Assembly (NCBI GenBank): GCA_038087875.1
Contig: CM075989.1
Coordinates: 13,952,001 to 14,016,000, forward strand
DNA length: 64,000 nt
DNA from: Malacoraja senta
Lineage: Eukaryota
Direction: 5' to 3'
Both the position numbers and the translations under genes were made by a program. The notes beneath the pieces are model-generated. The model did not search any database, was not told the origin of the DNA, and saw only the letters and a program-made list of their open reading frames with translations. This document shows, in pieces, positions 1 through 64,000 of the stretch (within the stretch, counting starts at the first letter, position 1; the number at the start of each line of letters is the position of its first letter).

Positions 1-319
1 GGAATGTTATTACAGTATTGAAATACATTTCTTTTGGATTTAAATGTACCTGATAACAGATTGCCTTAAGACATTAGGAATACATATTTAGAACTCTACA
101 TCAGTCTGCTTAGCCTAGTCAATGCTCGTTGTTCAAGACTCCAGGGCTTACATCAGCTAATGCAAGCCAGGATAGAGATTAAAATCGCATTTTGCATGCA
201 CATAGCTGCAGCACACAAAGCTTTACACTTATTAGGTCCCAAACCAGGAATGATCAATCGAAGAAGCAACTAAACAAATTCAAACATTTAATGTGCATTA
301 GTGTACAAAACTCGAATAC

Positions 320-472
320 CTTAAAATATAACGAATTATTATTTTGTTCAGCTCCGGTCTTTCGCCCATTGGTAAACTGCAGTTTTTCAGGGGACTGTCT
401 GGCATTCCAATCACGATTCTTCTGTTGGCTTGGTGTTCTGTCTGGGTCTTGCATCCTCCCTCTGAAACAATC
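320..472 (-). CDS. SECISBP2L: SECISBP2L exon 8 (DCFRGRMQDPD...NNNSLYFK)
   Basis: Acceptor gtgtgcag| and donor AAG|GTATTC, 153 nt, phase 0->0. The ends resemble human VGFRCR...SESLYFE. The gene continues beyond position 1. Confidence 0.8.
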
Positions 473-1991
473 CTGCACACCAAAACTGATCAGTTTATAA
501 ACACCCCAGATCTTCCAAAATGTCATAATCAGTACAATTATTCAAGCCCAAAGATCCAGGAAAATCTCTTACATCATTCATTATTCATGTCAATCTTTCC
601 CGAGCACTTGCACTGCTCTGCAGTTAGCAACACCATTCATATAATAAACCTTCAAAGCTCATTCTATCCTGGTTTACCTGGACAATTTCTTGTATATTTA
701 TCGTGTTTTTGCATTTAATGTGCTTGCAAAGCTGCAGCAAGAATTTCATTGTTGTGGTCCCAGTGCATGTGGCAATTAAACACTCTCAACTCTTGTATGC
801 ATCTCAAAGTAAAAATTAGTTGTCTTGCAAAAGGAAACCAAGCGAGTGTGAAGAGCTTAATATTTTAATAGATAAATTATATCATTTCAACAAGTAACTA
901 TGAGATGAATATTTAGTTAACAATGCGAAACCCAAAACCAGATTTAAAAGCTTTCTCCAAGAAAGATAATTAAAAAAAAACATTTTTCATCCTGTTTCAA
1001 GTACTAAGTTTTAAACAGCAAGGAAAAATGCTGACAACAGAACATTGCTAGTTGGATCAAGGACATCGGCTATGCAGGCAGCATTTTCTATTAATATCCA
1101 ATATCCATCACAAATCCACACACTCTCTCTGCTTAATGACCTACTTGCAGTTCTACTCTCTGTAAGAAACCACTCATTTTCCCCCAGTTTCTATGGCCTC
1201 TTCATAACTATGCAGAGATTACTCCTACAATCCCAGTCTTTCCACAATGTCTTTCTTTTCCTTTATAGCTTCCTGAGACCAGTTACACAATCCATACCCA
1301 CATAATTCCAAGTTTATTTTCTCCTTTCCTGCATTCTCCTTTCATCTTCTATTTATCTTTCTTGCAGATAGTTAGATATAATTAACAAAACTTCACCCTC
1401 AGCCAGCATCACTGCCATTTATCTCATTGAGAATCTCTTAAAGTCTGCACCTTGTCACCAACGTTTTCACCATAACCTCCCCTTTCGCTACAACTTTAAA
1501 CTTCTTAAATTTCAAACGTTTCCTATTTCTGATAAAAGGTCTTAGACCTGATAGAAGAGTGATTGAAGAAGAGCTCAACATCATGGCAGTCCCAATTTAA
1601 AACCATGTTTTAAACCTGAAATGTTAACTGCTTTCCCTGAGCAGATGCTGTCTGATCTGATGAGTCTTTCCAGCACTTTATAACAAAATGCTGGTCGGCT
1701 CAGTCTTTCCATTTACCACCAGATTTGTACTTGTGGAAGTATTCTTTTAATGCTTTTAATAAGAAAGATGAATAAATCAACACCCAACCTCAATTTACAT
1801 AAACAGAATAACACTTGAAATATTGTTTGTTGTTGTGATGGTGCTGGAGATCCAAGTTTGTTTACTACAACACTTAATGTTGGTACAGAAATGTACTTTG
1901 CAAATTAACTGGAAGGTGTACCATTTTCTGAAATCTTAATATAATTCAAACTTGGATGCAACAAATTCAAAATTTGCGTAAATTTATATAC

Positions 1992-2107
1992 CTGTGTGTT
2001 TCGTTGATCTACTAGTCTTCCACCTCTGTTGCAAGGAATCACCTGGAATCTATCCATCCCAAACCTCTGTGGTGCTTGGGAAGCTATATTCGCCCAACTA
2101 GGGGCTC
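1992..2107 (-). CDS. SECISBP2L: SECISBP2L exon 7 (GAPSWANIASQAPQR...RGGRLVDQRNTQ)
   Basis: Acceptor cttcatcag| and donor CAG|GTATAT, 116 nt, phase 1->0. Resembles human GVNWSNVTCQATQK...RGGRQTEQRN. Confidence 0.88.
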
Positions 2108-2829
2108 CTGATGAAGTGATCATTCCATTTTTATTAATAACTATGGTAATATTTCACTTTAAAAGGACAAAATATATAGTTAAAGCATACTAACATAAAT
2201 CATCGTTAAATGATATGTACAGGCATGCTCAGAGAAAGTAATTGTAGGTTATAACTTTAAGGATCTAACAATTTTACACGACTATAAAGCCGGAAACTTT
2301 GGCTTCAACAATAAATGTAATTTCCAAAATCTGAACACTTATCTAACTGGGCTAAATATTCCTTTACCCAAGAAAACACATAAATCATATAATGCATATT
2401 CCATTCATGTTGCAGAAATTAATGCTCAACAGCCAACATGCCCAAATAATGTGGAGCAGTAATTAGAAGCCAAGAGGCATTTAAAGCAATTTGTGCAAGG
2501 AGGCAGGTTCACTATCACCTTCTCAGAGTAGTTGTAAATAAACAATAAATACAAACATGCCACAAACCACAAAAACATTTTTTTTTTAAACCTTAGCAAG
2601 TAACGCTCAGTCCAAACTACATCCCATGTCTAGTTCGGATCCCATATTCAGATTATTGATCAGGTTTACAAAAACAAATTTCTGATTGTGTCAAAATTAG
2701 GAGATAAATAGGTAGGTAAAATTATAACGTTGAAACATTTGGACAGGTACAAGGACTGAGGGGAGGGGGGGGTCAGGTCCTCAAGGGATATGAAGGCAAA
2801 TAGGATTAGTTCAAATTAACATTTAGATA

Positions 2830-4444
2830 CAGTGGCTTGCAAAAGTTTTCATACCCCTTGAACTTTTCCACATTTTGTCACGTTACACCACAAACGTAAA
2901 TGTATTTTATTGGGATTTTATGTGATAGACCAACACAAAGTGGTGCATAATTGTGAAGTGGAAGGAAAATGATACATGGTTTTCAATTTTTTTTACAAAT
3001 AAAAAACTGAAAAATGTCGCGTGCAAACGTATTCAGCCCCCCTGAGTCAATACTTTGTAGAACCACCTTTCGCTGCAATTACAGCTGCAAGTCTTTTGGG
3101 GTATGTCTCTACCAGCTTTGCACATCTAGAGACTGAAATTTTTGCCCATTCTTCTTTGCAAAATAGCTCAAGCTCAGTTAGATTGGATGGAGAGTGTCTG
3201 TGAACAGCAATTTTCAAGTCTTGCCAGAGATTCTCAATTGGATTTAGGTCTGGACTTTGACTGGGCCATTCTAACACATGAATATGCTTTGATCTAAACC
3301 ATTCCATTGTAGCTCTGGCTGTATGTTTAGGGTCGTTGTCCTGCTGGAAGGTGAACCTCTGCCCCAGTCTCAAGTCTTTTGCAGACTCTAACAGGTTTTC
3401 TTCCAAGATTGCCCTGTATTTGGCTCCATCCATCTTCCCATCAACTCTGACCAGCTTCCCTGTCCCTGCTGAAGAAAAGCATCCCCACAGCATGATGCTG
3501 CCACCACCATGTTTCACAGTGGGCATGGTGTGTGCAGGGTGATGTGCAGTGTTAGGTTTCCGCCACACATAGCGTTTTGCATTTAGGCCAAAAACTTCAA
3601 TTTTGGTCTTATCTGACCAAAGCACCTTCCTCCACATGTTTGCTGTGTCCCCCACATGGCTTGTGGCAAACTGCAAACGGGACTTCTTATGGCTTTTTTT
3701 CAACAATGGCTTTCTTCTTGCCACTCTTCCATAAAGGCCCGATTTGTGGAGTGCACGACTAATAGTTGTCCTGTGGACAGATTCTCCCACCCGAACTGTG
3801 GATCTCTGCAGCTCCTCCAGAGTTACCATGGGCCTCTTGGCTGCTTCTCTGATTAATGCTCTCCTTGCCCGGCCTGTCAGTTTAGGTGGACGGCCATGTC
3901 TTGGTAGGTTTGCAGTTGTGCCATACTCTTTCCATTTTCGGATGATGGATTGAACTGTGCTCCGTGAGATGTTCAAAGCTTGGGATATTTTTTTATAACC
4001 TAACCCTGCTTTAAACTTCTCCACAACTTTATCCCTGGCCTGTCTGGTGTGTTCCTTGGGCTTCATGATGCTGTTTGTTCACTAATGTTCTCTAACAAAC
4101 CTGAGGCCTTCACAGAACAGCTGTATTTATACTGAGATTAGATTACACACAAGTGGACTCTATTTACTAATTAGGTGACTTCTGAAGGCAATTGGTTGCA
4201 CTGGATTTTATTTAGGGGTATCAGAGTAAAGGGGGCTGAATACTTTTGCACGCCACACTTTTCAGTTTTTTTATTAGTAAAAAAATTTGAAAACCATGTA
4301 TCATTTTCCTTCCACTTCACAATTATGGGCCACTTTGTGTTGGTCTATCACATAAAATCCCAATAAAATACATTTACGTTTGTGGTTGTAACGTGACAAA
4401 ATGTAGAAAAGTTCAAGGGGTATGAATACTTTTGCAAGCCACTG
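2830..4444 (-). mobile_element. Full-length Tc1/mariner IR/DR-type transposon (Passport-like)
   Basis: TA target duplication at 2828-2829 and 4445-4446. TIRs of ~212-214 bp (2830-3041, 4231-4444) start CAGTGGCTTGCAAAAGT, each with an inner repeat of the terminal motif. Encloses one transposase ORF. Confidence 0.97.
3047..4066 (-). CDS. Tc1 transposase, uninterrupted 339 aa, DD34E
   Basis: Paired-like HTH N-terminus, GRPPK linker, WSD, FQQDNDPKH and SPDLNPIENLW. 34 residues counted between the second D and the E. Confidence 0.95.
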   Translation of the reverse strand: MKPKEHTRQARDKVVEKFKAGLGYKKISQALNISRSTVQSIIRKWKEYGTTANLPRHGRPPKLTGRARRALIREAAKRPMVTLEELQRSTVRVGESVHRTTISRALHKSGLYGRVARRKPLLKKSHKKSRLQFATSHVGDTANMWRKVLWSDKTKIEVFGLNAKRYVWRKPNTAHHPAHTMPTVKHGGGSIMLWGCFSSAGTGKLVRVDGKMDGAKYRAILEENLLESAKDLRLGQRFTFQQDNDPKHTARATMEWFRSKHIHVLEWPSQSPDLNPIENLWQDLKIAVHRHSPSNLTELELFCKEEWAKISVSRCAKLVETYPKRLAAVIAAKGGSTKY

Positions 4445-4876
4445 TATCATGGATAAATTGGGCTGAAGGGCCCATTTCCCTGCTGTATACCTCAAACTAA
4501 TAAACAACAAAATGCCAACGTAATCAAGTTGCCAGCTAGGAGATGGGTGCCTCAATTGATGTGGACTGATTTTAACTTGAGCAAAACCTGTGCTTTACAT
4601 AGCATCAAAAGTGTATATATTACCACAGCACATTTGGACAGAGAGCCAATGCAAATATTTATACTAAACAAACACTTCCACTCCTTTGTATAATCAGACC
4701 TGCCTCCATACACAATGTTTGATTCTTCCTCACAGAAGTATCAATCATCCTCTGAAATGTATTATGCTTTGTGCTTCAACTACTCAGAAGTAATCATTCC
4801 AAACTCTCAACGACTGCCATGCTCATCACCATGCAAACGGTAGACATAAGTATCTATTGCAATCATTGGTAATTAC

Positions 4877-4901
4877 CTGTGATGCCTGCTGAATCCTCTG
4901 C
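4877..4901 (-). CDS. SECISBP2L: SECISBP2L exon 6, 25-nt microexon (AEDSAGIT+G)
   Basis: Strong acceptor tttttgtttttaatttcag| and donor CAG|GTAATT. Phase 0->1 is exactly what is needed to join exon 5 (ends phase 0) to exon 7 (starts phase 1). Confidence 0.85.
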
Positions 4902-5798
4902 CTGAAATTAAAAACAAAAACATTAATTTAACAAAACTCTGCACATCTAAATACATTCTTTCCTAATGGAATATTGTGCATGTTCAAGTTGACAAAAGGA
5001 ACACAATATCCATTTCAGGACCAAATAAATGAAATTCTACTACCTGCTCTTTATCAATTTTATTTAAACATTTACAGACAAATCTCGTGAATGGAGAGAA
5101 ATAAACAAAAAACTAGTTTTGAATGACTGCATGAAAGTGTTAACATTTGAAACATTAGTTAACGTATCATAAAAATGTTTGAACTGAAAGTTTGGATGAA
5201 TGCATCAAATAGTTTTGTAGTGGATTTAAGATTAGAATTTTTTGTGTGAGCAACTATTTTCAAACAGGCAATTTGTAAAATTGTTAGAAAAGAAAAACAT
5301 TTGTAATACTGGAAATCAAAATTAAAAAGTGCTGGAAATATTCAGATCCTGTAGTATTTAAAAGAGATGGAAATATTTAATGTGCTACAACTCAACCCAA
5401 GAAACAAATGTGAAAATCATCTTTGAAATATTGGACTGTAGAAACATTTAACAGACTTTTGCTTAGGTCAACATAAATGCATCTTTTAAATAAGTTACCT
5501 ATATAAAAGTGGTAAAAAAAACAAAAAAAACAGCTGCATTATTCCATTTAGCTATGGCAATTTGACAAAACTTCTGCTTCCGATTGCAATTTTCATCATC
5601 TCAAAGCAAGCATGCTTTGCTTTTGATTAATTACATTCTTGGAGGAAGGAGTTCCAACAGTTTCTGACTTTTCTCATCCACAGCAGCTGGTTGGCTGGTG
5701 GCTTCCACAAAAGCAACAGCCAAGGTACCAGCAATTCATGATTGTGTAATTCACAGTTCTTGGGATTCATTGCCATTCCTGAAATATATCCCCAGCCA

Positions 5799-7070
5799 TA
5801 TATTGCAGCCATCTTTAGCTTATGCTTGTTTTGGGGGCTAGTTCCCTTCAGTTTTCTCTTCAGCATATAAAAGTTATGCTCAATTGGGTTCAGACCGGGT
5901 GATTGTCTCAAGAATTGACCATTTTTTAAGCTTTGAAAAACTCCTTTGTTGCTTTCGCAGTATGTTTGGGATCATTGTCTTGCTGTAGAATGAGCCGCCG
6001 GCCAATGAGTTTTGAGGCATTTGTTTGAACTTAAGCAGATAGGATGTGTCTATACACTTCAGAATTCATTATGCTACTACCATCAGCAGTTGTATCATCA
6101 ATGATAAGTGAGCCAGTACCATCAGCAGCCATACATGCCCAGGTCATAACACCCCCACCACCGTGTTTCACAGATGAGGTGGTATGCTTTGGATTTTGGG
6201 CAGTTCCTTTTCTCCTCCATACTTTGCTCTTGCCATCACTCTGATACAAGTTAATCTTCGTCTCATCTGTCCACAGAATTTTTTCCAGAACTGTGGTTGC
6301 TCTTTTAAGTATTTCTTGGCAAACTGTAACCTGGCCATCCTATTTTTACGGCTAACCAGTGGTTTGCATCTCACAGTGTAGGCTCTGTATTTCTGTTCAT
6401 GAAGTCTTCTGCAGACAGTGGTCATTGATAAATCCACACCTGACTCCTGAAGAGTGTGTCTGATCTGTCGCACAGATGTGGGGGGATTTTTCTTTATTAT
6501 AGAGAGAATTCTTCTGTCATCAGCTGTGGAGGTCTTCCTTGGCCTTCCAGTCCCTTTGCAATTAGTAAGCTCACCGGTGCTCTTTCTTCTTAATGATGTC
6601 CCAAACATTTGATTTTGGTAAGCCTAAGGTTTGGCTGAGGTCTTTAACAGATTTATTCCTGTTTCTCAGTCTCATAATGGCTTCTTTGACTTTCATTGGC
6701 ACAACTTTGGTCCTCATGTTGATAAACAGCAATAATCAAAGGGTGATGGAAAGACTGGAGGAAAGACTAGGTGCTGAGAGCTCTCTTATACCTGCATTAA
6801 GGAGGCATTTAAACACACCTGAGCAATTACAAACACTTGTGAAGCCATGTGTCCCAAACATTTTGGTGCCCTGAAATGGGGGGGGATGTATAAACACTGC
6901 TGTAATTTCTACATGGTGAAACCAAAATGTATAAAAATACCCTTTAATAAAATCTGACAATGTGCACTTTAACCACATGTGATTTTTTCGATTACAAATC
7001 TCAAATTGTGGAGTACAGAGGCAAATAAATAAATGATGGGTCTTTGTCCCAAACATTATGGAGGGCCCTG
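5799..7070 (-). mobile_element. Decayed, 3'-truncated Tc1 element (different family)
   Basis: One terminus (CAGGGCCCTCCATAATGTTTGGGAC, next to TA at 7071-7072). Transposase starts at 6717 (MRTKVVPMKV) with GRPRKT, KHGGGGVM, QQDNDPKH and LNPIEH split by frameshifts and stops. No second TIR. Confidence 0.9.
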
Positions 7071-8337
7071 TATGTATGTCTTTCCTTTCACCAATTCACT
7101 CAAAAAAAGTGGATCTTTACTGTAAGCATCTTCGCTTGGAAGACCCATTTATTAAATTACAATTAAATCTGCCAATTTTGGGACGCCAATCCATCTTGGC
7201 TTTTTCAACTTGCTTAATTTTTCCTCTTAATAATTAATTTTAGACTGTCATAGTTTGTATTATTTTTTACAAAGATTCCAAACACAAATCTTCTCTTCAT
7301 GTTCTTGCACTTGTAGGTCGAGAGTCTTTTATTTGCTATCTCCCACTTCTCATCAAAGTACAACTCTTTGTAACATTATCAAAATGTACTGCATCAGCTT
7401 TAATAAATACAATGAACGCAAATCGACTCCACCTAATCATCCTCCCTCTTGTCCTGTCCCTGTTTGGCTGATATCCAGTGCTGGACAAGCAGAAATCTCT
7501 TCAAATTCTCTTGGGACAAACAAAGCCCCTGTACTCGATATACACAAAAACTTATTTTCCTCTAACTACGTTGTGTAAAGTTGAAGTAATCCAGATTTTG
7601 TGTTCCTATTTACCCATCCCATTCACCCAACACCCCTTATCATCTCCTGCTTACGCTGACAACCAACCAAGCAATATTAATATTTATATCCTTATTTTCA
7701 AATCCCCCGATTGGAACACCCCACCTCATCTCTAATCTTCAGCTCTACAAATGTTTGATATATCTGAATTTATTTTGTATTCCTGATGTTCTGTGATTCA
7801 TCTTCAGGTTCCAATTATTAAACATCTAGAAATCATGCCTCATCCACTCTCATTCCTACGCTAAGATGTACCTTTATATCTCCATATCAAATTGATCCAT
7901 GTCAAATTTTGATCGACAATGCTTTCATGAAACACTTAGTCATTATTAAGACATATTAACAATATCAAATACAGCTCAATATATTGCATCTATTCCACAA
8001 ATATAAACCAAATTCAATTATATAACAAATGTTTCCAGTTGATCATTTTCCCTTAGCCTTTACTCTTTCCTCGGAAACCTTCAATATTTAAAAAAAAAGT
8101 TTATTGGACACAAATGCTTTACTTCCCTTAAGCATCTTTTCTTCCCTTAAGCATTTTATTGTAAATTCACAGTAAGAAAGGTAAACACTGATACAAAAGT
8201 CTTAAAGGTATAGCATAATGGAAATTGCCCAAATGATTTGATCGATTAAGACCGCGATTCAAAACTATTATCAGCGTCTTCTGTTCTAACACATTGTTAA
8301 TCAAAATAAACTTGTATTGCAATGTAAATTGACATAC

Positions 8338-8567
8338 TTTAACATTGCTGCATTCTGTACTCTGAGCAGTAGTTGACGTGATCTGATTGTGACTGTGCTT
8401 GGGACTGCAATAGCCGCTATCACTGTCAATGTCGGCTTCACTGGCTCCTTGCTCACTAGAAGACTCAGCAGCAGGGTGAGATGCTCTTCTTCGCCTGACT
8501 TTTGATTTCCAAAGCATGGGACTGGCCCTCTCCGAGAGAGATTTATTAGCTACATCTCCAGGAAAAT
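8338..8567 (-). CDS. SECISBP2L: SECISBP2L exon 5 (DFPGDVANKSLSE...RRRRASHP...ESSSEQGASEADIDSDSGYCSPKH)
   Basis: Acceptor tttaaag| and donor AAA|GTATGT, 230 nt, phase 1->0. Highly conserved SECISBP2L block that includes a DSGYxS motif. Confidence 0.96.
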
Positions 8568-9519
8568 CTTTAAATAACAGAATATAAATATTGCATGAAT
8601 AATTGTAAATAATGAAAGTACAAATTATCACAGCTATCAAATGCTACAAATTTCAGCACCATTTAGTCGACACACAAAACTAGACGGGAAAGATGAATGC
8701 ATATTTATCTTAATTCAGCATTGATAATTCAATCTGTTCTGCTGAGGCTTCCACAATAAATCTATAAGTACTTCCCCGAAGAACTTCTTGGGCATTTACC
8801 AGAAAAACTGCAAACACTACTTCACTCATTTAATGGTAAAACAAAACAGAAACAATTTGGTATAAGGGTAACCAAATGAATATATGTCATAGTAACTGAA
8901 GATCAAAATGTTGACTTTACTAAATTATATTACTGCCAGAACATGCCAGATGTAAATACATGAACAAGACTGGTATGTTCTGGTGATCGGCTTAGTAATG
9001 TCATTTATAATAAGTGGTAAACAAAATACAATTCAAATATCATACTTGACAGCTAAATATTGTTCCCTGGTTAAATAAAGGCAACAGTGTTTGGGGCACC
9101 ATTTTTATTCAACATTACATCAGACTCTAAATAGTTGGAAGCAGTGATGGAAGTTGCTAATCTGCACCCCAATTCCAACCACTTTCTGTATCGAACTTCA
9201 TGGCATGGGGATTCTTAACGTCAAAATCCAATTCATGTTGCTCTACAAAGATCTTGAAAGAACATTTAATTGTCAACAGTATAGTTGTTTAAGACTATAA
9301 CAAGAATCACAATGCAACAATTGATTTTCTTAAAAATGTTAATAAAGTCAAAATAAATTATCAGAAACAAAGCAATTGGAACTTCATAATAAAACTTAAT
9401 CTTTGTTTCCAATACTGAAGTATAAGACAAGCATAATTGAAGGAAATATCATTTTGCTCAGCTTGTATTCTAGGAAAAGTTTGTTTTCAAATTAAGCTTT
9501 CAATAATAATTTTTATTAC

Positions 9520-9637
9520 CTGTCTGCTGGCTGGCATCAACGAGCAAAACAATTTTTGATCTATTTTCAGGACCTGAGGCACTGCTCTCCTTCTGAACAG
9601 CCACACTTCTAACCAGAGGTTTGCTGGTTCTCAAAGT
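9520..9637 (-). CDS. SECISBP2L: SECISBP2L exon 4 (TLRTSKPLVRSVAVQKES...RSKIVLLVDASQQT)
   Basis: Acceptor tgtgtctgcag| and donor G|GTAATA, 118 nt, phase 0->1. RSKIVLLVDASQQT matches the SECISBP2L motif. Confidence 0.93.
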
Positions 9638-10389
9638 CTGCAGACACAAGAATGGGAATTACTGTTCAAGTGTAGTAGTCATACAGAATGAAAACAGGCC
9701 CTTTAACCCAAGCTGTCTCCACCGGCCAAGTTGCCCACCTGAACTAGTGCTATTGTCCTGCATTTGGCCCGTATCAGTCAATGCAGAAAAGCATGTCAAA
9801 AGACCTCTTTCACCACACAGTGTATCTGATTCACCACTTTCTGGAAACCATGCACAGTAAATGGTAGATATCTCGAAAGAATTGCAGAACAGAGAGCTCT
9901 GGGAGTGCAGGTGCATCTCTTGCCCTGGTTTGACACACCAAAGTGCAATATCTCACACTTAGAGTCAAATTCCATCTAGCTTTCCTTGGCCCACATTCTC
10001 AAATGATCTATCCCGTTGTTAACTTCTTCACTGTCCACTACACCACCCTCCCAGAAATGTATCCACATGGCTCACGATGATACAAATATCTCTGCTAGCT
10101 GAAATGATGTTCTTTCTGATGTGGTGAAAAAATAAAGATCTTTGTCTTGAAGTTCATTGGAGTTGATGTAAATTGTAATGTTATTGTCAGATCTGACTAT
10201 TGTTGTCGAATAAAAATTTAAATATATAGTTACTTTTGTTGAAGTTAAACCTTTCTTGTTAAACAAATTGTTGTTTTTCAATATGATGTTATTTTTAAGC
10301 TGACGTTAAATAAACAATTTATTTCTTAAAATGTTATTGGTCCTTAGATTGATTGTTGATAAGTTTATTTCCAATGTGATTATTATACT

Positions 10390-10533
10390 TCAGTGTCACC
10401 TTCGTGTTGTGAAGGCGGGTGTCGCAGCATGTCGTAGATTGACGTACAACTTGACGGTTTTTAGGGCGACTACGGGCGTCAGTCATTGATGCTCGCAGTC
10501 GGCGAAAAAAAATCGCAAAGTGGGACAGGCCCT
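10390..10533. mobile_element. One end of a PIF/Harbinger-type element
   Basis: CpG-rich stretch ending AAAGTGGGACAGGCCCT then TGA, the same terminus as the MITEs at 19548 and 38182. No matching left TIR found. Confidence 0.65.
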
Positions 10534-12767
10534 TGACTCTTACCACCAAGCCAATTGTAATACACTAGCTAACCCATCCTGGATCTCATGGCATCTAAAC
10601 TTCCAAGTGGGATCTGGTCAAAATCATTGCTAAAGCCCCTGTAGATAATGTCTACTTTCCTATCCTTGTCAATCCAGTGATTTGCATTTTGCCAATAGAA
10701 AGACCAAAATCCCGTGATTTGCATTTTGCCAATAGAATTGGTTTCCCATTAACAACTTTATCATTGAAGTATCAGAATTACACAGATTAAGAAGAAGCTA
10801 GGCAGAATCCCAAATTTATCCACAGGAAGAAGGCTCAACTGGATTTGAAGTACAGAGTTATAAGTGTTACCAATAAACTAAATTAACGAAGGGCAAAATT
10901 GGCCTCATGCTTAAACCATGCTTACTATCTGACCATTTTAATCCTAACTGTAGTTATATGGAACATATAAGATACATTCAAAAATGGCCATGAATCTTCA
11001 TTAGTTGGTTATAGTTGTCAGAGTCATACACTTAAAGAGGATATGGGCGAGCACTACACCATGTTTTAGGAAATGAACAATATCCTCAGAAAGGACAAAA
11101 TAGTGAGGAAACATTTTGAACCATGCATTAATATCATCATTAGAATCTGTCATTTTAGCATGTTACAAATGGAAGGAAAGTGATTATTAGTAATCTTTAA
11201 TATCATATCCATCACATTCTATGATCTATTTCAAAAAACTCTGAATGTCAGTGCTCTGTTCTCAAGAAAGGGCGATGGAGATGTTACAACAAGCTTTCCT
11301 GCACAAAGGCTAAAATATTTAAAGTTTCAAGCACTGCCAGGCATACAAATGTCATGAGCAAAGTTAACATACTCAGACGGAAACCAAACTTCCTTGCAGA
11401 GATGCATTTTTGAGATAATTCCTTAATGATGGTCGACATTATTATTCATTCCTCATCATAGGAACAGAGGAATGTGTCAAACACAAGTTCAAGAAGTGTG
11501 CGTCTGGTTTTGACACCCACATAACACAAACTGGCTTTACCCCACGTAATGGTGGAAGCACAGCAGGCCAAGCAGTATCTGTGAGGAAAGAAAGAGCAAA
11601 TGCTCCAAATCAAGGATAATCATCAGAAATGGAAGAGGGCAAACAAAAAGCATGTTTTAAGATGTGGAGGAGGGTTGGGAACAGAGAGGATATCTGCGAG
11701 AGGGTGCAGACAGGGTATTGCCTGGGATGGAGTACTTCTGTTACAAGACAAGATTGGAGAAGCTAGGTCTGTTTTCCCTGGAGCAGAGAAGGTGAAGAGA
11801 GGGTATGACTGACGTGCATGCATAAACATATGTATGATATGGACCAGGTTTTCCCCTTATCTGATAAAGCTAGGGGACGTGAGATTTAGGGTAAGGGATA
11901 AGAGATTTTAAGGGGAATCCAATAGAGACCGAGAGTGGAGAGTAAATGCTGGAGAAGATGGTGGAAACAGAGCTGCTGACAGCATTTAACCAACGTCTTG
12001 AATGAACACCTGAATCACATTAGGTAGAAGGCCATGATCCAAATGCTGGAAATGGGATCAATACAGCAGACATTGTGGGTCAGTTTCCATCTGCGTGCCT
12101 CTGCAACACCATGCCAAAGTAAACAATTAAACCAATATCGACTGTGGAATCTCACTGCAGATGGCAGAAATTGTGGCGAACAATCCACTGAATTGGAAAG
12201 ATGGTAGGCTTTCTAGAGAAACTCCTTTGTTCTAGCTAGGAGAGGGGATGAGAGTAGAATTGAGGGAGATGGATGAGGTGTGAATGAGAACCCCATCAAC
12301 AATGATAGAGTGAAGGCCACAGTGAAGGAAAAAAAGACATAGTATTAGTGTTGGTCGAAAAATTCTTATTATAGCATATACAATAGAGATGGAGAAAGTA
12401 GGAGTTTGTAACCCTAACAGAAATGATTTGTGGTCGAGATAACTGTGGGAGTTGATGATCTTATGATGGTTATTGGTTGCTAACCTACTCCCCATAGTTG
12501 CTGCACCACCTGCAGCATGTTACCTGATTTTTTGAGGGGCTTTCTCGCATCTGCAGTTTTATCCCTCCAGTGCTGTATTACTTCAAATAGGCTGCCCAGC
12601 TATAAAGCTGCCAGCCGTAACAAACTGCTCAACTCACTGTGCTATATCAAGTTTTTCAACAAATTGATACATGTGTTTCAGAATAAAAGCAAAGACTAAT
12701 TTTTAAATGGAGCCATGCAAGAGGCGATCAATAAATATTAAAAGACAAAAAGGCAGCAAATCCCTAC

Positions 12768-13086
12768 CTTTGGCAATGGCCCTCTGTTGACTCTGCTTCT
12801 CGGAGTTGTGGTAGGACACACAGCTCCAGCAGGAACGGATCTTTCATTACATTCAGAAACTGCATTTACCACCGTTGCAGGTTGGAAGGATGCAGTATAC
12901 GGTGTTGGTAAAGGGGAATAAAACCCCATCATCGGTGTGCATGGTGCTGGCATGAACTGGTAATAAGCATAATCAGTAGAAACAAGAGGCTGTGGAGTTG
13001 GCAATATTGGATAAGCAAAGTATGGTCCTCCTGAGTTTGGATTCGCTTGAGGCCACCGAATATCACCATTGTACGCAGGCAATTGC
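12768..13086 (-). CDS. SECISBP2L: SECISBP2L exon 3 (QLPAYNGDIRWPQANPNSGGPYFAYPI...RGPLPK)
   Basis: Acceptor ttttatag| and donor AAG|GTAGGG, 319 nt, phase 2->0. Recognisable as the SECISBP2L YNNDIRW...GPYFAYPI...YYQLMPAPC region. Confidence 0.95.
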
Positions 13087-14114
13087 CTATAAAAATAAAA
13101 TAATTAAATCTGTATAATTATTAATTTACACCTTATCTCTGCACTTCTGCTCCTCCCCCCCCCCACCCAAACTTCTGCTTCCTCGTCAGAGAAATGTTGC
13201 AGCTGAGTATACACTTTTCTCATAAATCCATCAAACGGAGACAATTGTCCCAAAATAACCTACAATTCAAACCCAAGTGAATAGAACTGCTGCCTCAAAG
13301 CCCCAGTGGCCTGGATTATGTACCTCGGGCATTGCCCGTGTGGAGTTTGTACATTCGCCCTGTGATTGTACGGGATTGCTCTATTTTTCTCCCACATCGC
13401 AAAAGCAAGCACCCTGATGGGTTTGTTGGCCAATTAACTTAATGTACGAGATCTTTTTGCACCATTTCAGATTGCAATTTAATCGTTGCATCATTCTGTT
13501 GTTTTCCACCAGTTATTTACTGTTGTATTTATCATTACCATGTATACCATTTATTATGAGCTTTATGTGATCAAGGAGTTTCATCCAACCATCATGTATA
13601 TGACAATAAACTGATGCGAGTCAGAATTAAAACTAAAACTAAATTTCAGTAGTGTTCAATAAAAATATTCAAAAACCAAACTATATATCAATAAATTACA
13701 CATCAGAGAACAATGGTCAGGAGAGTATTAGCCAAAAAAAACACGAAACATTATTACCATAAAATCCCATGTGCAACTCATGCTTGCTTTTATTCATTCA
13801 CCCCTCTTGAAGATCAACATTTTTGGTAAACAAATTTCTTGATCTCCCTCAGATCACAAACTATTGTGTATCCATGAGACTGAGACAAGTTCATTTTCCA
13901 AATGATACACCATACAGAATAACTTGTTGCCCACATTGCAAGGTTTGAAAAGCACGAAAAGCAAAACTTATGACATTCTCATCTGTGGATGGTAGAAGCA
14001 CAGGCAAATGCCAGAGGAATTAAGTGAAACATAGAAAGTGGACAAATCCCAGGGAATTTCATTGAGAAAAACTGTTAAGGGATTCTCTTTTACCCTGGTT
14101 AAAGGTAGATGCAG

Positions 14115-14333
14115 GATAGACACACAAAGCTGGAATAACTCAGCGGATCAAACAGCATCTCTGGAGAAAAGAAATAGGTGACGTTTCGGGTCAAGACCCT
14201 TCTTCAGACTCCAGAAGGGTCTCGACCCAAAACGTCACCTATTCCTTTTCTCCAGAGATGCTGTCTGATCTGCTGAGTTACTCTAGCTTTGTGTCTATCT
14301 TCGGTTTCTGCATCTGCAGTTCTTTCCTACACA
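14115..14333. mobile_element. Penelope-derived palindromic repeat with a minimal hammerhead core
   Basis: Inverted arms of ~90 bp (14115-14207 vs 14212-14299). The minus strand at 14207->14180 reads CTGAAGA-AGGGT-CTTG-ACCC-GAAAC-GTC. Related copies near 16440-16605, 20790-20950, 24390-24590, 25255-25365, 27705-27845, 35418-35625, 36143-36236 and 61225-61315. Confidence 0.8.
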
Positions 14334-14640
14334 AGATAGATACAAGAACTGGCATCCTCTGGTGTTTGTTTTTTCTTATGTTTGTCAGTGTGCAGAATGA
14401 AGCTACTTCTTGGCGTTGGTATGCATCTGAACAAATCTTTCAAATTGTTTGGACTGTGGTTTTACTATAAAAACCATACAAAGCTGTAGCTATCGGTATT
14501 TCACTATATGATGCACCACAATTACCTCAATCAGGCATAATGCTAAAACTTGAGAACACTTTTCAACTTGAGAATATGATCAGCAGTTCTTAATGGAAAT
14601 ATGCAAGGGTACAAATGGTGGTTCCTGTACCCACACTCAC

Positions 14641-14816
14641 CTATTATTAGATTGGTTTTCTTGTACAAAGGGATAACAGGTTATCAAGTAACTTGGAATA
14701 GGCGGACTTTCAACACCACAACCATTTCCATCATTTTGGAGTGCCATAGGAACAACCGTCTCAATACCCTTCTTCTGGGGTATAAATGGCTCTACCTCTG
14801 CTGAAAGCTGGATATC
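14641..14816 (-). CDS. SECISBP2L: SECISBP2L exon 2 (DIQLSAEVEPFIPQKKG...IPSYLITCYPFVQENQSNN)
   Basis: Acceptor ttttatttag| and donor AG|GTGAGT, 176 nt, phase 0->2. Contains the LSAEVEPFIPQK and PSYLITCYPFVQE motifs of the SECISBP2/SECISBP2L N-terminus. Not in the supplied ORF track. Confidence 0.95.
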
Positions 14817-17800
14817 CTAAATAAAATGTCAAACAAAATCCATTACTCAAAAAACATAGCCAGAATTCTAAAATCATACTGGTATACCACAAAGCTTATT
14901 CCATGCTAGTCATTTACAGCTACCTTCATACAAATTCAACAGTAGGAAGAAAATAATGTGGCATTCAACTCCATTTGTACTCAATATAGGCATGCACGAA
15001 TCTGTAACATGAGCTTATCTTAAAAATAGCACATTTTGTATTAATCATGGCTGAGGTTAATTGAAAGTTGCACTTAACAATGCTCAAAGAAAATGTAGTA
15101 CAGTATTTAGAGAACGAGTTTTGCAAAGGAAAATAGTTCATCAAATGAGCCATGTTACTAATGTCTGATTTTCCAGCCTGCTAGTTAGATGAGGCACGTT
15201 CAAAAGATGGGTCACTGATGGAATGGAAGGTAGAAGACAACATTTAATTCTGAGAGATTGGTGAGCAGAACTTTGTATTTTGTGTTTTAAATTCAAATGT
15301 CCAGTATTCAGAATACTTTGCTTTTGTGCTGTCATATGACCGTTTCTCTATTTTCTTTCAAAATGAAAGCGGCATATGGTATACTTGCTTTCATAGGTAT
15401 GGGCATTAAATATAAGGGTCAAGGTGCAGCTTTATAGGACTTTGGTTAGGTCACATTTGGAGTATTGCATTCACTTTTCTCCAGGATGGACGAATCAAAT
15501 ATTAGAAGGCATAGCTTTAAGGTGAGAAGGGAAAAGTTTAAACCACATGTGCAGGGCATAGTGGGGTTTTTTGCATAGAGGGCGAGTGCCAGAGGTGGTG
15601 GTTGAGGCAGATAAAATAGTGGCATTTAAGAGACTTCTGGATAGGCATTCTGGTTATGCAGGGAATGGAGGGATATGGATTCAATGCAGGCAGATAAGAG
15701 TTATTGTGGGCATAAAGGCTGTTCTTGTGCTGTACTGTTCTATGTTCTACACAAAACCATCATCACTTTAAAAATATCTGAATCACCGAGGCGTCTGTAC
15801 ACAACATTATTACGTTCAAATTAAAAGAACATTCTCTGAAGTACTCAGTCAAATTAATCAACACTAGGTTATGAAATTTGTGATATCTATTGCTAGTTTA
15901 AAGTACAGTACAAGCCTCCTGTGTCAATCTAAGCCTCAAATAAATCCATCAATTAGCTGGATTTTTAGATCAATTTATCAGTGATGGCCTGGAATACCAT
16001 AGAATGTTGGTTCAGATACAAAACTAGCAAGTCTGTCATTGACCTTTAACAAGTCAGAACACCTTTCTCATTTTGATCACTTACAAAAGAGAGCCCTGCT
16101 TTTCTTTTCATCTTCCTCCATCATGATGCTAACATGATACAACTGCAAACATGGTTTGAAGGTTTGCCACATGGTAATAGAAAGTTGGCAAGTTTCAATT
16201 ACAGTCCAAAAGTGTGAATAAAATGCTGCCATCCTCCTGATAGCAACACAAAATACATGCAGTGAGTACAATTTATCTATCATTTTGAGATAGATCGCTT
16301 CACAAGCACTTGATAGCTTCTCTGAAGCCAAAGATAGTAAAGAGCATCTCTAGCATCCTCACCATTCTGTACTGCAGATGAATCTGCCCATAATAATATT
16401 TACAGAACTCAACTTGATGATCACACCAACGACTGAAGAGCCTCTATTCCTTTTCTCTAGAGATGCTGTCTGACCCGTAGACACAAAAAGCTGGAGTAAC
16501 TCAGCGGGACAGGCAGCATCTCTGGAGAGAATGAATGGTGATGTTTCAGGTCTAGACCCATGCTGTCTGACCCACTGCGTTACTCCAGCTTTTTGAATCT
16601 ATCTCTGGCAATTACATTGTTCAAAATTGCATAAGCTCTATTAACAGCTCTACAATTTCCATCTGCGTGCTATCCAGTCAGCAGAAAGGCATTAGATGAT
16701 TACAATCGAGCTATTTACAATGTATAGATACATGATAAGGGAATAACATTTGGTGCAAAGTAAAGCCCGCAACGTCCGATCAAGGATAGTCCGAGGGTCA
16801 CCAAAGACCAAGGGGTATTGTACAATGGCGCACTGAGTATTCAGTATTAGGACCACGACTTGGATGCAAGAGCACAATTTCCAAATCTGAAGTAACATAA
16901 TAAATGGAAGCATAATAAACTAGAGGAGGATAACATGAGTTTTCAAGATATAAACTGACTGAGAGATGCAAAGTGTTATATTTTGGTCTCATGAGAAAAT
17001 GCAATCCAAATAAGAGGGCACATTTATTAAAGCAGTGCAAGAACAGATCTGGGGAATGTTCATGCATTGTTTGTTGAGAGTGGCACAGAAGATAGAAACA
17101 AATACCAAATACCAGCATTTTAAATAGAAATATAAGAATATGAGGGCAAGGAAGTGATGAACATTGATAAATTGGTTCAGCCACAACTGGAGTTGTGTAT
17201 CAGTTCTCGAAACGACATGGAGGAGACGCAAAAGTAGATGCTGTTACCTAGAGCATTAAACAATTTGCTGGTAGAACTTAGCTATCCGACGCAGGGTTTC
17301 GACCAAAAATGACTCCACAGATACAGTTCAACCTGCTGAGTTCCTTAAGCAGATTGTTTGTTGCTCTGGAAACTGCATATTAGGAAAGTTGTACATAGCT
17401 TTATTAGGTCACAGGTATCGAGACCATAACATATTTTTTTACATGCGTAAGACATTTGCTAAAGGAAATCCAGGGATGCAGGACTTCAATAATGTGCAAA
17501 GACTGGAAAAGCTTGAGGTTATTCTCCTTCGAACAAAGATTCAGACAGGATCCATGAAGGAAAATCCATAGAGTATTGACAAAAGATAGAGGAAAAGTAT
17601 TCCCATGGCATAGAGGTGAAGAATAACAGGACATAAAATGAAGGTAATTTGTAAAAGAATCAAAACTGACATGAGGAAATTTTTTTTTAAAGCAAGGCAA
17701 GCAGTAAGGATTTGGAATGTACTCACAGGGCTAATAGGATATAATTGTGGAACTCGCTTATATATCTGAAAGCCAAGTGCCAAGAGTGTTTGTCATATGG

Positions 17801-19547
17801 ACTGGATAGGAAGCAAAATATTGAAATGATTACCAATTATCTGCTTTACAGACACAGATGCTACCATGACAGTATATGGCTACCATGTCATACTGGACCA
17901 TGACAGTGAAAGGGAAAAAAAACTGCAGACAATGGGGGAAATGCACGGGAAAATTCTGCAGACTTAATGGACTGAACAGTCTTCCCCCTGCATCAGATTC
18001 TGTGAAATCAGGTTGCAAGAAAAAGGCAAATCTTTTTAATTCGGTTTTAAATTAATTTTTAGTGTATATTTTACTGTTGTATATTGTACTAAAACTAGAA
18101 AAAGTAAATTTTACAATATCTTTGTTTAAAAATGGTCCTAAGTGTTCGCAAACATAAGAGCTTTGTCAAATTTCTGAAGGCAGTGGATTGCCAGTACCGA
18201 GAACCCACTCACCCCCCTCCCACCACCATTCCTTGCTCGGCCATACCAAAGTCCTGGCAGCCCAACTCCCAGAGACCATGTCCAAGCAGCAGCAGAAAAT
18301 TAGTGCCCAAAAGCAGACAACCAGCAACTTTGAAACACTTGATGAAGTATCCTGCTTCCTGCAAGCTTCTACTTTTAAAGCCAAACAGAAAACCAAACTC
18401 ATCAAGACTGCCAACAGCAATGAACAGTTTGTTTTAAGTAAACAAAAAGATTCCAGGTAGTAATTAAGTGTACATCTGTCCAAATAAATAATAGGTTTAC
18501 TTTGATGTTACTGAATTAACATATGCGTCAATGTGGACATGTAATTAGTTCCTACGTGCAGAGCTAACAAACACAAATGAAATTCAACAAAATTTACAAA
18601 AAGGTTTTCAAGGGGTATTTTTAGTCATTTCTCCCCACCCTTCTCCCTCCTCCCAAAGAGACGGAGCTTTGAGGCGAATATTTAAAGATGTAGGATTATA
18701 TATTGGTTGAGCAAGCCAGGTAGCTTTCCAAAATGCAAATTGCGATATGAAACATAGAACAATTTCAGGTTCATAAGGTGGTCTGGATGGTTTTTGGCAC
18801 ATTGGCCTTCTGCAGTTAGGGTTTTGAGTATAGAAGTTGGGATGTTATGTTACAGCTCTACAAGGCACTGGTAAGGCTACAGTTGGTGTTGTGTTCAGTT
18901 TTGGTCACCCTGTTATAGGAAAGATGTTGTTAAGCTGGAAAAGGTAGAGAGATTTACTAGGATATTGGCAAGACTTGAGGGGTTGAGCAAAATGGAGTGG
19001 TTGGGCTGTCTAGGACTGTATTCCTTGGCACGCAGGAGGATACAGTGAGGAAGGCAGCAGGATTTAGAATGGTTACAGGTATGGGTGGAGAAATAGCAGA
19101 CGGAGTTTAATCTGAACAAGTGTGAGTTGTTGCACTTTGGGAAGTCGAATGTAAAGGGAAAGTATACAGTTAATGCCTAGCCCCTCAGCACTGAAAAATA
19201 GGGAAGTTATGATACAGCTTTATAAGATATTGGCTGGGCCAAATCAGGAATATTGTGTATAGTTTTGGTCAGCACAGTCTAGAATTGTTCTGGGGTGGAT
19301 ACAGAACAGATTCACTAGGATGTAGTGTTACAGTTCACAGGGAGAGAGACTGGATAGGTTGAGTAAATTTTGCTTCAAAGCAGAAGTATCCATAACCAGA
19401 TTGCATAGTTTAAGTTACAAAATTTAAGTGATGAAACATTTTTTTTTAATTCAGAAGGTGACTGAAATTTGGAACACATTGCCTTAGAGGGTGGAGCGAC
19501 AAAGATTCTCACTGCATCTGGATGGCATTTGAATCACCAAGGCATAG

Positions 19548-19733
19548 TGGACCTGTCCCACTTAGGCGACTGCCAGGGACTAATTTTAATGGAATTCACT
19601 TACGACACCTGGCGTCAACCTATGACCGCAAAAATTGTCGCCACTGTCACCGAAAAATTTTCAACATGTTGAAAATTTTGCTGCAGTCACCTAGACTCGC
19701 CCCCAAAAAAATCGCCGAAGTGGGACAGGCCCA
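19548..19733. mobile_element. PIF/Harbinger-type MITE
   Basis: TIRs TGGACCTGTCCCACTT / AAGTGGGACAGGCCCA and a 26-bp perfect internal palindrome at 19654-19679. Inserted in a CR1 fragment. The flanks TAG/TTA are not a perfect TSD. Confidence 0.8.
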
Positions 19734-22700
19734 TTAAGGCTATAAGAGATTAGAGATTAGAGATTCCTTTATTTGTCATTCAGACCTTTCGGTCTGAACG
19801 AAATTTCGTTGCCTGCAGTCATACATATAATAATAAATGATAAATGGTTGGTATGGACAGGGTGGTGTGTGTAGCCTGTTTCTTTGCTGTATGCCTATGA
19901 TTTTTCAGTACAAACCACCTCTTGAGAATAAGCCATTTTTTCAGAAGAAAGCTTTTCTGTTTTATTGTAACAACAACAATGTTCTTGTTATATTGTTGCA
20001 TCAATCAGCAAAAAAACACTCAAAGAAAGCATTGTGGTAAGCTACATCTGCCAAAAAGCAATAGACATGGAATACTAAAAGCAGTAAAAATGGAGACATA
20101 ACAGACTGTAGATGCTGGAATTTTGAGCATTAAACAAAATGCTGAAGGGACTCAGTGGGTCAAGCAACATCTGTGCAGGAAAAAGGACAGTCGACAATTC
20201 AGGTCGCAAGGTCCAGTTCTCTCCACAGATGTTGTTTGATCTGCTGAGTTCCTTCAGCAGTTTGATTATTGGTCAGGATTCTAGCAGTCTCTTGTATCTG
20301 CATTTTACTCCTCCACTGCTAAATGCCTTTGGAGTACACACACTTTGAAGAAGTTCTCCTATTGCCGACAGGAGTACTGAGAGTCCCACTCTCACTGCTC
20401 CTCCCACTGTGATCCCTATTGCTCCATGACCATGTTTTTGCTGAGGAGGCAGATCTCTATGCATCATTTTTACAAAGTTTATTTAATTACAGGCAAAAGG
20501 ACACGAGGATCAGTCAATGATTTTGAGAATTATTTTCTCAAGAAATGCAGTTTTGATATAGATTAGGCAATTACCATGCAGAGAATGCAGAAAGGGTTTA
20601 CCAATGAGTGGTGGGTGCCTGGTACACAAGACCAGGGGTGGTGGTGAATGCAGATGCAATAGTGGTGTTTAAGAATCTCTTAGATAGGCACATGGATTTG
20701 CAAGGAATGGAAGAATATGGCTCGTGCAGGCAGAGGAGATTAATATTTACTTTATGTTGAAACAAATAATGCAATGCTGATTTTTTAAAAAAGTGCTGGA
20801 GTAATTCAGCAGATCAGGCAGAATCCCTGTAGAACGGATTTGATGTTTTGGGTCGGGACCATTTTTTAGACTGAAGTGTCCTGACCTGAAACATCACCTA
20901 TCCATGTTCTCCAAGGATGCTGCCTGACCTGCTGAGTTACTCCAGCATTTTGTATCAACATATGCATCATGTTCAGCAAAGATATTGCAGGCCAAAGAGC
21001 AGCTACCTTTGCTGTACTGTTCTACGTTCTTGGTCAAAATAAGAACTATTTTATGTAGGCAACCATTTTCATTGTGGAAAAAGTTACATAATCAGTTCTA
21101 ACTAATTTATTCAAATACCAAAAGGATAATTTAAATACAATTCAAGTAGAAGAGAGGTAAAGAAGGCCTACAGTATGCTTGCCTTCATCAGTTGGGGCTT
21201 GTATCAGAGTCAGGAAGGTGCATTGCAACTTTACAGAACCTTGGTTACGCCACATTTGGATATTGTGTTCTGTTCCTGTGATGGAGTGACTAGAACGATC
21301 TGGAGAAGGTGCAGAAGTGATTTACCAGAATTCTACCTGGATTAGAAGTATCAGGTTTCAGGAGAGGTTGGATCGTTTTCTATGTAGAGTGGATGTTGAA
21401 GGAAGACCTGCTAAAAGTATATAAAATGAGGAGATATATACATAGGGTATATAATCAGAACCTTTTCCCCCCGGGGTGGTAATGTCAAAGATTAGAAGGC
21501 ATAGTTTTAAGGCGAGGGGGGTGAACATTTTAAAAGAGATGTGTGGGGCAAATATATATATTTTTTAAATAGTGGTGGGTGCCTGCAGTAGTGATGAAAG
21601 CAGATACCACTGACATTTCAGAGGCTTTTACAGAGGCACATGGATATTCAAGGAGCGGAGGGATATGGATCACTTGCAGGCTAAGGAGATTAACTTGACA
21701 TCATGTTCGGTATATACATTGTGGGTCAAAGCGCCTGTTCCTCTGCTCAGCTGTTCATTGGTCCATGTTCTATGAAACAACAATGCTTTTTATTGGAATA
21801 GAAATTGACAGTAATTTTATTAAAAAATGGTTCTCCAAATTAACTTCAGATATTTTAGATGGAAAAACATGCTGTTCCATCAACGAAGAAATTACAACAA
21901 ATGTTTGCTATTAGCCATTGTGCATCAGATTTTAGTGGAAAATCTGATTGCAGACTGGAATGGATCAAAGTTGCAAAATAAATTTCCTGGTATCATGCAC
22001 TGTAAAATAATAATACAACAAAAACTGAATATATTAGGGCGATTAAAATAACAGCAACAATAATTGTATATACCTTTCACCCATAACAAAATTCATCAAA
22101 GTGATATTTCATTAAACATTATAAATTTAACAATTTCTTAATTATGTACTTTTGCATAAACTGGGTAATGTGTAAGGAATAAGACCAGTGACATAGTCTT
22201 GGGGAACTAAATAATATTTTACCTGCTATTACAAAACAATCCTTCCAGCTTCCTATTATCAAGTTGGCTAATTCACTATATTTTAGCACATGATGGCAGA
22301 CTGGATTACTAGTTTCTGTAAATAAAGCAAAAATAAAATATTAGTGTTTTCTGATATGATAGTTTTGCACTATTACAAAGTAACTTGTAAGTTCATGTTT
22401 TTTCAAACTGGTTTGAAGAAAAACCTTGTTGTATACACAGAAATCTTTGTAACATTGACAGCTATTAATGAATATTTTAGATGATTACAAAATGAGCGCC
22501 ATGTTCACTGAGATTTGGTTTCTCAGATAAGAATAATCTAAGGACCCATTGGAAAGATGAGTGGATTTTGCCTGATAGCCTGGTCAACATAATAATAATA
22601 ATAATAAATTTTATTTATGGGCGCCTTATACCAAGGTCTCAAGGACACCTTACAGAATTTAACAGGTAAGAAACATATAATCGGAGTAAAATAAAACATA

Positions 22701-23206
22701 CAACTCATATTCAATACAATGAAAACAAATAATCTCAGATTTGTCTCAGTGCGAGCCTAAAAATCCTGAACAGAAATAAAGCCAATTATGTTGGGATAGA
22801 TGGGATGATATAGCTAAATTTGATGGGGGAAGATAGAGATTATAACATTTGCCAGAAGACAAGCATTTCAAAATTTCAATATTCTCGGTGAAGTAAATAC
22901 CATTACAATTTTACAAATTTGATCCAACTGAGGTGGCGAAAGGCAATATTAGATAAGCAGCAGCTTACAATTTTACTAAAAGTAATATGTAGACTGTAAT
23001 GGAAATTTCAAACTTTTCCAAGCATCAGCTTTTCATTGCCATTACTACACAGGCAGGGAGGAGTAGAACTTACACAGACGATAACTAAAACAAATCCTCC
23101 AGTCGTTCTTTCCAGTTTAATTGATTCTTTGTTGAAGTAGTTGTACAAAGAAGTGAACATACCAGATCATCTTTATTTATATACAAATTGTAGCTTTCCG
23201 TTCTAA

Positions 23207-23700
23207 TGGCTCTGTCTCACGGTGTTGCGGTCATTGGCGGTGAAGCACTGTGTCGCCGGAAGAGGGGACTGCACGGCAACCGCGAGAGCGCCGCACGGAT
23301 GCTGCGCAGGGGCCGAGTGATCTCCGTACGGCCGGTTCCACGAGCTTGCGGCGTCGGGTGATGACGTCATCGCGCAACGCGACGCGCTACGCGATGACGT
23401 CTTTTGGATCGCAGCTGGCAGCGGCTGTGGCGGTGAAAGTTCCACTCACGGCGCTCGTGCCGCACTGGCAGCGGCTGTGGCGGTGACCGTGCCGCACTCG
23501 TGCCTCACTGGCGGCGGCTGTGCGGTAGGAAAATATTTTTAGACATTGTTGACTTTTTGTGAGCACCGCGAGGTGTTCGGACCAACGCCGCACGGCCTCG
23601 GCAGTGTGCGTTTGACCGAACCCACGGTCTCTGGCAGTCCACGAGCGGTAGATACTTCCTGTTGCACCGCCAATGACCGCAGACTCGTGAGACAGGCCTT
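23207..23700. mobile_element. GC/CpG-rich PIF/Harbinger-type MITE
   Basis: Imperfect ~36-bp TIRs (CTGTCTCACG...GCGGTCATTGGCGGTG), flanks TAA/TTA, internal repeats of CTGGCAGCGGCTGTGGCGGTG. Homologous, in opposite orientation, to 61600-62126. Confidence 0.85.
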
Positions 23701-25498
23701 TTACTATCTGATCTGGTAAAAATGTATTCTTTCTCCCGTGCCCGCTCCAGTCTAATTTGACCACACCCTGTGGTTTCGCTATATGTAATGTTCAAATATG
23801 TATCAAAAGCCCACCTCCAAGTGTTCAAAATAATTCTGCAAGAAATGTCTAGACAAAATAATAAAATATGCAAAAAGTAACTAGCCTAAGCATGAATGGC
23901 TCCGACATAGATACCCTGAAGTAGATCAGCATAATGTGAAAGGGATATTATAACTTCATGGCAAACAACTTACAAATGAAAATCTGTTGGAGCCTGAGCC
24001 ATGAAGATCACAAGAGGAGTTGCACCAAAACAGCTTACTACGACAAAGCGTTTGAAAGCATTCTTCTACATCGAGATAGTGATAATAGCTATTTTTAAAA
24101 GATAGCAAAATGGAGTGCAGCATTAAATAGGCAAGGCATACAAGGCCATTGACATAATGCAGGCAAGTGGGGTTAGTGTAGTTGGATATAAAAGTTGACG
24201 TGGACGTGGTCGGCATAACAGTCACCGAGTCTATAACTCACAGCTGCCCCCATAATCCCATTGATTAAATAACATTGTTTTCAGCCTATTCCCAAAGCAA
24301 CCATGCCACACTTCAAACATATTCCTCATCATACCAATTCTGCTCCCAAACTCTATGGAATTTCAACGATTCTCCCCTTGCACAAAAAGTAATATGCTGG
24401 CGGAACCCAGCGGGTCAGGCAGCACATCTGGGGAGGCAATGGACAGACAACGTTTCAGGTTGGGACTCTTCTTCAGACTTGTTTTTTCTTAACTTAGTTC
24501 TGAGTAAGGGTCTTTGACCTTAAACAATAACTCAAATTTGTATTTTTACTAATGGTGCCTGACCTACTGAGTATTTCCAACATTTTCTGTTTTTATAATA
24601 AAAAGGGAAAGTTAGATTTTTTTGCAATCACAGAAATTAGATACTCAAATTATTAGGAAGACAAAAGAGACTGTCATTGCTGAATCTGGAACACAAATTT
24701 ATTGGGAGGCTTTAAATAGTTGTAAATGCAAGCTCAGCCAAACCCGTTTTTTTATCCCATAATATAATGCTCACTTTGTTCTATGCATCTCTTGGATCTA
24801 TTTGCATGCTCTTTGTGTACGTCCCAGTGAATCTGGATCGTAGAAGATACTGTAAGCAGACAAATCTATCTAGATCAGAAAATCATAGGATTTTGACCCT
24901 GTCTATCAGGAAATGTGCAACAGGATATGAAGAATTATACGCTTATTCCAATTCATGCAATTTCATTGGAAGTGCTTTACTATCCAATACATAAAACCTA
25001 ATATTCAACTTAAAATATTGTGACCTACATTTGCAATGTAGAATGAAAGCAATATTCAGCCCACTCATGGGTAGGACCTCCAGATAGTGGTATTCTGTTG
25101 TTTCTTACTCCCCAATGGAATAAATTCCAAATCTAATGTGTGACACTTGCCTCCCACTTGCTTCAAAGTCAAAACATTTTAGGCATTTGGATTGTTTGAA
25201 ATAAATTGCAATCGAAATTAGCTCCAGGGCACAAAAATACCAAGATTAATGAGTCTGAGGAAGGGTCTCGACCTGAAACGTCGCCTATTCCTTCGCTCCA
25301 TAGATGCTGAGTTACTCCAGCTTTTTTGTCTACCTTCGATTTTTCCAGCATCTGCAGTTCTTTCTTAAAGATTAAAGAGGTACGCAAATAAACCTTTCAT
25401 CTTTAAGATAAATAAAGTTCCACTTGAGGCACAAGAGAATGCAGACATTGAAATCTGAAGCAAATTAAAAAAAAAAAATTGCTGGAGGAACTTATACA

Positions 25499-25567
25499 TA
25501 TACGTCAACCATCCCATTGGAGGCTGCTGAGGAACTTAGCAGCCTCCAATGGGATGGTTGACGTATA
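25499..25567. repeat. Near-perfect 33-bp inverted repeat (69-nt hairpin)
   Basis: 25499-25531 matches the reverse complement of 25535-25567 with one mismatch; 3-nt loop. Confidence 0.9.
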
Positions 25568-27959
25568 CGGTCGAGATTTTGCAACGGGACAGATATTGTA
25601 GAGGGAAAATAACCAATGTAAGGAGGTGGGAGGGAGGGAGGGTGAGATAGGGGCTGGTTGGTGAAACCAGGCGAGGCAAGGAAAGATGAGCAGGTGGAAC
25701 ACAACCGGGGGGCGGGGGGGGGGGAAGAGAGAGAAAAGTTCAGAGATCGAGGCTGGTGGGTGATAGGTGGAAAAAGATAAGGAAGTGATTAGGCAGATAA
25801 GGCCAGCTGGACATGAGGGTGAAGACAGATTTCAAGTATTGTTAAAGATCTGATTTCAACAATAGAAATAAGCTAAAATACACATGTATACCACATCAAT
25901 TAAAACTCTGATTTTAAATAAAATACAATCTAAATATGAACTGTTGAAGGCACTTCACCACTAGTCCTAAATTACTTGCGTATACCACAAAGTTTACAGA
26001 AAATTTAAGAATTTGTTTTATAGCACTTGTTTCATGCAAAACAAAACTGAAAAAGCCTAATTGTACTGGAGGATATTTAAGCACTGAAGACTTTAGCAGA
26101 TGAACAGAACAAAGATATAAAAGAAAAAGGACAATGGGTAAAGCTAGGTCTGTTCATTTCATGAAAAATCCTTTATGTTTATTAATGGATATACTGTTAA
26201 AGAAAGACATGTTTGTACCACAGTGAAATGATCATTGTGGGACCAATGAGGATGGTAGGACAAATCAGATACAGGGGACGATGAGTGCAATGATGGGCCA
26301 AGTACCATCCTGAAACAACAATGTGTTTAGTTCTCAGTTCCTGCAAGATTAGCAGGAAGAAAAACTGCATGAGAAAAGTGAGTGTTACACAGTGGCGAGC
26401 CTTACTTGACCAAATATTGACCATCCCTTCGCCACCATAGTTGCTGCACAACTCACCGAGTCCCTTCAGCAATTAGTTTATTGCTCCAAATTTTACAACA
26501 TCTAGTCTCTTGCCTCCAAATTTATTCATATGTTATCAGTTAAATTTTGGTGCCAAGGTGACAAAAAAAAATAAGAAATTAAAAAGGAAAATAAAATCAA
26601 GTGTGCAGCTGAACTCCAAGTGTAGCTGGATGACACAATGAATATAACAGTGTTCACCATACATTGCACTGCCTATCACCAAAAACACCCATTCATTAAA
26701 TACTTTTCACACATCAGTAACATTTGCCTTAGCTTGGGCTGCAAAAACAAATGTTGAAAGATGTGTTCTAACAATTTTTACTATATCCCGACTTCACAAT
26801 AAAAATAATAAATAAAATTATGAAGATGTGGAATTCAGGAACAGCAAATTTGATGCGCGGCCAACTAGTCTCCAAAAGTCTTTAATCTTAGTTAAGATAT
26901 AAAAATCAAAATTTTAAAGCCTTTTCAAACAACGTATGTTTATCAATGATCAAAACAATACGACTGTCAAATTAAGATCTGAATGAATGATGTTTAAATA
27001 GAGCAAACAAGTGATTATAGATCTGCTGATGAAATGTTTCTTGCACACCATTCTTATTCTTTCAACATTCTTTCTCTTGTTTTGCTGTTTGGTACAATAC
27101 AACCTGTAAAGTGCAGACATCCAAGTGCCATAAGAATGCATCTTGCTGATCTAAATTCAAAGTAATACAATGTATTACAGTCACCATTACAGAATTTTAA
27201 GTGCAGCCAATTGGAATTATTTTCAAACACATATCACATTATAGTTTAACCTGAAGGCTCTGTTAACCTTCAACTTGGCAAGAAAACAGCAACTTGCACA
27301 TTGATACACCATTCGTGATATTATCATTACACTTTGCAAAAGGTCACCACATATGTAATATCTGTATTAAAATGACAATGTGTTACAAGTCAGTGGGAAT
27401 CTTAACCTTTAACAGAAAATGAAACATTTCTGTCCAAGGCCAGCAAGTTGAACTGATGTCTTTCTATCAATCCACACACTGGGTACAAATACATATAATT
27501 AAATTCTTCTAACAAATAAATGTTTTAGTGAAATTCCTAATTCTTAATGAAAACAAATGCGGTGTGTACAGAACATAACAGTTGCTGCAAATCTGAAATG
27601 AAAGAGTATTTTAGCAGCTCAAGCACCATTAACTGAGACAGGGAAACCAAGTAAACATTGCAAGTCGATGAACCTAATCAAAACTGACTACTTCTGCAAC
27701 AAAAAAAAATGCTGGAATAACTCAGCAGATCAGGTAGTATCTCTGGAGAACATGGATGGGTGATGTTTTGGGTTGGGTACTTTCTTCAGACTGGGTTACT
27801 CCAGCAATTTGTGTCTTTATTTGTAAACCAGCATCGGCCATTCCTTGTTTTTTTCATAGTTCTGGAAAGGCTGGTTATTTAAAATCAACATTCAATCAAA
27901 GGGATTGCAACATATTTCACCCTATCTATTTTCAGTTTGGAAGTAAATCACTATATTCC

Positions 27960-28900
27960 AGGCAACATCTGGTGAATCTCATCTGGACTCCCTAAGTTCT
28001 ACCACATCCTTTCCATTGTATGTCAACCAGAACAATACATAATAGTTCCAGTGCAGCCTAACTAATGTTTTGCGCAGCTGCAATATAACTCTCATGCTCA
28101 ATGTCTCAGTCTATGAAGGCAAGCATGTCAAAATGCCTTCTACAGTCCTTAATTCACCAGCGACTCCAATTTCAGAGAATTATGAATGCAGACCCTCCTC
28201 ATGACCCTGCCATCTCAAAATGCATTAACTCACTCATGTCTAGATTAAATTCCCCTTGTCACCATTCTGCCCAACTTCACGGCTGTTTTATGTTTCTCTG
28301 TATCCTTTGATAACCTTCTTTGCTATTTATGATTCCATCAATTTTCGTGTTGACAAACAACAAAAGTCCCAGCGGTATCTCACTGGTTATAGACTGTCAG
28401 GCAGAAAAACAACCCTCCACCGCTATTCTCTGCATGTTGTCACCAGCCCCATTTGGGTCCATTTGCGAACACACCTTGAATTCCATGTCCTTTCACTGTC
28501 TGGACCCGCCTACCTGTAAGGAACATGTCAAAAGCCATATGAAAGTCTATGTAAACCATAATGACCATTCTGCCTTCATCAATGTTTTTACTTAACATCT
28601 CAAAAATCTCAAGCTCATTTACGAGATATGATCTCTGCTGCACAAAACAATGCTGACTCCTAATCAGATCATGCCTTTCCAAGTGTCCACAAATACAATA
28701 ATCTCCCTACTATTGATGCCAGGATCACCAACCTGAAGCTTTGTGGCTTATCTCACTGCCCTTTGTGAATAGGAGGACAGCATTAGCTATCTTCCAGTCT
28801 TCTGGCACATCACCAGAGTCTGACGAAAATACAAAAATCCCTGTAAGGGGCCCAGCAATCTTCTTGCTTCCTGTAATATCGCAGATTAGATCCTTGGAGA
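27960..28900 (-). mobile_element. Decayed CR1 LINE fragment
   Basis: Antisense translation SQHCFVQQRSYLVN...VYIDFHMAFD resembles the CR1 RT. Other old CR1 fragments lie near 11720-12090, 15360-15750, 18800-19540, 21170-21775, 41070-41540 and 45540-46300. Confidence 0.75.
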
Positions 28901-31900
28901 TATGACCACCTTAAGATCCATCAATATATTTAAAGCTCTTCCACCTTCCCGATACAGAAATGGTTCAAAATATCAGCTTATCGTTGGTGAATACTCTACC
29001 TTGGTGAATACTGAGAAATGTCCAGTTAATGTCATATCTCATGCCACTACTCACAGCCATCAACTCCTTTAAAACAAAACTGAGAGACATACATGTTTTT
29101 AATCTAAATGCTCAATGACAGAATCAGAGAGTTTATGAAAATGATGAGCTCTGCATCTCACTTTCCTGACCCTATTTTCCACTTGCAAAAAAACTTGCAG
29201 AAGATAATGTAGAACGCTGCTGAAGCAGGATGGAGCCTCAGAGCAATTTGTACGCATGGACAAGCATTTTTTAAAGCATTGGCATTCCAGGTTTGGTTCC
29301 GACCTCCAGTGTTCGTTGTCTGGGGTTTGCTCATTCTCCCCATGGATTTCCCCAATCCAGGCACAGGTTTCCTTTGGAATCCTGGGGACATGGAGATAGG
29401 TGGGATAACTGGCTGTTGCAGATTGTCCCTGGTGTAAAGGTGGATGGTGGGGTCTGCGATGAGAATGGAATAGGATTGTAATAGTCTTGAAATTAGCTCA
29501 GTGGATTGGGGACTTTCTAAATGTTTCTGGGGACTCTCTAAATGTGAGCACCTCAAGTCAGGGCCACCCTCATCCCAATGTTCCATGATTCCTTAATACT
29601 CAAGGCACAAACTTTTTTTCAGAAGCACAGATTTAAAATTTCAGATAACATCAACTACTTTGGACAGAGTTGCATCTAACTTTAATAAAGAAATATTTCT
29701 GGACATCTGAACGACCCGTGTGATTTTAATGATGTGTCATCTAGTTCTAAAATCACCCACTAGTGGAATGTTTATTTCTATGTACCTTACTAAATCCATT
29801 TAAAATCCCAGAAATAAACAAATCAACCCTCATATCTCATAAAAATGCAGCCTGGTTAATTAAATTTCTTCTGAAAACACAACCACTTGAACCTAGTAAA
29901 AGTGCACTCGTGGCTAACAGATCTTTCAAGGAGAGATGATCAGTATGAAACATGGTTCCAGACTTGTTCTAGCCAGTGGTTTCGTCACCAGTGTAATATA
30001 TAATCCTTTGAAATTCAATTATTTCTTTCATTTTATTTTTGAGCTAACAGTTTCTTCATGTGGAAATTTAGCATCTGCATCTTTCCTCAATCTATAAAAC
30101 TCCTGTACTGAGTGCACCTGAAATAACTTTTAATCCTGGTGTGGAAACAATCTCAGTAATTTTCCTTTCTTATTTTTAGTGAGTAGAGCCCCTTGCCCCC
30201 AATGAGTACACACCGATTCTATATTAAATTCCTTTTGAACATTTGCAACTATCCATTTCTGATTTAACTTTACAGGTTTTGCCCAATTTAATATTGGTTT
30301 ATTAATCTCACATATTCTACGATATAGGTGAAAAACTTTATTTGCTGTCAGTCTCCTTCTCATTGTTTTAAAATGTGCTCAATCACCATTTAGAAACTCA
30401 GTTATTTCTTCATAAAATTAACATTGAATGTAATATGCTTAGCTATATATGCACTTCCTTATTATTTTGGTCTATTACTTACTTAGCATATTATGGGTTA
30501 TTCCCTTGTAGGTTCCAAAATATATCGCTCCTGTAATCCATCTTGAATGTATTCAAGGAATTCTAATGCTATCTGATTAACTTCTCCGTTCATCCCAATA
30601 CATGTGAAAAATTAAGTCCCCCTTTAAATAATTTGCTTTTACCACAAGCACAACTAATCTTTCAACTGATATCCATCCTATTGGGATAGTAAAATAATAT
30701 GTGATTTATTGCCAGGTCAAACTTGAGTAAGAAATACATTATGCTATGAACCTCAAAGTTAATTTTTACGATGTACCATTTTAAGCACAGTTCTGAACTG
30801 AACAATCTGAGGCTTCATTCTATCTTATTAATTCTAGCAGCCAAGCAAGTAGACTGGATCTATGCAAGGAAAACAGAGGCTTTATTTTCCCACAACAGGC
30901 AATTCTGGCTCAGTGACCATAAAAAGTATTTTTGGAACCAGAGAGATACAACTGGATGGTGATTACAGAACAATTGGAAGTTGATCCTGCCCCCATGAGA
31001 AATATAATCAAAACACTATGCCAATGAGAAAGACAAAGTAATGACTGTTATTCCTCACACATTTTAAAAAGTAATTAGGGACCTTGAGAGAATGCTTCAT
31101 GGAAACAGAGGCTGCACAAAGATTAGCAGGTATGGAATAATTCAAAGGTAATCTCTAGCTATTGAGATATCATTTAAATACAATTTCAAACTCAGTGCTT
31201 AAATTGGAACAATACATTCAAAAATTTAACAAGGAGGGGATGGTGGGGTGGTTTGTTGCAAGAAGTCAGCCATCAAGAGCACCAAGTAACTTTCCAAGAT
31301 CAATTTGAGATACCAAGCTACAACGACAGTCACAATTACCTGGACTAACAACTGTTATCTGAAATCTGGTGCAAAAACCAATTTACATAGAGATAAGACC
31401 GCTCACATGTAATGTTCAGAAGTCAATTTCCCAAGCCTCTGTTGCAACACCCACAATCACAACTTCAAAATTAATTTTGTTTTAATAAATACATTGCAAT
31501 TATGGACTGGTTTTGATTACATTTCACAAATAAGTTTAATTAAGTAAAATTATGGTCTAAGGTAGATTGAAACTAAGATAATTTTAAAAATATTTTTTCA
31601 AAAAAATGGCTTTAACATTACTCTATTTAAGATATATATTGCTATCTGGCCACCATGCACAATAGTTTGATCAAGTGTGTATAAAGTAAGAAATAATACA
31701 ATTACTAAAATGTCGATAAATGGATAGTGGCGAATGGCAACTTTCAGTTTTTAGGTCAAACGTGCAGCCACAGTCCCAAATTAACCCATCAGGATCTAAT
31801 CTTGCCATGTTCTCAGTTTGAACTTCAAACCATGCTATCAAGTAGAATTACTATACGAATTCCTGATAAATTAACTTAAATACAGAATGTAATTACTAAG

Positions 31901-32877
31901 AAAATGTTAAAACAAAAAAAAGGCAAGAAACAAAATCACCACAAGGTACAGTAATGTATAGAGGTTGTTTCAACATTTTAAACTGGGCCAGTAAATTGTG
32001 TAAAGCTACTAAAATGGTATCAAATACCCGAGGACAATTCAAATATTACATATTATGACCAGGGCAACCATATTTGCTTCAATTGAATTGCAATTGTCTT
32101 TTTAAATGTTCTCAGGTTCAGCAAAATCATTGAGGTCTTTATAGTTTAGATTCAGAATTGTAAATATTTAAATCATAAAACACAATATCCTGCAGATGCT
32201 GGAAACTGTAGCAATTAAGGAAAGCACCTACCTAGAGGAACAGCGAACCAGGCAACGTCTTATGTGCTATAATCACATTTGTTTAATCATAAATTAAATT
32301 TAATTACTCCCATAACTTCGAATCAGTTCGATAGCATTACATAGTTTTCATTCCTTTACTCCGTTTCTTAACGATCTAATTTCTGCAGCGCAGGTTATGC
32401 CACATTCTTTAAGCGTGCCACTGACAAAAGATCCCGAGGCAAAAGCTGCGTTATCACCAGAGGATCAGATATCGAAAGTACAAAACTAGTATTAAAATGC
32501 AACTGGACAGTTAACAGAGAATTAATACAACATTTGACGACTATTTTGTTGGTTGCTTTCCCCAGTTGACCATCCAAACTGTGCTCGCCTTGGTTTAAGG
32601 ACCGGAACGGGCTGCTCTACAGTTCCAGCGATAACTGAGGGATGTTCATGTCGCCGTTCTCTGTACTATTGACTAAACGCCGCCCCGATCCCCGAGTGTG
32701 GACACGGGCTGGCAGTGAGCAGTGAGCAGCGAGGGGAGAGGAGGGGAACTCGCCCGCCCCACGCCACTGCCGTCCGGCCTCGGGTGCGGGAGCAACGCTC
32801 CGGCGGGGTCCGGGCCTCCTCCCAGTACAGGGCTACAGGCCCGGGAGACGAGCCCTCCCGCCCGGTCCGCACCTTAC

Positions 32878-32901
32878 CTTAGCCGCCTCTCCCTTCTCCA
32901 T
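32878..32901 (-). CDS. SECISBP2L: SECISBP2L coding exon 1 (MEKGEAAK)
   Basis: ATG in good context (ggcATGg) inside the CpG island, 8 codons, then donor AAG|GTAAGG. Phase 0 matches exon 2. As I recall it, the human protein also has 8 residues before the NVKLSAEVEPF block. Confidence 0.85.
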
Positions 32902-32934
32902 GCCCGCTACCCGACCCACGGCGGCCAGGCGCTG

Positions 32935-32967
32935 TCAGACGGTGACGGTGACGGCCGCCAGCTTCAT
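32935..32967 (-). other. Upstream ORF MKLAAVTVTV-UGA, in frame with the SECISBP2L ATG
   Basis: aacATGa start 66 nt upstream of the main ATG, stop context TGA-C, and an open frame from the stop to the main ATG. Requires a TSS upstream of 32967. Confidence 0.5.
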
Positions 32968-34483
32968 GTTGTTGCTCGGGGTTGGGTGGATCCGTGTCGC
33001 ATAAACACGTCGCTCGAACCCCGCCCCGCCGTCGCTACGGCCCCCCGACGGAACCCGAACCGCTCAATACACACCGAGTGCGACCGCCGTCCCTCCCCTC
33101 GAAACAGGCGCTGGTTGTCCAGGAGTCTCCTCTCCCTGGACCCCGCCGCTGTTCGCCTCATGCCTCGGAGTCCTGCTCTTGTCATGAGAAACCAATAAAA
33201 CAAATAGCTGTGAGAAAATTTGAGCTGCAAATGGCGACAGGCTCGTTTTCGACCACTAGTGGAGATAATTTAATCTTCCAATCCTGCACAGAATGGGGTG
33301 ACTTTGGTGGTAGATGGTGTTAGCATATTTCAGATTGGCTGGCTTCCTTCAGAGTCTGTGTCCCTTTGTTATATCTTGTTATATGGTCTCTGACATTCTT
33401 GTTATTTAGTTGAAGACCCCTACCATCACGAAACACTTTGTTTATTTAATGGCACCTGTCACAGTGAGTTTCCAAAACCACAGTTATCCTTTCTTCAGGA
33501 TGGCCTTGGACATGAGGATGGTTTGCTTCCACTCCAGCTCATTGGGTTCTGAGGACATTCGAAGCCAATACCATGCCCGAAATGATGCCACGGACAGATG
33601 GAGCAGGAAGTGGTGGAGGGTAATATGAGAGGTTGTGCACAATTTTCACTGTCGAACTGGACACCCACTTGCTCCTGATGAGGGGACTCAAGGTTGCAGG
33701 TGCCATTCCAGATGCTTTGCCATTATGAGCAACCATGGGCCAGCAATTCTATCAAACTATCCTTGAAGTATTTCTAAAGTCATCCAGGCAACTTCTTCTT
33801 GTGGCTTGTCATGGGGCCTTAGTATTAGGTTTGTAAATGTCGTTGTGTGTCCAGGTAGGCCGGCAGAGTTGGATCAACATAGAACAGCACAGTACAGGGA
33901 CAGGCCCTACTGCCTACAATGTCTGTTCTCAACATGATGCCAAATTAATCTAATCTCCTCTGCATTGAATTCACATCCCTCTATTCCCCACATTTCCCTC
34001 TATTCGCTACATATCTGTGTGCGTATCTAAAAGCCTCTCAAATGCCACTGACAACATGAAAATCATCATAGTTGTGGATACTGAGGTAGATTATCAAAGG
34101 ATAAGCATGATATTGATCAGTTGCTAATATGGGCAGAGAAATGGTAAATGCCGTTTAATCTGGAAAAAATGTGAACTGTTGCATTTTGGGAGATAAAATG
34201 TACGAGGAAAGTATACAGTAAATGGCAAGGCCTTTAAGAGTGTTGGTGTACAGAGTTTTGCAAGAACACAATAGCATGAATGTCATGTTCTGTGTCTGCG
34301 AATTATATTTCAAATTATTCATTAGCCTAGCATTAACTGATCTTAACATTGCTACAACATACACAATATTACATCCAAGAAGGATTCCTTTCCTTCAGAC
34401 ATATTAAAGGAAACATCATCGATAAATCAGCTACAGAGCATGGGAGAGCTCAGGGATGCTAGATGTCTACAATATATTAGTTT

Positions 34484-34611
34484 CTCTTCTTCTTGCGTAT
34501 GGCGTGCACATCCTAAAGTTGTTCTATTTGATCTTATTTGATTGTGCTCGCCAGATTGATTGCATTCGTTGAAACAGGGCGGACCACTTAAAGGTTGCAA
34601 TCTCCCACCCC
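34484..34611 (-). mobile_element. Short non-autonomous retroelement with an HDV-like ribozyme head, copy A
   Basis: 13-bp TSD AATATATTAGTTT (34471-34483, 34612-34624). Starts GGGGTGGGAGATTGCAACC and ends GCCATACGCAAGAAGAAGAG. Confidence 0.85.
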
Positions 34612-35774
34612 AATATATTAGTTTTAGAAGAAAGATCAGTCACCCGCTGAGTTTCTCCAGCATTTTTTGTCCACCTTTGATTTTTCCAGTATCTGCAGTT
34701 TTTTCTTAAACTGTACATTTATCAGTTCACACATGGATCATTGGCGACAATATCAGGTGATAGATGTTGTGGAAAAAGTTGCTGCTTATCTGGTGATCGC
34801 CTGTAACCTTGCCCCGCCTTTCTTCATTGTTTGGCATCTACAAAACAGGAAGTATGTAAGCTATGTGCCACTGCAATTACCCTGCAATTTGAGAGAAATT
34901 GCTGGAATGCGGAGGCGAGGTGGGCAGGTATGTTGAACAGAAAGCTTTACATCAGCAGGTTTCAGGAAAGGGAATATTCCATGTCCCAAAGATGGCAGAG
35001 TTCTTGTGGAAATATCTTTTCTCCAGTTCAGGGTGGGTAGCATTTAACTAATCATTGACTACAGAGTCCAAACTATTAAAAGAATGTTGTTCACAAATGT
35101 TAAAAAATAATTTCAAGAATGTTTTGGCATTTTTTATGATTTATCCTCAGTCATCCCTAACTCTTTGGGAGGAGTTTTGTTTTATCGTTTCATCCAAGAT
35201 ATCTGTGCAAGTAAGTTCCAAGATTTTTTTCCAGAGCTTTTTTGTTTTCTATTTCTGCATCACTACTTGCTTCTTGCATGGTTTGCGCAGATACGATTTT
35301 TATCAATGATGTGGAAAATAAAAATCGGGAACTTTTGGAAATGTGTCAGTTAATTGATGCTTAATTTGGACTTCCTGGAAAACTGCATTTGGTTTTCCAA
35401 GTTTAATCAGGATTGAAGATAGACACAAAAAGCTGGAGAAACTCAGCGGGTCAGGCAGCATCTCTGCAGAAAAGGAATAGGCGATGTTTCGGGTCAAGCC
35501 CCTTCTTCTCGATCCAAAACAACACCCATTCCTTTTCTCCAGAGATGCTGCCTGACCCGCTGAGTTACTCCAGCTTTTTGAGTATCTTCTGTTTAAACCA
35601 GCATCTGCAGTTCCTTCCTACACATTTCATCATGATTGAAGTCCCTTTCTGAAGAATAAGTGTGTGGGTTCAGAAATCTTGCATGACAGAGCAATGGTAA
35701 TGGGTATGTTTGAGGTCTTGGTTAATGGAGATTATTTTATTTTCTTCAATTACTGGACCTCATGAGGAGTTGCT

Positions 35775-35828
35775 GGGGTGGTAGATTGCAACCTTCACGT
35801 GGTCTGCCCTGTTTCGACTAATGCAATC
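35775..35828 (+). ncRNA. Predicted minimal HDV-like ribozyme (head of copy B, element 35775-35861, 3'-truncated)
   Basis: P1 GGGGTGG/CTGCCCT with G1.U wobble, P2 GATTGCA/TGCAATC, P3 ACC/GGT, L3 TTCACGT, P1.1 C-G, P4 reduced to T-TTCG-A, J4/2 CTAA with candidate catalytic C35818. Confidence 0.75.
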
Positions 35829-38181
35829 AACCCGACGTGCACAATCAAATAAGATCAAATATTTGTCCAGCCAAGATGTCAGGCATACTTGAGGCTTCCA
35901 GTGACATACAACTATGCGGTATTCAAAGTGATGTCAACAAGTCAAGTTCACCAATTGCTTCAATGACCCTCAGCTATAGAGTACACGGGCTCAACATTGA
36001 TGTCCATAACACTGAAGCTGATGCTCCTCATTATTTTTTGGATTAGGTCGATCTTCATCTCAGTCTTGGCAGCTTTGTCAGGTGGTTGCAACAGGGCACC
36101 ATGTGATTTGGTCTCTTTTCAAATCAAAGGTGTGTGTTCAAGGATAGACACAAAAAGCTGGAGTAACTCAGCGGGTCAGACAGCATCTCTGGAAAAAAGG
36201 GATCGTGCCATTTCGTGTTGAGACCCTTCTTCAGACAGGAATTCATCCCACCAATAATCATAAGCCAATCTAAAACATAGATTGTGGACACATATGTGGA
36301 CAATGTGTGTTTAACACATGCATCGAAAAGCATTAACACTTACAATCTTCTGCATGGTCCTGGGCAGTGTGCAGTATTGACGTAAAACTTTGCTGCAATA
36401 AGATCCCATCGAGGTAACTAACCAATGGTTGTTCATCAGGTTTTGACATGTCTCCATTTCTGGAAATATTTCTCCAAGAAACTTGACTATTAAAAGAATA
36501 GCAGATCTCGAAACAAATACAATAATTTCCGTGTTAATTCAACTAGCAAAAACTCAATGTAGCTTTACCACGCAGCGCCTTCGGCCCACGTTTGTTTTTT
36601 GCCATGTGCTGTGTTTACTGATTTCAGCTGCAGAGGCTGCTACTAGTGTACATTGCTATTGCTATTACCCCTCATAGTTTAGATGCCAGCTGAGTCCTTG
36701 AACATGTTTGACAGTGGTGTCTTCCTCAAATGGAATGTCAGCACTTGTCATCTGATGAGCATATGAAGATCATCCTCTTGTTAAAGACATTGGTTGTTTA
36801 TGGAACTAATCCTCGTAGGAGAGAAAGGGACAAAAGAAAAATTGAAAAAGAAAATGCATTCTCTGAAATATTAGCTTCACTGCTTCCAAAGAACCTGCAC
36901 TGAAATATAATTTACAGTATATTTCAAACATTATGATTAAACTCTAACAGAGCAAATGTTTTATTCAAATAGACCACAATGATCTTTGTTGCAAATGAAA
37001 GTATACACCCTCAACATTTTACAAAAGATGCATTTAAAGGGGTTGCATACACACACGCATGCACACGCACACACTCTCTCCCTCTCTCACCTACATACAC
37101 ACTCTCACATAAATGTTTACCACAGTCCATTTACCAAAGGAATTGATACTTTAAAATACCTATACGGTGGTTAAATGTTTTTGCACATCTAAATGTTAAT
37201 CTTGTAATTTCACCTGGTACCTGCCGACAGGTGAGCCAGGCAGTACTTTTTTTTGCCATTGTTTGCATTTCCAGCAACCTCAGTCTTTACGTTTTAATCG
37301 TTGCTGTTCGATTCGTCTTCTCTCCTGAGAATGCTGCTCTTGAAATTCACCTTTTCCCTTCATCATTATTGTTGTTTGTTTTTTGCTCCCTTGTACTCTC
37401 ACTGTTGTTGATTTCCAAGAACAATTATAGGGAAGGAGGCCCAGCATGTCCATACTAGTTCTCTACAAAACAACCCTATACTTTTGTCCTTTGTCCTTAG
37501 CCCTGAAATAATTCCTTCAATACATATTTTTTGAATTCCCTCTCAAAAGTGAAACTTGCCTCCATCACATCTGGAGATAGGGCATTCTGCATTTCCTTCT
37601 CCAATATCTTCTTCTAACTGTTGCTTCTCATTCCAGCAACCATCCTCTTTTCTTGGCCCTCTCTAATGTCTTCACACCGATCCTCCGAGGCAATGTGAAT
37701 TGAGACACGGCTTGAAGCGGGATCAGTTTTTTTAGTAAAGGTTCTATATGACTTTCCTGCTTTTCTACTCTATGCTTCCTCTGATAAAGCCCACTCACCA
37801 TGATAATGTGTGTGTTACTAAGCCAACTTCGTATCCATGCTATCAATATCCTTTTATGTCATGTGCTGCAACATTACTGATATCCTAACCTATCCAGAAC
37901 CTTCTGATACATTACATTAGAGAACATAGAACAGTACAGCACAAGAACGGGGCCTATGGCCCATGATGTTAAATTAAACTGCAGCCACATCAACTGCATT
38001 ATTTCATCAACTATATCTGTTACCTCATGGAAAAACTTCTATAAATTGGTTAACAGCTCTTAACAAATCCTGTCTTGGATCGATGTTTCTAAAAGCTTTC
38101 CCTGCACTAGTCTTGAGCTTACCTCCTCTGTATCAAGATTTGCTATTGAACTACTGCCAGTGGTTTTGAGCAGAACATTAA

Positions 38182-38418
38182 AGGACCTGTCCCACTTTCA
38201 CGACCTAATTCACGACCTCTACCGAGTTTGCCCTTGACTCATATTCGCAGCATGGTTGTCATGAGGTCGTAGGAGGTCGTAGGTAGGTCGTAGAAGGCCG
38301 TGATGCTAGTCGTAGGTACTCGTGGCATCAAGTCGGTCGGGGCGTTTTTCTAGCATGATGAAAAATGTCCACGAGCAAAAACGGTCGTGAATTAGGTGGT
38401 GAAAGTGGGACAGGCCCT
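38182..38418. mobile_element. PIF/Harbinger-type MITE
   Basis: 36-bp TIRs AGG(A/G)CCTGTCCCACTTTCAC(G/C)ACCTAATTCACGACC with 2 mismatches. Perfect TAA TSD at 38179-38181 and 38419-38421. Internal GGTCGT repeats. Confidence 0.9.
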
Positions 38419-39340
38419 TAATGCTTTGTCTCCTTGTAATTAGACTGAGTAAGTTGCTATCAAAGAGACCCAATCAAAGGTTTCTGTGGCACTATCATTT
38501 CACACACCAAATCATTCTATCCTACTTTTGAGCACCAAAATGGTACATTTGTCGACCCATTGTCTTGCGTCTCCTGTGCGTGATCCTGACCTCCATTGCT
38601 GTCTGTATGGGGTTTGTATATTCTCCCTGCAACTGTACATGTTTCCTCCAAGTGCTCCCGTTTCCTCCCATATCACAAGGATGTGCAGATTGGTTGGTTA
38701 AATGGATACTGGAAATTTCCCTGGTGGTTATATGAGTGGTAGAATCTAGACGGGTTGAAAGGAATGTGGGGAGAATTTTTGAAAAAGTAGATTAGTATAA
38801 ATACACGTAGGCACTTGCCAGTTGGCATAGTGGCATTGGGCTAGAGGACCTATCTCTGTGCTGCATCTCTCCATGACTCCACAAGTATTATCTTGATTTA
38901 TTTCTTCCATAATATCAGCTGGGTTTATTTCCCAGTTGACTTTGTCCCCAGGCTCAGATCATTGCCCATCTGGACTGTAACAAACAACTTCTGTCTTCTT
39001 TTTAGGTAGCGAGCTTTTGAAGCAAAAGTACCACTTGGTTCCAGCCATTTCCTAAAAATACCTTATTTGCACATTGATTTTATTTTCCTTTGAAAGTTTT
39101 CTTGTGTTCCACAACCTCCATCAAAGATTTACCAGGAGTAAGAGATATGGCTTCATTCCCATCCCCTCCGCAGCAAACTACAATTGAGCATTGTTTTCCT
39201 GCTGTTTTATTATTTGAGGCAATCTTCCTTTGTGATTCAGAGCACTTTTATCTTTAACCTTTCGGATTATGCTCTGGCTTCTTACCCTTGGGAACTACTG
39301 TAGAAACTTGTCCTCAAATACATTTCCACCCATGACATTA

Positions 39341-40614
39341 TGACAAATCTTATAGAATTTTTCGAGGATGTAACTAGTAGAGTGGATAGGGGAGAACCAG
39401 TGGATGTGTTGTATCTGGACTTTCAGAAGGCTTTCGACAAGGTACCACATAAGAGATTAGGATACAAACTTAAATCACATGGTATTGGGGGTTCAGTATT
39501 GATGTGGATAGAGAACTGGCTGGCAAACAGGAAGCAAAGAGTAGGAGTAAACGGGTCCTTTTTACAATGGCAGGCAGTGACTAGTGGGGTACCGCAAGGC
39601 TCAGTGCTGGGACCCCAGCTATTTACAATTTATATTAATGAGCTGGACGAGGGAATTGAAAGCAACATCTCCAAGTTTGCGGATGACACTAAGCTGGGGG
39701 GCAGTGTTCGCTGTGAGGAGGATGCTAGGAGACTGCAAGGTGACTTGGATAGGCTGGGTGAGTGGGCAAATGTTTGGCAGATGCAGTATAATGTGGATAA
39801 ATGTGAGGTTATCCACTTTGGTGGCAAAAACGGGAAGGCAGACTATTATCTAAATGGTGGCCGATTAGGAAATGGGGAGATGCAGCGAGACCTGGGTGTC
39901 ATGGTACACCAGTCATTGAAAGTAGGCATGCAGGTGCAGCAGGCAGTGAAGAAAGCGAATGGTATGTTGGCCTTCATAGCAAGAGGATTTGAGTATAGGA
40001 GCAGGGAGGTTCTACTGCAGTTGCACAGAGTCTTGGTGAGACCACACCTGGAGTATTGCGTACAGTTTTGGTCTCCAAATCTGAGGAAGGACATTATAGC
40101 CATAGAGGGAGTGCAGAGAAGGTTCACCAGACTGATTCCTGGGATGTCAGGACTTTCATATGAAGAAAGACTGGATAGACTTGGCTTATACTCGCTAGAA
40201 TTTAGGAGATTGAGAGGGGATCTTATAGAAACGTACAAAATTCTTATGGGGTTGGACAGGCTAGATGCAGGAAGATTGTTCCCGATGTTGGGGAAGTCCA
40301 GGACAAGGGGTCACAGCTTAAGGATAAGGGGGAAATCCTTTAAGACCGAGATGAGGAAAAACTTTTTCAATCAGAGAGTGGTGAATCTCTGGAACTCTCT
40401 GCCACAGAGGGTAGTTGAGGCCAGTTCATTGGCTATATTTAAGAGGGAGTTAGATGTGGCCCTTGTGGCTAAGGGGATCAGGGGGTATGGAGAGAAGGCA
40501 GGTACGGGAAACTGAGTTAGATTATCAGCCATGATCATATTGAATGGCGGTGCAGGCTCGAAGGGCCGAATGGCCTAGTCCTGCACCTATTTTCTATGTA
40601 TCTATGTATCTATG
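39341..40614 (+). mobile_element. 5'-truncated CR1 LINE with an uninterrupted RT C-terminal half
   Basis: ORF 39340-40515 (391 aa) with YLDFQKAFDKV, SGVPQGSVLGP, KFADD and RPHLEYCVQFW. CR1 3' UTR hairpin and (TATCTATG)n tail. Confidence 0.96.
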
Positions 40615-40931
40615 ATCAACCCTGCAATATTGGCATTCCTGAGTGAGTAGTTCAGACACCTTGATTTGACCACCAATTATTTTTCAAATTTGCTAGCTGC
40701 AAATTACAGATTAATTCAGATTATTCAAAATATCTTCCAGTTTTGTTTCATTGCAGATGATTATTTTGTATTATTGGATAATAAATAAAACATTTTGATG
40801 GAAGATTTCATCATAGATTTACTGACTATGTTGTATTTGAACCCACCATCCCACACTCCCAAGAGGAAACAGCCCCAGCACAGAATATAGAACATGGAAC
40901 AGTACAGCATGGGAACAGACTTTTCAGCCCA

Positions 40932-41067
40932 ATGGAAGATTGCACCCTTCACATGGTCCGCCCTGTTTTGACGAATACAATGAACCCGGTGTGCACAATC
41001 AAATAAGATCAAATAGAACAAGTTGTCCTACAACTTTAGGCTGTGAACGCCATATGCAAGAAGAAGA
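40932..41067 (+). mobile_element. Short ribozyme-headed retroelement, copy C (5' Gs missing, decayed fold)
   Basis: Same sequence as copies A and B, (GAA)n tail, TSD AGCCCA at 40926-40931 and 41068-41073. Inserted into an antisense CR1 3' end. Confidence 0.8.
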
Positions 41068-43525
41068 AGCCCACCACTTCTGTGCTGCTCAGAATGCCAA
41101 TCTAAACTAATCCCGTGTAGCTGCACATAGTTTATATTCCTCTGTTTATGTGCCTATCTAAATGGCTCTTCAACAATGTTATCATATCTATTTCCACCAC
41201 TTCCCCTGTCTGTGCATTCCAGGCTCCCATCACTCTCTGTGTAAAAAAAAATGTCTTGCAAATCTGTTTTTAAATTTCATGCTCTCACCTTAAATCTATC
41301 CACCTCTTGTATTTGACATTTCTATCCTAAGAGAAAGACTGACCATTTACTCTATTTATGCCTCTCATAACTTTATATATTTCTATCAGATTACTCCTCC
41401 GCCTCCAATGTTCACGAGAAAACTATACGTTAGCTGATACTCTCCAATCCAGGCAACACCCTTCAGCCTTTGACATTCCAGAGAAAACAAACCAAATCCA
41501 GGCAACATTCTGGTGATCCTCTGCTGCACCTCTGCATAACCTTCCGTGGTGGCTGCTAGTCTACTTAAGAAATTGCTAGTCTACTTAAAAAAGCTGCCTT
41601 TTGTGCAGGGAATACCATGCAATAATTCTGATTGAAAACACAATTGGGCTAGCCATTCCCTTCTCCCCTTCACTTTCTGCAGAAAATATCATACCCCTTG
41701 CCTGAATTATTTTGACAGAGCCCTAAATGTCCTTTGAGGTGAGGCACTCAAAAGAATTTCCACCCACCTAGTTATACTGGCAGTCTTTACTATTTTTGGG
41801 GGGGTTTAAATCCAGAGTGTTGACAGAACCTCGAGGAGTCATTTGAGATTGTCGAAAAACATGAGAGAAACTCGGTCAAAACAATTTTTTTTGAAGCTCT
41901 TAAAGTTTAAATCTCCTCAATTGCTTAGCCATATTAAATTTAATGAAAATGACAATGTGGCAAATGGAACCATTGTTGTGAAACTTGCCCAGTGGATCAG
42001 ATCTGGACTTAACACTGTTCTCAGTCCTCGGCTCCAGTGGCTCCATTGCTGCCAGTTTATGTAACTATTCTCAGAACAGCTCAGTCTATGGCACAACTCT
42101 CCCTTATGTTATCATCCTGAGCTTTCTACAATGTTTCAACTCAAATCTTACAAATGACGGGTTTACATCTTAGATCGAAAATTCCCACCAATTGTCAAGG
42201 CTGGTAGTTGAGAAATTAAAGACAAAGTTTGAATTTGAGGGAAATTCTTGTGGTCAACCAGGAATGCATCGTATTATTTAAAAACATTGTGTATTATCTG
42301 TGTGTACTGCATTTACGGGACTTTTTAAGATGCAGTAAGAATTTCATTGTTCGATTGTCGGTGCATATAACAGTTAAACATTTTTGATTTGACTCTTAAC
42401 TCTTGAATTCTTAACCTGATGGAGAAAAGCAACTGCATCAGAAGTTCCAGCAGCAACCCAGGAGCAACAGTGGTTACTTGGCAACAAGCCAAGGAGAATT
42501 AGTCTATCTATTGCACTTCAAGTTTATCAATTTGCAACCCAGAGATAAAAATTATACAGATTTATATGAAGCTGATATGCCGGGCTATTGCAATTGGATA
42601 CAAGTTCTAAGTACAATCTGTTACTTGGGTGGGATAGTGGGGCAGCTATGTTTTAGGTATCAGATTAGATATCATGCCCACTACAAAGCACCTACATTTC
42701 CTCAGCCCCCTTTTTACCACCTGGATGCGCTTTGGTGAGTGTGTAAGGCAACCACTCTGCCACCGAATTGTACAGAGCACTGCACCACCAGGTTGTTTAG
42801 CCAGCAATGGCCACATGCCAAAGCCATATTTGACATCCAATGATCTATTTATGGACACAGGGCCATCTTGGGTCAGACCATCTAAACATCAGCCTGAGAA
42901 TCTCAGAGAGATTCTGGCCATGGCCGATCAAAGATTCTGGACAATATCTTGTCAAAAAATTCCATTTGGACACCCATTTTTCTTCTTTGCACTCCTCTAG
43001 AAGCTGACTGCTGCTGTGTAGCAGTCAAAAAACTATTGGAACAGGAAAGATGAGTCAATTTTTCCATCCTGAGCCTGTGGCATTGAAACAAATAACAGAA
43101 ATCTAACATCAATAAACTCAGCAGAACTGTATTTCTGTTTCTTATCTGACTTTGGCTCATTCAACAAATGGCACAGAGGGACACAACACTTCTGTTTTAA
43201 TGATAATGAGACTAAAATCTCTACATCCAGTGGTGGCTATCAGTTATTAATGGCAAAAGAAACAAAGTTAATGCATGCTTTGGGATTTTTGCAGCTATCC
43301 CACCCTTCAGTCAAGATTAATGGAAAATAAACTCTGCAGAACCATCTCCAAAGTAATAATTTGAATATACAATATTGCAAATGCACATTAGGTTGTATTT
43401 TTGCAAAATACAATGATGAGTTTTGAAAACTGCAATTACTTTAAATGCATTTAACAGTAGGTATTTTACTGTCATAGAGAGATAGAGAGGTACAGCATGA
43501 AAAAGGGTCTTTTAACCCACCATGT

Positions 43526-43831
43526 GGGTGGCACAGTGGCGCAGCGGTAGAGTTGCTGCCTTACAGGGCCAGAGACCTGGGTTCGATCCTTACTAAGGGT
43601 GCTTGTCTGTATGGAGTTTGTATGTTCTCCCCATGACCTGCATGAGTTTTCTCCGGTTTCTCCCACACTCTAAAGATGTACAGGTTTGTAGGCTAATTGG
43701 CTTTGTACAATTGTAAATTGTCCCTTGGGTGTGTAGGATAGTGAGAGTGTGAATAGATTACTGCTCCACGCTGACTCAATGGGCCAAAGGGCCTGTTTCT
43801 GCACTGTATCTCTAAACTAAACTAAACTAAA
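43526..43831 (+). mobile_element. HE1-type tRNA-derived SINE with a CR1 tail
   Basis: A box (TGGCGCAGCGG), B box (GGTTCGATCC), central GGAGTTTGTATGTTCTCCCC block, CR1-like 3' end and (CTAAA)n tail. Nested in an older antisense copy (~43470-44070). Confidence 0.85.
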
Positions 43832-46800
43832 AGTCCATGCTGACCATCAGGGACCATTTTTACACAAATCACACTCTAACCCATTTTATTCAATGTGCTC
43901 TCAGATCTTACCACTCATCCACATCCTAAGGACAATTTGCAGTGGCAAATTGACCTATCAACCTTCATCTTTGTGATGTGTGAGGAAAATGGAGCATTTG
44001 GAGGAAATACACACGGTCACAGGAAGAATGCAAACTGCACACAAACAGCATCTGAACAGGATCAAACCTAGGTCATTATTCCTTTGTTTCAACTTAATAT
44101 TAATTCCACTGCATAATTACTTTGAAGGTAAGATTAACTTTGCAAGCCACACTGTTCATGATAGATTTACCCTGAGAACTAAGGAATCTATATCTTGTTA
44201 AAAGGAATGCCTGTGGCCTACGTACAATATTGTATACTTCAGCATTCCACCAAATCTGCTGGTTCGTTGGGAAAGATGTACTGTTCATTCAGTCTGATAT
44301 TACAGTCATTCTTTTACTTCTGGGATCTTGAATTGAAGTTCAGTTTTGATTTAGATTGTATGATAATTTGAATCTTGTTAAACAAATGTATCAAAATGGC
44401 ATAAAACATTTGATCTAAATGAAAAACTTGACTATTTGGAATGCTATGTAATGTATAATTCATTTTAGAAAATCTGAACTTACTTTCGTTCAATTCTTTC
44501 TTTGGAGCTCCTCCCAATGGTTTTAGTAAGTAAGTAAGTGCAAAATGTTGTGTGATGGTAAATCATCTCATAACTAGTCAGCATTAATGTAGCAACATTT
44601 TCCAAAGTGCAGTGCTAGAAGAAAATTATAATAACTGAGCAACATGGGGAACTAGAAGACAAAATATGGTTTGAAATTTGGGTCTTAAGGAACATTTTAC
44701 AGATATCCACTTCATTGTGCATTGGAATTGCTAATGTGCTTTCATACCAGTGAAGACTTTTGAAGGACAGCCAACTTACACATAGCAAACTCAATAAACA
44801 GTATTGAGACATTGATCTTATAGCTGCTACATTTTTAGCTGTGTCGATTAAAGAATACAGTCAGAGCATTGTGGATTGATGCCCTGATATCTCCTTCTTC
44901 CCCTTCTCCACCTTTCTCTGCACCATATAATTTGACATCTCATTCTTCCAGCTCTGATGAACAGTCATTTACCTGAAGTATTAACTGTTTCTTTTCTTAG
45001 ATTTTGATGATAATTAGCATTTTTGGCTTTTATTTTTAATTACATCCCCTAAGCCCCATAATGATGGGGCAAAGGGAAACAGGAACCTATGATTTACAAA
45101 TCTTAGGCATTAATGGGTCAAGCAACCTATTGGAAATCTAAAACAAAAGAGAAAGTGGTTGAAGCATTCAGCAGATCAGGCCACATCAGTATGGAAATAG
45201 AATCAAGGATCTATCATCAAAACTGGAACCACTACAAATGTATGGTGGAGAGCATACTGACTGGTTGCATCATGATCTGGTTCTGAAATTTGAAGGAGGC
45301 TTCAGAAAGTGATGAACATTGGCTGGTCCATCTTCGAAGGGATCTACAGGAAGTGCAACACTTCATTTTCTGTCCAGGCACGTTGCAACATCTGGGACTC
45401 AAGATCATTTGCTCGTTTTGAGTTACTATTCTCCCTTTCTGTCAGCACTGGGAGTGGAGAGTCCTGCTACACCTGTGATATTACCTCAGCCCTTATCTCC
45501 ATAATCCTGCTGGAATAGGTGGGCATTTCCAGCATTCTTCTTTGTGTTCGGTGATGCAAATGCTCGTCCAAATGTTTGTTAACTTTTGTGAGGGCACCTG
45601 TTTTCACCACCTCAGACAGTGTGTGCCAGATTTCAAACTCTGGGTGAAAAGAGATCTTCCCAATGACCCCTCTCAACTTCTTACTCCTCACCTAAACCCT
45701 ATGCCCTCTGGTCTTAGATGTCTCTTCCATCAGAATATTTTCTTATTAACTACACTATCTATTCATAATTTTGTACATCTCTTTTTAGTTCCCGTCAACC
45801 TCATCTGCTCCAAGGAAAACCCACCTATCCAGCCTTTCATAACTGAAATGTAGAAACCCAGGCAACATCCTGATGAATCTCCTCTGCACGCTCTCCAGTG
45901 CAGTCACATCTGTTCAATATATGATGATCAGAACTGATACATAATATTCCAGCTGTGGGCTTCATAACATTGTATCAAGACCTCCCTGCTTTTGTACTGT
46001 CTGCCTTCATTAATGAAGGCCAGCATCCCATTTGCCTTCTTCACAATCCTACATACCTATGCTGCCATCTTCAGGAATGTTTACACATGCACACTAAAGT
46101 CTGTTTGTTACTCAACACCACTTAGGGCCCAACCATGGTGCATGACCTACCCCTATTTGACCCTCAAAATGCAAACTACACACCTGCCATAATTACATGC
46201 CATCCGCCAATGCTATGCCCATTTTACCAGCCTATCAGTGTCATTATATGGCCAAAGATTGTCCTCCTCACTACCCACAACATCACCAATTGTCCTTGAC
46301 ATTGCTTTTAAAGCTTTTATCATTTCTATCACCTGGCATTCAGAATTTTTCAATAGAAATGACCCAATCATTAAAGACCTTTTAAAGTCCTACAATAGAA
46401 CTCAATCCATAATCTTTACACTTGAAGGTAAAATTATTAACAGACAAAAAATTGCAAATGTGCAAAGACACCACCAGCTGCTTCTTTAATGGAGTTGGTG
46501 AAAGGTGTTTCTCCTGGATGCTCTTTGGATTTATGGTGACTGGTCTCCTGCTATTCATCACACTCACAAAGGCAAAGATCTCTGCACCTTCCTTATTAAA
46601 CCTATTCACAATCTGGAGAAAAGAGCTGTGTATCTCCTTCCTGACAGGTAATAACTTCCTAGTTCTGCTGTTAATCTAGTGAATCGTTATTGCACATTCT
46701 CCAGTATTTCTATTATGATCAGGATTGTTTAGACTTCCCTAAATGTGATCTAACTATGGTTAAAGAAAAGTTTAATATAATATCAGTGCCTTGGAATCTT

Positions 46801-47569
46801 TTAATCCTATATCAGATAACTTCTGTATTTTCACTCCATCGTGTCATTCCCACTGATCATGCAAATGACAATAGCCATGGACCTGCGTGTCCATAATCTT
46901 GCGTTTAGGATCACAAAATATGAGTCAATCCAAGGGTAACAACTTCAAAGAAGTATCAACATAAATAAATGGTGGAAATAGTGTAACTTGCTCCTTTTAC
47001 CATTCTGTTGTAAGAACAATTTCTATCTTTACAATATTTTTTTTAAGCTTGAATATAAGTTGTTATAAATCAGATTGTTTTGTCTTTGAAAGCTTTACAG
47101 TGAAGTGTTGAATTTTAATTGTTAATAAGCTAAAAAATCTTCTGAACTGGATTTAAAACTTCATGATTTACTTTTTTAAAGCAATAAAACGGAATGATAA
47201 CAAATTATTTAATGCTTCAGTTTTTGGTGAATAAATAGGTTATGACAGATCATATAACTATTCCCATAAATTAAAATGTTTCTTACATCCAATGATGTAA
47301 ACTAAATATATAAGTTTACAAATGATAACTTGACTTATCAATATATTTCAACCTCCAATATCAATACCATTCAAATGAAGGGTCCTGACCCAAATGTCAC
47401 CTATCCATCCCTTTCAGAGATGCTGGGTTTTATTCAATATAAATATGTTTATCTGTTTGTAATGCATTGTTTATGTCCCTTTTAAAGGATAATTGTTTTA
47501 ATCAGCTGCTAAACAAATCTGCTACCTTAAAGTTGGTGGGTTGCTGCCACCTTACAATACCATGCAAGG

Positions 47570-49150
47570 GGTATCTCTTGTAATATTTCTGTATGACTAT
47601 GGACAGATAGTTATCAGTTCCAATCCAGAAGCTGGAACACAAAGTATTCCTTTGGCTTCCTTTCCTGTGCAGAACTCAGGCATGTGATCTGTGACTGGGA
47701 CCTTGTAGCCATTGCAGAAATCTGGCTAAGAGAAGAACATGACTGACAGCGTAATGTTCCTGAGTACAGGTGCTACAGGAGAGATAGCAGCAGGGGTAAA
47801 AGAAGAGAGAGTTGCTTTATTGATAAAAGAGAATGTCATCACAGTAGTCTGAGATGACATTACTGATGGTTCATTCAATGAGGGTAGATGGGTAGAGCTG
47901 AGAAATAAAAAGGGGATGATCACTTGTTTGGCAGTATACTATAGGCCCCCAAATAGTCAACGTTAATTAGAAGAACAAATATGCCAGGAGATTGCAGACA
48001 GCTGCAAGACTAGTAAAGTTGTCATAGTAAGATTTTAATTTTCCCAATATAGACTGGGACTGTTATATTCCCAAGGACTTAGACACCGTGGAATTTGTCA
48101 AATGAGTTCAGGAAAGTTTCCTCTGGTAATATGTGGAGGGCGGGTGCAAAGCTTGATCTACTCTTAGGAAATTGAGAAGAGCAAGTGACTGAAGTGTCCG
48201 CGGGCTAGCCTTTTGGGAACAGCGACGACTATTCTATTAGCTATAAAATAGTTACGGATGAAGACAGGGTGGGCCCATAAGTTAAAATTATGACTTGGGG
48301 CAAGGCCAACTTTGATGATATTAGACAGGAACTTGGAGTAGGTTATTTGAGGCAAAGGAACATCCAGAATGTGGGATGCTTTTAAAAGTATGATAACGAG
48401 AGTTGAGGGCATGCATGTTCCTGTTAGAGTGAAGGGCATGGCAGGTGGGAGTAAGGAAGCTTGATGACAAGAGAAATTGAGGCTCTGGTCAGGAAAAAGG
48501 AGATATAGGCAGCTGGGATCAAGTGTATCCCTGGAGGAGTTTTGGTAACTGAAGAGCATACTTAAGAAGTTTACAGTCATACAAGGTGTTGCCTAGGCCT
48601 CATTCGGAGTATTGTGTTCCGTTTTGGTCACCCTGCTATAGGAAAGATGTTGTTAAGTTGGAAAGAGTGCAGAATAGATTGATGACGATGTTGCCAGGAC
48701 TAGAGGGCCTGAGCTATAGGGGGAGGCTGGGAGGGCTAAGACTTTATTCTTTGAAGCTTAGGAGACCGAAGGGTAATCTTATAGAGGTGTATAAAATCCT
48801 GAGGAAAATAGATAGGGTGAACGCACGGATCTTTTACCCAGAGTAGAGGAATCAAGAACCAGAGAACATAGGCTTAAGGTGAAAGGGTAAAGATGTAATA
48901 GGAACCCGGGGGGCAACTTTTTCACAGTGAGACCAGTGGGTATATGGAACGATCTGCTAGAGGAGATAGTTGAGGCAGGTACTGTAAGAACATTTATAAG
49001 ACATTTGGACAGGTACATGTATTGGAAAGGTTTAGAGGGATATGGGCCTACTGCAGGCAGGCAGGATTAGGGTAGATGGGGCATCTTGGTCGGCTTAGGC
49101 AAATTGAGCCAAAGGGACTGTTTCCGTGCTGTAGGACTCTATGACTCTAG
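47570..49150 (+). mobile_element. Decayed, internally deleted CR1 LINE (EN fragment plus 3' end)
   Basis: Remnants YYRPPNS, DFNFPNIDW and RPHSEYCVPFWSPCYRKD, CR1-type 3' UTR, many stops. Confidence 0.85.
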
Positions 49151-49848
49151 CTGTCGCAGCCTGTTAGATGAGACACGAAGAGAGGTTCCTATCTGCCCTT
49201 GCAGGGGAACTTGCACGTTAATGAAGAATGATGTCAGAATCCCAGGCAAAAAATGGTGGTGTTGTGGATAGTGAGGAGGATAGATTTAGGCCACTGAATC
49301 ATATTGATCAGCTGATAAATTGGATAGGGCAGTTGCAGATGTAATTTAATCGTGATAAGTGTGAACTAATGTATTTGGGTGGATGGGGACGGGATTTGGA
49401 ATCCAATAAGGGTTTGATATACAGTATATGATGAATAGATGAATGCCTGGGAACATTGAGCAGTAAACAAACCTTGGTGTACCAGACCAAAGTTCCCTGA
49501 AGGTGGCAGCACAGGTAATAGGATGGTGAAGAACACATATGGAATGCTTGCATTAATTTGCCAGGGCATAGAGTATAAGAGCACGGAGGTCTTGACCTGA
49601 CTTCATTATTAGGCCACAGCTGGTCACCACACCATTAGAAGAATGTGACTGCAAAAACACCCTTCTTCAGATAAGAAGCATCATGACCCCAAGTACTTTA
49701 ATTGTACACAATAACTTCTCTGAAAGGCTTCTGATTCTTTAAATCCACTGGTTCTCTGTCAACTATTCTACTAATTACATCCTTTCATTTTCCAGTGTAT
49801 TTGTTAAATTGATTTTCTTTTCTTAAAACCACATTATCTTTGCAAGGT

Positions 49849-50418
49849 GCTAACCATTTTAACTCCCCTTCCCATTCCCATACTGACTTTCTGTCCTGGA
49901 CCTCCTCCTTTGCCTGAGTGAGGCCACAGGCAAACTCGAGGAACAACACCTCATTTTCTGCTTGGGTATCTTACAACCCAACGGTGTGAACATTGAATTC
50001 TCCAAATTTAGGTAACTGACCTACAAACGCCCCCCATTTCCCCCTCTCTCTTGTACCCTGTGTCCCGCCTTAATGTGTACCCATTTCTTCCTTGCCCCTT
50101 TACCCTGTCCCCTTCCTCCATTATTCCTTCTTCTGGCTTCAATTTCGTGCCTCTTCTACCCTTATCTCATACTTTTTGGCTTTTCATTTCTGGCCTTTGT
50201 CCAACCATCTACCAATCAACCTACCCCTCTTCACCCGTATCCACCTATTACTTACCAGACTTTGTTCCACCCATACCCCCTCTACAATCAGTCTGAAGAA
50301 GGGTCCCGATCTGAAATATTGCATATCCATGTTCTCCAGAGATGCTGCCTGACCCATTGAGTTACTCCAGCACTTTATATCCATTTTGTAATACTAGCAT
50401 CTGCAATTCCCTGTGTCT
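49849..50418 (+). mobile_element. Penelope-like element 3' fragment (GIY-YIG C-terminus, UTR, pLTR)
   Basis: ANHFNSPSHSHTD...KLEEQHLIFCLGILQPNGVNIEFSKFR* (stop 50013-50015, one frameshift), then a pyrimidine-rich UTR, then the same CTGAAGAAGGGT...GATGCTGCCTGACCC sequence as the palindromic repeats. Confidence 0.85.
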
Positions 50419-50544
50419 TCAAGCAATATGGTGTAGCAGAGGCACTGAAAGATTGTTCTCTAAAAAATGGGCATGAGTGAAAACTATATAATCAATATGT
50501 AGCTTTAACACACGCTACTTTGCTGCAGATTCTGCATTTGTTTA

Positions 50545-52197
50545 TTTCAAAGGTTTCAAAGGTCTTCTATTATCATGTGTACCAATTAAGGTACAGTGAC
50601 ATGCGAATTATCGTACAGCCATACCAAAAAAAGCAACAAGACACACAACTACATAGAAGTTAACATAAACATCCACCACAGCGGATTCCCCACATTCCTC
50701 ACTGTGATGGAAGGCAATAAAGTCCAATCTTCTTTCCTCATTCTTCTCCCGCGGTCGGGGCAGTTGAACCATCTGTCGGGGCCAGGCACGGAAATCGCTA
50801 TCAAAACATGGAGGGGACCGGGTGACAGGGGGACACAATTTCTTGGCGGCGCGCTCACACACACACACACACACAAGGCTTCGGAGGCTTCAGCCTTCGG
50901 TCCTATGGACGGCAATTAGTGCCGGGTGCCGGCAGTCGCCAAACAAATCGCGGAAGGCCCACAGCCAGCGTGGAGAAGCAGTGCTAAAAGCAGCTCAACA
51001 CTGCCCGTCTCGCCGGGTTAACCTACAGCCCTGCCTGGACTGACGGGACACCAGTCCGGAGCCGTGGAGCTAGCGCTGCTTCTCTGCGCTGGCTGTAAAC
51101 CTGGGCCGTCGTTGGCAGGCAGAGTCGACAGGCAGAGTCGACAGGCAGAGTCGACAGGCAGAGTCGACAGGCAGAGTTGAGGTCGGTTTAGCGCTGCCTC
51201 TCTGCGCTGGCTGTGGGCCTGGGGGCACCGCTCCCGTCTGACTCCCGACGTCTCTGGCCACCCCTGGGTGTTGGGGAGGGGGGGGGCACTTGGGTGGGGA
51301 CGGGGATGGTCCAGTGGCGGTTCGGAAGCGATTGCAGCGCTGGAGACCCGGGATCGATCCTGGCTGCGGATGAGACGCAGGTCTTTGCTCCACGGAGGTA
51401 TCCCTCCTCCAATCACCACGCTCTGTCCTCAGTCCCACCCCCTACTTCCGCCTCTGACCGACACCTCCCTCCTCCAATCATCGAGCTGAATCATCATATC
51501 CTGCCCCCATTGCCTGCTGACTGACATCTCTCTCGTCCAATCGGCGCCCTCGATCAGCAGTCCCACCTCCACTATCTCGCGGAAAGCGGAGATTTCACAA
51601 AGTTTTAAAGTCCTGATTACAAAAAATGGGGGGGATGGGGGGGGGGGGGGGGGGGATCAGCCCCCACCTCTCACCGGGATTTCAGCCCCTGGTCGGGGCG
51701 ATCGAAGCTCCCGCAGCCGGCGGTCAAAGCCCCCGCGTCGGGGAGATCGAAGCTCCCGCGTCGGGGCGGTCGAAGCTCCTGTGGCTTGGAGTTCCTGAAG
51801 TAGGTCTCTGACTAGAAACCGCGGGCTCCACGATATTAAATTCCGCAGGCTCTCGCGGTGGAGCTCAGAGGTCGATCCCTGGGAAAGGGATCGAGGGCTC
51901 CACGATGGTAAGTCCGCAGGCACCCGCGGTGGAGCTCTTGAAGTCGGTCTCCAGCAAAGGCCGCCAACTCCTCGATGTTAGGCTGCAGTGCGGACGGAGA
52001 TACAATATGGAAAATAATTGCATCTCCATCGAGGCAAGAGATTAGAAAAAGTTTCCCCCAATCCCCTCCCCCACCCCCCACATAAAACGAGCTAAAGATC
52101 ACTAAAAACATACATTTAACACATACTAAAAAAATACAAAGAAGAAAGGGACAGACTGACTGTTGGTGAGGCAGCCATTGCTGGTGCCACCCGGTGG
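50545..52197 (-). mobile_element. Long GC-rich non-coding retroelement (non-autonomous LINE derivative)
   Basis: Antisense LINE-like tail ending in short repeats (CCTTTGAAA x2). GC-rich body with internal repeats, (CA)n and G runs. Shares several blocks with 62563-63480. No credible ORF. Confidence 0.7.
51116..51180. repeat. 13-bp minisatellite (CAGGCAGAGTCGA) x5
   Basis: Four perfect units and one with a single substitution. Confidence 0.95.
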
Positions 52198-52669
52198 TAA
52201 TTTTGCAGCTGTTTTCAGCAGTAAACAATAATGTAAATACAATATTCATTGTCATCAGGTTCATTTTATTTTTGCAGATTGTATACATTCATTGTTGCTA
52301 CACAGCACTAAACCCTTCTGGCTTTCTACTACTTCCATTCTAGTCTGCTTTTTATTCTTACTTCCACTTCTCTGCCTGTCACACCCTCCTGCCTCCTCCC
52401 TGGCACCTTGACGTGTGACGGTCTCAGTGCTGATGTCCTTGTGTCTCAATCTTTCCTAGCCAGACACACTACTTATTTTAATCATGTTTTAGCTTAATGC
52501 TGTGTGGTATAGAAGTAGCTGGGTAGTGAGCAATCCAATGAACTAGACCAATGATCATAAACCATCCTTCACCCCCACTAATGCCAACTGTGAAATTTAA
52601 CCTGTTAAAAATCTGAAATTTGAAAACAAAAATAGCATTGGAAATGAGGACTGCAAAACTACAGACTGT

Positions 52670-55600
52670 AGTCCAAAATCTGCAATAAGAATTGGGCAAT
52701 TATCTTGCTATTGATATATAATATTTACATTTTAGTACTAATTTCTAACAACTATTACTAATCATGAATACTAATTAATACTAATTATTGTTAACTGGAT
52801 CAACTCAGAATTAACTAAAAGTATGAAATATAGATAAAGTGTGATTCAGGTAATTTATTAATAACAATTTCAGAAGTTTTTTCTTTGATACTTTTGACTT
52901 TGATTACTCTTTGACAATGTTTTTTTGTTGTTGTTTTTTTTGCTATACGAGACTAACATTTCAATTGGAGACTAATAATTAGTTCAATAATGGAATATAA
53001 CTATTGTTTCCCTCCCCCCCATAAATTGTTTTCATTGTAATTGAAACTTTTCTTTTAAGGAAAGTACGGAGCTAGTAATATTTTTTTTTACCAAAAGCTA
53101 CGGTAGTCCTTAGATGCTTAGCCACACTAGGGTGGCTATCACTAACTGCACTAATCTAATCATAGTTGTAGTTTTCTTCTTTTTCTACTCTTTACACGTT
53201 ACTAATGCAACATTTTTTTACCTTTTCTATCTTATGTTATATTATATTTTGTATTTGGAATGGAATTATATATTTTATTTAGGGAGATATGTCCGGATGG
53301 AAAACCGACGAGACCTAAAATTCATCTACCTGAAGTTCGGGTATAAGGTAGGGGTTAATGTGCTGAGCTATCTGCTCTAACATAGACCACTTTAATCACA
53401 AGATGCAAGACGTTAATAGGAATATTGGGGGTGAAGGAATTAAATTCTGTAGCTGGAATGTTAAGGGAATTAATGAACCAATCAAGAGAGGTAAAGTATT
53501 AGCTCATTTAAAATCACTCAAAGCAGATATAATGTTTCTCCAGGAAACACATCTTAAAAAGGAAGTAAAACATAGATTGAAAGCAAAATGGATTGCTAAA
53601 GCGTATCACTCTTCATTTTCACATAAATCTAGAGGGGTTGCAATATTAATTCGTAAAGGTATACCCTTTAAACATATATCAACGATAGAAGATATCGAAG
53701 GCAGATATATTGTATTAGTAGGGGAGTTATACTCAAAAAAAGTGACTCTCCTTAATGTGTATGGACCAAATTTTGATAGCTCCCTGTTTTTTAAGAGAAT
53801 ACTTAACATTATTCCAGAATGCACACAACATAACTTAATTATCGGTGGAGACTTAAATTGTACACTGGATGCTTACTTGGATAGATCATCAACTCAAAGA
53901 AAATTAAAATCTCAGTCAAGTGAATATCTAAACATATATTAATACTACCAACATTAAGGATGTTTGGAGAATTGAAAAACCATCTGGTTGAGAATATTCA
54001 TTTTACTCACCAGTGCATAAAACTTACTCAAGGATAGACTATTTCTTAGTAGACTCTAAACTTATCCCATTTACCTATAATTCGCAATATCATAATATTA
54101 TAATATCGGACCATGCTCCACTAACATTTATGATTAAACTAAACGGAATGACCGAGACACAGTCACAATGGAGACTTAACCCCCAAATCTTAAAAGAAAA
54201 GCTATGTAATGAATACCTCGTAAAACAGATTAATATGTTTTTTGAGGCTAATGATAGCCCTGAAATCTCTGCCTCCCTTCTTTGGGAAACATTTAAAGTA
54301 TTTGTGCGAGGAGTATTAATCTCTTCCCAATCATTTCTTAACAAAGAGAATAGGGCCAAACAACAGACATTGGAAATGGAAATAAGGCAATTAGACATAG
54401 AAAATGCAATAGCACCATCTATGGTAAGACACAATAAAATTGCAGTACTGAAATATAAGTTAAACAAGATATACTCAGACCAGGTTATAAAACTATATCA
54501 ACATACAAAACAATTAAACTTTGAATTTGGTGATAAACCACAAAAACTATTTGCGCGTCAACTTCGTAAACTGGACGGGGAATAAACAATTTACAAAATT
54601 AGATCAGACAAGGGAGAAACATTAACACTGCCTAAAGATATTAATGATAGATTTTTACAATACTATCAAAAACTGTACTCATCTAAAACGACAGAACAAT
54701 CAGCAGGAATGGAAACATTTCTACAGAAATGTAATCTTATGGGTTTAGATCAGAAAGAGAGAGAATCACTAGATGCTAAAATTACGGTAAAAGACATCGA
54801 AGAGTCAATTAGATCTTTAAAAAATGGAAAGGCCGCAGGTCCTGATGGTCTATGCTCTGAATTTTATTTAAAAAATTACGATCTGATTTCTCCACGCCTA
54901 CAGACACTATACAAATATGCTTACACTCAACAGAAACTCCCAGAAACTCTAAATGAATCTACAATCATACTTATACCAAAAACGGATAAGGATCCTGAAG
55001 ACCCAGGTTCATATAGAGCAATAGCTCTCTTAAATACTGATCAGAAAATATTAACCAAAATCCTTTCTCATAGATTGAGCTTAGTGATTAACAAATTAAT
55101 ACACCCCGACCAAACAGGTTTTATTCCAAAACGTTACTCATTTTATAATTTGAGAAGACTATTCAATATTATATATACAAATAGAATTCCTAATGCAGAT
55201 CTAGGAATTATTTTGTTAGATGCTGAAAAAGCATTTGACCAGGTAGAATGGTCATATTTATTTTCGATAATGGAAAAATTTCAACTGGGAGAGAAGTACT
55301 GTACATGGGTTAAATTGTTATACTCTAACCCAACAGCTAGAATATTAACAAACCAAATGTTATCAGCTAAATTTAATCTTTCTAGAGGTTGTAGACAAGG
55401 ATGTTCATTATCCCCACTATTATTTGCTCTTGCAATTGAACCATTAGCAGAAAGCGTTAGAGCCCATCCAGGAATACACGGATACAACACTAGAGATACA
55501 AGGAATACAATTTTCTTATATGCAGATGATGTACTAATATATATTACAAAGTTAGAAACTAGTATTCCAAATCTATTAAATCTAATAACTCAATTTGGTC

Positions 55601-57504
55601 AGTTCTCAGGATATAGAATTAACTGGAATAAAAGTGAAATCATGCCAATAACAAAATTCAATTTAAACACATTACAACAATCCCCTTTTAAAATAGTTCA
55701 AGATAAACTTAAATATTTAGGAATCTACGTAACTAAGACATATACCTCTTTATTTAAACTAAATTTTCCACCCTTACTTAATAAATTACACAAGAATATT
55801 CAGTACTGGAAAACACTTCCCATTTCAATGCTTGGTAGAATTAATGCTATAAAAATGATCTTCTTACCGCAACTACTGTACCTATTTCAATTAATTCCGA
55901 TATATATCCCAAAAAACTTTTTCAAAAAAGTCGATTCCATTGTTACAAGCTTTATTTGGGATTATAAGAATCATAGAATAAGTAAAAAACATTTATGTAA
56001 GTCAAAGAGCGACGGAGGTTTGGCCTTGCCAAATTTCTTATTTTATTTTTGGGCAGTCCATATTAAAAACATGAATTTCTGGTTGGAAGAAATGGATCAA
56101 CAACCAGATTGGTTAAGGATGGAAAAGGAAGACTGTTTACCTTTTGAAATTGGTTTGATTATATTTGCTCCCACAAAACTGCATAAAAAAACCCTATAAG
56201 GAAAACCCTATAATACATAGTGGAATACGAATTTGGAAACAATTAAAAAAGCTTTAAAACTGAATAATATACCACTATGTCTTTCCATTGTAAATAATCC
56301 TTTATTCAAGCCATCCATATTGGATAAAGGTTTCACACAATGGAAAAATTATGGAATTAAAAAGATTGGACATCTTTATAGGAAAGGCATTTTTTTTTCA
56401 TTTCAAGAGTTACAACAGAATCATGGACTGCACTCAAATAATTTCTTCAGATATCTACAAATTAGAGATTATGTTAAATCTAATACACAAGTTTATAGGA
56501 CTAGGGAACCAGAAATTCTTGATGAATGTTTGAATAAGCATCCTAACACTGAAAAATGAATAGCTTATATTTATAACACCCTCTTAAACAACGAGGTACC
56601 ACCGATGGAACTATATAGACACACATGGGAAAATGAGTTAGGTCATCCTATAACGAAAGATATTTGGGACGAAAGTTTACAACATATACATCAATGTTCG
56701 TTAAATGCTAGACATGCTTTAATACAATTTAAAGTCTTACACAGATTACATTACTCCAAAATAAAACTAAATATAATTTTCCCACATATTTCTCCTATCT
56801 GTGATAAATGTCTGCATCTAGAGGCCAATTTAACACATACTTTTGCAAATTGTACAAAAATTAAAAATTTCTGGACTGATATTTTTGAAATAATTTCTGA
56901 AGTTGTTAATACTAAATTGGATCCAGACTCAAAATTAATAATACTTGGGATATCAGAACAAAGTTTAACACTCACAACAAGCCAAAGAAACTTCCTTGAC
57001 TACAGTATAATAACTGGGAAAAAATTAATATTAAAATTTTGGAAAGGCCCTATATCCCCCACAATTAAAATGTGGATTGTGGAAATGTCGGAGACCCTAC
57101 ATCTAGAAAGAATTAGACTTGTCTTAATGGACAAACAAGAACTTTTTGTTAAAATATGGGCTCCATTCATTAACTATCTGAAGGGATAGATTGGCCCAGC
57201 ACGAAAACCCAACTGAAGCTTGAACTCAGGATTAGATGTAAAATTATACTTCATAACCTACGAACTTATCTCCAATGACGTATTATAAGTAATTCATTCC
57301 ACCTCTATTTTTTGATATTTGTAATTCTTTTTTCTTTCTATCTCTTTTTTTCTATCTATATATATTTTTAAACACAAGAAGCAGAATTAATCGACAATTG
57401 ACAATTATAATAATGTATGATTGATGTATATGAAAAGTTTTTTTTACTATAATATGTTACTATACTTTATAATATGTTTGCTTCTAATAAAAAATATTAA
57501 AATA
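52670..57504 (+). mobile_element. 5'-truncated L1-clade LINE with a full-length but disabled ORF2
   Basis: 15-bp TSD AAAACTACAGACTGT (52655-52669, 57505-57519). ORF2 53403-57189 has an APE endonuclease (SWNVKG, LQETH, GDLN, SDH), RT (QGCSLSP, YADD) and CCHC knuckle (CDKC..H....C). AATAAA and A-rich 3' end. Confidence 0.96.
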
Positions 57505-58599
57505 AAAACTACAGACTGTTGTGATAAAAACATTTATCTCACTAATGCCCATCAGGAAGGATCTTGCCATTCTTACCCGATCCGTCACAGGTGTGCCTCC
57601 AGACCTATGAGTATGCTTGGCCTAACAAGCATTTCATTTTAAGGAAGGTAACTAGCCAACACATCATCAAGGGATGTTAGACTATAAATAAAGCCTTGCC
57701 GGCAAAGACCCAATCCTGACAATATAATGAACAAATAATTAGATGCTTTTCCCTCATGGCACCTACTATTGGATGTCTCATAGACCCATCTCATTTCTCA
57801 CCACTGTCCCATTACCGATAGTTGTAGTAAGTAATTTATTGTCTGATCACTCCTTCGACTTCTATGGACAGAAACAAACTCGGAGCTTGTTGCAGTGTAT
57901 TATGTACTGAGAATTCTCTGTGTAGAATTATTTTATTTAGCTTCTTTAAATGTTAACGTTTCTCAATGGGACCTGTGGAAAGCAACACTTAGACCTTTCT
58001 TCTCCAATCTGTTCTTCAATACACAACAAATAAATAAACACTGGTGCAAAGACCTACAAGCAGGGCCCTAAAGGCTGTGCTGGTGCAATAGATGATGGGA
58101 CACCTGTCATCGACATCACAAACTAATTTGCTCGCCTTGTCAAAACTAGATACACTAAGAAGCCAAAATGAAACAAGAAAAAAAGATTGTCTACAAAGCA
58201 ATTTACATGATCTGAAGATATCCCAAAGCAGTTCCTACTGATTAGAGAGTAACGATTTATAAAAAGAATGAGAGAAAAAAACAAGGAATAGCTGACCCAT
58301 AGGTATAACATCAATGAGAGAAAATGCTGGAATCTTTGATAAAATGTGTTCTAACAGAACAATTAGATAGTTGTTTGACACCACAGTGTTTCGTATATTG
58401 TCTGTCAGCTAAAAGTCACGGTCAACCTATTTTATATCATACGTGAATGTTTGCTATAGAGCAAGCATTCTCTAAAAAAGTCGAAATATCCTCTCTGAGA
58501 TTTTCCATCTGTTAATGGTGTACCCAAGATTTCTCAATAAATCATCAGTTGTGGGAAAGTTTTGGAATATTCCACCTCTTGTCTATACACATGTTGCAA

Positions 58600-59200
58600 A
58601 ACAACAAGAAAAATCCAAGCAATTAATGTTCACTGCTCCCTTTGGTACATTGTGTAATCTGAAGCAGTCTAAACATTAATGCCTTTGTTTCAACAACCCA
58701 AATGTCTGCTCTAAAGGGCTCTTGCCTCCCTCATGTGTCTCATTACATGCAGTTTCCTCCAGGGAACAAGACTAGCAAAGTGGTGTCAACAACCAGGTAT
58801 GTCTTGTCTCCCAGGAATCAACTTAGTAAACAATTGGCACCTTCAAAATCTATGGACGGGGTGTAGAAGGATTGGAGAGCAATCAAGAGAAGGAAAAGAA
58901 CTGACATAAAAGCATTTACACAATATTTTTGAATTCATCTATGATTCTTTGTTTGGTTGGATAGCAGTTCAATGTGAATCAAGTAATATTTATTTCTATT
59001 TATGAAAAAAAATTGCTATCTGTATAGGTGCACAAAATGACATGTAAATGCCAGTGAGGCCCTTCTCCCAGGGGATGTCATGGTTATTAGAGCAAAATGT
59101 TTTTAACTACAAAAACATAGCAGATTGACTGAGGTAAGGGACTGCTGAATTAAAGGAGGCAGCCTTGGTAAATGCAGAGAACATTGAGTTAAAATGGGTG
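58600..59200 (-). pseudogene. Fossil PIF/Harbinger (HARBI1-like) transposase
   Basis: Colinear remnants across frameshifts: LSQSAM (59133-59116), FINR (59006-58995), LGDKTY (58814-58797), WLLTPL (58795-58778) and LEQTFGLLKQR (58714-58682). These follow the order of Harbinger ISQS...NRK...GDxGY...WLxTP...IExxFGxLKxRF. Confidence 0.7.
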
Positions 59201-59260
59201 CTAAGGTTGTCAGCATTATGTTTCAGCTTGAGACAATGGCCCGGAGGGGATCTGGATTGG

Positions 59261-59564
59261 AGTTTAGACTTTAGAGATACAGCGCAGAAACAGGCCCTTA
59301 TGCCCACCGAGTCCGCACCAACCAGCGATCACCCCGTACACTAGCACTATCCTACACACCAGGGACAATTTACAATGTTACCGAAACCAATTAACCTATA
59401 AACCTGTACGTCTTTGGCGTGTGGGAGGAATTCGGAGCACCCGGAGAAAACCCATGTGATCACATGGAGAACATACAAATCTGTACATCACCTGCAGTCA
59501 GGATTGAACCAGTGTCTCTGGCGCTGTTAGGCAGTAAATCTACCACATTGCCACCATGCCTCCC
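59261..59564 (-). mobile_element. HE1-type SINE
   Basis: Antisense copy of the family at 43526-43831 (tRNA-like head, central block, CR1 tail). Confidence 0.85.
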
Positions 59565-59644
59565 CAAAGTTGAGGGAATAGAATTTGTGGTTGAACAATG
59601 GCATTGATGTGAGTGGTCAAAGCAGACATGCTGTGACTGCCCCA

Positions 59645-59844
59645 NNNNNNNNNNNNNNNNNNNNNNNNNNNNNNNNNNNNNNNNNNNNNNNNNNNNNNNN
59701 NNNNNNNNNNNNNNNNNNNNNNNNNNNNNNNNNNNNNNNNNNNNNNNNNNNNNNNNNNNNNNNNNNNNNNNNNNNNNNNNNNNNNNNNNNNNNNNNNNNN
59801 NNNNNNNNNNNNNNNNNNNNNNNNNNNNNNNNNNNNNNNNNNNN
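59645..59844. other. Assembly gap (200 N)
   Basis: Run of N. The round length suggests a scaffolding gap of unknown true size. Confidence 0.99.
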
Positions 59845-60821
59845 CCAGACTTGCTTTGCAAATCCACACTCTGCAAAGAGGTGGGCAACCGGTCTCCTCT
59901 CCATAGCAGCCGTCCCGAGGGCAGCGTGCGCTGGTAGTGAGGTTCTGACGGTGCAGGAAGGATCTGACTGGGAGGGCTCCCCATCACCGCCAGCCAAGTC
60001 TTGGTGCTTGTTGGTGAGTTCTGGCGATGAGGCATTTTCGCCAGATAAGCTGGGAAGTCTGGTCTGGGAACCACGCCACAGGATCCATGGAGTCATTCCC
60101 CTGCAGTGCCTGCAGGACGTTCCGTGCTGACCACTGCCCGATGGACTTATGGTTAAAGGAGTTGGTCTGGAAGAACCTTTCCACGAGCGACAAATTTGAT
60201 GACCACATTTTCCATTAAGAGAGGAGAGCGCAGCTTCCACAGCTCCAGTTTCTTCCCCACCTTGGCTATCCCTCTAGCAATTCTTGTCACCTGCCTCCGA
60301 CCCCCCTGAAAGACCCATCCCCAGCACCTCAAGAGGTCATGCTTGATGGTGAAGGGGACGGAAAATCGGTCGGGCCAGTTGCCAAAGAGCTTGGGCCTCG
60401 CTCTTCCTGCGATTCCCCCTGACTCCCATGGCCGACTCAAACTGGTCGCAGACGTTAATCAATTTGCGGACCGACCCTGGATCCGAGCGGAAGACGGCGA
60501 AATCGTCCATGTACAGGGAGGTTTTGACCTGAGTGCCCCCACTGCCTGGCAACGTCACTCCTCTTATGCTTGCGTCCTTCCTGATGGACCCGGCGAAAGG
60601 TTCAATACAACAGACGAACAAGACAGGGGAGAAAGGGCAACCCTGCCTCACTCCAGACCTGACGGGGAATCTGTCTGATTCCCACCCATTGATTTGGACT
60701 GCCACTACAGATATCGGTGTAGAGCACTTGGATCCAATTTCTAAGATTTTGGTCCGGGTAGATCACCCGTCCCAGAGCAGACTTGACCTGGTTGGCAATG
60801 GCCTTAGACTGGATCTTGTAA
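59845..60821 (-). mobile_element. Tx1-like (L1 clade) ORF2 fragment with internal deletions
   Basis: YKIQSKAIANQVKSALGRVIYPDQ, SGVRQGCPFSPVLF, SLYMDD and a C-terminal HLFAEC knuckle remnant. Runs into the gap. Confidence 0.88.
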
Positions 60822-61599
60822 CAGCAAGGGTTGTACTGTGAAGTGAGCAGATAGTCTGTAACCCACTCAATAACATCAGGCATGCAATTCTTAATTCCCC
60901 AGGATTCGCTGGTATACATTTCCGTCCCAAGTGACGGAAAAGCTTTCCCAAATGATTTAAAACACATAACAGCTTGCAGTGTGGCTGTTTGGAGATTGGC
61001 TGTGCTTTGTTTCTATGGATTTTAAGATGTAGAAATGTACTGTTAAGGCACCTTTTTTCCAATTTTGCAATTATTATCCAACCAACCATAGTTTTCAGCT
61101 TCAGTATACTTTATAACGTCTTTCCACGGTTTGAAGTTAAGGTCTGAAAGCTAGATTAATGACTCCAGTATTAACTTCTTCAGGTGATGAATACAAGAGG
61201 CACAGGGATCTGAACTCAACCGATCTTAATGAAGGGTCCAGACCTGAAATGTGACCTATCCATATTCTCCAGAGATGCTGCCTGACCCGCTGAGTTACTC
61301 CAGCACTTTGTGTCCTCGAATGAAACACTTACTTGGTAGTCAAGATCCAAGTTATTTTAACATAGTAATTCAGTTATTACAGTACACATTTCTTCTTTAA
61401 AGGTTTGTTGTTTTTAGGTATTTTGTATCTAATGCCACGCAATACAAGGAAGTGGATTGTGATCTGAGGATTAAATTGCAGCATTTTGTACAAGAGTAGG
61501 AATTTCAAAATGCAATTGCAGATATTTATCAAATCTGATAACATCAAGACTTCTTTAATGCAACAATGTTCCAAAATATTACACATTTCTGAATTCTGA

Positions 61600-62126
61600 A
61601 AGGCCTGTCCCACGGACAGGCGGTTACTGGCGGTGTAGCAGGAAGTTGGGACCGCTCGTGGACCGCCAGAGACCGCGCATGGCCCGCGGGGTCGGTCCCA
61701 CGCACACCGCCAGGACCGTATGTAGTTGGTCCCGACACCGCGCGGTGCTCACAAAAAACGACACTGTTCAAAAATCTCGGCGTGCCGCCCAGCCGCCACC
61801 TCTTTGCCGCGAGCACCGCCAGTGCGCCGCGAGCACCGCCTGTACGCCGTGAGCACCGCCTGTACGCCGCGAGCCGTCTCGACGTCACCACCCGACGCCG
61901 CGCGATGTCCATTCCAGTAGGCCCGTGGTACAGGCCGTGCGGTGACCACCCGGCCTACGCGCGGCAACAGCTTCCGGTAAAGTTGAACTTACCGCATGCT
62001 CGTGGGACGCATCTGCGCGGCGCTCCCGCGGCATACGCGCGGCGCTCCCGCAGTAGCCGCGCGGTCCCCGCTTCCAGGGACGCCGCGCTTCACCGCCAGT
62101 AACCGCCTGCCCGTGGGACAGAGCCA
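61600..62126. mobile_element. GC/CpG-rich PIF/Harbinger-type MITE
   Basis: TIRs CTGTCCCACGG(A/G)CAGGCGGTTACTGGCGGTG, TGA TSD at 61597-61599 and 62127-62129, 20-bp tandem repeat at 61806-61874. Confidence 0.88.
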
Positions 62127-62562
62127 TGAAGAACACAACACATTCTGAACACAGTGCAAATGATAGAAATTAAATTTAAAGGAAAAGTATATTTTATATA
62201 ATGAGGCCACTCAGCATGAACTATAACAAGAAACAGCAATTACATTAAAAACAATTAGATCTGAATGTGTATATTTTAATAACCCTGATTGAGTCATAAA
62301 AAGCATATTTGCCCAATGCACGTGTTTTCTCAGCTGAATGTTGTCAAATTTACAATATGTTCATTTCTAGAAAGCAACTAAATAGTATGCAATGAAGCAG
62401 TTCATGAGCTTTTACCAAAACTAGCGCTGCTGTTAATAGTGAAGATTTATCCTTATTTTTGGACCATTTCTTGTACAATGCTGCATACCTCAGAAATCTG
62501 AAATAAAAAATAGTGGAAATGCTCTCTGCTGGGTTTCCTGTGTTTTCTGCATTCATTTTATT

Positions 62563-63480
62563 GTAAGTAGTAAGTAAGTAAGTAAGTAAGTTTTATTTAT
62601 ATAGCACGTTTTAAATCAACTCGTGTTGAAACCAAAGTGCTTTACATAAAATAAATAATAAGTTTCCGTACATCCATAGAAAAAGATTAAAATAGAAAAA
62701 TTGACACAACACATTATAGAATTCAACACAAATGTCCCCCCACAACAGAATCAAAATTTTCCACTGTGGGTAAAGGCACCAGAAAGTTTAGTCCTCTTCC
62801 TCTGTGACCACTCGAGGTCGGGCCCTATTTGTGGCCTTGCAGCCAGTCCGATGTTTTCAGGCCCTCTTGCCGTGTAGCTGGAACTCCGGCGTCGGGTGGA
62901 CATTCCTCAGCGGCTTGGAAATGTCTGGAGCGGCCGCTTCCTCCCTGGAGACTGCGGCACCCGAGGTCCCCAGGCCGCGCTGGTTGGAGCTCCGACTCTG
63001 GCGATCTCAGCAAGAGGTCCCAGGTTCCGCGGTGTTCTAAATCCAGCGCCGCCCGCCCGCAGCTGGGTGCTCCGCAGACCGCAGCTCCTCGATGTTGGAG
63101 TCGGCGGTCACCGCACTCCGGAGCTTACCGCTCGGCGACCCGGTAAGGCATTGCCCGCTCCGTGTTGGTGTCCCAGTGCAGTGCCACTGCCGAAGCTGTA
63201 GTCTCGGCTGGTCCCGACAGGAAACGCCGCTCCAGTCCGATGGTAGGCCGCGAGGAAGGGGCGAAGAAACAGCTCGGAGGGAAGCTGCCAATCCGACCAG
63301 AAGGGACTAGGAAATAAAGTTTCCCCCATTCCCCTCCCCCACCCACCACATAAAAGACCTCCAACTAACATTTTGTTTTTTAACAGGACTAAAAAATAAA
63401 ATAAAAAATGATGAAAGGGCGGACTGCAGGCAGAGCAGCCATATACAACGGCGCCCTACTCCTGAACATCCGCCATCTTG
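62563..63480 (-). mobile_element. GC-rich non-autonomous retroelement with an L2-like tail
   Basis: The 5' end is CAAGATGGCG (YY1-type motif, 63480-63471). The 3' end is AAAGCACTTTGG...GTGCTATATAAATAAA followed by (CTTA)n. Confidence 0.72.
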
Positions 63481-63488
63481 GTTGGTAG

Positions 63489-63897
63489 CTTCTCCATGGA
63501 TTGTCACCTTGTCGTGGTGGAGAAGCTTGGTCCTGATATCCTGAGAACGATGCCATCTGGAGCTATGCTCCTGGTAGGACCACCCATGGCGATAAGGTCG
63601 AGCCGGAGGACTCTGACAAAGAGCAATCCAACCAAGACCACAACGGCGGAACAGGCGGAGGATGATGGCTGACCTTAGTGGAGCGTCACAGCGGCTGGGA
63701 AGGCAGATGAAGGATGCAGTAGAAAAGGGTCTCCGGTTGTTTTGGACTCCATGCCACTGGATCCTGACCCAGATCTGTCAAGGATGCTGTGGTGGCTGTC
63801 TGTGCACCAGACTCCCCATGTTAAGCAAAGTCACGCACTGGCGTCCTCCGACCATGGAGACACCCATGGTCAGCCATGAGCAAAGGGGGCCTAAGAA
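63489..63897 (+). mobile_element. Bipartite RTE-derived short element with a predicted HDV-like ribozyme at its 5' end
   Basis: TSD GGTAGCTTC (63484-63492, 63898-63906). 5' block CACCTTGTCGTGGTGGAG...CTGACAAAGAGC resembles RTE (Expander/BovB-type) 5' UTRs. 8-bp stem GACCATGG/CCATGGTC (63850-63871) before a short tail. No RT ORF. Confidence 0.78.
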
Positions 63898-64000
63898 GGT
63901 AGCTTCAAAGGTTGATTAGTGCATGTTAAAAATCCCACCTGAATCAATAACTAATTCTCCCTGGAAAAACAAGAAATGTGAACCGATGCTGATAAATTCT

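Follow-up and report, generated by a model that had tools for sequence, protein, structure and literature searches.

HDV-like ribozymes are said to have been described by Ruminski et al. in 2011 at the 5′ ends of non-LTR retrotransposons of the RTE clade, and the first pair of the L1Tc ribozyme is C-G. RTE is one of six clades listed as having 5′ ribozymes, and one of four listed as yielding bipartite non-autonomous LINEs in which the 5′ end is kept (PMC5786205, Kojima 2018), and RTE ribozymes are described as cutting at the 5′ junction of the element (PMC3774820, Eickbush 2013).

We analysed a stretch of 64,000 nucleotides (the window). Very probably, the 142 bases 63489-63630 open an old copy of a non-coding repeat that is 410 bases long, present in high copy and similar at its start to RTE 5′ ends, and they carry a predicted HDV-like ribozyme likely cutting before C63489. 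As in the RTE elements, the HDV-like fold begins at the first base of the element, the predicted cut falls at the 5′ junction, and a homologous motif stands ahead of single APE-RT ORFs in relatives. Unlike them, the window fold belongs to a 410-bp non-coding family.

The L1Tc/NARTc ribozyme of trypanosomes (PMC3185411, PMC3383444, PMC4035085) is similarly 5′-terminal, cuts just before +1, has a G-1-sensitive single-pair P1.1 and is common to a short non-autonomous derivative; downstream refolding has been reported for it (PMC3383444), and a primer listed in PMC3185411 has C at +1. It belongs, however, to the Ingi clade and is 77 nt long with a short P4, whereas the window fold is 142 nt long, its P1.1 is G-C and its P4 spans 89 nt in several helices. 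Short, ORF-less, high-copy elements with a LINE 5′ end, a microsatellite tail and a target-site duplication (TSD), like the one in the window, are described as RTESINE1/2, WALLSI3, MAR4_MD, Bov-A and R2 SIDEs (PMC5786205; PMC6765202). The window element differs from these bipartite LINEs in host lineage, and its 3′ part is without a match among the metagenome relatives. With the HDV/CPEB3 consensus (PMC6326823) the locus shares a P1 of 7 bp, a P3 of 3 bp, an L3 of the form U...CG, a CRRA-like J4/2 and the nested double pseudoknot. The descriptor in that source has a G1-Y first pair and a C-G P1.1, while the window copy has a C-G first pair, a single G-C P1.1 and no Rfam match. According to PMC4035085, the original HDV descriptor requirements were too restrictive, and P1.1 varies in number and bases. 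Judged by sequence, the fold is HDV-like and of a kind already known, 5′ ribozymes of RTE jumping genes having been described (PMC5786205).

The HDV-like fold predicted at 63489-63630

The coordinates of the features are collected in Table 1. A check of the sequence gave seven Watson-Crick pairs for P1, between CTTCTCC (63489-95) and GGAGAAG (63519-25). In the window copy J1/2 is a single A; P2 joins 63497-505 to 63621-30 with one bulge, and P3 consists of three pairs, ACC/GGT (63506-08/63516-18). L3 is TTGTCGT (63509-15), with the U at position 1 and the CG that make the reverse U-G wobble of HDV-like ribozymes. P1 (7 bp), P2 and P3 (3 bp) follow one another in nested double-pseudoknot order, the pairing between L3 and the bases 3′ of P1 falls within the one to two pairs of an HDV-like P1.1, and the catalytic C followed by N-A-A appears as C63617 and AAA. 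Within P4 we distinguish a basal helix (63529-34/63607-12), a hairpin (63559-71) and a helix 63553-57/63588-92 that is disrupted in the window copy.

Table 1. Positions of the ribozyme, the element and associated features in the window
Feature	Positions	Strand	Remarks
Predicted HDV-like ribozyme fold	63489-63630	+	predicted cut 5′ of C63489; pairing and covariation
P1, enclosing the P2 5′ strand, P3 and L3	63489-63525	+	C-G first pair
P1.1, single-pair pseudoknot G63511-C63526, then U63510/U63527	63511-63526	+	
P4 domain, 89 nt	63528-63616	+	several helices
Strand able to pair with P3/L3 in the window copy (competing helix); normally P4	63590-63598	+	
J4/2 CAAA, predicted catalytic C63617	63617-63620	+	conserved columns in relatives
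P2 3′ strand	63621-63630	+	two-sided changes in 7/7 P2 pairs
Non-coding, ~410-bp, high-copy retroelement with RTE-type 5′ end and (AAG)n tail	63489-63898	+	contig boundaries
Remaining part, presumably the 5′ UTR of an RTE followed by a short 3′ end	63631-63892	+	within the repeat unit
Target-site duplication, 5′ copy GGTAGCTTC	63484-63492	+	last 4 nt common to the element start
Target-site duplication, 3′ copy GGTAGCTTC	63898-63906	+	9-nt direct repeat
Second, minimal HDV-like fold	35774-35831	+	'mini-SINE' ribozyme of the first-pass annotation

All the pairings and coordinates that the first-pass annotation had claimed for P1, P2, P3, L3, P1.1, a P4 of about 90 nt and J4/2 are present in the sequence. 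Its P2 with one bulge is also there, with the bulge moved: the homologues place it at A63622, not at G63623, with a T63504-G63623 wobble, and the column C63505-G63621 pairs in 23 of the 30 aligned rows.

The strict HDV descriptor (G-Y first pair, C-G P1.1) failed on the window copy, and Rfam gave no HDV-family match, whether the whole window was scanned at the gathering threshold or 62800-64000 at E<=10. Weak Rfam matches (mir-2009, mir-33, C4, mir-492) were far under gathering and were regarded as chance. Our own HDV-like descriptor found two sites in the window, the fold at 63489 and one near 35.8 kb, compared to two in 60 dinucleotide-matched random windows.

The site near 35.8 kb, which passes our descriptor, has L3 TTCACGT at 35794, a C-G P1.1, a very short P4 and a 7-bp P2. 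A repeat in its region recurs at 34525-34612 and 40933-41067, and BLAST gives no alignment between it and the RTE-type fold at 63489.

The repeat family and its boundaries

Contigs of four sequencing runs, from four organisms, were aligned to 63350-64000. Contigs with unrelated flanks (agreement 0.35-0.37) stop just before 63489, numbering 78, 103, 114 and 81 per run among the ends listed; a lesser pile of 5′ ends at 63490 holds 40 and 35 contigs in two runs, again among the ends listed. Because the flanks diverge just before 63489, the 5′ strand of P1 is element-encoded, and the cut is predicted at the first base of the element, so that cut site and element 5′ end coincide as in RTE-clade ribozymes. 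The first-pass annotation had asked whether the family starts at CTTCTCC or whether this strand is only target DNA, and the contigs of all four organisms do begin at C63489.

The 3′ contig ends pile up behind 63896-63898 in 4/4 runs, and the loose consensus there begins with AAG. The whole 410-bp unit is tiled by contig pieces. Summed depth inside the element is thousands of times that of the right flank, which is not a copy number and is read as 'high copy' only, and it drops to the single-copy level after about 63900. Pieces of the element were found in 20 of the 24 sequencing-data rows listed, under nine organism labels plus metagenomes, and in RNA sequencing runs the share of element words was small (0.06-0.08). 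Two tested frames overlapping the element had no Pfam match, and a second copy is absent within the 64-kb window. A short ORF-less unit amplified whole, with a TSD and a microsatellite tail, is what characterizes bipartite non-autonomous RTE elements, and we infer this bipartite nature for the 410-bp family.

The 9-nt direct repeat at 63484-92 overlaps P1 by CTTC, in agreement with the earlier claim of a 4-nt overlap between predicted cut site and TSD; target and element thus have a microhomology of these bases. In two further organisms, one contig each spans the 3′ junction and its flank, with 7 differences in 130 nt. Since the junction is shared, the insertion in the window is likely older, on this sequence evidence, than the split of these organisms. 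No empty-site joint across the element occurs among the joints listed from the contigs of the four runs. The family had no description in the literature searched; Repbase and Dfam lay outside that search, and it may already be catalogued there.

Immediately upstream, at 63350-63483, another multi-copy repeat with high contig depth adjoins the element head to head; its minus-strand start, AAGATGGCGG, is presumably a YY1-type motif of LINE 5′ ends. Elsewhere in the window, the frames 3047-4078 (-), 39304-40515 (+), 53367-57189 (+) and 60337-60762 (-) include LINE RT/endonuclease frames (RVT_1, Exo_endo_phos; Pfam), and we take one among them to be a Tc1-like transposase frame. The frames 8167-8643 and 12738-13103 (-) had no Pfam match. 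We take their peptides to be SECISBP2L-like exons; if this is true, a host gene lies on the strand opposite the ribozyme, far upstream.

Relatives and covariation

Relatives were sought with a pattern of three short window motifs, which left little of P3/L3 free to vary and required a purine in P1.1. A C-G P1.1 was not findable with this pattern, and most P3/L3 conservation among the relatives, that of L3 included, is imposed by the search and is not evidence. The pattern gave 91 matches in 90 metagenome loci and no matches in prokaryote genomes. Three loci in viral contigs, found by a looser pattern, were all without P1/P2 context and were regarded as chance.

At one metagenome locus (L073) an ORF of 1035 aa with Exo_endo_phos and RVT_1 lies 3′ of the motif; ORFs of 889 aa (L030) and 968 aa (L045) have the same position. 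The homologous motif of L073 thus stands ahead of a single APE-RT ORF with a short-repeat tail, as in the RTE clade, and loci of this type would be RTE by their architecture, from which the clade name is taken. The closest DNA match to the window (L050, 72% over 147 nt) lies upstream of an endonuclease ORF. Multi-copy families among the relatives also begin at P1 base 1, one of them in eight matches with six different flanks and another in four matches with three flanks. RTE cores like those seen here may already stand in published supplements. Of the label 'RTE-derived element' used in the first-pass annotation, the part that concerns the ribozyme domain holds, this domain matching the heads of APE-RT ORFs. 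For 63631-63898 an RTE origin is presumed; the best local scores of 63631-63850 and 63846-63898 against the metagenome reference loci did not exceed the shuffle maxima.

Some of the relatives are of interest in their own right. L006, L007, L012 and about 30 other WLWD loci form a non-coding family of about 450 bp that has this ribozyme core, ends in (CAAGT)n and sits in (TG)n microsatellites. Many of its copies are without the P1 5′ strand at one common junction; a subfamily may thus be spreading although its P1 does not work. In an RTE-type family (L045, L068, L072) P3 is CCC/GGT, its first pair being a C-U mismatch in 3/3 copies, while P2 and J4/2 are intact. Upstream of 3501 in L036, the 5′ part of the ribozyme is tandemly repeated ahead of the element.

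For the alignment, five contig-end matches were dropped, the remainder was collapsed at 93% identity, and L021, a chance match without P1, P2 or J4/2, was removed; the result was 29 relatives plus the window. Across these 30 rows, 88.8% of the 910 cells in P2, P3, P1.1 and the P4 helices are paired. Two-sided changes were found in 21 of the 31 modelled pairs, a number that 0/500 shuffles reach, and slid controls gave 31-47%; the rows are related, and the shuffle counts and Fisher p values overstate significance. P1, where J1/2 length varies, was treated apart by combining own and foreign strands: a perfect P1 was found in 12/30 rows, compared to 74/864 foreign combinations. The 18 rows in which a perfect P1 is absent are read as decayed or truncated copies. 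The covariation check proposed in the first-pass annotation, run here on the metagenome relatives, therefore returned covariation in P1, P1.1, P2 and the P4 helices.

The J4/2 columns, which lie outside the search pattern, read A (30/30) for the preceding base, then C (28/30), N, A (30/30) and A (28/30), so that the candidate catalytic C63617 of the first-pass annotation is kept in 28 rows. Two stretches of P4, likewise outside the pattern, are near-invariant: TGGTAGGG (63572-79, columns 100-107) and CAGGTC (63594-99, columns 125-130). In the basal P4 helix, the window has T63531-A63610 where many family contigs have A-T, probably a compensatory difference between subfamilies. A P4 helix of AGGTC (63595-99) with 63537-42 fits by eye; it was rejected, with 1/5 pairs covarying, and is never predicted by folding.

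The states of P1.1 among the 30 rows are A-U in 15, G-C in 10, G-U in one, unpaired in three and a gap in one (covariation over 27 rows, Fisher p=1e-4). The first-pass annotation had taken the inverted G-C pair as support for the fold. The pair is real, and the evidence for it is the A-U/G-C covariation among homologues, not a comparison with the unrelated ribozyme at 35.8 kb; with G-C in a third of the rows and A-U in half of them, the inversion is nothing unusual. A C-G first pair, also proposed there, proved acceptable, 10 of the 12 perfect P1 stems of the relatives having it. As far as these sequences tell, RTE-type ribozymes commonly have a purine-first P1.1 pair (A-U, G-C) and open P1 with C-G.

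At many sites the window copy has letters other than those of the family majority. Four nucleotides are missing at the base of its P4, as seen in the loose ends of contigs at 63528-29 and in an alignment gap. In the family, G prevails at 63555 (82-98% of depth) and 63592 (85-94%) and completes the helix 63553-57/63588-92. The window copy has A at both, minority letters by which this P4 helix is broken and the competing helix strengthened, one of its U-G pairs having become U-A. The flanking G63488 (G-1) and A63487 (A-2) can extend P1 over C63526/U63527 (local fold, -12.4 to -17.1 kcal/mol). Among the relatives, the commonest -1 base is U (7/12). Cleavage of the L1Tc ribozyme is described as lowered by a G-1 through which P1 is lengthened and the single-pair P1.1 lost (PMC3185411), and another HDV-like ribozyme showed little activity when its J1/2 spacer was 1 nt (PMC4908430). 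Given the loss of 4 nt in P4, the broken P4 helix and the extension of P1 by G-1/A-2, the window copy is probably old and decayed and its ribozyme impaired. An upstream 10-bp inverted repeat (63476-85/63628-37) could compete with P2; it is flank-specific and by estimate about at chance level.

Competing pairings, alternatives and implications

A helix between 63506-14 and 63590-98 had been proposed as an on/off switch. It can form, the window sequence having all nine pairs (8 Watson-Crick and one G-U), and it dominates pseudoknot-free folding of the window copy, in which the competing fold has p 0.95-1.0 and lies 9.2 kcal/mol below the P2+P3 fold. The idea of a conserved, regulated off-state through this helix, for which the downstream attenuator known for the L1Tc ribozyme (PMC3383444) offers a precedent, nevertheless seems quite unlikely to us. 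None of its nine pairs covaries in the 30 rows and 500/500 shuffles do equally well; the two middle pairs (5 and 6) fail to form in 26 and 29 rows, respectively, and its p exceeds 0.5 in 0/29 relatives. Part of the 3′ strand pairs instead with 63553-57 in P4, where 4/5 pairs covary. Introducing three or seven majority letters brings the competing fold to within 1.3-1.5 kcal/mol of the P2+P3 fold, P1 being still uncounted. Folded from +1, the competing helix has p 0.99 with the 63592 majority letter alone and 0.27 with seven, and its ACCU/AGGU end of 4 bp pairs in 25-28 of the 30 rows; the family may thus still sample a weaker version of it. The folding model excludes the pseudoknot and predicts P3 in only 3/29 relatives, which makes it a weak judge. 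The proposed switch is therefore not conserved, and the competing helix of the window copy is likely wear in an old copy.

A second candidate, an 8-bp pairing of 63572-79 with P3/L3, is kept in 93% of cells over the 30 rows. Its covariation there is not significant (1/8 pairs covary, with 105/500 shuffles as high), a helix of equal length appears in 29/1000 column shuffles, and p exceeds 0.5 in 0/29 relatives. Conceivably, the near-invariant stretches of P4 pair with P3/L3 across animal lineages, through this 8-bp pairing and the 4-bp ACCU/AGGU end of the first helix, as a built-in off-state. It would gate cleavage or let the cleaved RNA refold, and the RTE protein might operate it; we regard this as a long shot.

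Two further readings concern the fold as such. If CTTC(TCC) were host target DNA, P1 would be borrowed, as R2 borrows 28S sequence; P1 strands of R2 can indeed be borrowed (PMC3774820), and CTTC also ends the 9-nt direct repeat. The family contigs of four organisms, which follow the window sequence as far as 63489 and depart from it only upstream of that base, speak against this, while the descriptor count in random windows (two matches in 60) and the covariation speak against a fold by chance. Either version of this explanation we consider extremely improbable. It is less far-fetched, still unlikely, that the fold is kept mainly as a 5′ structural cap, a promoter or a protein-binding module, the cut being dispensable in the short family or confined to the parent. 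Such a role would account for the near-invariant stretches of P4, which catalysis does not explain, and for the one relative family with many copies lacking the P1 5′ strand behind (TG)n; cap-like protection by a fold is described for R2 (PMC13708176). The conservation of the catalytic C and of the J4/2 A's, however, points to catalysis, and with cleavage one would expect the element to start sharply at P1 base 1, as it does. The two roles are compatible, and one does not exclude the other.

For the preferred reading, a self-cleaving 5′ end of a non-autonomous RTE-type element, the following course is suggested by the biochemistry of HDV-like ribozymes. A read-through or internal-promoter transcript would be made, its RNA would fold into the nested double pseudoknot, and C63617 would act as the general acid. 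The cut before C63489 would release the element RNA, with a defined 5′-OH end, from the longer transcript. Target-primed reverse transcription would then start at the AAG tail, carried out in trans by the protein of an autonomous RTE, and the 4 nt (CTTC) that the element has in common with the target would aid 5′ joining.

RTE-type ribozymes with a purine-first P1.1 and a C-G first pair escape both the strict HDV descriptors and the Rfam models now in use. The locus adds a well-supported case of an RTE-type 5′ ribozyme on a short non-autonomous element, with both covariation and an exact 5′ boundary. The conserved multi-helix P4 is the only part that the catalytic fold leaves unexplained, and it could matter for the design of RTE templates or for their regulation.
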